Positions 1-64,000 of a stretch of 64,000 nt of DNA are shown in pieces. Under the pieces are notes generated by a model. That model saw only the letters and a list, made by a program, of their open reading frames with translations, ran no database searches and was not told where the DNA came from. A program made the position numbers and the translations under genes. The stretch is from Ginglymostoma cirratum. Taxonomy: Eukaryota. The stretch spans positions 21,336,127 through 21,400,126 of the forward strand of contig JAHRHZ010000140.1 of NCBI GenBank assembly GCA_024137785.1. Reading direction: 5' to 3'. Each line of letters opens with the position of its first letter. Position 1 is the first letter of the stretch.

Positions 1-82
1 ATGCTGCTTGGCCTGCTGTGTTCATCCAGCCCCACACCTTGTTATCTCGGATTCTCCAGCATCTGCAGTACCTTTTATCTCT
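1..82 (+). mobile_element. 3' tail of short Penelope-derived element, cut by window edge
   Basis: Near-identical to 36564-36638 (ctgcttg.cctgctgtgttcatccagcccca...ttatctcggattctccagcatctgcagtaccttttatc). Confidence 0.8.
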
Positions 83-398
83 ATTATCCAAGATTTAGAT
101 CCAGTTCCTCATCAGATATCAAACTGTTACAACTCATAGCAGCTGACATACGAACCTGCAGGAACAGAACCTTGGCTAGTCAGACCAAGAATGAGGGACA
201 ATTTAAAGAGAAGCTAATTTACAAAGATGGTAATAAACAATGCATATTGTCTAACTGCTTACAGTTATGGTTTTCAAATTAATTCAAGTAATCACCAAAA
301 GAAATACAATCTGTTGAACTGCAGCAATGTGACAAATATACATCTGATGAACCATAAATTGTAAGATATGGATAACATTTCCCTTGCAATGGCTGAAT

Positions 399-624
399 AT
401 ACACAGAGGGTGGTTTGGGTGTGGAATGAACTTCCTGATGAAGTGGTGGATGACGGGTACAATTACAACGTTTAAAGGACATTTGGATATAAGAATAGGA
501 AAGGTTTGTAGGGATATAGGCCAGGAACAGGCAGGTGGGAGTAGTTTCGTTTGGGATTATGTTTGGCATGGCCGGGTTGGACTGAAGGGTCTGTTTTCAT
601 GCTGTATGACTCTATGGTTCTAAG
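399..624 (+). mobile_element. CR1/HER1 LINE 3' end
   Basis: acacagagggtgg...tggaatgaact...gaagggtctgtttt...ctctatg tail; similar to 9080-9294. Confidence 0.85.
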
Positions 625-1579
625 TGCTGATGTCAGAACTGAGTCAATTTTCCAAACAGGATTTGGTAATCACTTGTCACGAACAGTAGTATTGCTTATA
701 TGCTTTTAAACTCGTTCTTACCCAGCTCCTTATTTGTCTGTAGATCTTCGTGATTTCAACATAATGATCTGAACCATGGGCACTAAATAAAGAAATCTAA
801 TCTTACCAGGAAGAAAGTAATACTGCTCCTCCCAAGAGTACATGGCTCTTGGTTCAGTTCTCTCTGGCAGCGCATAGCTCTTTGAACTGCCAACATGTGT
901 GAGCAACTTAACAAAAAATACTCCAGGAAGAAATCTCTAATTGTCACCAATTGCTTTACTTTCTAGGGTGGACAGGCTGGTGGCACAGTGGATTAGTGTA
1001 GTGACATGCTGTTTCAGGCAATGGTACCACATGGATCTTACTTGTGATTTCCATCGCATTGGATTTGCATCACAGCTAAACTGTCAAGGGAGGCAGGGGA
1101 GAAACAGAGGGGAAATTAACTCCTGCCATGTTTGCACATCTCTCAGCAGATGGCCCAGATTGGGATAAACCTCTGAGCATTTCATCCATGCACCATCTTG
1201 ACTAAGAAATGACATGGAACATGTAGTAAGCTATCAAATGCAACTATTTCATGAGGTAGAGCAAGCTCACTAATAGAAATAAGGATGACATTTCACAGCA
1301 AGAGTGAATATTCTGCACATCACATTCATGATATTTCCCAGGTTCAAAGGTACAATTTTGTATTTTCTTCTTGTTAAAGCTGGAAAGGTGAAAACAAACT
1401 ATTGTAATCCATAAGAAGGCATTACTAAATTATTATTACCTTAGCAACTATGGAAGGATAGAAATAAATCCATATATACAAACTGCATGAAATGAAAATA
1501 ATGTTTAATGCAGAAGGATGGCATATTGCAGTGTTGAAATGTTTTCTAGTCATTTATTAAAACCACTGTCAGTGTTCAA

Positions 1580-1608
1580 AGAATCAGACACAGAATCAGA
1601 CACAGAAT
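1580..1608. repeat. 12-bp tandem duplication (agaatcagacac) x2.4
   Basis: Read directly. Confidence 0.9.
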
Positions 1609-3574
1609 TGATATCTATTTTATTGATTTAGAATTTACATTTGATGTATTGTTCCTTCAGGTCATAGTGACAAAATGCATGCTTACAATTTGAGACTATT
1701 TGTAATTAGAAGATTTACTATAACAAGTTCAACCTTATCTTTCACAGATTTGCTTACAAAGCATGACCTGCCACTGAGATGTGATGGTATATAAGCACTG
1801 CAACAAGACAGAGAGTGAAAGTGCAGCATGCAATGTTATTATTTGTTTTCTGGTACCAAGAAGGATGAATGCATTACCATACAACTGTAACAATATTGGA
1901 ATTTCATATGAACTTCAATTCCTCTGCAGTACTGCCTCCCCTATATAGTGCAAATACATTGATTGAAATATTGTGCCTAGAATTATTTGATAATACTGCA
2001 ATGACAGTGAGTTCGTCAAAATCCAGTGACAACTGGATTCAGTGCAAAGAATGGAACAATTCCATCACCCAATGAGGCAGTGAAGAACCTTTTAACGTGA
2101 CTTTTCTTAGCTCCTCATCGTGTCACGTGACCATGAAACAGCAATAACAAAAGACATGGGACAAACACGACCACATTTGCCCTACTCTCTCTACTGAAGA
2201 AATGTACTTTGAAGGCCATGTCCAGATTAGCAAAAAATATACTTGAAATAATCTAGTTTAAATGTGAATGTGCATCTTGTCATGTATAAGTGTGTGCTCC
2301 TCAATCAGCATTCTCTAAGTTGCGTGGGAAATGAAGTAAATCAGAATTTTAAAATAATGGAATGTTTACCAAATGTATGACACTAAATGCCTGCAATATG
2401 TCATGCTGTTTAAAGTGAGTTAGTGTAAGAATTCATTTTTGGCCACTTCTGCCAATATTTTCAAACAAGAACTGTACTTCAGTGAAAGAACTTGATACAT
2501 ATTGAAAAATCAACATTTCTAAATAAGCTTAGAGATTTTGACAGTCTCACTCACCAACTAATGTAGAATGGAAAATTTTGAAACTTTGAATATTTGTCAC
2601 ATGAAGACTGGAAAAATGTGTTCTGGTAATTACTGTCTAGTGGTGTTCATGATACCCGAAATCTGAAGGTTTGCAGTTAAAGAAGAAAAGCAGGTGCTAA
2701 TTATTGGAAGATCTGACGTGCTTTCACTTTTCAAGACTGTTTCAAAACATGCTGATCAGGAATCATCACTCGTAACTTTTATCAGCTGTGTTCTAACAGC
2801 CTTCCAAGTATTTCTCATCTTTATGAGAAGAACAGTTTGCCTTATTAACTGTTTCTCGTCTATTGGGTGAGTACTACTGTTGATAGGATCCACTGCAGCT
2901 CATGTAACGGAGTGCAATAATGATTACAGAGATTAGGGGGAAAATAACGGCGCAGGCAGATCATTTGCTCACTTTGAGAAGTGAAAATTCAAATGCTCCT
3001 TTCACACAGCCTTTGCTGCAAAGTTTTACATATATCTCACTTTCGTTTCCCATTTAAGAACACCTTATAATTCTTTTTGAATATTTGAACTCTGTTGTTA
3101 TCCTATCCCAGACTTTCAACTAACTTGGATAAATTTCTGTCCTAATCATTACTATTTTCTCAAAAAGTTTTGGTTTCGCTTCATTCATTTCTATGATAAG
3201 AGTGAATCTTCATTAGCCTCATTCCAATTTTAGCATAGCGTGTGTTTTTTCTTATTGGTTGTGCATTAAATGTTGGACATTTTTGAAATTAAAATAAAAA
3301 TTTGGTCAACACCTTTAAGTAATACACAAAACATCGAGGGGTGGGTGCCATCAGGAATGGCAGGAAGAGTTAAGCTTTCATTTGCTGCTCAGCGTGAAGA
3401 CGCATATCATGAGACACGTAGGGTGGACCTAGAAGAACAAATAAGATGGCTGCTTATTCGGGATGGTTATTAACTGCCAGAAATGATGCATCATTGGTAT
3501 AGAGCACAGGGAGATCTAGCACACTCACAACTGAATTTCCGCTTCATTGAATTAGCAGCAATAAGGATGGGGGA

Positions 3575-3972
3575 GGGGAGACAGTATTATAATGGTATTG
3601 TCACTAGACTAGAAATCCAGACACCCAGGTTAATGCTATGGCAGGCTTCCAATCTCACCGTGGCAGATGGTCAAATTTAAATTCCATTACTTACAGAAAC
3701 TAGAATTGAAAGCTCATCTCAATAATGGTGAGCGTGAAACTATTGTCAATTGTTATAAAAACCCATCCAGTTCACTGCTATGTTTTTGGGGAAGGAAATC
3801 TGCCTTCCTAACTCAGTCTGGTCTATATGTCACTCCATGCCCACAGCAATGCAGCTGACTCTTAACTAACCTCTAAAATAGCCGAGCGAGCCGTTCAGTT
3901 CAAGGAGAACTAGGGATGGGCAACAAATGCTGGCTTTGCCACCAATGGCCACATTCTAGTAAGGAAAATAAA
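3575..3972 (+). mobile_element. tRNA-derived SINE with LINE-derived tail
   Basis: Core ggaaggaaatctgcc...gactcttaact; tail agggatgggcaacaaatgctggc shared with LINE ends near 6600 and 12420; sister copies at 19480, 19962, 62400. Confidence 0.8.
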
Positions 3973-4490
3973 TCAGCTTGTTCTGTGCAAGCTTTCAATC
4001 CTGCCCGCAAGACTTTCCTTTTTACATTTCACTGGGCAATACTTAATACCTAGACAGTGAAGGGGAAACACAGTCCTGCTTTGTCACTGTCAATTCACCT
4101 AACAGCTTTCTGTTGCCTTTTTATTTTGCCAATTAATGCAGCACGATGTTTTTGTTGAGTAAAATGGGAAATATCAGAATGGAAACTAAGTAAAATAAAA
4201 ACTTACTCTCACTAATTGATGTTTTAAATATCAAAATGCTTAAAATTTTAATTTTATTTGTGTTTGCATAACTGTCATTGACTACCCATTTAATTCATTG
4301 TCAATGGGAAACCTGCTTAATTCCATTGAAAACCATGCTAATTATTATTGAAATGCTCACCGAGTATCTTTTAACGCCATGATAAACTGGGTATTGTCAA
4401 ACCCACATTCCTGTCATACTGAAGTAATAACTCAAAACAGCAGGTGGTGCTGATGTACAACATAAAAACACAATAGGGTGGCAAAGGAGC

Positions 4491-4511
4491 GAGAGAGAGA
4501 GAGAGAGAGAG
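4491..4511. repeat. (GA)10 microsatellite
   Basis: Read directly. Confidence 0.95.
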
Positions 4512-5307
4512 CACTTCCACGATTGTGTATGCACCACAGACTATGTTGACAGCTGTCAAATAAGCTCATGTGTCACCATCATTATTATATCCCCCTATGG
4601 GAGTGTCAGTGAAGAGCTAAGTGTTGAGTACACTGAAACATCTTTAAAGAGACATTATCTGCTTTTATTTGGTTTGTTTGTTTGCTCTGCCTCATCTTTT
4701 TTTCTGAAACTATTGCAAATCAAGGTTAAATGACTAGTGGTTTTCCTTTAAATTGTAGCTTTGTCTTCAAGTCTTCCACAGTTTCTCAACATAATCAGTT
4801 TTCACTGTGCCTCTGTGCTTTCTACATGATCACAAATGGAATGGTCGACATATGTTATTGACAGTACTTCACAGAAAACTGAGGGCAAGAGGACAAAATA
4901 TAGAGAAACACTGTCTGAGGGGCATTACAGACAAGTTAAAACAAAAAAGAAGTACTTTAATTTTGAAAATCTAGGAATGTGGAAGAGTTTGTATGCCATC
5001 AGATTTTTGGCTGAATGCAACAGACTGACTCTATGTAGATGAAGCTTGGGCAATAAAATCCCCTGAGCCTCGTGCAATCGAGGTTGAGCTAGTTTGACAA
5101 TGATCTTGGCCCTGGTCTGAATGACTACTGCGCAGAGTTAAAATTATGGTTTATATCTCAGACATCACCTAAACATGAAGAAGCCATTTGAGCAGTGCTA
5201 GATTCTCTGATGGCCAACTGCAGTTTCTGCCGGTGGAAGCTATGAGAGAGAAATAGCATTTGCATTATTTGTGAGAAAGGAACAAAATTAAACAAATATT
5301 AAAACTA

Positions 5308-5600
5308 ATGGTTGAGAACCATAGGACACCAATTTTAAAAAAAATTGGCAAAAGGACTAGATGCAACATGAGGATCAATGATTTTATATGGTTTGGATGT
5401 GGCATTCACTGCCTGAAGTTCTGGTGGTGACAGATTCAACTATCACTTTCAAAATGGAATGGGATAACTATCTGAAGACAGAAGATTTGCAGGGCTGTGG
5501 GGAAAAGACAGTATGGGGCTAGCTAAGCTGCTCTTGCAGATGTTTGACAGAGATAGAATAGGCCTCTTTTTACAATGTAACTTTTCCATGATTCTATAAT
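5308..5600 (+). mobile_element. Old CR1 LINE 3' fragment
   Basis: Degenerate CR1 ORF2 end/3'UTR ending in atgattctat. Confidence 0.7.
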
Positions 5601-6567
5601 AATGATTTGATAAGGGAAGCGATGAAGCAGAATGGTATGAGATATTTTGATGATTTCAGACGGGTCTAAAACAGCACAGTGAGCTCTTCTGATTCTGAAT
5701 GTTTCTGTATAATTCCCATGCATCTGTCCTCATCGTTCTAATGTTATTATTCAAAAGCGCAACTGGATTTTTCAATAAAAACATATAATTTGTTAAACAG
5801 TGAGGGTCTGTTGCTATATTCTGAAATAATTTGAGTATTTTCATGGTTTTCTGTTAAAGCGGTGCTATTTCTTTAAGAAACCCTTAGAAGTCAACATAAA
5901 GATCTGCTGTGTTTTTTTAAAATAACTTCCACTTCTTGACTAAAACTATTATGTTAAAAATATTTGATTATTTATAAGAATCTTTAATGCCAAACCACTA
6001 TATTAATGGGAAAATGGTAATGACTTTGGTGTTTAAATTTCAAGAAACAATGACTGTTGCAGGCCTAGCATCAGTGTAAAAATATTACTTTAACCATTAG
6101 CTCGATGGAACTACGTAAGCTGAAATGAGCTGATAATTTTGATTGTGTGTCTAGGGGAAGTGATGATAATGGGGGTTAGAATATTGCCTGTGTATCCCTA
6201 GGACGTAGACTTAGAACCTGTTAAAGCAGACGGGCTGAAAGTTTCTTATTTCTGCTAGCCTGTAAATGAAACAAGTCTGCAGTATAAATTTTCCAATACA
6301 CGCTAGCTGCGGGCAGGGATCTCCAGGCCCCTCCAAAGAAAAGCATGCTCTCACACCCACCCTCAGCCTCCTTCTTGCATGTACAGCCAATAGCTATAGC
6401 CTTATATTCTCTTGTAGCCTCCAAGTCACCAAAATCAGATGTGGAGAAATTGTTTGCAGCAAGCCATTTTCTAATATCAATGAGTGGAAAATGATGGGCT
6501 TTGTGTGCAGTTTCCTGAAATCCTGCGCTGGTGTTTGTTGCCCATAACGGGAGCATTCATAAATCAT

Positions 6568-7068
6568 TTTCCTTTTAACTCATGCATGGAATGTGGACAA
6601 TACTGGCTGGCCCAGTGTTTGTAGCCCATCCCTAATGGCTGTTAAGAAGGTAGTGGTGAGCTGCTTTCTTGAACTACTGCAGTCTAGTGCTGTAGGTAGA
6701 CCCACAATGCCACTAGGGAGGGAGTTCCAGGATTTTGACCAGCGACAGTGAAGGAGTGGTGATTTATTTCCAAGTCAAGATAACGAGTGGTTTGGAGAGG
6801 AACTTGCAGGTAGTGGTGTTCCCATGTATCTGCTGCATTTTTTCTTTGAGATGGAAGTGGTCGTGTATTTGGAAGGTGCTGTCAAAGGATCTTTGGTGAA
6901 TTTCTGCCATGCATCTTATAGCTGGTACACACTGCTGCTACTATAGCAGATGTGAATTTTAGTAGAGGAGATATCAGCTAGGTGTTTTGTCCTGGATGGT
7001 GTCAGGTTAAATTGAGTGTTGTTGGAACTCCACTTGTCCAGGCAAGTGGGGAGTATTTCATCATACTC
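6568..7068 (-). mobile_element. CR1/L2-group LINE 3' fragment (family distinct from HER1)
   Basis: Homologous to 12375-12925, whose reverse translation gives EYSPLVWMGAAPVTLKKL.TIQDKAA and WEQQHLQVPLQATHHP. Confidence 0.8.
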
Positions 7069-7069
7069 A

Positions 7070-7390
7070 TGAAAGGAGAATTGAATAGAAAAGTAGGTTA
7101 TACTTCATTTACACAGGGCCCTGGTGAAACTATATCTGGAGTTTTTTGTACTGCATTGGTCTCCTTATTTAAGGAAGGATGTAAATGCATTGAAAGCAGT
7201 TCAAAGAATGTTTGCTGGACTAATAATTGGAATGGACAGGTTTTTTGTATGTGGTAAGATGGGCAGGCTAGGATGTATACGTTAAGATATGACTGGTTAA
7301 AACATATAAGATCCCAAAGACTTTTGACAGGGCACAAGGAGAAAGGATAATAGCTCTTCTGGATAAATCAATAATTTGGGGTCACTACAA
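7070..7390 (+). mobile_element. Old CR1 fragment, 5' part (continues at 9295)
   Basis: CR1 ORF2-like sequence breaking at ggggtcact and resuming as actgtttaagtataaggg. Confidence 0.65.
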
Positions 7391-7455
7391 ACAATTTGGA
7401 TGAGAATATAGGAGGCATGGTTAGTACATTTGCAGATGGCACCAAAATTGGTGGT

Positions 7456-8466
7456 CAAGATGGTGGCAGAGCAGAATGCTCTGGTCGGAGCTCCTCTGTT
7501 CACCAGTCCCTTTACCCTTTTTCTCTCTTGTTTTCTGTCTTGTTTGTGGTTCTTCCTTTCTCCCCACTCTATGCCCCACACCCCTGGAGGTGGAGTGGCA
7601 GAGCGAGTGGGCCGTGTCCTGCGGAGGACTGGAGCAAACAGGCCGAGTCCCACGGAGGACAGGAGCAAACGGGCCGAGTCCTGCGGAGGACAGGAGCGAA
7701 CGGGCCAAGTCCTGCGGAGGACAGGAGCAAATGGGCCAAGTCCCATGGAGGACAGGAGAGCGAATACGGGCCAAGTCCTGTGGCAGAATCAGCACAGGCA
7801 GCATGGCCTCGTGCTATGGGGCCTGCAGGCACAACCTGTGAGCCCCAGACACCACGAGCAAACGGGCCGAGTCCTGCAGGGGACAGGAGCAAATGGGCCG
7901 AGTCCCATGGAGGACAGGAGAGCGAATACGGGCCAAGTCCTGTGGCAGAACCAGCACAGGCAGCATGGCCTCGTGCTATGGGGCCTGCAGGCACAACCCG
8001 TGAGCCCCAGACACCACGAGCAATGAGCAGCTCGTGGGCCGTGAGCCCGGGGCAGCGGGGGGAATAATCCCCAAGGAAGCACATGGGGAACAGCTCCGGG
8101 GCAGCACTGGGAAGGAGCCCCACAGCAGCACATGGGGAAGCAGCCCTGCAGCAGTACATGGGAGACATCCCCGGGGCAGCGTGCAGGCAGTGAGTCCTGG
8201 ACAGAGACCAATGTGAGGGAACAATCCTTACCGTAGAACTTAACTTACCTTAGAACACGGTAATGTTAACCCCTTAATATTTTCTATTTTTAATTTATTT
8301 TCAGCTCTGTAATTAAGCAACTACTTCTATTCCTGTGCTGTATCCAAGAATTGTACCGAGGTACTTGTAACTAAGGTGTTAGCATAAAAAGGCAGACATT
8401 GTAAAAGTTTTTCACTGTACTCCTACAATGGAGTATACGTGACAGTAAAAGGATATTGTACATTGT
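7456..8466 (+). mobile_element. Non-autonomous retroelement: CAAGATGG head, tandem-repeat core, LINE-like 3' tail
   Basis: Splits the CR1 RT frame; imperfect TSD attggtggt (7447-7455) / attgatgat (8467-8475); ends ttttcactgtactc...gagtatacgtgacagtaaa plus attgt repeats. Confidence 0.75.
7609..8025. repeat. GC-rich 31-bp minisatellite with 162-bp higher-order duplication
   Basis: Unit gggccgagtcctgcggaggacaggagcaaac; block starting 7702 repeats from 7864. Confidence 0.9.
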
Positions 8467-9294
8467 ATTGATGATACAATGGACAGTGAAGAAGGAGTGA
8501 CAGTTGGAGATTGATTTGGATAAATGCGAGGTATGACATTTTGGTAAAACAAACAAGGGCAGGACTAATACAATTAATGGTAGGGTCCTGGGTCGTGCTA
8601 AAGAACACAGAGACCTGGGGGTTCAGGTACATAATTCTTTGAAATTTGCGTCACAGGTGGATAGGGTGGCTAAGAAAGTATTTAGCAGACCTAAAGTATT
8701 TGCTCAGACCTTTGAGTATAGGAGTTAGAACGTCATGTTGAGGTTGTACAGGATGTTGGTGAGGCTTCTTCTGGAATACTGTGTGTAGTTCTAGTCGCCC
8801 TGTTATATGAAGGATATTATTAAAATGGAGAGAGTTCAGAAAAGATTTACTAGGATGTTGCCAGGAATGGAGGGTTTGAGTTGTAAGGATAGGCTGGATA
8901 GACTGGTACCTTTTTTCACTGGAACTTCGAGGTGACCTTATAGAGGTTTATTAAATCATAAGGGGCTTAGACAAGGTGAATAACAAAGGCCTTTTCCCTA
9001 GGGAGGGGAAGGTCAAAACTAGGAGGCATTTTTTTAGGTAAGAGTAGAAAGTTTTAAAAAGGACATGGGGACAACTTTTTTACACAGAGAGTGGTTCGTG
9101 TATGGAATGAACTGTCAGAGGAAGTGGTGGATGGATGTACAGTTACAACATTTAAAGGACATTTGTAAGTACATGAATAGGAATGGCTTTGAAGGATATG
9201 AGCCAAACTGACAAGTTAAATTTAGGATCATGGGTTGGCATGGGCTAGTTGAACCAAAGGGTCTGTTTCTATGCTCTATGTCTCTATGACTCTA

Positions 9295-9570
9295 AGACTG
9301 TTTAAGTATAAGGGACCACCCATTTGAAACAGAGATAAAGAGAATTTATTTCTCATAAAGTGTTCTGAATCTTTGAAACTCTTACTCTAAAGGTGGTTGA
9401 ATCAGAGTCTTTGGATATTTTTAAGGCAACAATAGAGAGTTGATAAGCAAAGGGGTGAAAGGTTATCAGACTAAATAGTACTGTGGAGTTATCAGATCAA
9501 CCACAATCTTACAGAATAGCAGAGCAGGCTCAAGGAATGGACTATCCCTGCACCTCATACTTTTGCTCAG
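9295..9570 (+). mobile_element. Old CR1 fragment, 3' part
   Basis: ataagggaccacccatttgaaacagagat...gatcaaccacaatcttacagaatagcagagcaggctcaagg CR1 3' end. Confidence 0.7.
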
Positions 9571-9654
9571 AGTTTTAACACAAGTTTATGATGCTACTAT
9601 TATTTCCTAAGCCAAAATGAAATTGCTTTGTATGCAATTCCATACCAACAGTTG

Positions 9655-9910
9655 TATGTATATGGTGCCTTCAAATTACTCGATAGCTCCAAGATGCTTT
9701 ATAGGAATGTTGTCCAACCTAATTTGACGCTGAACGACCAAAGGAGTTATTAGGTCAGATGTCTGAAAACTGAATCAAAGAGGTAGGCTTCAAGGAGCAT
9801 CTTAAAGAAAGGAATGATTAAGGAAGGAATCCCAGGGCCAAGGCACCTGTCAATGGTGGAGTGATTAATGTTGGAGATACTCATGAAGTCAGGATTGGAA
9901 ATCCCAGAGA
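9655..9910 (-). mobile_element. Degenerate L2-like LINE 3' end
   Basis: caaagaggtaggcttcaaggagcatcttaaag motif resembling reversed L2 tails. Confidence 0.5.
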
Positions 9911-10649
9911 TTTGCTTTTGACGTAAAAGAAAGAAGTGGGAGCTATTTTACATTCCTGAATGATCCTCAAATAGTGAGCAGGTCTGACAAATGACAGCAA
10001 AACACAATATTGCTTAATATGGTCCAGCCAAGTCTGGTGGTGGACAATCACAAGTCTGTATCTTTTGTTTTAAGGAGTGGAGTGAGGGTTGTATCAGGTG
10101 GATTGTCCAGGGTGAGAAAGAATAATGGGGGCTAGAGTATCGAAGTTAGATTTTAGAGCATGCCAGAGTATGGCAGCTGCATTGTAAGTTCTGGGGAATG
10201 AAGGACCAAAAGTTACAAAGCTGTGATTTTGACAGCAACTTTAACATGAAATAAGGTGGCAAACACTTCTGGGTCATACTGGATTCTTCAGGATGAATCT
10301 CTCAAGCACAGCTTTCAACAACGCTAAAAAAAAAGTAGTTGGTGCATATAAAAAGGATTGTTTCTCATTTGTCGTTTTCTTCGGACACTCTCACCCGTTA
10401 GCTGTAAAACCAATATTGGAGATGGGGGATGAGATTGCTCTTTGATGGTCAAGTAGCCTCAAGTCAGGCAAAGGATAGATTTTTTGAGAGGAGACTTGTA
10501 TCAGGCACCCAATGGCATGCATGCAGTAGTTGGAAGAAGAATGTTAGTGTGAAATTTCATCCAACAAAATATTTAAGTAGTTGCAGATGATGTACCGCTA
10601 ATTCAATTTGCCTTTGAAATGTTTAACTCAACCTCACGCTGAAAATCCT

Positions 10650-11155
10650 AATACAAAAGCAAAATGTTGGAAATCTGAGCTAGAAGCCAATATTTAGCTG
10701 TTCATAAAGTAGCTGCGGATAGAGAAACAGTTAACATTTCCGGTCAATGACCTTTCACCAGAACCAGAAAAGGTTAGCGATATACAGTAAGTTGTCAGCA
10801 AGAATGGAGGCAACTAAAGTAGGGGAGAGGGGATTAGGAAAGTACTAAAGGGTAGGTCTATACATGGTAGAGTGGTACTTAGGAGAGATGAAATGCCAAA
10901 AAGGATGATGATACAAGGCAAACAGAGATGGTAATTTGACAAAGAAAGAAACGAGATTTAGACAAAGTGTCAATGAAAAATGCTTCTTTTTGCTTGTTTT
11001 GGCATTGATTTTGCATTTTGAGTTTCAGTGTATATCTCTTTTGTTCTTTTTCTCATCTCCCTAGCCATTCTTCCAGCCTCAGCATTTGCATTAAACCTGT
11101 TACATCTCTGATTCATTTCCAATTCTGATGTAAACTCATTAATCTCAAACATTCG
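10650..11155. mobile_element. Old Penelope-derived remnant with two opposed ends
   Basis: Reverse decayed hammerhead-like core near 10730-10765 and forward ttctgatgtaaactc...aaacatt near 11120-11152. Confidence 0.55.
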
Positions 11156-12374
11156 GACAGATTTTCAACATGGAGGTGGGGATTAGGAGTTGGAAAATTT
11201 CCAAATATCACAATCCAATTTCAGTCCTGGCAGCGCCAGCCAAAGGGATTTTCACCTGGTTAGTGTGTGGGCATGGCTTGGAGTGGTTGCAGGCCTGAGA
11301 CAGAGATGGAGATGGGCTGATGTCAAGGCATCCAGGTTAAATGGCCTGCCTCCATTCATTGAGATGATGGTCCAGTACTGCGGATGAATAGAAAGCAACA
11401 CCCCCCACCCCCGTCTTTCCCTTGTCACCACTCCCTTCACTTCCGTACCCTCCTCGCTCCCTTCACTTATCTAAACAGATGGCGGTACTGTTCAGTGAAG
11501 AATGAATGAAAGCCGTGGGAAAAGGTTAGACAATTAGCTATTGATCTCATGTTGATCCTTGTTGTTTCTACATTATATAATGCAGAATCACAATGCACAA
11601 TCTATTCTAAAGCATTTGCTTTTTTTTAACTTTTCCTTCACTTGTCATCTCACCGCTTCTCAGGAGTGACCATGTATCAACTATTTTTTTTACTGGTTGG
11701 TTACTTCCTTTTTCCGATCACATCACTATCATCAGTCGCTTTGAAATAACTTGGGCTGTAGAATTGCCTGATGAAACAGAGGGGATGGCTGATAGTACAA
11801 CGATCGTTGCTCATAGTTTAGAACCATCCGACCTCCATCCACGGTTCAAGCCTCTACCCAACAACTGTGATTTAGAAAGGCTTCTGAATTGCTGTGAAAA
11901 TTCCCCATTTCCAGCATTGTGCTGGCAAACTCCAAGAGGCAGCCAGCAAGATTCCTGGCCTGCTGCCTTTCCCACTCTACTGAAAAAAACCAAAGACAGA
12001 AATAAAGGTGAGACTTCAAGTTCCGGGTGCCATGTCTTTTCTTCCATTCGATTTTGTATGGTTCCACATTGGAACCACAAATTCCATCCTTTTAAAACTA
12101 TATCCTTCCACTCAGATGCTGAGTATGCCAGTATTTTGTGTCCAAAAGTCCTAACTGAGGAACTGAGAGATCCTGATCATTTACAAACTTTCTTACTTGT
12201 CCTGTAAGATTACATTTCCTTAATGAAGATTCTATTGACTTTTGATTCAGAACTTTTCATTGGCAGCTGATCAAAGTTTCCTTTCCTTTAACAGTGCAAC
12301 TCTCAGAGTAATTAATTGCTCTGCAGTGCTTGGAAATAGTTGAAAAAGAATGTTGTAACTCACTGTTACATTAT

Positions 12375-12925
12375 TTTTATTCTTCTGAGGGAGGTGGTAT
12401 TTGGAGACAGGCAGGCATTTGTCGCCCATTCCTCGTTGACAATGAGAAGTTGGTGGTGAACCACCTTCTGAAACTGCAGGTACACCCGCAGAGCTACTGG
12501 GAAGGGAGTTCCATGATTTTGAACATGCAACACTGAAGGAAAGGCAATGTCGTCCCCAGTTTCAGGATGGTGTGTGGCTTGGAGGGGAACTTGCAGGTGC
12601 TGCTGCTCCCATGTGTCTGCTGCCTTTGTCCTCCTCGGTAGAGGTGAGAGTTTTGGAAGGTGCATTTGAAGTCACACTGGTGAGTTGTTGCAGTGCATGG
12701 TGTATGTGACCCACACACTGCATTGGCGGTGACGAGAATGAATTTTTGAAGGTGGTGAATGGAGTGCCAGCCAAGTTGGCAGCTTTGTCCTGGATGGTAT
12801 AGAGTTTCTTGAGTGTTACTGGAGCTGCACCCATCCAGACAAGTGGGGAGTATTCTATCACACTGTGCCATGAGATGGGGGGGTCAGACCACACAGAGTC
12901 AGGAAGCATGAGTTACTTGCCTCAA
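12375..12925 (-). mobile_element. CR1/L2-group LINE 3' fragment
   Basis: ORFs 12562..12909 and 12366..12665 carry LINE ORF2 C-terminal peptides; homologous to 6568-7068. Confidence 0.8.
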
Positions 12926-13959
12926 AATGAAACACCTTTGTCCAATGCTATAATTTCTCAAGATTCATTTTGATATATTCCCTGTGTGATGTGGATTGCT
13001 GTTTGATAGTTTTGGATTAAGATTCTGGTAAACTAACATAAGGAAATCTCCCATCTTTCAGAAGTTTCTCATCTTCAAAATTTTCTTTTTCCACTTTGTC
13101 ACTCGAAAACAGAACTTGATAGCTTTCTCGCATAACAATTCAAATAGTCAGAACTGAAATTACCATTAAATGTTATTCGAACTTTCTATCTTCACATTGT
13201 AAGCGAACCTTGACCTACTTAACAAAACCCTCACCCCCATGCACAAACATTTGCAAAAAAAATGCCTTACTCTAGACCTGTCATTCAAGATTAGTGTATT
13301 GCCTGAAATAACACAGCAACAGCAGAAAGGACATGTACAAACAAAAAGGGATTTGGGTTTAATCTGAACTTTGACCCTCCTGACAATATTTACAACAAGC
13401 TGTGCAGAATGTTACAAGAAACATGATGATTAGAGAGGTTGAGAAAATGCAGCTTTGGACTAAGAAAATTAAATTATTGATACTAATAACTTGTTCTTTA
13501 TGGCAGAGAGTTAGGCAAAAGAGAACGAGAATAGTCGAAGTGTTTCACACTTGAGGCATCATTTCAGAAAGTAACCCTACATCTTAGATTTGCCACGTGG
13601 CTTCTCTTTGGGGAAGCAGAAACGCTTGAAGGGCAAGCCACTTTGTGCTGGTTCTCATGTGACTTCAAGCAGCTTGTGGTCGCAGTTCCATTTCAACAGA
13701 GGTCCAGGAGGTTGTCTCCCTGTTCAGTCTGAAGAAGTGGCTCATTGTATGAAAAGAAAGGACTAGACGTGAAGGGAAGAATGAAAAATTGGAGCTCACA
13801 GTTTCCCTCGTAGAGAAAGCAGATTTAATGATCTTCCTGGTTTGTGACTGCCCACTAGAATAATTTATACATGTGAAAATAGTACATTAATAATCCTTGA
13901 GAGACCAATTTGGGATGAGTTTTGCAGTCAGAAAGCAGAGAGCAGTTAATCAAAATTTA

Positions 13960-14192
13960 AAATAAAACTGGAATAATGCTGGAAATCTGAAATAATAATA
14001 GAAAATGTTGAAAACAATAAAAAATGTCAGACAGCAACTGTGGAGAGAACTGACAACTTACAGCTGCAAGGGCAGCCTCTTCTTTGCCCTTTAGAACTGA
14101 CGAAGAGTTGAATGTTGAAAACTTAACTGTTCACAGATGCTGGCTGACCAACTGAGTGTTTCCCAACAGCTTCTATTTTTGTGCTATTTCAG
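13960..14192. mobile_element. Degenerate fold-back mini-Penelope element
   Basis: Arms tgctggaaatctgaaat...cagacagcaactgtggagag and cacagatgctggctgacc...atttcag around ctgacgaagag. Confidence 0.65.
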
Positions 14193-14385
14193 GGTAGTTC
14201 GTGTTAGGAAATTAAATAAGGTAGTGCTCACCAAACTTTCTAAGCCCAAGATCACTTTTTGACTTTAAGTGCAATCCAGAATCTATGCTGAAGAAAACAT
14301 AGAATAAATAGATTATTTGTATTGCTGTATAAATTCTAAAGCTAAGCATATATAATTATTCATTTTGTCCTCTACTCGCCATGTC

Positions 14386-16185
14386 TCAGTGTGACAATTG
14401 TGACTGCACATTATCTACCAGCGCTTTGAAGCCTGGGTTGTAGTTTGAATCTGCTAGTCATATCCAATCCATCAAATGAATATCTGTGAGGAAGGTGTGA
14501 TACTTAATTACTTGACTGTTTTCATTTGGGAGAAGGCTGTCTCACAGAGGAATGTGGAGTCAAATAAGTTTTCAAGTAAAAAGCACAGAAAGATAGGAGT
14601 GGATATTTTCCCCTGTTTACGAATCCTAAAAAATTGCTCTCCTTTGATCTGGCTTTCAGTTCAATATAGTTTTACACAATAATTATCTCCACATCAAGTC
14701 CCCTTCTTTGTAAATCAAACACATGAAGGAATTTGGTAGCAACCCACCCATGAACGTGGATTTGAGACAAATATGATGATTTGTTCCATCACATCTAATT
14801 CCTGGAATTGCCTGTTTATTTCCTGTGCTTACTTCCTCAGGTATGCTATGCACAGAGGTTTTCTGGGTGGAACCATTTTGATTTGTTTTTGATTTTTTTT
14901 TTCTGGCATTTTCTTCAGACTGGGGAAAGGTTGCAATGCCTTGTTCTTTTATTTGGGAGGAGCACAGACCCGGTTCCAATCCGAATGTATGCCCAACGCT
15001 GATGGTGCTAAGTCTCTGTCCTTTCCTTGCATTTCACAGCTCAACTTGCTCAGTTTTGACGTTATGTCTGTAACGAACCCAGAGTCAAGCAACCGCACAT
15101 TGTTTGGCAGTTCACTGCACAGTTCATTCTTCGATTTAAGAAAAGTGAAGACTTCAGGCTTCAGATTTAAAAACCTCTATAGTACCTTCCTCTGACTTAA
15201 CCACCTCACATCAACATGGAGGATTCATTCACTATAGTCAGCATCGAGTTTATCGAGTAAGGATTTAAACAAGTGACGCTGAAGGGATCTTGCTTGAATT
15301 GGTTTACAATCTTCACAAAAACTTACACTACATGAGAACAGGTGTATAGCTTTAGTCATTAATGCTTGCTGGTGGTAATTTACAAAAGAGGCAATTTCTG
15401 CAAAATGCAACAAAGCCCATATTTGATGCTGTGCCTTCTGCTGTGAGCAAATTCTTGACTGGAATGTTTTTCTTTGGCATGTTTCTTTTGAATTTGTTGT
15501 AAATATTGCCACCCTTTGTTGTCTCTTCAAGGGGCGAAAGGATTAGAAAAGAGTAGTTGTTATGTCCTTGGTAACCACATGCACAAAGACAATCAGCTGG
15601 GCTGTATCGCTGATGTTGATGGATTTATCAAAGCATTCACAGTCCTTCAGGCCTTGCCACAGTTATGAATGTTATCTTTGGACAATGATTCCATCTTAAT
15701 ACTGTGGAATCACCAACTAACATGCTCTAGATTGGGGCTATTACTTCTTCATTGTTCTTGAAGTCTTTGAATAAAGAGTCAAAGGCCACAGTGATTGCTT
15801 CTTTATTCACTTCACTGTCTTTATTCACTTCACATGATTCCATGTGCTTTACCAGAAGAGGACAAACATGAAACAATGCTTCAATGTAGGCCTTACCTTT
15901 TGCTGCTGGTGTAGAAGGATTAACTGTTGAGCATTAAAAACAGGCTTCAACTTTCTTTATCCAAACTATTCTGTTGAAGAGAAACCTATCCTTGAATTTA
16001 CTGTACGTCATTGTGTGGGCTCACTGCAAATTCACCTTTTTACTTATCGATTTACTTTGGTGACAAATGAGGCAATTGCTTTGATCTTTGACAGTTGTGA
16101 ACAGAAATTCATTTTCCTATTCCATACAGACATTGTACATTTTTGGTTTCTTTTCAGATTGTCCAGGTTCGTCACTCATCATCAT
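14386..16185 (-). pseudogene. Decayed, nearly full-length hAT transposase (Charlie/SPIN, GTF2IRD2/EPM2AIP1-like)
   Basis: Manual minus-strand translation: EFLFTTVKDQSNCLICH, DKSINISDTAQLIVFV, ARSLQRHLFKSLLDKLDADY, DVRWLSQRKVL, DSTFLCETAFSQMK, QSQLSH*; many stops and frameshifts. Confidence 0.85.
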
Positions 16186-16693
16186 TGATTCGCTTTGTGG
16201 TTCATGGTCTCACTCTGACATTTGTCACACTGCAAACTGGCCTCTGCATCTGCACCTCCAGAATATCGGAAATGTTGCTGCTGCTTTCAAAAGTGAATGT
16301 ACAGGAAGTCAGTTCTGAGGTTGTAATTTGGTTCTAGGTCTCCTGAACACATTGTGCTGTTCGGATACTGCATGTCAAGGTGCAATGGCATTCCACAAGT
16401 TTTTCCTCATTTTGCATGGACCTATTAGACAAGCAGCTGAAAGAGAAAATTTTAGGTGAACGGAGAATTGACAGAGGTGCAGATCTGGCTCAGCTGCTCT
16501 TGCAGACACATGAAGAGCTTTAGAACTAGTACATACATTAGCTCCTAGTGTATTTCTTATTAAGACATTTGCATTGTCACCATAAGATGTGCTTTACCTA
16601 CAACGAGAGTCCATCAAATTGAAGCAACAAGCTGGAAAAGCCTGTTTAGAGCTTGAACTTTTCTCTAATCTTCACAGTTCACTGAAGCAGACA

Positions 16694-16798
16694 TCAGAGA
16701 TACACACAGTGAGGGAACACTGCTGGGTACTGGGATTGACTGTCAGAGATACACACCGTGAGGGAACATTGCTGGGCAGTGAGATTGAATGTCAGAGA
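16694..16798. repeat. 49-bp tandem repeat x2.1
   Basis: tcagagatacacac.gtgagggaaca.tgctggg at 16694 and 16743. Confidence 0.85.
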
Positions 16799-17747
16799 CT
16801 CTGTGATTGACCAACTGATCACAATCTATGCATTAAGATTCCCAGATCTTTCTGTTCAATATAATGATTGCGTCCGCAGTGAAACTGTTCTACTATATCA
16901 GTATCACTTTTGCACCAGTGAGTTTTTTCCCAATTTTAACATGACCCTTTAAGTGGCCTCTCTAAATGAAGTTCCTGTTGCACAATCTAGTGCCAAATCA
17001 GAAGTAGGTTTATCTTGTGACTTCCAGTCCATTAGAAAACAAACCAAGACTCATCCCATTTGTACACTTTAACAGCCAACAGGTCAGAGGATGCCATTAA
17101 CCCATCAATCTGAGTTAGATTTGATCCTAAATCACAGAGGAGTTTGATGTCTATCTAATCCACAACAACCATTCCACCCAATGACACCTGAGATGGTGCC
17201 ACTTTAATCTAACTAGCAGAATTGGGTCAAGCTCAGTCTTACTTTCTCATCAATGGACTGTAAAATTGGTGAACTAATTGGTGAGGGAGCACAGATCTTT
17301 ATGTGGATAATGTGTGTGAATGGCTGTAATGCTTTAAAAAGTAGACATTATTGCGGCTCATTGGCACCTGCCATTCCAATCTCTCCTTCATCACGAGACC
17401 AGTCTTGGCCCTCACCACCAATTGGAACATATTTTCCTTGATTTGGTTAGAAAGGGACTCCGCCAGTCTGGATGCTCACCTTTCTGTTGCATACCCTCTT
17501 GTCCAGCAACAAGAGAAAGAGAAGTGTTAATTGTGATGTGAATGTGTGAAGGAGCACTTGATGACTATACACAGTCCTGCCAAGTGGTGAGTAGAAAGTA
17601 GGCTAGAAGACTGTCAGCATAAGTTGGGCATGAATTCTACAAGGGATGGTGACATGGGCAATCCTATGTGACATGGCTGTACCAAGGCAGAGTTGGGCTG
17701 AAAGATAACCTTGTGAGTGTGGGTTACAGTGAGAAGATGGTGGCACT

Positions 17748-17990
17748 TAACCTTGCAGAGTGCAGAAGATCATTCAACCACTTCCTGTACTAAGTCCTGT
17801 TACACTAGTGTTTACCAAAGACTCTGACGTGCTGAATGAGCTCAGCCCAGAACTCCCAGGTCTGATGGGAGGACATCTCTCACCCATCAGAGAGGAAGAT
17901 GACCTTCTTTTTGACCTGGATGGCCTAGAACATAGAAGTAGGATGCTTAGTGCAGAATGAAGAGTAACAATAACGATCTGTTTTGGTGTT
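17748..17990 (-). pseudogene. Harbinger Myb/SANT-like partner gene remnant
   Basis: Reverse translation AIQVKKKVIFLSDG...WEFWAELIQHV...YRKWLNDLLHSAR followed by a gt donor-like site. Confidence 0.65.
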
Positions 17991-18619
17991 CCTGGCTTTT
18001 GCCAAGTCAAATATGGTTATAGAAACATTGACTCTGGAAGATGCAATTAGGGGCAAGAGTTTCTTCCTGTTATGCCATAGGGACTGTCTGCATGTAAAGT
18101 GAGAAATAAGAGATCACCTGAGGAAGCTCACCGTGAGCCACGATGGATGTAACGTGATCTAAGACACCAGTCACCACACTCGGACTCTGAAATGGCAAAT
18201 CCCAGCCATAATGGCATGTTGCAGATGGATATGATCCATAAAACCTTCCCAGGTAATACCACAATTAAACACTATTGATGGGAATGGAAACAAAATTGCA
18301 ACTTTGTAATAATAGCCAATTCAAAAATGTATCGTTTCAAAATTCATATTGCTCAAAATATATTTTCAGAGATGGTTAAAAGCTTAAATCATGGTCTGCT
18401 TGGAGAGTTTCAGTATCATTTCTTCAAAGTGTCTTTGACATGCTGCTAAGTGGTTCAGACAGATGAGAGCTCTGCAGAATATCTCATCACACTCAGGGAA
18501 ATAGAGCACTCCTGGAAAAGCAGGTGCCTATGGCGATGTAGATCATTTGAACAACAGTTCACACTTCAGTTATTGCAGCTCAGGACCTGTGAAGAAGGAC
18601 ATTCTAACCAGCTTACAGA

Positions 18620-18768
18620 AAATGTTTGATGATTTTTCTTTACTTCCCCAGGTAACGTGCTTGACTTCAAGGCAAAACGCTTAGTACAATGGGCACCTGA
18701 TCTATGAGACATCATTGATATTGCTAACTAGGGAAATTATTCCAATCCCTTTCCTGTCTAGAGCAAAG
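18620..18768 (+). other. Candidate recursive splice site (AG|GTAACG at 18651/18652) with 117-nt RS-exon
   Basis: tttttctttacttccccag|gtaacg; downstream aag|gtagca at 18768. Confidence 0.25.
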
Positions 18769-19189
18769 GTAGCACTGTAATAATATGGCTAAAAGAGAAA
18801 GAGCAGAAAATATCATCAAAAAGATTTGTGTGGTTAATATAACTACACTACTAACCTTTGAGGACTTAAACAAGGGCGAGCTCCTCATTGTTTATTGTAA
18901 TTTACGATCCATTATCTGAATGTATGATTTAAAATTTGTTTTTTCCAAAATTGTAGCTTTGTTTCTGTGATAAATAACAACCAGTCATCAAACAATGATC
19001 TTTCGAAACTTTTGAAACAGCTGACTCAACCTTCGCAGTTCTCTATGAGGAAGAATTCCTTCATTCAGTTACATACAGTACATTCTTCCTGGGTGATGGC
19101 TATTGGGAAAAGCTTAGGGTAGTAATCAGCCTCTGTGTGTGTTTGTGTCCTTGATAGTGGAACAAGGCAACAAGACTTTGCACAATTGT

Positions 19190-19340
19190 CAAAAGGCATC
19201 TGGGTGGTTGCTTGAGTAGGAATGGTTTAGAGGGTTATGGGCCAAATGTTGGCAAATGGGACTAGGTAAATTTACAATACCTAGTTGGCATGGGCATGTT
19301 GGATGAAAGGGTCTGTTTCCATGTTTTACAACGTTATGAC
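19190..19340 (+). mobile_element. CR1/HER1 3' end
   Basis: ggaatggtttagagggttatgggccaaatg...gaaagggtctgtttccatg. Confidence 0.8.
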
Positions 19341-19479
19341 TAGGGATGGGGTTCTCCCTCAATAATGGAGCCATACCTGCTTACCATCCACCATAATCTC
19401 TGCAGGTGTTACTCTGAGGAATTGATATGCAATGCACCAGATTTTTCCACTGGCTTAGTAAGGTAAGAAGCCTTCATGT

Positions 19480-19818
19480 TTTTTTAACTTTATTCATTCA
19501 CAGGGTGAGGGCATCGCTGACCAGGCAGCATTTATTGCCCATACCTAATTGCCCAGAGGGCAGTTCAGAGTCAATCACTTTGCTATGAGTCTGGAGTCAC
19601 ATGTAGGCCAGACCAGGTGAGGATGGCAGTTTCCTTCCCTAAAAAATGTTAGTGAAGTGAACCAGATGGGTTTTTCCCAACAATGGTCATCATTAGATTC
19701 TTAATTCCAGATAATTTATTGAATTCAAATTCACCATATGCCAAGGCAGGATTTGTGCCCAAGACCCCAGAATGTTATCAGTCCAGCGATAATACCACTA
19801 GGCCAAAACTTCCCCTTG
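19480..19818 (-). mobile_element. tRNA-derived SINE (family of 3575)
   Basis: Reverse of SINE core: ccagcgataataccactaggcc, ggagtcacatgtaggccagaccag. Confidence 0.85.
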
Positions 19819-19961
19819 ACTTGTTCCACACAAAGTCAGTACCATAGCCATTGACTGGTTCTGAATAATTCCAGCTCAGGAGTTTCTATGGACATGGCTT
19901 TCCAAGCAATAGGTAGAACATTGTCAAATGCAGCACTATGTAAGCTGAGAAATATCAAGGG

Positions 19962-20322
19962 AAATGGTATGTAGTGATAATGTTACTGGCCTAGTAATTC
20001 AGAGGCCAAGTCTAATGCTGTAGGGAGCATGGGTTCAAATCTCACTATGGCTACTTGTGGAAGTTAAACTGAATTAATTCGAAACTAGTCTAAATATTGG
20101 TGACCGTGAAGCTATCATTGACTGTTGTAGAAGCCAATCTGGTTCATTAATATCCTTTCAGAAGGAAATATGTCATCCTTACTCAGTTTGGTCTCTGTGT
20201 AAATCCAAACATTCAGCAATGTGATTGAAAGTAAACTGCTCTCATTCAAGGGCAGCCATGGATGGGCAACAAATGCTGACCCTGCCACTGATACCCAGCA
20301 AGGCCTGAGTTTCCACATGAAA
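19962..20322 (+). mobile_element. tRNA-derived SINE (family of 3575)
   Basis: B-box ggttcaaatctc; ctggttcattaatatcctttcagaaggaaat; tail ggatgggcaacaaatgctg. Confidence 0.8.
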
Positions 20323-20349
20323 AAGATTTTTTTTTAATGTTTGTGACCT

Positions 20350-20472
20350 GCCAATAGAAGGGGCTATGCTCTGAAAGCTTGTGATTTCAAATAAACCTGT
20401 TGGACTGTAACTTGGTGTCATCTGACTTCTGATCTTGTCCACCCCTATCCAACACCAGCACCTCCACATCAT
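20350..20472 (+). mobile_element. Short Penelope-derived element, second family
   Basis: gaaggggctatgctctgaaagcttgtgatttcaaataaacctgttggact: decayed hammerhead stem II plus GAAA and a tail unlike the first family. Confidence 0.6.
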
Positions 20473-20879
20473 ACCTGCCAATAAAGCAGTTTGTGTTACT
20501 CATGGGAGAAAAGTGGTAGAAAGACACAGGGCGAACACATCTTGCAAGCTCTGAGAAACATAGTAAACGTTAATCCCTTTTGGTATATTTTGCAGTCTGA
20601 CATTTTGCCATCATGCTGAAAAGTTCAAAATGCTGACTGCTATGATGTTTCTTGTAAGTGCTTACAGTTTACTTTGGTCCAATTAATGTACCTCAACACA
20701 CAGAGTCCACTGAAGCAGGGGAATTGAAAGAGACCATTCAGTCTTTGAATGTGAGTCATCATTCAGTTACGCTTAACCTATAGTCTAATGTTATCCTTCA
20801 TTCCTTCATTCCTCCATTCCCTCCTTCATTCTATAATCCTTAATAACTTTGCCTGTCAAAAAGTCATTAATCAGCTCTA

Positions 20880-21005
20880 ACTAAAGGACATCAGCCTGAA
20901 ATGTTGACTCTGTTACTCTCCCCATTGATGTTCACAGGCCAGCTAAGTATTCCCAGCATTTTGTACGTTTATTACAGATTTCCAGTATCTACAATGCTTT
21001 TGTAC
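20880..21005 (+). mobile_element. Old mini-Penelope arm within a reverse CR1 remnant
   Basis: cctgaaatgttgactctgtt...gatttccagtatctaca. Confidence 0.6.
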
Positions 21006-24000
21006 CTATTAATCTCAGTTTATTATTAAGTTTCAGTTGATCCTCAGCCTCAGCAGCTTTTTGAGAGATGAGAGTTCTAGTGATAAGATTGGACGTCCTT
21101 ACTGACCGCAGCCCCAGGTAGATCACTGTTATTCTAATCTACTGGCAAAATAGAGTGTGCTCCAGGGTTATCTGCTCCTACTGCTGCATTGTTTTTGGCA
21201 GAAACTTGTTATCTATTATTCACTTCACTCACCTCAACCTTTTGATACTTATTTTAGCACAAAGCTGCACCTACTATACAGATGGACAGTATTGTGGTTT
21301 ACTGCCAAGTTTGATTGTTCACTTCAACTTCAGTAAAGGCGAACAATTTGAACCAATAAATGAAGTTTAAGATTAGTAAGGAGAAGAAAACATGATCATA
21401 AATCCCTTGTCATGAAGTTCCTAGTCAACATCTTTTCCCAAAATGGTGTTATTAACTTCACAAGGCCAATACACAAAAGATTGTTTCTCTAGTTTTATTC
21501 TCCATTTGTAGACCTGCAGCATTGATTTTCATAAATCAAAAGTCAAGGAAGATGCAAACAAACTGTGTCAATCTTATAGATTAAAAATTGACTTTTTCCA
21601 GTAAATTCAATCATGAGTGCAGATTTGAATCAATGGATCACATTAAACCAAAATCGGCCCAGTGTGGTCACATGACTGTAGCATTGCCCTGAACAAAGAT
21701 TTACTGTAAGCTCACAAACCCATTGTAATGCTTGATTTCATTTTTCATAAGCATATTTAAAAATTCCACAATTTTGTGCTGCTAATGAGAAGCACGATTA
21801 AATTATGAAAGCGTGAAGCCTGAAACAAGCCAAACCTTTTTTGCACCTATTTCATTATGATCTTGAGAGAGATTTGGTAATGTTTGTTTTTACAACCAGA
21901 GGAAGAGCTGGGGTTGCTTAGGAGCCTGGAAAGTCGGTTAGATGCTCCAAAAGATTTTATTACAATTAGGAGCTGGAATGTTGTGGTCTTAAGGTCGTTT
22001 TAGGTAGGTGCAGAGTTGAGATAAGGAGAACAGCAAAAGACAAATCTTTTTACGTTTACGTTTGATAGAGATGAGTTAAACCAAAACTAATTGCACCCTT
22101 AAATTGAAGCAGGTTCAATATATCCTGTTATTTCCTCAGTGGGGCTGAAAGCTACCAAACACACAAGTGGTGATCTGAGTTTTCTCTGCCACATGGAATG
22201 CAGGGTTTTGGATCCATTGATCTGTATGAAGATTGGTGGAGATTTCTACAGCCATATTTGCTTCATGTGAAAAGAAACAAAAAGAACAGAGGGTTTCTAT
22301 ATGAAATATGACAGAAGTAAGGAGAAATAGAAGCAAGAAAACGGAGATGCTTTAAATCAACCTCTCTGTTTTTACTGTGCATAGCTCCATTAATATCTCT
22401 GAAGCAAAGTGAATAAAATTTGTTGTTCACCAAAGATAAAATGGTCTTTTCAATTATGAAAATTGTGACACTGCATTAACCCATTGAAAGTGCTTACATT
22501 TTAGGCCATAATTTGAACTAATTTTTATTTCCAACGGTCAATAGGTGAACTTTTATATCTGTGATACCAAAAAATATTAAAAGAACAAGAATTCCAGAAG
22601 TTAAATAAATTAAACAGGGATACAATAAAAATATGCTAAGAATTTAGTCATGTAATTTAACCCTCTGAAGGCTGCAGATGTGTGGTTTGGACTGTATAAG
22701 AAACATCTGTGTGGCTTCGAAATATGAATACAAAGAACAGGTGGAAATGCCTCATTTTTTTTCCTTGTGTGGTATACAATTCATCAGCTCGTCCTTCTGC
22801 GAGTCCGGTTACAAACGTACAGAGAGTCAATTCTACAAATCCGACAAAGTAGAGGAAACTTAGAGCACATTGATTCAACAGTGGATAGGAAAACAAAAAT
22901 GTTTCTATTTTAAGGCTAACAGAAAATGTTTTGTATATTCAAGCCAGGAGAGTTCAGTGGAATTACTCAAGTTCAAATATGTTTATTCGCTAAATTCAGC
23001 TATATAGTGTCCGGAGTAAACATTTATTTATTTTATGAAAAAATAAATAATCGGAAAACTGTACTCCACTGTGACATGGTTTGACCTTCAGGGTGGTATT
23101 CACTTTCCAAAACACAGGAATGTTTTTTGTTAAAACCAGTGATACTAAACGGATATTGGGGTGGAGGTGGAATTTAATAAGGGCCCACAATTCAGAACAA
23201 CATTAGTGACTACAAAATAAAGTTTTAACTTTTTTACAGTATTTTGTATCAAAAGTAGGTTCTCTTGGGTTCTATTTACTGTGGACTCTGTCTCAAATAG
23301 CAGGCTTACAAAAGCAGGCTTGTTTGTCTAGCTTTATGCAGTAGCTAAAAATAAATTACTGACTAGGTGCTGCCTTATACGTTACAAATTGTTGCATAAA
23401 TATATAAACTGTGGGTTGACTAGTCATTTAGTGCTGCTTCGTATCACAAACAAGAAGGATTTTCAGTGTTCTTGTGTTCATTGAGTTGAGTCATGAATAT
23501 ACTTGTGTTCCATTCGACGGCCAATAGCAGAACCTAGTTTTCCTAACATCTGTTATGTCATGGCTTAGAAGAAATGTTGGGCTCCCTAGAATACAACAAT
23601 GTGTTTTCTGTTCCCCAAGCCTGACTTTACCATTCACTTAAATTCCAGTGTTGATTCTCTCAAAGCCAAGGCATCCATCCTGGTGATAAAGTCACTTGAG
23701 GAAATAATCACCAAACCCGTCTTCTCGTTCATGTTCGATTTCAATCACTTCATTAGCAATTATACTTATAGCCTATAAACACTGGAAGTCCTGCCCTAAA
23801 CTTTTCTACCTCTTTTTCCATCTTTAAGATACTTCTATTTTTGAGACAAAGTCAGTTTATATGGATCAGTCTGTTTAATAATGCCCCCGTCTATATTCAG
23901 AGGCAGACAGAGTTCATAAGCTGTTGAGCAGAATTTGATGTTGCTCTCATAGAACTGATATCAATTGGTAATTAACTTCCCAATGGCTTTAGATTTCTGG

Positions 24001-24307
24001 TATGTGCATTTTGAAGCAGGGCACTAAAGTCAAAATAGAAATTTTCCTGCAGAGGGCACAATCAGTGACTCTGGAACAAATGACACTTAAAACTGTGCTT
24101 GTTTTGAAATGTACTTTAATCAAAGTTTCCACAAAACTCGTTTGCATATCACATGAAAAATCTGCCATGAACAAATGCAATAGGGCAGTATTTAATAAAT
24201 ATATCGAAAGATACTTCTCAGAAAATATTCATTATTTCATTATTCATCATACAACACAGTTGGCAGCCATTTGCACACAACGTGTCTCTGTGAGATCTTT
24301 ACAAGAG

Positions 24308-24580
24308 CAATTTAGTCAATCCCATGTTCCCAGCGCACGCCCCCCCCCCATAAGTTCTGTAAATACTCCCTCTTGAGGTAATTATCCATTCCCTGTTGGA
24401 AACCATGATTGAATCTGTTTCCATTATACTTGTAAAAATGAATTCCAGATTCTAACCATTCACTGAACGCAAAGTATTTCCTCAGGTTGTCACTATCTCT
24501 TTCACCAATCACCTGAAATTGGGGTCCTCTGCTTCTCAACCCTTCAGCACATGGGAACAGTTTTTCACATTGATATATTA
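24308..24580 (-). mobile_element. CR1 3' fragment
   Basis: Reverse CR1 end: gaattccagattctaaccattcactgaacgcaaagtatttcctc. Confidence 0.7.
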
Positions 24581-25139
24581 GAAAGTGATAAGTTGGTAAA
24601 TTTTGATTCATAAAAATGGAAAAAGCGTTCACTGCAAAAAAATTAGGCATTTTAAATTACAGTAGCAATTCAGCATCCATGAGTAACCCAACTTTAAATT
24701 ACCCAAAAATAACTGTATAAAAAGCACAGAGGTATGTTTCAGTTACCTTAGGGTACAGTAATCACCTCCTTTCACTCATTCAAAACATTCATGTCCAAAA
24801 AGATTCAGCCTTATCCTTGTAGCCCTGCAAAGATCTGCAAACAATGCAATCAGCAGAAATTCCAAGAGTGATTAATTCACCCTGGAGGTTTGACTCTTGC
24901 TGAACATTCTTAAAAATAGAACAAAATGTCTCAAAACTCAAGTTGCACTGGTTGCAATTGAACTCAAGTTCTGCTCTGTTACATTGAAATCAGAGGAATT
25001 GTGCCAACAAAAGCAGGACAATAAGCAGAAACTCCAAGCTAAGAAGTTTATTTGAAATACCCCTTAAGGATTGTATTTGTAGGTATCGAAATGTAAGTAC
25101 TGTAGCTGAAACTTACAATTATAATTCTATTTTGAGGAA

Positions 25140-25265
25140 ATTACATTCTTCTCAAAATGTTCATCCTTTTTCTCCACATTGATGCTGCCAGACCTGCAGA
25201 ACGTTTCTGTTTTGCTGCATTTCCTGGTCTTACTTCAAATGTCCAGCATCTGCATTGATAGTTTG
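25140..25265 (+). mobile_element. Old mini-Penelope arm
   Basis: tctccacattgatgctgccagacctgc...tccagcatctgca. Confidence 0.6.
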
Positions 25266-25548
25266 TAACATTATTTTCTCACATTATTGGTTAATTGTTG
25301 ATTGGAAGGATGCAAAATCAGAGATGTGCATAAAAAGCCCAGCAAGAATGCCAAAATGGCAAATGGGATTGATGAAAAACAGTACATGGGAGAAACAGTA
25401 AAGTCAGTGAAGAAAGAAAAAAGAAAATGAAACATGGAATGGATAGGGAGTAGAGATGGTGAAGGAGCTAGATCAGTGAGAGAGAAGAGAGAACACAGTA
25501 TGGAGCTGGAGGAACACAATAGGCCAGGCAGCATCAGAGGAGCAGGAA

Positions 25549-25585
25549 AGTTGACATTTCGGGTCAGGGACCCTTCTTCAGAAAT
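25549..25585 (-). ncRNA. Minimal type I hammerhead ribozyme motif
   Basis: Minus strand: CTGAAGA-A-GGGTC-cct-GACCC-GAAA-TGTC-aact. Confidence 0.7.
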
Positions 25586-25747
25586 GGAGAGGGGGAAGGG
25601 AACTGGGAAATAAATAGAGAGGAGGGGTGGGGCTGGGGAAGGTAGGTGGGATGGTTATAGGTGAGTGCAGGTAGGGAGTGGTGAGGATTGGTCAGTGAGG
25701 TGGGAGGAGTGGATAGGTAGGAGAGAAGATGGACAGACTGTGTCAGG

Positions 25748-26503
25748 TCAAGGAGGCAGGGATGAGAGGGAGGCTTGGACATAGGATGAGGCCGGGGGTG
25801 GGGAGATTTTAAAACTAGTGAATTCTATGTTCAGGCCATTGAGCTGTATGCTCCCAAGGCGGAATATGAGGTATTGCTCCTCCAGTTTGCGGGTGGTGTC
25901 ATTGTGACACTGGAGGAGGCCCAGGATGGACATGCTGCCCAGGGAGTGGGAGGGGGAGTTAAAATGGTTGGCTATCGGAAGTTGTTGTTGTTTGTCACAT
26001 ACAGAGCACAGATGCTCTACAAAATGGTCTCCGAGTCTACACTTGGTCTCACTGATGTAAAGGAGGGCACATCGGGAGCAGCAGATACAGTAGGCCAGGA
26101 TGTCAGATGTGCAGGTGAACCTATGTCTGATATGAAAGGTTTGCTTTGGGCCTTGAATGGAGGTGAGGTGGGAAATGTAGGGGCATGTGTAGCATTTCCT
26201 GCGGTTGCAGAGAAAGGTGCCGGATGTGGTAGGGTTAGTGGGAAGAGTGGAGTGGACGAGGGAGTCACGGAGAGAGCAGTCCCTACAAAAGGCATTTAGG
26301 AGTCGGAAGGGAAACATCTCTTTAGTTGTGGGGTCGGATTGTAGGTGGCGGAAGTGGTGGAGAACAATAAGTTGGATGTGGTGGTTGGTGGGGTGATATG
26401 TGAGTGCAAGAGGGGTTCTGTTTTTATTTTTGTTGGGGAGAGGGGATGTGAGTGCAGTAGTGCGGGAAATGCGCAAGATGCAGTTGAGGACATTTTTGAT
26501 CAC
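25748..26503 (-). pseudogene. PLE ORF C-terminus: Cys-rich linker plus GIY-YIG endonuclease
   Basis: PLALTYHP...CNRRKCYTC...LAYCICCSRCALLYISETKCRLGDHFVEH...ANHFN...LEEQYLIFRLGS...GLN. Confidence 0.9.
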
Positions 26504-27049
26504 TGGAGGGGTAAGTTATGGTCCTTGAAATTGAAGGACATCTGGGACCCTTTGGGAAGTATGCAACAGTGGAACTGAATTACTGAGTTTGAGCCCAGAC
26601 ACACAAGTGCCTCTGGCCATAGTGTACATATGTGGAATTCTTCAGTACTACATGACCCATATCACCTCCATAAATTATGGGAGCAAAGTATTACATCCCA
26701 GTAGTCGAAGATCATCACATTGCACGTTTATTGGAGCTTTCAGGTACACCACATCATGTAGCAGGCCATATGATCTTGTAATTGCTCCAAGAGATAGGTT
26801 TCCAGGAAAAGATGTGGGATTTGGAATTTTAAGCACAAATGATATAAATGGAATTCATTACATCATTGGAAAATAGCTTGCTAAGCTCCCAGGCCTTGTG
26901 CCCAACTAATTCAGAGCAGTCCAATTCGACTTGAAAAACAAGGGAACCAGAAATGTGCTGATCATCTTAAGAGAACTGAAGAGGTCTGGAGCATCCTAAC
27001 AGGAGGAAACAGCGCATAAATCTGGAAAGATAGAGAAAAATCCATGGGA

Positions 27050-27360
27050 TTTTAAGAAGGCTAGGCCAGAACTTGTTGGATTATAAGGGGTCAGGATAGA
27101 ACCCACAGGAATTAAGAAGGCTAGAAAAGAGCCTATTAAATTAAAAGGGACCAGAATAGAACAGGAAACAGTCCAGAGATACTATACAAACTAAGCAAAA
27201 TTCCACAGGGCTAAAGATGGCTGAAAAATACTCAGAGCCACTACAGAAAATGAGAAAACTCCTCAGGGACCAGGTGGCTGGGGAAGCTACCTGGTTTTAA
27301 AAAGCTAAAGTCAGGTTAGTGAAATTAAAAGGGGTCAAGGTAGGACCTGTTGATTTCAAA
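27050..27360. repeat. Degenerate ~60-bp purine-rich periodic repeat
   Basis: taagaaggctag at 27053 and 27113; ttaaaaggg.cc/tcag.atagaac recurring. Confidence 0.5.
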
Positions 27361-27799
27361 ATCAGTGAAGTAAATGATCCAAAGATCAAATTAGCAAATA
27401 CTTTTGTTGTTGAAATGAATGACAAACAGGGCAATTCTCATGCGGATAAACCAGAGGGAAAGGCTCAACATAGTGAAAGAGCTGTAAGGCAGGACAGTGG
27501 AACCTCATGTTAATCCGGATTCCCAAAGGATTGGGGCTGTATCACCAGTTGAGCTAAACAAGTCACTACTCCATATGTAAGCTAGCCCTTGCAACAACCT
27601 GTAAGTGCTGCTCCTAACCCCTCCAACGGGCGCTCAATGATCAGTTGTGGGGCCAGAGGGAAGCCAAGAGGTTGGGTCGGGGAGTAGCAGAGGTTGAAAG
27701 AGATCCAGCCTAAATGTGGTGAAGGAAATCCTTTACTTCAGGGATAAATAGGATCAATGAAGTTTTCCAGACATAATCAGAAAATTTGAAACTAAGGGA

Positions 27800-28008
27800 A
27801 ACCAAAAGAACTGTGGATGCTGTAAATCAGGAACAAAAACAGAAGTTGCTGGAAAAGCTCACCAGGTCTGGCAGCACCTTTGAAGAAAACATCAGAGTTA
27901 ACGTTTCGGGTCCGTCCTGACGAAAGGTCACCGGACCCGAAATGTTAACTCTGTTTTTTTCTGCACAGATGCTGCCCGACCTGCTGAGCTTTTCCAGCAA
28001 CTTCTGTT
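27800..28008. mobile_element. Fold-back mini-Penelope element with 15-bp TSD
   Basis: Inverted arms; TSD tttgaaactaaggga at 27785-27799 and 28009-28023. Confidence 0.9.
27917..27950 (+). ncRNA. Minimal hammerhead ribozyme motif
   Basis: CTGACGA-a-aGGTC-accg-GACCc-GAAA-TGTT-aact. Confidence 0.6.
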
Positions 28009-28129
28009 TTTGAAACTAAGGGAGCCTGTATCTTCACTGGATGGACAGGAGAGCTGGCTATCTGAAACCTTAATTCCACATCTAAATGGAGACCAGAGAA
28101 TTTGCCACAATGTCTGAGAAATCTATCTT

Positions 28130-29028
28130 AACCTAGTTTAAAAGCCAGGGAGCCCCTGTCCCTGCTGGATGGCTTGGAGATCTGTCCATCTGACACCCCC
28201 CTCCTCCTATATCTATAGGGATACCAGGAAAGTCCCCAGACAGATAAAGAATTGTCAACATAGAAGCTACTTCATTAGCTAAAGTGACACATCCAGGAGC
28301 ACAATCAAAATCTCTTGATCTCAGAACAGATCAATATACCTACTGGACTGCCTTGCCATATTCTGCTAAAGCTGGTCCATTGTGAGAAACACAACCTGGG
28401 AAAAATCTACTGAATTATTCACACGTCAGAGTCTGGGAAGTGCTAATCTACTCTTAACATCACAGCCTTCATGATTCTCTAGACAGAAGGCCAGATTTCA
28501 GGCTTAGCCTAGCCTGCCCTTCAGTCTCACCCTCTCAGAAACCTGGTATCCTGGAAAAATCCTACCTCTTCCTGAAAACTAGACCAACCACACTTCTCTG
28601 CCTCTGGTCACTAACGGTAGGGATTCTGAAAGATTGGATTTCTGAAAGGAAACTTTGCTGCTCACAGACATTCTAGACTTGCTCAAAATTTCATAAATTA
28701 ACATCCATACTTTGAGTTTTTGTCATTCTTAATTGTGATCTCTTTCCTTTCCCTACTTTCTTCATTCCTTGTCTGCTTGTGTGTGCACATTTGTGTTGTG
28801 ATGCTGAATTTAGGTTTGAATGTATGAATAAATTACACATTTGTCTTAACCCCAAAGTGATTTCATTGCAGGTCATTTCAAAGTTATACTTCACACATAA
28901 AAGGGCTTTTGGGGGTCACACCAAGATGTCTTTCAAAAGAGAATAAATATGTCACAATTACTTCTGATGACAGAGAGGAGAGGAGTTCAGTAAAATGTGT
29001 CAGTTACCTCTTCCTCTTTTCTATTACA
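28130..29028 (+). mobile_element. Possible LTR remnant
   Basis: AATAAA followed by U5-like sequence ending ...attaca; 5' boundary and TSD not found. Confidence 0.3.
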
Positions 29029-29399
29029 ATAGCCAGTCTCTCATGTTTGGGATAATACTATAATTCAAGGAAGTTTAATAACTCCATCAGTGACTACTTG
29101 CCTTCTAGTGTCTATACCTTGAATTACTTCTGAAAATGGTTGTTGGTTTTTCAATAAAAAAACAGAAGTATGACTTATTGAGAGCCCAGGGAATGACTAG
29201 AAGTTCAAGTCTCAACTGCAGTACTGATATCTTGCTTTAAATTTAATTCCACAGTTTCTAGAACTTGATTCGGCTCTCTCTGAAGTCATAAATAAAACAG
29301 GAGAAACAACTCTGAATACAAGATTGCAGTCAAATCTCAGCAAAATGTTCCATTCAGAAATAATAACAAATGCACTTGACTCAAGCTTACCTAGTTCAT

Positions 29400-29540
29400 T
29401 TGGTAACATGCTTGCCTTTGAAGACTGTGGGATCAAAGCCCCACTACAAACTTGAGTGTATGATTAAGAGGAGCACTTCAGTACAATATTGAGAGAGTAG
29501 TGTATTATTGAGGATGCTGCCTTTCACTTGAATGCCCACA
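29400..29540 (+). mobile_element. Deu-type (SacSINE1-like) SINE head remnant
   Basis: gtgggatcaaagccccact...cacttcagtacaatattgagagagt...gaggatgctgcctttca. Confidence 0.55.
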
Positions 29541-31129
29541 GAATAATTTTTACAGAGCTAACAAAACTCATGGGGTTATATTTTCACATCTCTGAACAAC
29601 GTGGGCAATGGCATGACAGTAGTGTAAGTGCAGCGAGAGGAGAGAAATGACGTTCTTGACGTTGAGAGAAAAATCTCTGACTCTCCACATGAGGTTAGAT
29701 GAGAATCTCTCCAGTGAATGGTAAGTCCGGGGATTTGCAGCAAGTCAGTCAGGGAGCCACATGGTAATCAGTTCAGGATCTGGTCAGTCATCCATCAGGG
29801 CTATCTTTCCAAATCGGTCACAGGTTCAGCCATCGTCTGTTCAGGCCGTCTGTTTAGAGATCAGTACTGCTGTGGGCAATTTGGGGAAGTCAATTGTGGG
29901 GTTAAGAGGCAGCATTCTGGGATGCAGTGAGACAATAATTGTTAAACAGAGGCAATTCAACATTGAAGGGTGAAAGATGATAGAACATGAGAGAATCAGG
30001 CTACTGTGGTGGGGGCTGGGGCTATCAATGGACTCCACCACCTTTGCTTTGATGGGGGAAGAGTACATGACTCTACTGGGTAGTATTATGCAATAGTTCT
30101 GTGCTCAGGATGTAAAAGTGGGGAGATGAGGAGTTAAATAAAAGAGTTGGGAGGGAAAGGGGAGGCTTATATCAGGGAGTGCATGTAAAAAAGAACATGA
30201 AGGTTGTATAGGCCAGTACTTAGAGTAACAGGCGGAGTCAGTAATTCACTCTGAAGCACCAGCTGTGTTGTATTCCATCTCCATCCAATTCTCGAATGCA
30301 CAATGAAAATGAAAAATGGGTCCCAGCAAACCCAGAATGGGTGGAGTCAGTTTGTTTTGATTTGTCTGGGGGAGTACACTGCACTTGTATGTAATGTGAA
30401 GCCCTTCACGACACATGTTGTAATAATCTCGGTTTCCGGACTCAAGACATCTGCAGGCACAAAATTCTGTACGTGCACTACAAGCATTGAGAGAAAATGA
30501 AGATTACAAATCCTGGTACAAGCAATCCTGTCTATGACACTGATCATTACAAATTAATTCCAGTAAACTCTGTTAAGCAGAAGTAGTTGATGACCTTTAA
30601 AATGTCACCGATCATCCACAATTCACAATCACATTCCAAGGACTCATAGGCTATACAAGGGCATGGAACTCTATTATTCTCACATTGAACTGTCAGTATT
30701 TCACAACGTACATGCCTTTCTCCAATGATGTAGGGGTTGGGAGTAAAGGTGGTGACAATGTATCAGTAATCCTAATGCACTGACTATTTCCCACTGTATT
30801 TGTGTGAAATGGACTCTGAAGCTTGCATTGCAAGAAGGTGTACCACGTAAAAGGTCAATGTAGAGGCATCCTATTTGCTTCCTTTACAGAGGCCCCCATG
30901 TCTCCTGTATCGAGGAATGGAGAACTGTTACGTGTCACGTGAATGCTATCTGCTCACATTACTAAGGGCTCGGTCTGTTTCTCATATTCCCCAAACAGTT
31001 TCATTGGAACTGCAGCTAACGTGTCCAGCCACAGGACAGGTTATCATAACTGGCTGCTGAGAAACTGGGGAGAAAGACATGCACCATCAAACCCAAGACC
31101 AGCAACAACCTTCAGCAGCTGCTCAACAG

Positions 31130-31900
31130 ATGAAGAAGTTGCAGCAGAAGGTCCCCTCAGGATGTTGAGGAGGTACAGGAGGCCTACAGCCTCTTGTCCT
31201 CGATATAATTCCCACCAAATGAGTGAGGTATAGTGCTGCTGCTGAATGCGAATGTCCTGGGAACCTGTCCCAGGACTGTGTCTTCTGTGGGAGCACTCCA
31301 GGTGCTGGCTGAACACACAGAGCATGGAGAGATCTGTTTCATAATACAGTTGACTTCGTTCACAGAAAAAAGTTCCCTTTGCTCAGTCTCAAGTCACCTG
31401 TGATCGCTGCCACCACATCTTAAAGGCCTGTGCCAGGTATCCCGGAAGCTTCCGTGATTCTTAATAACTCTCCTGTTCCTGCTTCATTTCAAGAGCTGGA
31501 TGCCTGACGAGGATGGTCACTGGGAGACAAGGGCTATCCTCTCCAACTACAGCTCAGTTACCCAATCTGCTAACTGAGGCCATGTGTAGATACAATGCAG
31601 CCCAATCTTCCACCCGAACCATCATGTCGAAGAACATTAACAAGGAGGTCTACGCTTTGATTGGTCTGTGAGGGTCTAGCAGTACACTCCAGACAGATTG
31701 TGCCACATAATCCTTGTAGGCAGTGCCATACACAACTGCAGCAGGCAAAGAGAAGATATGATGGATGCTGCAGATCTAGGAGAGAGCCAACAGTCTTCTG
31801 AGGAGGAAGATGAGGATATTGAGCAAGAGAAGCTTCACTCTCAGCCTGATACAACGTCAGGCAGAATAAGTCAGACAGGATGTACTTGACTGTAGTGAAA
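31130..31900 (+). pseudogene. Harbinger/HARBI1-type DDE transposase remnant
   Basis: Manual translation: CDRCHHILKACARYPGSFRDS, GWSLGDKGYPLQ, CRYNAAQSSTRTI, QYTPDRLCHIILVGSAIHN, acidic tail. Confidence 0.85.
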
Positions 31901-32504
31901 GCACGCCTTCAGGCAGGATTCCAATTTCATGTGGCACCAAGTAAGAGTAGCCTCTGTCGCTTCATTGCTGTAGCTGAAGCTCAAATGACAATTGAGCAGA
32001 CAGATGATGAATTAAAGTGCTAATGTATTAACAAACATGCAATTCTATTTACAATGACATGTCTTCCATGCCACCTGTGTGCCATCAGAAGGTTTTTCTT
32101 TTTCCTGAAACTCCTACTACGTCTAGGTGCTGTGCTTGGTGGACAGAGACTGCTCACTAGTGGATCCATTAGTTTGGTGTTTTGGGCAGATAACCCTGAT
32201 GTCAGTTGTGGCTAGAGGGCCCAGACATGCTGAGAATGTCCTGGCCAGATGCAAGCTCACCCTCCTCAGCTTCAGCTTCCACAGGGTTAGGGGCTACGAG
32301 CTGGCTGGAAGAGGAAGGCTCAGAAATGTCTGGAGGGTCCTGAGTGGAGATACCTGGAGGGGAGGTGGTGTTCCTGCTCCGGCTGTGAACTCGCTGGCAC
32401 CTCCATATCTCTTTGTGAGGGAGGGACACCTGGAGTCAAGGTCAAGATTCTTCAGGCCCTGTCCATGCCCAGCCCCTGTTTATTTCAAAGGCATTGGTGT
32501 ATAA

Positions 32505-32903
32505 AAATAAAGAGGTCTAACTACAACTGTACAAAGGCACTGGTCATAACTTGAGGGATTTGTCAATGCAGAAAGATTGTTTCCCTTTGAGGGAAAGTCT
32601 AGAAGCAGAGGGCATGACCTCAGAATAAGGAGTTGCATGTTTAAGACAGATGATGAGAAATTTCATCTCTCAGAAGGCAGTAATTCTGTGAAATTCTTTA
32701 CTGCAGAGGGCTGTCATATCTGCATTATTAAGTATATTCAAGGCTGAGATAGACAGACTTTTAACCTAAGGGAATCAAGAGTTATGGGGATAAGTAGGAA
32801 AGGATGGTTGAGGAATTTCAGGTCAGCCATGATCACTTTGAATGCTGAAGTGGACTCAATAGGCTGAATAGCCTATTCTGCTCCTACGTAGTCTGGTCTT
32901 AAG
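32505..32903 (+). mobile_element. CR1 3' fragment
   Basis: tctagaagcagagggcatgacctcagaataagg...tcagccatgatc...tattctgctcct. Confidence 0.8.
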
Positions 32904-33599
32904 GTCTTTTGTTTCCCCATTGTCACCACATTGAATGAATTCTTAACATGACCAAGCTTCTACCCGTGTTGTGCAAATCATTCCATCTCTTATCTTCTGC
33001 AGGCACCAGTGGCATCTAAACATCAAACTCCCAAAGACAACAGCCCCTCCAGTCACCATCTCCTCCTCCATCTCAGAGGAAGAAGAAGCCACAGATCCTT
33101 CAGAAGAATCTGTGTCAAAGCTGCCTCCTGCCCATCCCACCAGCTCAGCTACTGGATATTTTAGGTGGAGTTCTTGGCATCTTATCGAGTAACTTTTGTA
33201 AATGCAGTACACTTCATTGACAGTTCCTCTTTGTCTACCCTACTTGTCGCACTCAGAAAAATTTCTACTTTCTGCCATTGGGAATACTCTATGGAGCATT
33301 GTTTCTAGCATAAGAAATACTCAGTGCTGAATTTTCCCAAAATTTAGCTAAGTGTCAGTTCTGAATCATTTTGTAGCGGTTTTCCCTTCATGGCCCTGTA
33401 CAAATATTTTGTTGCCCACTTCATGAAATACGCACTCTATCTCCACAGTGCCATCTTCATGCTTTCTTGTGATCAGCAGTTGTCGAAGAGCTTATTGGTC
33501 TGAGACCTTCTGCCATTCACACCACAAGCACCTTGTTTAAATGCCAGCTGGGCACCACTTCAAATGCGGCAAGCCAGGATCTGCCCTGCATAATTTGTG

Positions 33600-34200
33600 T
33601 GGCAGAGAGTCACACATCTACATTGGCTGATAATACAAAACCAGGTGGAAATGTGAATTGTGAGGAGGACATAGAGAGAGTTGTAAGGAGATACAGGTAG
33701 GTCAAATGGACAAGCACAAAATGGGAGATGGAATTTCATGTGGGAATGTGAGACACTATTCAGTTTGTTCAGAAGAATAAAAAAAGGCAGCATATTATCT
33801 ATTAACTGACGAAAATGCTGATGCTCAGAGAAATTTAGACGTGTTCATACAATGAAGTCAGAAGTTTAATGTGCAAGTAGCAATTAGAGAAAGCATGTAG
33901 GAACACAACTGTATGTTGGTATTTATTGTAAGGAGGTAGGTGTGTAAGAATAAAGAAGTCTTACTACAAACTGTGCAGGGTATGATGAGATCACACCTGG
34001 AATACAGCATGCAAATTTGTTCTCTTATATTTATGAAAGGCTAGCCAACAAAGTTTTATTAGATTTGTCCCTGGGTTGAGAAGGTTGTCCTTTGATGGCA
34101 GACTGAGTAATTTGGAGTTTAAGGAAATGAGTGGCAATCCCATTGGAACACCTAAAGGGTTTGACAGAGTAGAAACAGAAAGCAATCTTCCTCTCACGGG
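33600..34200 (+). mobile_element. Old CR1 ORF2 fragment
   Basis: gatggaatttcatgtgggaatgtgag and cacacctggaatacagcatgc (HLEY-like) motifs. Confidence 0.7.
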
Positions 34201-36057
34201 AAGCAGCAGGGAAGGTGGCTTGTGGGGAAAGGAAACCAGGCAGGTTTGGCATCAGGGAGATGCCTGACAAGTTCCCACTACCCTGGGAATTAAGTTCTGG
34301 GTGTGAAGGCCTTCCCAACCTGTCACCAACTGAGATCCTTAAGAGGCCAATCAACAAGAAATAAAGGCCACTTCATGGTACCATCGCAGTTCCCAGCAGG
34401 TGAGAATAGTGGCAGCCTCCCCCACCAGTATAAGGGAATAGCCCGCCTTCTGGGCTTGGAGGGTGAGGGGATGGCTCAGTCTGCCAAAATATAGGTGCTA
34501 TATTATATATGGATGCAATTTATTGTATAAAATGAAATGGTAAATTGTTCTCCATTGTCCATTTTGTAAACAGGCAAAATAAGAAGACATTTCTTTTTCT
34601 GTCTACTTTTGGATTAGCTAAAGAATGTTCAATGCTCACAGAGTTAAACAACTTAAACTTTGAAATTCAAATTAAAAATGCTGCAGAACCTCATCTTTTA
34701 CACATCAGGGACCTTGCGTTGAAGTCAATCCAGACAGATGGAATGTCCATCTTTCCACTGGAAGTTTATGTGAAGAGTCTCAGCACAGGGCAGGAGTTGA
34801 TAGAAAAAAATGCTGCCAAATTTAGCAGCACCCACTGCTGTCTTTCTCAGAGAGACAGCCAAAATTCAGTGGATAGGAAGGAAATATCACACTGATGCAC
34901 TAAATGCAGATTTCTGAATCAAGGGTTCAACTTCATAACACAGGCAGTTCAGTTTTGCATCTGACCCATTACATCTGTGACTTGAGAGAGCTTGCCATCA
35001 TCACAGGGTGTAAAATGCCTTTTGTAAGTCTGTCATGCTTCATATTGAAAAATGCATTGATGGAGCCAAAATATCCTGCCTCCACCAAAGTTTTGATCGT
35101 CCACATCTATTACTATTGCATTAGCCTGACATATCTAAAGACTGTGGCCAGAATTCAAGAATGCCTACATTAAAACTCAGAAAGCAATTTTGTTTATTGG
35201 AAACAACAATATGCATTTTAGAAGGGCAATCAACTGGAATTTAGACCTCCATTGTCTCCTGTTCAACGTGGCAAGAGAGGAAATGAGGGCGGATTAGAAT
35301 TTAAAGAGAAGCTGTAGAGTTTGTCAATGAATCATTTCAGGTCTTTGTCAGCCAAGATTTGAACACAATCCTGTCAGATGTGACGTAAATGTGCTTTTTT
35401 TCCTACTGACACCTGTTGAAGATCCCAAGTGAAATAAGTTTTTGGAGGCTCAATCTAGCTCCCAGCGGATTTAATCCCACAGTATAAAATTACTCTCCCA
35501 TCAGACCATAGTTGGCACAAACTCAGCAGTTTTACTGAGAAAGCTGTAAGAGTACAGAGTACAGGATATGGAAGGATTTTATTGTAACGGTAGGCATTCT
35601 TGAATTCTGGCTGCAGTTGGTAGGGATAGACTTATGGACGCAGATTGGAATTGACAGGGCATTGCAGGTTCTGACCTTTTCTGTACCAGGGTGGCAGACA
35701 GTCTGGGTTAACAATGGATAAATCTTCTTCAAAACAAAATTCAAAGAATATTAGCAAATCTCTTCACAATTTCACTGCAGAATTGCAACTCTCTCTGAGT
35801 CCTCAATGCTATTCCCAAGGGTAAAAATGGGAAAGAGAAAAGTAAAAAATAAGAAGTTTCATTTGTCATTATGATGAGCACACGTGTTAAACATATTTAC
35901 AAAATATACGCAGTAACCTTGTTTTCTCAGTTCTCTGGTGTATTTATTTTGAAGCTATGAGAGACCATCTTTAACCTAGTTCTCACAGCAATTATTTTTT
36001 AGGCATCATTCAATAAGATAGTAGTTTTCCTTCTTCAAATACATTTGATTTTTAATA

Positions 36058-36638
36058 ACAAGCATGGGGCTGGATGAACACAGCAGGTCAAGCAGCATCA
36101 TAGGAGCAGGAAAACTTGACGTTTCGGGCCTAAACCCTTCTTTAGGCCCGAAACGTCAAGTTTNNNNNNNNNNNNNNNNNNNNNNNNNNNNNNNNNNNNN
36201 NNNNNNNNNNNNNNNNNNNNNNNNNNNNNNNNNNNNNNNNNNNNNNNNNNNNNNNNNNNNNNNNNNNNNNNNNNNNNNNNNNNNNNNNNNNNNNNNNNNN
36301 NNNNNNNNNNNNNNNNNNNNNNNNNNNNNNNNNNNNNNNNNNNNNNNNNNNNNNNNNNNNNNNNNNNNNNNNNNNNNNNNNNNNNNNNNNNNNNNNNNNN
36401 NNNNNNNNNNNNNNNNNNNNNNNNNNNNNNNNNNNNNNNNNNNNNNNNNNNNNNNNNNNNNNNNNNNNNNNNNNNNNNNNNNNNNNNNNNNNNNNNNNNN
36501 NNNNNNNNNNNNNNNNNNNNNNNNNNNNNNNNNNNNNNNNNNNNNNNNNNNNNNNNNNNNNNNCTGCTTGACCTGCTGTGTTCATCCAGCCCCATGCTTG
36601 TTATCTCGGATTCTCCAGCATCTGCAGTACCTTTTATC
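36058..36638. mobile_element. Young fold-back mini-Penelope element spanning an assembly gap, 14-bp TSD
   Basis: Arms perfectly complementary where visible; TSD tttgatttttaata at 36044-36057 and 36639-36652. Confidence 0.9.
36164..36563. other. Assembly gap (400 N)
   Basis: Run of N. Confidence 1.
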
Positions 36639-37155
36639 TTTGATTTTTAATATTTGCTTTTGAGCTGTGAATAATGTTGACAGAACAACATTTGTTGTCC
36701 ACTCTTAGTTGCCCTGAGAACATGATGGAGAGCTGCTTCCTGATTATGCAGTGATTGTTTTTACAATTCATTTCACATGGAGTTAAGAGTCAAACGTGCA
36801 GTGTGGGACTCACAGTATTATTTATACACTCAATCAGGTAGAGGTGGCAAATTTTCTTATTGGAGGAATGTTACTGAATAATTAAGTTCTCCCAGAAATT
36901 TTCTGATGCCTGTCTGAAGATGCCCAAATTTTCTAAAATGTATTCATAACATATCCAGGATGGTGTTATGGAGGGATGACCTAGGTGTTTGACTTATTGG
37001 AAATTACAGGACCAAGGACTTGTTAAAAGCCTATTACCAACTTGAAAATTTGACTAAAGAAATAGCTTTAGGTTGTTGTTGTGATTAACTGCAAACTGCT
37101 GGTTCAATTTTGTAATCATGTGTCTCAAAGTTCATGGGGTCAAGAAGGACGCTGT

Positions 37156-38960
37156 AGGCTGAATTTTACCAGAAATGAGTTAAGTGTCAATTGTGCAAGT
37201 TTCCTAGTAGTTTCTCTCTGTAAGCCCTAGTGAGATTTCCCATGCTGTTCTCTGCAGCTCATCTCATTGACTGTTCATCACACTCCTCTATAATGTCCCA
37301 CGATCTACCACTCAGCAATGGCAGAAGACCTCAACACTAATGGGCCCCATGGAATTTTTGACATTGGCACCATTTCTAAAGCCCAGCCATGCCCTGAGTA
37401 AAGTTCTGCCAGTAAGGAGCTATCCTTCACAATGCATGTAGTGGGAATGGAAACAAGAAGAAATACTTCTGAGGACACATGTGTAGCCTTGCTGATACCG
37501 CATTGCAAATACAAGTACACATATGTACATCCATTGCTTCTTAAGAACCAAGCTACACAGGTTACCCGTCCTTAGTGTTATCCCAACTCAGAACCCTGTC
37601 TAACAGAGTTGTTACTCTTTCCCTAATGCCCAGTGTAACCTAATATCTTCACATTGTCCTACACAGGAGCACCATATACTGGAAAGTTGTAAACATTCAC
37701 TTTTATTCAGCAACGGCAGAATTATAGAGAAAATAAAGAAAAACTGCATCATGAAGATAATGATCATCCTGCTCATTGGCTTTAGCTTCCTTCTTGAAGA
37801 CTCTTGCCACTCTCCCAGCTCTTCAGTGTTCATCAAATCCCCTTCAGTGGTCTACAGCACAGCATGCTGGGATTATGTGGTACGCAGTGTCTAAACCGTA
37901 TTGCAAGGACCCCATTTCCAGATCCAAGCAATGGAATCTCACTTCAGGAAGCCGATTGCTTGCTCGATGATAGCCCTAGTTGAAAGAATGGACTATATTG
38001 AACCTGCACTCAGTCGCGGTCAGGGGATTGCATAATGGAGTCATCAGCCATAGTTGCAGAGTATAGCCCTCATGTCCCAGTAACAATTCTTGAAAGGCAA
38101 TCATCCCCTGAAACAAAGTGGGAACATTAGAGTTCTCAAGGTTACAGGTATCACGGCAGCTTCCAGGGTACCAGGTGCACACTTCTAAGATGTGGCACCA
38201 ATAATCACCAATGAATTGTGCATTGTAGGAAAGGAATCCTTTTCTGTTCATGAAAGTAGCTACAATATGGCACTCTCAATATGTTTGTACACTCCGTGCT
38301 GCCTACACATGTGTGACTCCAGCTATGTTGGGAAATCTTCCTGCACTTGACCTTCAGCACTATGAAGGAGAAAACAAGATGCCACAGTGTGATGTGGAAC
38401 AAATTGCATGCATAAGAGGCTTGATAAATTTATGGCCGAAGATTGAGAGACCTCACACTGAGCCCCAGTGGATAAGCAGCCAATTGCATAAAAGTTCAGT
38501 TTATCTGAACCTTGATGGCTACCAGAACAGGAAGGCCACTGATCCTTCATGTTGCAGGTCCTGCTCTAGCAGTTGGCACAGTTCAGTGATGGTGTCTCAA
38601 GACACCCACAGTTAGGGATGTACCTGAGAATGCAGAAAGGCTGGTGCATGTCCAGTGCCAAACTCACAGGGGGGCAGTGGGCTGACACTACCCATGGAAT
38701 GTGCCTTGAGATATTGGGGAGTGCTGTGTAAGATGAGGTACAAAGGTGAAAGCAGTGAACAATAGTCACCAGGAACCCACTTTGATTGTCATGTTGAGAA
38801 TTATTGCCGTCTAGTTTCTCCCTGATGCATGGGTGAATTAGAAAATGCATATCAATGAGGTGAGATGACATATTAATGGGATGCAAATGCATGCAGATAG
38901 GTCTCTTGCTGCTCACCAGTCATTGTTCTCAATGTGATTGATGAACTAGACCTCTTTTTC
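37156..38960 (-). mobile_element. Degenerate Harbinger DNA transposon
   Basis: End ggctgaattttacc...taagtgtca resembles 33326; contains HARBI1-like remnant. Confidence 0.55.
37850..38300 (-). pseudogene. Harbinger/HARBI1-type transposase remnant
   Basis: ORF 37976..38251: MNRKGFLSYNAQFIGD...WYPGSCRD...LLGHEGYTLQLWLMTPLCNP...ECRFN. Confidence 0.85.
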
Positions 38961-41176
38961 CTAATCAATAAGAACCTCACTACTGCCAATCTCTCCATAC
39001 TTCCACAACTGACTCATCAATGTCCACGTCATTGAGGGGCAGGAAAGATGCCACCCAGTATGACCAGGTTTTACTTGGTGCAGATAGGGAATTTGAAATA
39101 GGATCATAAGTCATAGATTTCCAGTTGTATATAATACATTCTAAATCATCCCTGATGTGAGAAAGAAGAAAGCACCCCTTCTTCCCTCCATTACACGCTG
39201 CAAATTTGTAAATGGTTACTTGTGCCTTCCTAAGTGCTGTGAATTTAAGCCTGAACTCTACATTTCAAACAAGTGCCTGCACAGAATAGGCACGACTGTC
39301 AGAGGGATATCAATTAAAGGCTTTACAGTGAAGACTTAGGGAAAGCTATACCAACTGCTGATTGAGAAGCATTTTTGGTGTAATTTTTCTTTCAGTTGAT
39401 CATTCTTAAAGAAATCTTTTTGGATTTCTAACCTGAATTGTTCAAACATAAGGAGAAACCTTCCTGAAAGGGATTCTGATCTTGGATATTTTAGAATGAA
39501 CCGTTCCTCACATGTGAAGCAAGTGGTTTCACGGAAGCAAGTCTCATAAATCAGTTTCAGTGAGGAACAGACCTTCCTATGGACTCCTTGACCATTAAGA
39601 GTACATACCTAGACCCAACACCCTGTATCCCTTACTAGAGTTATGCAACCGAAGGCTTCACTTCAGACCTGAAACCCTGAAAGAACTGTGTTTTCTGTTG
39701 TAGCACAATAGATATTCAGCTCTAAATCTGGCATCAGGTATACCAATAGAGATTTATTTGCTATGTCACATCGTATTAATCAATTTACTATCCTTAAGAC
39801 ATATAGCATAAAGTGTATAATTGATGACAACTTTATCAAATTTAATACTGGACACATACATATGAATTAATGTATTTAAATGAACAAGCCCATTCCTAGA
39901 GAAGGTCAGGTTCTATGTGCTACTGACTGTGTGATCATGTGCCACAATTGACAATCTTCATCATCTCCCTAAATGTTCAACTAGCTTGTGATCCCTGACA
40001 TCAGTTCCTTCATGTGAATGCCAAATATGCTGACAGCTGTCATGAAGTGTTTATATTCAGGCACTCCAGCATTCCTGCCACCTTTCAAAATGAAGGGGAA
40101 ATCTCAGGATGGTTCCTTGGAAACAAAGGCTAGCTGTCCTCCAAGAATACATGCCAACCTGCCTGAAGAGAGACATAATGTCATTCACATAAGAACAGAA
40201 GTTCACATTAAATAAGCAATAGGACTGCTCAGAGTAAGTTTCAGATGTCTGGATTGGTTGGAGGCTACTTCAATATGGTCTTGGCTGTCAATAATTGTGG
40301 CAGTGGCTTGTGTCTCCACAACTTCACATTACAAAAAAGCATTCAGCTTTGACAAACTAGAAGGAAAGGGTAGATGATAACAGTATAGAACTGAATATTA
40401 TTTACACAGGAAGAGGAAAAAAGTGGGTCAGCAGCTACAGTGTGAGAGAGAGAAAGATGCAACTGTGGCTTATCAAAGTCTCCTTCAATGAAAAGCTAAA
40501 TGCTTTTGGTCAAAGTTCAATTCTCCACAGTGAGAATCCAGTGTTGTCTAGCCTGCCTTTAACATAATTCTGCCCTTGACTCCTTGGAGTTAGGAATGAG
40601 TATAGGACTTAAAGCCTGCACATTAGAAGCAGAACAAAAGCATTATGCTTACCATGTTTCAAAATATTAAAACAAGATTTTCCCCAAACGATAATAAAAA
40701 TCTGTACAATACTTTAAATATCTCTGCATTCTGAAATTCCACAGCAATTTAGCAATCTCCCCCATTCCAAAAGAACCATCATGACACATTACGGCAACAG
40801 TTATTCCACCTTATGTTCACTGCAAGTGTTTGTGGTCCAATTGGGAATAATGCTTCCATTTAATGAAAGAGCATAGTTTGTATAACTTTTCAACCATCAA
40901 TGGTATTCGAACTAAAGTGTTTCCCAAGAAGGAAAAGGTCAAGAAATGGATGGTTACCAGTATTAATAATGATATTTGGGGATGGACCTGGTCTAACAAA
41001 TTCTTATCATGACTGAATATTTTATCTTGTATATGCTTTGGTATTTGACAGAGTTGCCACTTTGTCCTATGTGTCAAGTGATACCTCTGTCTTAATTTGA
41101 ATGGGATGGAGGCTGAGCCAATTACACAGTTCTCACCATGAAAGATTTCATCACTAACTTTGGCATTTACCTGCAG

Positions 41177-41209
41177 AAGGACACTTAGCGTGGAATGAGG
41201 GATGGTCAG
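41177..41209 (+). other. Candidate 33-nt microexon
   Basis: Branch point cactaac (41152-41158), acceptor tttacctgcag, donor cag|gtaagt; one open frame (phase 1-1) GHLAWNEGWS. Confidence 0.35.
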
Positions 41210-42556
41210 GTAAGTGGAGAGCAGACTATGGGATATCTATGAGATTGCCTATGCACAGTGCTGTCTGATTGCCAATATGGTAAATGCAGAGTTGATGGAC
41301 TGTTGGATACTGGACAAAGCTTGGATCCTGATCCTAGCCTGTCCACTGTATAAGAGCCCAGGAGAATCCAGAGGCTTCGTAGTGGTCTGCAGCACAACAA
41401 AACAGGCAACACTCAAGATGTGAACTTCTCAATAAGCTTCAGCTCATGTGTGGATTATTTTTGTAGATAAGTGTTCTTGCCTCAGTCACATGTAGAACTA
41501 ACTCATGCAATTGAGCAGAGCAAAGCACAAAAACGATTGAGTCCATGAGTGATAGTTGTCACTTAGTACAGTCTATTCACACGTATAATTAACTGCAGGA
41601 ACTGCTAATATAAAGCCACCAATCTTCATTTGTAGCCATCTCTACAAAGCTGAAATCCATTGAGTCTCAGGCTGATTCTTTGACTAAGAGTTTATAATTT
41701 TGCCTTTTTCATCCACACATGCATTTTCTCATTCATTCTTCATTTTCTTTCACCTCATTACTTCTATGCATTGTGATATTTATGATTGTATGTGCCAATG
41801 GAAGACTGGATAATGCAAATTTTCACATGATGCTCAATTGGGAACTGTATTTTGAACTCTGTTTCTCACTCCTGTGCAACTGTAAGAAAATATATCATTG
41901 GAAAAAAGACAGTATAGTGTCCAATGGAATAGTATTGCAAAGCATGCAGGGAGCGAATAGGTGATCAAGGAGATGCAGAATGTAAAAGAAATGAAAATGT
42001 GCCTGAAGTAGGTATTTGGCCCTTCTCTCCACTTCCATGCCAAGGATCACTAATGATCTTGTAAATGTTGAAAGTTTACATTCAGTTACGCTTCTCTTGT
42101 GATCCATATGCATTATTGGCGTTCCCCTTCGAACATATAGTCGAACAATTTTTGCTGGAAGTGCTTTTGATGGAAATTTGTTTTGTTTTCATTACTGGGA
42201 GGAAGAAGATCCTGTGTAGAGCTGGTATATATAAGTTTATTTAAAAATATGGAAAGTTAGGCATATTTGGTTAAATTGGTGAGAGTACCAGGCAGGGGTC
42301 ATGGTCTCAGTTGTTAAACCTCGGCTTTGTCTTTCCCAAAAAAGGCCTGTAAGGACTCTCCACCCGGCAATAAAGCAGCTTTCTTTGGATTGGATGGGAA
42401 ATTGAAAACGTTGGACCAACACATTGGTTATTAATTGACTCATGTTCAGCAGCAGGTTCGAATGTGGTTACAAATCGTTTTAGCCCTTAAAAATATTTTA
42501 ATTCAGCAAATGAGTGGCTTAGTAATAAAGCATCAATAACATTTTAAGAAAATGAA

Positions 42557-42762
42557 GTCACCATAATCTCAAAGGACCATAGTGCTGCTGTCCTATTGGA
42601 GAGAGAAGACTTGGTGGTGAGTGTGGCCTGAGGTTACCTTGTATCAGGCAAGGGGCAAGGTTCATAAAGTTACATAGTAACTGTAGCCAACATGGGAATT
42701 GAACCCACACAGTTGACGTCAATCTGCATTGCAAGCCAGCCAACTGAGCTAACCTATCCCCA
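42557..42762 (-). mobile_element. tRNA-derived SINE
   Basis: Minus strand A-box ggttagctcagttgg and B-box gggttcaattccc; sister copy 62207-62370. Confidence 0.8.
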
Positions 42763-43249
42763 CCTAAACAGTGCAGCATTGTAACAGAAGAGTGAACAAC
42801 TGGTGTATCATGAACTGGGAGTGTCTATTGAGAATTCAGTCATGGAGGTCAAGGTGCCCATTTCATGATCAGCATGACTTTTAAACCACTAGAGTTAAGG
42901 GAGTGATAGTTTGAAAAGGTTATCCCATTGTCAAAATTAAGAATGTTATAGAGAGTTTGGCATAAGCAGACTGATGACCAAGTTAATGAAACAAAGAGAC
43001 CCCCTTAAAGCACCATCGGCAATTGTCAATGCACATTTATTCATAGTACTGAAAAGAGGGCATGCAATGATAGTGAACCTCATCACAGCTATCAAAAACA
43101 TTCCATTCTTTTACTGGTCTGTTGGTAAAACCTGTCAGACATTTTGTGCATGACTGCGTGACAAACATACAATACAATGAATAACAAAGTCATCTGCTCT
43201 TGAGATTTTGGTTGCCAGGAAACTAGGACAACTCCATAAAATCAAAAAA

Positions 43250-43378
43250 AAATGACAGCTACTGGAGATCTGATCTAAAAACAAAGAATGCTGTAGAAAG
43301 CCAAAATGTTAACTCTGTTTCTCCATAGATGCTGCCAGAGCTGCTGAGTTTCTCCAGCGCATTCTGTTTTTATCTTAG
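43250..43378. mobile_element. Mini-Penelope remnant
   Basis: aaaatgttaactctgtttctccatagatgctgccagagctgctgagtttctccagc preceded by a short inverted arm. Confidence 0.7.
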
Positions 43379-44699
43379 GAGAACTTGCCACCTGACTTTG
43401 TTTCTTTAAGGGAAACTGAGACCTCTGGAGATGAGAGAAGAGGATCGGTACATAAGAAGGACAGCATCTCTGAAAATGCTCCATTCTCGTCATTGCGTCA
43501 CTGAAATATTCCATTTCTTAAAAGTGAGTATTGAACAACAATCTCTAGAAACAGTGCTGGCAGGCTGAAGAGATCAAATTAAATCAAAATAGAGCAATTA
43601 AGTTTGCTTTCATTATGTAGCCACCACGAAAATGTGGTGCAGTTGTGGAATACACCTTTAACACTGCAGAATTCACAAGACAAAATGTACTCTCATTTTT
43701 CTCCTTCATAGTCTGGACATGAGCTGTAATCATAATAAGCCAGAAAATAACACAGCACACAGCTCTTTCCAAATGAGTTACATCTTTATGAGTTTTTTTA
43801 TTGCCAAAAAGAACTTCGTACACCTCTCAAAGAATTTTATTTTTAAACTTATTCCAAAGATTGATTCTGCGTGAAGTCACTATATATTGCAGCTTGCAGC
43901 TGGTCATGTGTCAGATCGCTGCATGCCCAGGCTAATAATGCCTTGTCATCCACTGACAGAATTATGCGTTCACCCGGGCTTCACATGTCACAAGTAATTG
44001 GACTCATTGCTTATCATATTGAAGTTGTCAGGACCTTCATGGAGCGATAATTTGTGTGAGTTGATCGTACCTTAGCAAATCAGCAGGCTGTAACCTTTCA
44101 CCTTTACACTATGTTGTCGATACAGGCCAAGTACGACTTACAAATCTTTTGACAGTGTTGGTACCGGCTGTACGAGGGATTCAATTGCTTTTGTCCATCA
44201 GCTGGTATTGTGAAAGTGGTTATTCAGGAGCTTTGCTGCTGGCGACACAAAGAATGCTCACTGCCAAGAAATGTTGCCATAGTGAAGCCTCCTCCAATTA
44301 CATGGGTGGGGTATTGCTTTACTGCAAATTTGTTTTTAAACTTGTTGAAGCATTAAGTCTGCCCTTCTCATGTGGTACATCTGTGATAAGTAAGAATATC
44401 ATGTAATTTATTTTATGCAGCCCCTTTTCCCAATATTATGAGGAGATACATTATATTCAGGACTTACACAGAGACTGATAAGAATAAGATAGGTCTTTCA
44501 CACTCCATAATTTATGTGTAAACTGTGACAGTCTTTCTCAGTTTAAAACTGCTTGAAATCGCTGTCTTGCGGCTATGTTATCTTGTGTATACTGTCCTCT
44601 TATTTAAAAAATCATAATGTGAAACAAAGTAAATATCATATTTCAGTTTTATATGAAATGACATGAGAGACTTTTCAGTTCTATAAACCAAACCCACCA

Positions 44700-45760
44700 G
44701 ACAGACTAACACAGAAAACACAGTCGGGATTAACAGATCTTTTTCAGGTTGGAAAGATATAACTAGTGGAGTGCCACAAGGGTCAGTCCTACGGACACTG
44801 TTATTTGCGATATTAATGACTTGAAAGAGGGACAAAAGTATAAGATACCCACACTTGTGATGTTTTGAAAATAGGTGGGAGCGTGTGCTGTGATGATGCC
44901 ATAAGGTATCTGCAGAGGGATATAGATAGGTTGAGTGAGTAGGCAAAAACTTGGCAGATATAGCTTAATGTAGGAAATCATGAGATCATGCACTTTGGCA
45001 GGAGGGCTCAAATGGCAGATTATTATTTAAATGGAGCAAGAATCCAGTAAAGTGTAGCACAGAGGTGCTCTTGTGCCTGAATCACAAAAAAAGTTAGCAT
45101 GCAGTTGCAGCAAGTAAATAATAAGGCAAATAGAATTTTGACCCTTATTTGCTCAGGCTCAGAGTTTTAAAACAGGGAAGTCTTCATACAACTGTCCAGG
45201 GTGTTGGTGAGAGAGCACCTACAGTAATGTGTACAATTTTGTTCCCTGTATTTAATAAAAGGATTTACTGACATAGGAAGCAGTTCAGAGGAGATTCACT
45301 ATACTAGGGCAGAAGGGGTTGGCTTCTTGGAAATGACTAAACAGTTTAGACTTTCATTCATCAGAATTTAGGAGAAGGAAGAGTGATCTTATTGAAATAT
45401 ACAAGATTCTGAGGGATTGTGAGAGGGTAGATTAGGAGATGATTCCATTAATGGAAGAATTTTGAACTGGAGGCACAATTCCAGAATGAGGGATTGCTCA
45501 TTTAAAACTGAGATTTGAAGGAATTTCCTCTCCCAGTCTGAGGTAAATATCTGGAATTCTCTACCCAGAGATTTGCAGGGGTTGGATCACCGAAAGCATT
45601 AAAAGATGGGATAGGTAGATTATTGAAATATTAAGAGCTATGAGGAGTTGGCACTAAAGAGGAGTTGGCTTGGAACAGACTAACCATGATCTTATAGAAT
45701 GGTAGCACAAGCATGAAGAGACAAATGTTCTACCCCTGCTCCTATTTCCTACGTCCCTAT
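44700..45760 (+). mobile_element. CR1 LINE fragment (RT to 3'UTR)
   Basis: taactagtggagtgccacaagggtcagtcctacgg = TSGVPQGSVL RT motif; CR1 3' end cctgctcctatttcct. Confidence 0.9.
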
Positions 45761-47954
45761 ACTTGCAGAGAAAGAGATGAACAGTTACTCCCACAGAACC
45801 ATTCTATATAGACCGTGGACAACATTTAAGCAGCCGTTTGGAGATGTGCTGGAAGGCAAGAAGTCTGATAAAATGGCATGGAGGGAAATGGAGTCTAAAG
45901 TCTTCCCACTGCCATAGTATGTTACCAACAGTGGCCAACATCAGTGGCACAGCCAATTATGGCAATTAAGTGTGTAACTAAAAGCCATTTTGCCAACATC
46001 ACCACCAATGTGCAAAGATAAACCTTTGCAGCCTCCCAGGGTCAGATTGGGGGTCGGGGTGTGGAGATGTATGTTGGTATGGGTAAGGGGGAAGAGAGGT
46101 AGATTTAGAAAGAAATCCAGTCCTTTATGGCCACTTCATGGACATCAGCAACAATGGAAGCTAATGTGAGTATTGCACAGTGAAGGGAAGGCCTCCCCTC
46201 CACCACACTGTCATTTCTCGTGCCATGCATCTCCTCAGAAAGGTCTGAAACAAAACATACACTGGCTTTGAGGTTGCACCACCATAGAACAATTTTCCCT
46301 GTCATTGTGCAGCCTCAGAAATAGTCAATTGTAATGGTGGCATTGCCAAGACTGAGTCCTACTAGCCCCTAAGTCCAATGCCCACCAATGGTGGTATGTC
46401 CACACTTTCGGTCCCAGCAGTAAGACTTCATTACTGGTGGAAACATATGCCTCATAAAACCCAATGGATTGATGGATAAACTCTAGAAGGCATCAGAGCC
46501 TAGAAATCACAGTTGGTGACTTAGGAAGTCAATGAAGTCATTTGTATATAATTCTTCTTATTGACAATTTAGTGGATAGTTGCCCAAGTAGATCTCCATG
46601 TTGACCAAATGTTAAAGGAGCAATGAGCTGGATTTTCTAAGCAGTGGCAATCATATGCAGATGGAGTTGGCAAAGGTCCAGTCCAGTATGCGGAATGAGG
46701 GGTTATTAGGACCCAGGAGAGTGTTAGGGTGGGTGTGGCGGATGTGAGGTGATGTCAGGTCAGGTCTAACAGGGAAGAAGTTGGGGGACAGTCCCGGGGG
46801 TGTTGTGTCAGGGTTTAGGAATTGTAAGGAATCTGGGGGTGCTGTACTTGTGGGTGTGTGAGGGAAGAACTGCGTCTGTTCAATAGTTACTCATGAGTTA
46901 ACTTATGCATTTAAGTCAACTTTACTCAGTTACTATTTTACCTAATTTTATTGGAATTCTTCAAAGTCTCCGACTTTAACAAAGACTTTCGGAGGGTTCC
47001 AGGTGAAATCATTACTCTGGTTACTGAGCTAAATGCAAATTTCTTAGCGTGAATTTTTTCCAGAAATGCTCATCTCTGAATTTGAAGGAGAGAGTGTTGT
47101 CTCATTCTTGCCTAAATAGTCTCAGTCATTAATTTTTTTAATGGAGGGCAACAATACAACTCCCAATTGCAAAAGTCAGCCTGCATGACCAATGAATAAA
47201 TCTTCTGTAAATTTGGTCACTTTTGAACTAAAATTTAGATTATTGTTTTTAATATGAAATATTGTAGAATCTTTCAGTTGACAATCTTTTCTTGACTATT
47301 AGCAAGACAACTTTAAGCTCCTAACATATATTACAAATTGCGTAAGTTCCATTGTGTGTGGATTTATATCTACTCAACGTAATAAAATAGTTGCTTAAAA
47401 ACAGTAACTTTCAATGAAAAGGATTAAGGCCTTTTGAAAGCATTGAAATTCTGTTGAACCATTTTATTTTATGAAAAGACCACCTATTAGTATGCCAACA
47501 TTTCTACAAATTATAAGGGAAAGACTTCATCCTGAGTCTTCATTTTCAGTACAGCAATCCTATGTCTCAAGTACTGTAAACACATAAAACAGTGGGATGA
47601 ACCAATGCTTGTTAATTAGCATTTATTAAATTGAATATTCAAAAAATTGTTGCTTAGACCATTCAATGTTCAACCCAGCGATGCCATGCTCTCCGTGGGA
47701 TTACTGCGAAGACCCAAGGGGCGGAAATTACACTTGGTACCATGTCTATTAATGGTTAACTTAGAAGAGTGCTTGACATAAGTTATAGTCAGGAGTAGCA
47801 TTTATCATTGGCCTGTTAAAAGTGCTTACTTCAAAATGTCAATTGGGAAAATGGCGCGACAAAATTGAAGATGGAAAACACATCAGATCCTATAGATTCT
47901 ACCATCAATTTTAAATATATTTTTGAACTGTTTCAAGCATTCAAAAATATTTAG

Positions 47955-48140
47955 GCTGAACTGGCACTGTCTGTGGCAATCCTTTTACCTTTTTACTGTA
48001 GGTAAGACTATTTTGTGTTAATCCCGCTTTTGGCTCAGCTATTACAAATTTCTATTTCCATATTTAATTAAATCCAGTGGTAATGGATTACAGCAATGAC
48101 TACAATACCATATAAATCACAAAGAAAGGGTTGGGTGAGT
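47955..48140 (+). other. Candidate recursive splice site (AG|GTAAGA at 48001/48002) with 133-nt RS-exon ending TGG|GTGAGT
   Basis: AG-free zone 47955-47999, pyrimidine tract ccttttacctttttact, abutting donor, second donor after 48134, stops in all three frames. Confidence 0.4.
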
Positions 48141-48744
48141 TTTACCAACCAGGCTAGGCTCAAGTTCTTACTTTATTTTTGTGCTCTGAACATCTGAACT
48201 AATTGACATGCTTGGAATAAGCTACTGCAATATAGTAACTAATATTAGTCACAAATTTTACTTTCGTAGTTCACGGTATAGAAAGCTACTGGGATTGAGG
48301 CAGTCATATAGATTCATTAAGACAGTCTACTATCAATCATTGGAGAGTTAGCTGGATTTGAAGGCGCTTCATTTTGATTTCAAGAGTGCAAATTGTAGTG
48401 CAATTACATGATAATAAAAAAATGACTTGAAATTGTACTGTTCATTAGACTTAGTAATGTTTAAATTCAAATAATGGCTGCAATGCTTGTTTTCATTATT
48501 TTTCAACAGAAAGGGTCCAATTTGTTCAATAACTTTACAGATCATAAAGTTCTAATAACTTTATGGTTATCGTCATGCTATATTAAATGAAGAAATGGAT
48601 AATACAGCAGTTAATTGAAGCGATTTTAAAATGGTAACTTTGCCAATGTTAGGGATAAATTTGATCACCAACCGATGGTAATAATTTTAAAGACAGTGCA
48701 AGAATCAAGAGACCTAGCATTACCATGCACAAAGTAAAATCTGA

Positions 48745-49003
48745 AAAAAACACAGATGCTGTAAATCATAGGCAAGAATAGGGTCTGAGGAAGGGTCTCT
48801 GAACCCAAAACATTGGCTCTGATTTTTCTCCACAGATGCACATATGGATGATGATGGGATAGTGTAGGGGGATGGGCTTAGATTAGTTCACAGGGCAGCG
48901 CAACATCGAGGGCCGAAGGGCCTGTTCTGCGCTGTATTGTTCTATGTTCTATGTTCTATGCTGCTAGACCTGCTAAGCTTTTACAGCAATTTCTGTTTTT
49001 GTT
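48745..49003 (+). mobile_element. Mini-Penelope element inside CR1, itself interrupted by a CR1 tail
   Basis: ctgaggaagggtctctgaacccaaaac; imperfect TSD attaccatgcaca (48719-48731) / attaccatataca (49004-49016). Confidence 0.75.
48840..48957 (+). mobile_element. Young CR1/HER1-type 3' tail with (gttctat)n
   Basis: gggccgaagggcctgttctgcgctgtattgttctatgttctatgttct, flanked by atgc/atgc. Confidence 0.8.
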
Positions 49004-49004
49004 A

Positions 49005-49630
49005 TTACCATATACACATTTTTGAAGTAGCTGGAGCAACTGATACTGTTGTCAAAGAAAAGCAATTGGATTATTGGTTTCATAAATAGAAGCAGAGAGC
49101 ACAAAACTGTGGAAGTTCTGCTAAACATTTAGAGGTCTCAACTCAGGCGTCAGCTGGAGTATTGTGTACAAGTCTGGACACCACCCGTCTGGAAGAATGA
49201 CAAGGCCTCGGAGAGTTTAGTGGAGTTAAATCTGGGCTGTTCTTTTGTACTGGAGAATGTTTATAGGAAATTTAATGGAGTTGTTCAAAGGGTTTTAATA
49301 GAAAAAAATGAGGAGAAACTGTTTTCAACGGCAGGAGAGTGAGTAATAAAAGGATCCAGATTAAAAGTAGTCAGTGAAATAAAGAGTGGAGATAAGGATT
49401 TGCATTTTATTAAAAATACAGTGAGTTGATATAATCTAGACAACATTGTTTAAAAGGGTTGTGGAAACAGATTCAACACTTCTTTTAAAAGTTCGATTTA
49501 CATATATACTTGACGGGGAGGAATTCCAAATAAGGGAATGAGCGGAGACTGAGATTAATTGGATTGCTCTTTCAAAGACCTAGCACAGGCATGATTGGCT
49601 AGATGACCTTTTCTCAGGTCTGATTCTACA
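49005..49630 (+). mobile_element. Old CR1 fragment
   Basis: cagctggagtattgtgtacaagtctggacacca = QLEYCVQVWTP; CR1 3' end. Confidence 0.8.
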
Positions 49631-49714
49631 ATTTTATTAACTATGCATAGTTAATGTGATTACCAAACAAATAACTTTGGTTATTATCACAGCTGTTATT
49701 ACTATTACAGGCCT

Positions 49715-50914
49715 TGTTAGATCCCAGTTTGAAATGTGGCTTCATAGATCATATATTACATTGTTTTGGCATTATCTCACTGAAACATGAGTATGCAATG
49801 ATGCAGACCTTTTTTATGAATAAAACAGAAGTTTATTAAGCAAAAGGAATAAAGATAAACAAAAACTAAATATTTACTTATAACACTAACTTAAAAACTT
49901 TCAAACGCATGGTGAATATAATTCCATTAAACCCAAAAACACACATTAATAGATCCCAAAATACCCCTCTCTTGTGCCCAAAAGCATCCCCTTTACAGTA
50001 CTCACAGCAGGAAATCCCCTTCTCTAATACCTTAAGGATGTTAATTTGACTTCAACGTCCAGCCTAGAAAACCTGATTAGCTCCAAGAAGAAGCTGTCAT
50101 GCACCTGAGTTTAAACATTCTCAACTTGAAATAACTTCTTCAGGGTTTTATCCAAATGCTTCTGTACAGGATTTTCACTAGCTTCTTACTTTAATGATTG
50201 CCTTACTCTTGAGGTAATCTAGTTTCAACAAATCTAGCAATCATCTCCTTTTCTCTGGAGAAACTTCATAGATGAAAACTTCTGCAGAATTGCCCAAAAC
50301 TGAAATTGTCTCTTTCTCTCTAAGCTATGGGAGTGTTTCACCTAAGATCAAAACAAACAAGTCTGGAAATTTCTAACAGAAACCTTGAATAACGAGGGCA
50401 GCACGGTGGCTCAGTGGTTAGCACTGCTGCCTCACAGCACCAGGGACCCAGGTTTGATTCCAGCCTCGGGCATCTGTCTGTGTGGAGTTTGCACGTTCTG
50501 TCTGTGTGGGTTTCCTCCAGGTGCTCTGGTTTCCTCCCACAGTCCAAAGATGTGCAGGTTAGGTGGATTGGCCATGTTAAATTGCCTGTAGTGTTCAGGG
50601 GGGTGTGGGTCTGGGTGGGATGCTCTGAGGTTTAGTGTGGACTTGTTGGGCCGAAGGGCCTGTTTCCACACAGTAGGGATTCTATGAGCAATTGTTTATT
50701 TGCTAGGTTATAAAACTTCCTTAAGTAATTAAAAGCCTGTTAGTTCTGAAAACATGTCTCCTTGCTAACTATTCTTAAAATAACACCATGGCTACAGAAA
50801 CACTCACAAATTAGTTATTAATTCTTTGAGGCACAAGTAAAATCCAAATATCACTACTTCAAAGTTAATACAAATCATATTAAATACATATATAATCACT
50901 CAATCTACATTACA
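49715..50914 (-). mobile_element. Probable solo LTR carrying an HE1 insertion
   Basis: TG...CA termini (tgttagatcccag...ctacattaca), minus-strand AATAAA near 49835; no clear TSD. Confidence 0.45.
50396..50687 (+). mobile_element. HE1 SINE (V-SINE)
   Basis: A-box tggctcagtgg, B-box ggtttgattcc, V-domain tgtgtggagtttgcac...ggtttcctcccacagtccaaagatgtgc, HER1-like tail gggccgaagggcctgtttcc. Confidence 0.95.
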
Positions 50915-51446
50915 CTTTCCTATCCAGTAATATTATGACAAAGAAAACCAAAGTACCAAGAGATTAACATTGACCTCCAGAAGTTTAAATCCTTTAAACT
51001 GAGTCAGTTGATTTGCTTTCTTTCTGAACTTACTTCTGAACTTTTTGCAAATGAATTAAAGTTTCTTTTTAATTGTACTTTCATAATCATAAGTATTCCC
51101 CAGTTCTCACAATGAAGTGACAAATACGCTTGGATTTATTTACTGACTACAACGCAACAAAATAGAACAATTTTTAATATATTCTTCACAACTTTCCCAA
51201 CCCTATTTATTATTGTCCAATGCACTGCCGTCAGTTCCCTGGAGTCTCACAATATCTGTTACATCTCCTAAGATACCTGTATCCATCTTGCTATCAGTGT
51301 CAAGAATCTCACAAGCAAACAGAACTGTTACAAATTGTCTGAACAATTAGCAGTTTTTTACAGATTATTTTAAGCTTTACAAACAAAGAGTTTATATTTT
51401 TGTGTTCACATCCTTGTGAAAATTAATTAAACCCTAATTTACCTGG

Positions 51447-51925
51447 AATAAAACAAAGAACTATGGATGCTGGAAATTAGAGACAAAAACAGAAATTGTG
51501 GGAGAAACTCAGCAGGTCTGACAGCATCTTTAGAGAGAAAAAGAGCTAACATTTTGAATCTGGTGACCCTTCTTCATAGCGTTCACCAGTCTGTGAATCT
51601 ATTGTTATCCACTAACAGTCTCCATTAACAGCTAATCATCCTCCTAGCCAGATTGTTATCAACTCCTTTGTCTGTCCAACAGTTCCTCTCTCTCTTTGGG
51701 GTCTATCCCCGCCTATTGTTTACTCCTTCCTGCCTCCCCCCACTCTACCTTTTGCATATGTACCGACGTTTTCCTAGGTACCACCAGTTCTGAGGAAGGG
51801 TAACTGTTCTGAAACTTTAACTCTGATTTTTCTTCACAGATGCTGCCAGACCTGCTGAGCGTTTCCAGCAATTTCTGTTTTCGTTCCTGATTTACAGCAT
51901 CCACAGTTCTTTCGGTTTTTATTTT
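51447..51925. mobile_element. Penelope-derived element with inverted ends
   Basis: Reverse arm 51447-51578; forward arm with agttCTGAGGAagggtaactgttctGAAActttaact near 51786. Confidence 0.8.
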
Positions 51926-53683
51926 GTGAAGAAAAGAATTCTGCTGACTCAAGATCTTCTGAGAGACAAAATATTTTTCTCATCTCCAGGCCTAAATAGA
52001 ATACATATCTACAAAATAACAATATAGTTGTTGCAATAGGCAAAACAAAGCTGCTTTCAGTTTATGAATTAAATTCAGGACAAAGCACATTGCCCTTTGC
52101 TTTACAAATCATGCCAGTGAATTAGATCACATGTCACACAGATCAGTTATAGAGTGGATTATGGTGAGCTAACTTGAGTATTAGACAGTGACAGGATAGG
52201 TTACTCGTGGCAGCAAATACTCATAATAAGATAAATTGTATGCTGTAGTCCTGCCTGTAACATTTGTACATAAGGACCCATCATGTTTACAGCAGCTGTG
52301 GGTCCCAATTAATGTCAGTTCCTGGAGGTCAATATTAATATACTTGTCAAGGATGATTTGTCATGAGAGATACGGTATTATAGGATCTCCTCCCACCTAA
52401 CAAGCCAGGACAATGCAAGTGGCAGTTTCTAGGAAGCCTTTAGCAAAATATGTTTGCAAACAATTTTATTCCAAAATGATATTTTGTTTCTGCAGGATCT
52501 ACACTTAGTTGATAGAATTAAATTTTACCACTGTACTTTATTCCTATCTATTCTTTCATTTTGTTTGACAAAATGTGAATGGTTTTGTTGTGTATTATTC
52601 AGCTTAACAATAACTTGTAATATGATTTTACATGTGTGGTATATGACCTAATTTTCCAGTTGATTTTATTTTGGCTTCGTTTGGTTAATCCTGGTTCATT
52701 TCAGTTATTTTTGGCTCTTTTACATCAAAACATTTTGAATATTTCTGAAGATGGAAATTAATTAAATTATGAGAGATGATTTTACAAACTTGTATTCCCA
52801 AAACAGAGCTTCTTCGCCCAACAGGAACACGTGGAGAAGGATCCTTCTCATTAATATTAATGGTCAAAAAACCTTGTGGGGCTTGTTGACCTCTGTGCCT
52901 GAATTCCTGATAAGCACTCCCCATGGGTGGCTCTGTAATAACAGGTTCAAATAGGGATAAGGATGTGTTGACGAATGAGGTTAAATGTTTTCATACTAAC
53001 ACTAAGGGCATTAGGGATAAACAGTAATATCATCAGTCAATCCATCACTCTCAGGGAGTTGATCTCATTGAGACTTCTATCGGCCATTATCCAAGATAAT
53101 AAATGTGGTTCACTCAAAACTTCGTAATTCTCTCACAGATATTTTTAAGCCTTTGATTTCGGGTGAAGCATCTTTTACTTCAGTTCTTAAGAAAAACATT
53201 CAATTCTAATGATTCGGTAAACCACTTTTTCTACAAAAGTAATGGACTCTATTGGGTTCAGTTGACATAAGAAGTTGGAATTGTATTCAAACGTGCTTCA
53301 AAAGGTCGGATGAAATTCCTTTTATGAAAATGATTAAATGTCCAGCTACTTAGGAGCCGAAGCCTGAAGCTACTAGCAGTTCAGCACTAATTAATAATAC
53401 TGCTGGACAATTTCATAGTGGAAGTCATAAGCCCAATTCAAATTTGCCTGAATTTTAGGATGTGCTGAAAATGTTATTTTGGTATTTATGGTGACATAAC
53501 CATTCTGTGGACATTTCTGAGGAGTTTCAAAGATGCAAGCTTTGCTTCAACTTTAGTATTCACAATTACAGAACAATTGCATGGATCACTTTGGAAGATA
53601 AGCTAGCTTAAGTTCTTTTCGATTCAAGGCACTGAGTTGCTAGTCTAACCCAAGGTAGTGCAGCCTGAAACTTGACTTTGTGG

Positions 53684-53997
53684 AGTGGCATGGTGGCTCA
53701 GTGGTTAGCACTGCTGCCTCACAGGGACCTGGGTTTGATTCCACCCTCGGGCAACTGTCTGTGTGGAGTCTGCACATTCTCCTCCTGTCTCTGTGGACTT
53801 CTACCGGGTGCTCTGGTTTCTTCGCACAGTCCAAAGATGTACAAGTTAAGTGGATTGCCCAGACTAAATTGCCCGTAGTGTCCTGAGGTGTGTAAATTAG
53901 GTGGATTAGACATGGGAAAGGCCAGATTTCAGGGAAATGGTAGGGGGATGGATCTGGGTGGGATACTCTTTGGAGGGGTGGTGTGGACTTGTTGGCC
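53684..53997 (+). mobile_element. HE1 SINE (V-SINE), 3'-truncated
   Basis: Same head and V-domain as 50396. Confidence 0.92.
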
Positions 53998-54086
53998 CTT
54001 CTGATGACGAGTGTAGAAAGGCTATCCAATTGAGAACCACATGAAAGCCAAACCCAATTACAACAGTTTCTAACGCCCACAAGATT

Positions 54087-56620
54087 GTTACTTCATAACC
54101 AGGAACAAGGAACCCAGGCTGAACTTTCCATTCCTGACTCAGATATACTGAGGTCATTCGTGGTGTCGTGGTGGACCTTGACATCACTCCAATGCACCTT
54201 CCTCACATGGAGAGAGGGCTATGCCAATAATCAGCCAGCCAGAGGAGGAACCAAACACACAGGCATCAGACGTCCCCTCTCAGAGGAGACCAGGTTTTTC
54301 ACCTTCACCCTGCCTGCCACTCTCAGCCCTGAGGGAATTCAGGCTGAGGAGACGGAGCACCCTGTGCCCTCCAGACACAAACATCCTTAAGGTCACCCAA
54401 CCAAAACTCCAAGGCCAATGGGCGGTAATACAGCGCAAACTCCATTCATCCCAGGGATTTCCCTGAGACATAATGAGAGGGAAAGAAAGAGGATTACTAT
54501 CTGAGGGCACATTGGAAGTATAGATAGCACTTTACTGTGAATACATGCTCACGCTTGTTAATATACATTCACTTTTCAACATCAGGCATGCACGCAAATA
54601 TCTATCCAGCTACAACATTGAAGGTACAGACCACAGCCAGTCTGATGTTTGATGGTCCAAGATGTGGAGTGAGCAGCTCCCGGAACTTGGAGGGTGATTG
54701 CTACTTTGGCATTATGGGTGAAACTTTCCAGGTTACAAATCATTGCTTGTCCATCACTGAAATTACTGCAATTGATTCCTGATGGTCCTTAATGTGTGTG
54801 AGAGAACGTAGGGGCCAGTAGATACACAGTAGGTACCCCAAAAGGTTTTTAGTGCTGGCTGGTAACTGTCACCTCGACGGTATGGGTGTCTGTGTCATGC
54901 TGTCAACCTTTGAAAGGCATTGTATCACTTTAAAGTGAAGGTCCCCTCCCTTACAGAATGAAACATTTGCCCATTCACTTCAGGTGTGGTGACAACCATG
55001 TTTAGCTCCAATACACTGTTGTTATTTACAGCTTAGTGGAAGGAATGGCAAACACCCCTCATGCAGCGAGTCTCAGGCTTAGCATCTTACATTTGGTGAA
55101 CTCCTGAATGTACACATTCCCTTCTTGGATGGCATCCCCATCAACCCCATTGGCTTTGAACTTCCCAAGTTCCCAAACAACCCATCTCCACACCTTACCC
55201 GCTCAGCCCCAGGCCTATAAGAATGATATAGGAATGCACTGTCCCCTCCATATCAAAGTGAGGATTATGTTGATGACTCTATCCTCCTGCATTATACCTT
55301 TAATGCTCAATCAGCTCCCCACTTATATATTGAGAATCCCCCTTATCACAATTCTAATTACCTCTGCATCCCATCATATTGCCTTCAATCCCAGAATTGA
55401 GATTCCCAGCTTCCCTATCTCTGCATTGGCCCTGATAAGATCCTCCACATGCTTGACTTTTAGGGAACAAAGGCCCAGGACTGACTGTGATTCACACCTT
55501 TGACTAACTTAAATGGACAGCCCTGAACACTGAGGGACCAGAGCCCTGACTGATCACTGTGCATCTTCTCGATGGACTTTCTATGACTCTCCGGACCATC
55601 GTGCTGGAACCACAGGGCTGGATGTGACCCACTCCCCGTATTGTAAAGGTGTAGACTCCCTGATCCTGACCACGTCAAGCAGCAGTCTAACTATGCCTAA
55701 ACCTCTGGGCTGATATCATTAATTTATTAATCAGCCCTAACTGAAAGGCTGTCTTCCTTGACTTGACAGAAGACTAAATCCCTTAGACTTTGAGACATGG
55801 CTATTTGCTTGAAGCACATTCAGTGTGTTTGGCGTGTACACTGCTGTCACGTGATGCAGGTGTGAGATCGACATAGCGCAGTGCCAGACATCAACGTGCC
55901 CATCTCTTTGACAGATCACTGCTGACACCATTACAAGCTGCCTGACTTTGTGGCTGTGCTAAAAGGCAAGGCAAGACAGAAGTACTGTGAGCCTGTTAGC
56001 TCCAGGTAAGGGGGAAAAGCACAAAAAGGTAAGGCAAGGTATCCAAATAGGCCCAAAATGAATGAGTACTAAGACAGCAAGTGAGCAGCCCTCATATGCA
56101 ATCTGCAATCCATGAGCTAGGTGCCAGTCCCTGTGTGCAAAGTGACCCAGCAGCAGCAATCCAATGAAAGGTGCCAATGTGCTCCAAAGTGCAATACTGA
56201 AGTGCAGAACTGTGTTATAAGTGAATCAATGTTCCACAAAGATAGGGTAAGGCTGGCACCTGTCAGCTGCCAAGGTCCATGGCCACTGCCCATGAGGTAT
56301 GCCCTGAGGTGTATAGTGTGCAAGATGGAGGCCTGGAAGAGCAAGTGGAGTTGCTAGGTAACGGCTCAAACATTCACATCAGGAATTTCGATATCTGTTT
56401 TCTATCCGCGGTGGGTGGGAAAATGGGAAACTGCATACTAATGAGGTGAGATTAACTCAAAACGAAAAGTTAATACATGCAAATATGCCCCTACCATTCA
56501 CTAACAGGAATCACATCTCGCCGTCCAACACTTGGGGAATTTTTTGGTTTCAAAGTTGAGAAGCTCCTTTCCAATTTTCCCAACTTCCTCGCTGTGGCCT
56601 GCGTTGTTTGGAAGTTGGGA
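54087..56620. mobile_element. Probable degenerate Harbinger-derived sequence
   Basis: Subterminal aatgaggtgagat...atgcaaat at 56441-56483 is shared with 38854-38890; no clear coding motifs. Confidence 0.35.
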
Positions 56621-59600
56621 AAATTCTGCCTGCTGAGTACAAACAACAGTTCAGTTGTAGGTTTACACTGCAATCTGAATACGTCACCAAATAAAACAAA
56701 TACATTATAATTTCTTCCATACAGCAATACTGGTGTTGCAGAAAAAGGTGATATCTAACTGATATTACGAACAGTAAAAAATATTCTAATTCTCTAAAAG
56801 GAACAGCTTTACATGCATTCTTCACTTTCTTTAGATTTTAATTTTTTTTTCACCATTTTAATTATTTGCATGGTCAGGCATTGCACACACAGAGTTGCAG
56901 CCTTTTTGAATGAAGCTGATCTAAATTTATCTCATAAACCAACACAATTCCTTCTTTTCCATTACAGTGCTGAGAACTATTGTAAATGCCCACTTGAATG
57001 AGATTCTGGACATTTATTGGAGACAAGCAATATAGAGAGATCTAGCTTTCAAATAACCCTCTCCATTATTGGATTGTGAAGGATTTGGTTCTCCAGCATC
57101 AGTCCTTTCAACTTAATCAGTAATAAACCCACAAAACAATCTAGTTGTGAAATTCTCCACAGTTTGGTTCATACATAACTACCTGACAACATCTATTTTA
57201 CATTGAGTTTAGATATAATACAAAAATACATTCTCTCAAAGGGTTAACTATTGTTAGGTGTTGTCAACTGTAAGGCAATCAACTTCTCACAATCTATCAA
57301 AACAAGGCTTTTGTACTCTAAACAAATTAGAACTAATTCATTCATTTGCTTATAATGTAACCTTACTGAAAAGTTAACAAACTAGTACCAGCGGGAAAGC
57401 CATGTTTTTCACGAGAATGGATCAGCACAGAACAGTTCTAATTACCTGTTAGGCAAATATGAAAAATGAGCACACTCCTCTGTGAAAAAATTGGAACTGA
57501 CCACTGATGTGTAGGCAGACAAGTGGCTTCTGATTAGCTGAATCTAAAACATACTTTAGAGCTGAATAGGGACATAAATCAGTGTTTGAAAATGCCATTT
57601 AGTGTTAACTTGTCCCAAGATTGGAAATTATTGGCTTTACAATGAAAAGCACATGTTGTGTTTTTTATCTGGGGAATAATGACGAAGTGAGACGGAAATT
57701 CTCCAGCTCTACACTGCCCTCTCTCTCCTCTTTATTTCCCATTGAAAAATAATTACTGTATACTTGAGGGAATATTTCTGTCATTGTGCCGATAAATGCT
57801 GCCACATTTGCTCTTCATAGGCTGTGCAGCTCCTCCATGAGCAAAGGGTTTGATTTATGGTGGAAATAGCTGGCAAATTGTGATGTCCATCTTGACTGAT
57901 GGCACCTTTAGGACCATTTTGCTGATCACATATGAGTTAATATCCTTGGTGGTGTTTACAATTGATGAGGCTGCTGCAGAATTGCTGTTGTGTGAAGTGT
58001 TTTTCTAATGGTTTCACCGTAGATCTTCTGCATGCATTGAAGTTGCTAGCTCTCAATGAGATGATTCGAGGATTGTCATGCCAATAAAACAAGTTAAGAG
58101 AAGCGCTCAGGGTTAACTAAAAATTCAGTTTCAGAGCTCAGTATAAGCTGGAATTGGGGTGATAATTAAACCACTGAATCCAAGGTGAGTAAGTGAGCCA
58201 GAAGCCTCGCAGAAGTAAAATTATGCACCCGAGCAAATTACAGAATGTATGATGTTACACAGAAAACTTCCGATGGAACTGTGCAGAGTTGTCACATAGC
58301 TGTCAGCCACTTTTTTTAGCAGAAACTTGCTGCTCAAGCATTTTCTCTAGAAATCTGTCAGGAAGCCTTTTTCATTAGAAGAGAGTCCTCTGTTATCAAG
58401 AGTACATTGCTTGAAGCAAAAAGAAGTTAACAAACAAGTGCCATGCATAACGCCCTTATTGCAAAATATATACATATTTCTTTTTTTAAACTGATTTCAC
58501 TTGCAGATTGCTGATGGCTGTTTGTAAACATAGATGCACTATCAATTACAGTAAAGAACAGGGGTCTAGACAGTGAAACAGTTGCCTAACCTGCCCTTCC
58601 TATTACCAACTCTTCTAATGGTGCACTTATATTATAGCTCTGCATACTAGATGATGTTTTTTTAATATTGTGAACTCCTGGTGTCGTAATGTCTTCATTT
58701 CCACCATGAACTAAGGATCCATGCCACCATTAGGGGTGGACAAGGCACTGAGCATGTCGCAGTTTGCAAGTAACATACATATTTAAAATTTGTGATTTTC
58801 GAGTTGAGCTCCTCGCTGTTGGATGTCCAGTAGTCGTTCGGGAAAATACAGATAGAGGGAAATAATGAATCCTGGTAGCTGGCAGCTTGAAATCTAGCCA
58901 TTCAAGTGCTGTTTGAAGATAGAAGGGAAGGTGCCTTGCTTCTCCAGGGAAAGAAGCACATCCAGTTTATTGAAGAGAAACAAAATTGAAGTGTTTCCGC
59001 CATTGTGAAGATTATTTTCCTCTCGACTTTAATCATTCAAGCAATCTTTGAAATAGGGATTCAGACTATTTTCTTGGCTGCATATTTCAAAGAAATTTGG
59101 TGACTTTCAATCTAGGGGCCCTGGTTTGGGAGTTCTGGAAACTAATTAGAGATTGACAGGATCCTATCTCTCCCCAGATTTCCAAACTTGGACATATTCC
59201 ATCAAGGGTCATGGTGAACCCCTGCCTGGGATGTCACCTATCATGAAGCTGGTTCTTATTTTACAAGAAGCCCCCTCCATGGCCTCTCCATGGGGCCACT
59301 TGGTTTCGTACAAGTATCTAATACACTCCAGGTGTTTAGGACAAATGAAGTGATATGTGCCTGATGGAAACAATGCCTGGACATTGATAGAAGGAAAACT
59401 TTATGGTTTGGAGTTGATTTATCATCATCATTACTGAAATAGCTATGCTTGTGAGAATTTGCTGAGATTTATTAAACAAGATTCAAGTAATTAATAAGTT
59501 AAAATTTAATTGAAATAAAAATAACATTTTATTCTAATCTTGAATGGTTTATTTCTTGGTGCGATATATAATATGAACATTTTAATGTTTTCTAAATCAT

Positions 59601-60504
59601 TTGACAAATATTTCTAGAGGAGGTTCTGAACATATCACTGTTTCTACAGTTTCTTGCTGTAACATGAGTAACCTCAAAAGCCTTGAAAATTGCTCAGCTC
59701 ACAACATGCTAAAAAAAGTTTGGTCTCAAATATTACAGCAATACAAATTTAATTTGCTGCACAAACACTATTAAAGTATTGACCTTCATTTGCTTTAATT
59801 AGTGTAATTACTTGTAATTGTAGGCACACATGGAAATACATGTGGTATCCTCCATGAATTCTCATTTCAATTGCTATATACAAGGGAGCCCTTGTGATCT
59901 CTCCTGATAGTGGGTGTTCAACTCGATTTGGATTCAATTAAGGATGTGTTTGCAATGTTGATATTAGTGCAAAACAATTTACACATTGCACCATGCTAAA
60001 CTGTCAATGTAAATCTTGCTTTAATGAATGATCAAGGTCCTGAGTGAAATGGAGTGAGAATTTCTGGAGGGGATAATCTCTTGCCATCTCAGATTGATAT
60101 TGCAGGGAGGGCAGCAAAATTTTGGGTTTGGAAGATATTTCTGAAGGGCAAAAATTTAAGCAGGATTGAGACTTTCTTTTCTTTAAGGGTCTGTAGCACT
60201 GCACTCTCTGAAGATTATGTAAACTAATGCCTTTAAGTTAACAATATAGAGAGCAAGGATTCCCCTTCCTGTTTTCTAAGAATCCCAATTTCTCATTTTT
60301 GGCAGTTAGCATGAGCCAATCTGGGCAGTTAAAACTTCAGTCAGACAGCAGCTAAACCTTAGCTGGAACCAGAACTGCAGCTATAATTGCAACCTAATTA
60401 GTTGCAATATGAGCCCATTGCACTCCCTGCCAAAAAAAAGCAGAGATCAAAATACCTATTGGTTGTCTTAGCTAATAATCCTCTTGACCAAAAACACCCA
60501 AAAA

Positions 60505-60660
60505 CAAATTGACCATTCATTAGGTTGTTGTATGTGGAATCCTGCTGTGTGCAAAATAGCTGTTGCAATTTACCAGCCAATTTGTCATTGCATCTCATTT
60601 CAAATTCATTGTTTGTCTTTGAAGGTGTTTCTGATAGACAACAAGCACTATGTAAATAGT
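60505..60660 (+). mobile_element. Deu-type SINE 3' remnant
   Basis: tgtggaatcctgctgtgtgcaaaatagctg...gcactatgtaaat. Confidence 0.55.
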
Positions 60661-60755
60661 ATTCTGATGAGGGATCACTGGACTTTAAACATTAGCTCTG
60701 TCTTCTCTCCATAGATGCTGTCAACCTTGCTGAGTTTCTCCAGCAACTTCTGTCT
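60661..60755 (+). mobile_element. Mini-Penelope arm with decayed hammerhead
   Basis: ttCTGATGAgggatcactggactttaaacattagctctg...agatgctg. Confidence 0.7.
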
Positions 60756-61424
60756 AGATATATACACCTTTTAAACAGGTGGGGAGTTGGTCATGAACAG
60801 ATTGTCTTGGAGAGGAAAAGTATTCATTCTCTTACTGTCCACATTCATTTCCTTATCAGTCACTCAATGAACTGCACCTTGGGATGACGGTGGGGCTGGA
60901 GCTGGGGCTTGGGGAGGTAGCGATGGCTGGTTTGTTGTAGATTACCTCAATACCTTCATTTGAAGTGAATTTGGAGGAGGAAATGTGATGGCAGACCTAA
61001 TGTTGCCCTTCCTGCAAACAGTACTTTTCTTTAAAATTGATGAAAGTCAGTGTGAGGACATTATTGCCAAGACCCTAGATTGTCAACTGACTGGCTGTCT
61101 ATAGTCTTTTCAGAGTGAAGAGAAAACCATTTTGAACATAGACTAGAATTGCATGTTGGCCTGACCAGGTGAAGGAAACCATCTAAATAAACCATGATGT
61201 AAATCCATCATCATTCCTCAAGTTCATGTATAATCTTATCGCTAAAAGCTCCATTCATCAAAGCTTTAGCTTGTCAAAATCTGTGACATAATGATTCAAC
61301 CTTTAAAATCTTACGATTTAATTGAATGGATTTTGTTTAATATTCAGCTTATTGAGGAAACACTGACCAAAAAGCATTTTTTAAAAAATTGCTTCCACCT
61401 CCAAAGGAACTAGAAAAGCATAAG

Positions 61425-61644
61425 AACGAAAACAAAGTTGCTGGAAAAGCTCAGCAGGTTGGGCAGCATCTATGAAGGAGAAAACAGAGTTAACGTTTCA
61501 GGTCCGGTTCTGAGGAAGGGTCACCAGATCCGAAACGTTAACTCTGTTTTCTCCTCCACAGATGCTGCCAAGACCTGCTGAGCTTTTCCAGCAACTTTGT
61601 TTTTGTTCCTGATTTACAGCATCCGCAGTTCTTTTGATTATTTT
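61425..61644. mobile_element. Fold-back mini-Penelope element with 14-bp TSD
   Basis: Inverted arms; TSD tagaaaagcataag at 61411-61424 and 61645-61658. Confidence 0.9.
61506..61543 (+). ncRNA. Minimal type I hammerhead ribozyme motif (best-preserved copy)
   Basis: ggtt-CTGAGGA-A-GGGTC-acca-GATCC-GAAA-CGTT-aact: stem I, core, stem II, palindromic AACGTT at stem III. Confidence 0.75.
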
Positions 61645-62206
61645 TAGAAAAGCATAAGCATTGGTTTTGTAATTCTGCTGGAAGTGGCGCAGTGGAAGCT
61701 TAGACACTCTCTGTGTGGATAGCACAGCCCCCCTGAGTTACTCAAATTGCAGCTATGTGATGTGACAACGTATGCTGGGGAGCTGTTTGTATGGGTGCAA
61801 TTACCAGAAGCTTCTGAACTGATGCTGACTTGGATCAACCATTCCAATTGATTTGATGCTCTACGTGTGACTTGGACCTCACAGGCCCACTTAGCTCATT
61901 CACTTGCTGCTCACCAAAAGATCAAGGATTCAGGATCAAGAACGTTCCAACACAAGTATCACTTAAAGGGGTGGGCATTTTGCACAATTGTAAAGTCCCT
62001 TTTAAAGGTGGAATGCTTTTCAAAGGATTGCAGTGAGTTCCTCAATTTGTTGGGGACTGTTTTTGCATCCTCACAGGAAAGACAGAGGATGAGGTATCTC
62101 GTCACTCAAACGCCACAGTAGCTGTAGGGGTCTGAGCTATAATACCCTAGGCTCCAGCCAATCAAAGTCCTCATCTGATCCTTTTGCAGCAGCAAGTGTG
62201 TCAAAA

Positions 62207-62370
62207 GGACAATAGGCCATTCTCCTATTAGAAGGAGAGGCAACTGGCGATGAGTTTAACCTGAGGGTTACCACACTTCAGGGGAAGGAAAGGATTGCAA
62301 AAGTGATACCTTCCCAATGACCTCAGCTGGAACTGGTGGTGTTACGCTGCCAGCTGAGCTAACTGTCCCC
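62207..62370 (-). mobile_element. tRNA-derived SINE (family of 42557)
   Basis: tttaacctgagggttaccacacttcagg...gctgagctaactgtcccc. Confidence 0.65.
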
Positions 62371-62399
62371 CACAGCAGAAACATTTCTGGTAAGTTGTT

Positions 62400-62615
62400 T
62401 CAGATTCCTTCCCTAAAGGACATTAGTGAACCAGATGAGTTTTTCCCAGCAGTCAACAATGGATTCATATTCATCAGTAGATTGTTAATTCCAGATACTT
62501 ATTGAATTCAAATTCCACCATTTGCCATTGCAGGATTCGAACCCGGTCTCCAGAACATTATCTGGGTCTCTGGATTAACAGTCCAGCGATGATGCCATTA
62601 GGCAATCACCTCCCC
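62400..62615 (-). mobile_element. tRNA-derived SINE (family of 3575), 5' part
   Basis: ttccttccctaaaggacattagtgaaccagatg...ggattcgaacccgg. Confidence 0.85.
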
Positions 62616-63052
62616 TTCTGTGCCATTTACTCCCACCTGGGTTGCAGCCATTACTGTCTAGTAACTTACCATATGTAGACACTAACTCTATGCTAGTTTC
62701 TGAGGTCTGTGCATTGCTACTGAAATGATTGTTGCAAGTGTCAGATTAACTGATAGGGCTTTTTCAAACTGCTGTGACTGTTTCCCTGCCAGCTGAGTAT
62801 GCTTTAGTTGGACAGGCAGTAGACCTTGGGCATCTAAAACCAGGAAATCAGCATGGGGGAAGGTTGGCATTACAGAAGAGGGGTGGGACAGGATCACATT
62901 GTCTGAAACTTTCACTTCATGCTGTCAGCGAGAGGCAATTGATCTGAGAGGTTTGAAAGGCAGGATACAAAGGGTAGAATGAAACATCTCTTCCATTGCA
63001 TTCAGGAAATGCAGACATATTTGTCCGCCTGCAGTTCAACCCTGCACTCTTC

Positions 63053-63184
63053 AAAAACCGAAAGAACTGCGGATGCTGTAAATCAGGATCAAAAACAAAG
63101 TTGCTGGAAAAGCTCAGCAGGTCTGGCAGTATCTGTGAAGGAAAAAACAGAGTGAACATTTCGGGTCCAGTGACCCTTCCTCAG
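63053..63184 (-). mobile_element. Single-arm mini-Penelope element with hammerhead motif
   Basis: Minus strand CTGAGGA-A-GGGTC-actg-GACCC-GAAA-TGTT at 63184-63155, followed by the same tail as 27800. Confidence 0.85.
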
Positions 63185-63289
63185 TCCCTGAATGGCAGGG
63201 ACTGTTGCTGATTGAATGATGAGGTGCAGTGCATTGAGCAATGTAAGACTTTGGTAAAGCAGTGGCTCCAAGATGCCATGTGAAGATGC

Positions 63290-63480
63290 ACTAACATTGA
63301 CCACCAGCTTGGGATCATTATACATCTTACAACACTGCAGCCACATCCTTAGGACTACTGACTGTCCTGAGAATCTGCCCTCAATTTTATCTGAGTCTGG
63401 TATTTGAGGACTTCCTTTAATTTTAAAAGCCCATGGCATCACTCCAACTTTCCACTTCCGACATTAAGATCCGCTGCACA
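63290..63480 (-). pseudogene. Harbinger Myb/SANT-like partner gene remnant
   Basis: SGQSVVLRMWLQCCKMYNDPKLVV resembles the RTWxQCRKKxNDL motif. Confidence 0.55.
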
Positions 63481-63859
63481 TGAGCAACAGCTTCCTCAGA
63501 ATTGGAGCAATTGCATCCGACAACAGCTGTCTCCTGTTATTCAGTGTAACTTCCCTTTAAGAAGGACAGACCACCTTTAAGAAGAGCGGGCTGGCTCCAA
63601 ACCTACGATTAACGCATGCTGCTCAGCCCCTGAACCGGGTTTTCACTGCACTGCTGGAAAATTTACAGCAGTGCAGAAGCAACGTCCAAGGATGTTCAGG
63701 GTCATTGTTTCTTTCAGTGTCACAGCTGAAAGCTTTTAGTAAAAATAAAATCCAGCCAGAAAGCTCAGGATTTGCCTTGAATTGTCTCCAGTTTTAAATT
63801 GGCCGCAGGAGCTTTTCCAGAACAGCTTTAGCCTTAACACTCTGCCTCTAGGAACAGCA

Positions 63860-63952
63860 ATCTGGCTCCACAACTTGAGCTCTTTTGGGGGCTGGTACAG
63901 ACACAATAGGTCGAATGGCCTCCTTCTGTACTATGAAATTCTATGATTCTGA
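63860..63952 (+). mobile_element. CR1 3' tail
   Basis: ggtcgaatggcctccttctgtactatgaaattctatgattct. Confidence 0.75.
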
Positions 63953-64000
63953 CATGCTGCCAACACATGCTGACAAGCTGGTTTCAGTAATAGTTCCAAT

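Follow-up and report, generated by a model that had tools for sequence, protein, structure and literature searches.

The 64-kb window analysed here (64,000 nucleotides of a single Ginglymostoma cirratum contig) contains, near its downstream end, an inverted-repeat unit at 61411-61658 that is most likely a head-to-head pair of the non-coding 3′ end (that is, the pseudo-LTR or pLTR) of a Penelope-like element (PLE), flanked by a target-site duplication (TSD). Its features are as follows.

61411-61424, unstranded: left target-site duplication, 14 bp, A-rich, an exact repeat of 61645-61658
61425-61508, minus strand: inverted, 5′-truncated pseudo-LTR arm, no tail, antisense of 61523-61607 and without the CUGANGA core
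61504-61508, unstranded: head-to-head junction with 5-nt microhomology, CCGGT in the inverted arm and CCAGT in the 51785 copy, where it precedes the core
61506-61543, plus strand: minimal type I hammerhead motif (4-bp stem I, CUGAGGA, extra A, 5-bp stem II, GAAA)
61507-61608, plus strand: sense pseudo-LTR arm (3′ end of the retroelement), from profile match and alignment
61609-61644, plus strand: 36-bp tail on a single end only (a PLE signature), unpaired in the fold, its ends anchored by TSDs
61645-61658, unstranded: right target-site duplication, an exact repeat of 61411-61424

The 14-mer has no third copy in the window, and a shared word of 12 or more bases arose by chance in 7 of 2963 random pairs of 45-nt windows. 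The intervening 220 bp are predicted to fold into a single hairpin (−140.7 kcal/mol, z −17.4; 0 of 200 shuffles equally stable), in which 61424-61508 pairs with 61523-61608 around a 14-nt loop, the left and right arms differ at 8 of 85 columns, and the 36 bases at 61609-61644 have no pairing partner. An earlier, sequence-only reading had described a 14-bp direct repeat around about 220 bp of inverted arms, and the exact repeat and single hairpin confirm that description.

In the focal hammerhead, 61506-61509 pairs with 61540-61543 as stem I, CUGAGGA lies at 61510, and stem II is followed by GAAA-C-GUU with a predicted cut after 61539; the place of stem III is taken by the palindrome AACGUU. 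Reinspection of the core and stems agreed with the motif letters, the minimal type I class and the cut position proposed earlier; the extra A that had been pointed out is present, as a general feature of PLE minimal hammerheads (PMC4209133). These hammerheads have been described as carrying an extra nucleotide and a palindromic remnant of stem III and as occurring in thousands per genome, mostly singly; some are paired on opposite strands 100-700 bp apart, and these and the single motifs have been interpreted as truncated PLEs (PMC4209133). The shark unit differs from such metazoan pairs in that its second arm is without the core, so that the motif lies on one strand only (no hammerhead core was found on the minus strand of the focal element); in the text and two supplements of PMC4209133 that were searched, sharks are unnamed. 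An Rfam search of the element gave no match at gathering thresholds. The strict core is kept in 4 of 12 arms in the window, and among these four only the focal copy retains all four stem I pairs.

A degenerate hammerhead pattern had no matches in prokaryote genomes and 19 in unrelated metagenome loci, none of which resembles the shark family outside the hammerhead, and a 23-base family motif had no matches among viral and metagenome contigs. Three of the 19 loci have PLE-protein similarity directly upstream: in L008 (318-1237) a PLE protein, 43% identical over 271 aa, stops shortly before the same form of hammerhead, and L002 and L012 show a weaker match directly upstream of theirs. When 20 related motifs were aligned (6 from the window and 14 of the 19 metagenome loci, with L005, L007, L012, L014 and L016 omitted as near-duplicates), 82% of 175 stem cells were paired, which none of 500 shuffles equalled; the stem II figure is biased by the search pattern, whereas stem I, absent from that pattern, was 68% paired, and all 4 of its pairs show compensatory changes that affect both sides.

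Adopting the hammerhead fold is predicted to cost 25.1 kcal/mol within the element, 8.2 kcal/mol in the right arm alone and 4.2 kcal/mol in the bare motif. During transcription the fold would also be costly (16.5 kcal/mol uphill at the point where stem I has just been transcribed), because the complementary arm is transcribed first, and the hairpin is modelled as keeping the hammerhead inactive in any read-through transcript. The earlier description of ‘self-cleaving units’ finds no support: the hammerhead fold is predicted to lie about 25 kcal/mol uphill in the element, and none of 14 arms starts at the cut site, with a single one (43258 R) near it.

Relatives of the unit recur throughout the window. 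A profile built from 6 arms matched all 12 positions that had been listed before (E 1.5e-3 to 4e-45), and so recovered the reported dozen relatives in 64 kb, together with a further copy at 25505-25582 that was absent from that list. The 14 loci, to which base-by-base examination was limited, cover about 2,270 bases or 3.6% of the window (boundaries set by hand), against one ORF-bearing copy; seven contain both orientations and seven a single arm (one of them cut by the window edge). They belong to several subfamilies with 72-92% identity to the focal arm, and the inverted arm ranges from less than 50 to more than 130 nt. Among 12 loci inspected for TSDs, three have one of at least 12 bp and one has an 8-bp direct repeat, a length reached by chance in 109 of 2963 random trials. 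The most informative relatives are listed here.

25505-26515, minus strand: 5′-truncated coding PLE copy of a related subfamily, with a 255-aa frame at 25748-26515, then a 166-nt 3′ UTR, then a hammerhead pLTR
27788-28023, unstranded: second fold-back with a 12-15 bp TSD, its junction within 1 nt of the focal one, tail on the inverted arm
36044-36652, unstranded: fold-back of another subfamily with a 14-bp TSD, a 400-N assembly gap inside the hairpin and no complete core
48719-49011, unstranded: copy whose inverted arm is barely more than the tail, with an 8-bp direct repeat and about 118 bp of another repeat inserted
51447-51925, unstranded: fold-back in which both arms have tails and 200 nt precede the hammerhead, without a clear TSD
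60662-60754, plus strand: single-arm decayed copy without a tail, starting at the core
63053-63184, minus strand: single tailed arm that begins at the core and has 91% identity to the focal arm

Several further observations concern the window itself. Its only assembly gap (36164-36563, 400 N) lies inside a fold-back, where the real insert is probably far shorter; as a hint, this suggests that long hairpins break assemblies. The roughly 118 bp at 48840-48957 inside a family copy end in short tandem pentamers, and we take them to resemble the 3′ end of a CR1-type LINE. A G+C-rich stretch at 7297-8249, internally repetitive and open over long distances in several reading frames, is probably another repeat, and a pair of 28-bp inverted repeats at 35141-35617 (421 nt apart, 93% complementary) may represent the ends of a DNA transposon. 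The 200 pyrimidine-rich nucleotides at 51584-51789, upstream of a hammerhead, are a candidate 3′ UTR and include two AG sites that follow pyrimidine runs no more than 15 nt from the core (that is, candidate splice acceptors).

The assignment to PLEs draws on the coding copy at 25505-26515. Its minus-strand frame (25748-26515), the only PLE coding remnant in the window, encodes a CX4CX2C linker and a GIY-YIG-type motif, and 98% of this frame aligns to a whale-shark protein with 67% identity. That homologue has reverse transcriptase and GIY-YIG matches (Pfam GIY-YIG above the cut-off), and its best named relatives come from sharks and rays; the window ORF alone, which is decayed, scored below the Pfam GIY-YIG cut-off and had no match among solved structures. 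As a hammerhead pLTR lies behind this endonuclease ORF, the repeat can be identified as a 3′ pseudo-LTR from a PLE. The proposed Penelope-like origin, and with it a non-coding unit dependent on a PLE protein, is borne out by this endonuclease-coding relative and by the anatomy of the insertion. A linker of the form CX2-5CxxC precedes the endonuclease motif in 91 of 97 motif-bearing homologues (121 proteins examined) and in the window ORF, and it has been given for the Neptune and Nematis clades (PMC8557442); on these protein motifs the focal PLE likely belongs to the Neptune clade, the linker being common to Nematis as well. Judged by its pLTR, the coding copy is a sister subfamily of the focal element and not its direct parent, because that pLTR is only 79.5% identical to the focal arm over 88 nt. 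A coding copy of the focal subfamily itself was not found in the window, and the 3′ UTR of the coding copy had no match in the 200 nt that precede the 51785 arm (its score was equalled by 253 of 300 shuffles). Two ray proteins annotated as host-gene isoforms (P0006 and P0010) consist mostly of the coding sequence of this PLE, either through mis-annotation or through exonisation.

Four features of endonuclease-positive PLE insertions are present: a pLTR linked to an ORF (in the related subfamily), a head-to-head inverted copy, a tail on one end and a TSD. Published PLE insertions comprise an inverted, 5′-truncated copy beside the pLTR and a tail of 30-40 bp, often on one end only (PMC8557442), and head-to-head palindromes, TSDs of 8-10 bp, solo pLTRs and mobilisation in trans have also been described (PMC3846280). 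The shark unit resembles these (PMC8557442, PMC3846280) in its inverted truncated copy, one-end tail, TSD, pLTR hammerhead and A/T-rich target; it differs from them in being extremely truncated with no ORF between the repeats, in having TSDs of 12-15 bp where the rotifer examples have 8-10 bp, and in its sharply clustered 5′ edge. The tail is on exactly one end in all four copies with direct repeats, and the tail-less ends fall at the equivalents of 61604-61607; these end positions are taken from TSD-anchored copies only, as lenient local alignment overran into the A/T-rich flanks. The arm that reaches further into the hammerhead is tailed in one of the four and tail-less in three. The green anole Poseidon element is of a different clade but similar in having two ends, separated by the tail, about 90-130 nt downstream of stem II, and in templates that appear uncleaved (PMC11167929). 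For an ORF start inside the shark pLTR, one decayed copy read by eye gave no sign. The Chompy repeats of crocodilians are short, palindromic, MITE-like repeats that were later classed with the PLEs; we liken them to the shark unit by description only. The literature consulted contains no description of this shark family, which may be catalogued in Repbase or Dfam or in the supplements of PMC4209133 or 10.64898/2026.07.22.740005.

On balance, we think it probable that the focal unit, as a TSD-flanked head-to-head pair of pseudo-LTRs likely of the Neptune clade, was built as the dead-end product of a single insertion and was not copied as a fold-back. Purified PLE protein has been found to cleave and extend both strands from two start sites that bracket the tail, with no need for hammerhead cleavage (PMC11167929). 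On the route that we envisage, the RT-endonuclease protein of the element would have nicked both strands of an A/T-rich target 14 bp apart, and reverse transcription from two internal sites bracketing the 36-nt tail would have produced one tailed and one tail-less end. The longer cDNA, copied from uncleaved RNA, would then have extended until the template ended, at a fixed position a few bases 5′ of the hammerhead core, where its 3′ end could have annealed through microhomology to the antisense strand, repair closing the junction. Priming from both nicks is the version towards which we lean, because in three of the four TSD-flanked copies neither arm is nested within the other. Snap-back of one cDNA followed by endonuclease trimming is a credible alternative that we rate as somewhat less likely; un-nested arms are equally compatible with the trimmed hairpin intermediate that PMC8557442 suggests. 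Several points sit awkwardly with this account: random truncation would scatter the 5′ edge, which is clustered; the junction of the focal copy reappears in the 27800 copy and in at least 6 of the 24 contig pieces listed, which come from three organisms; the coding copy found is only about 80% identical and belongs to another subfamily; and gene conversion between arms could also make partners alike.

The focal insertion is old. Contigs carrying its flanks enter the element from both sides in organism A (differences 12/299 and 11/284, about 4%) and in organism B (24/301 and 25/305, about 8%); being common to both at these divergences, the insertion therefore predates those splits. Among the contigs of organisms A and B none spans the whole orthologous element, and an empty target site was looked for among the contigs of relatives and not found.

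The clustered 5′ edge bears on the template that was copied. Seven well-preserved arms extend as far as the core. One of them, in the 51785 copy, continues for 200 nt further upstream, and in the other six the resemblance to that upstream stretch is lost within about 5 nt of the hammerhead's 5′ edge (P about 1e-6 under a rough geometric model). Because this edge lies 30 nt upstream of the cut site, the templates were probably uncleaved, in line with PMC11167929; cleavage by the ribozyme as the origin of the edge is rejected, as it would have set the edge at 61540. The clustering suggests that the template had a fixed 5′ end and may have been a short non-autonomous RNA; a transcription start, a splice acceptor or such a short RNA would each explain it, and the Penelope element of Drosophila virilis has an intron that stops at the 5′ end of helix I (PMC4209133).

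It is conceivable, if on present evidence less likely, that the template was a discrete non-autonomous RNA of about 135-145 nt (stem I to tail), with solo pLTRs as its source and the PLE protein acting on it in trans as a LINE does on a SINE, the fold-back being formed anew at each insertion. Fixed ends would suit such a PLE-dependent monomer, which shows a 5′ edge in 6 of 7 arms and two 3′ ends. Contigs matched at 82% likeness number 53,539 and 61,097 in two DNA runs from related organisms, which, with the 14 window loci against a single ORF-bearing copy, also bears out the very high copy number claimed by the sequence-only reading. Loose contig ends just before 61507 (1210, 1314 and 222) form the best-supported 5′ class in three runs, their 30 upstream letters agreeing only to 0.35-0.38, and it has been reported that pLTR sequences suffice for mobilisation in trans in rotifers (PMC3846280) and that non-autonomous PLEs exist (PMC8557442). 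Against this, the 61507 peak also gathers all longer copies, since the reference's own sense homology stops at 61507; for 5-18 nt the majority letters of the loose ends still follow the PLE sequence upstream; a focal-type arm continues 200 nt beyond the edge; and full-length transcripts that start or are spliced at the edge, combined with priming at the upstream pLTR, would give the same edge.

A master element that propagates as an intact fold-back, whether MITE-like or as a discrete family, is very improbable and largely ruled out by the grouping of the arms and the varying tailed side. The same junction, within 1 nt, does occur in two window copies and in paralogous contigs of three organisms (A, B and C), and this recurrence is what microhomology would be expected to give, because the bases at the core edge resemble the antisense arm both at the focal junction and at 61569-61577; the best match there of the core-edge 8-mer (7/8) coincides with a frequent class of joints at 61571-61572. 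More than 230 different joints occur in the contigs of the two DNA runs; those at 61571 and 61598 sit on reference indels, which makes their exact places uncertain. The tailed side is opposite in the focal and 27800 copies, and the arms within each copy diverge by 9.4% and 10.0%, compared with 14.5% and 19.5% between same-side arms of different copies. Among the informative changes, three events unite the arms of one copy, none unites arms of one side and one is crosswise (four of the six ‘copy’ columns are an alignment end and one indel, counted once). The fold-back is thus no discrete family: arms, junctions and tailed side all vary. The discreteness posited earlier fails for the fold-back, whereas the clustered 5′ edge of the hammerhead-bearing arm leaves room for it in the monomer of about 135 nt.

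The label ‘retrozyme-like family’ does not fit a unit with a single hammerhead in a head-to-head hairpin and no head-to-tail tandem, and a retrozyme that self-cleaves, circularises and spreads by circular RNA is the reading to which we give least credence. Animal non-LTR retrozymes (10.64898/2026.07.22.740005; PMC7761336) are similar in being non-coding, of comparable size and derived from a PLE pLTR with a type I hammerhead; they are arranged head to tail, carry a hammerhead in two or more units and yield a circular RNA, whereas the shark unit is head-to-head with one sequestered hammerhead. In favour of kinship, the core and stems are intact in the focal copy, two copies could pair through AACGUU (−4.1 kcal/mol), retrozymes have been reported in one cartilaginous fish (10.64898/2026.07.22.740005), and rare head-to-tail joints occur in relatives (the best supported in 9 of 53,539 and 4 of 61,097 contigs). 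Yet no head-to-tail tandem with a hammerhead in consecutive units was found among the 14 window loci, and one hammerhead could release no unit-length RNA. Furthermore, its fold is predicted to be sequestered in the hairpin, the contigs show neither a peak of starts or ends at 61540 nor a fall in depth upstream of the cut site, and single minimal hammerheads failed to cleave in vitro, with dimers cutting weakly (PMC4209133).

The element itself is ordinary, the usual short remnant of a PLE insertion, and its value lies in the material that it offers on mechanism. The origin of PLE head-to-head repeats and of one-sided tails, and the role of the hammerhead, are stated to be open in PMC3846280, PMC8557442 and PMC11167929. 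Given tens of thousands of contigs from very short copies whose 3′ ends are of two defined kinds and whose 5′ edges cluster, a genome-wide count could test twin priming against snap-back, as well as the use of uncleaved templates. We put forward, tentatively and as a less probable picture, that sharks harbour a very abundant Penelope-dependent mini-element of about 135 nt, whose 5′ end at stem I is determined not by cleavage but by the start of transcription or a splice acceptor, and the copies of which would record twin priming at two tail-bracketing sites from both target nicks, joined at recurrent microhomologies. If this is true, the copies would constitute a natural data set for how PLEs build their head-to-head repeats.
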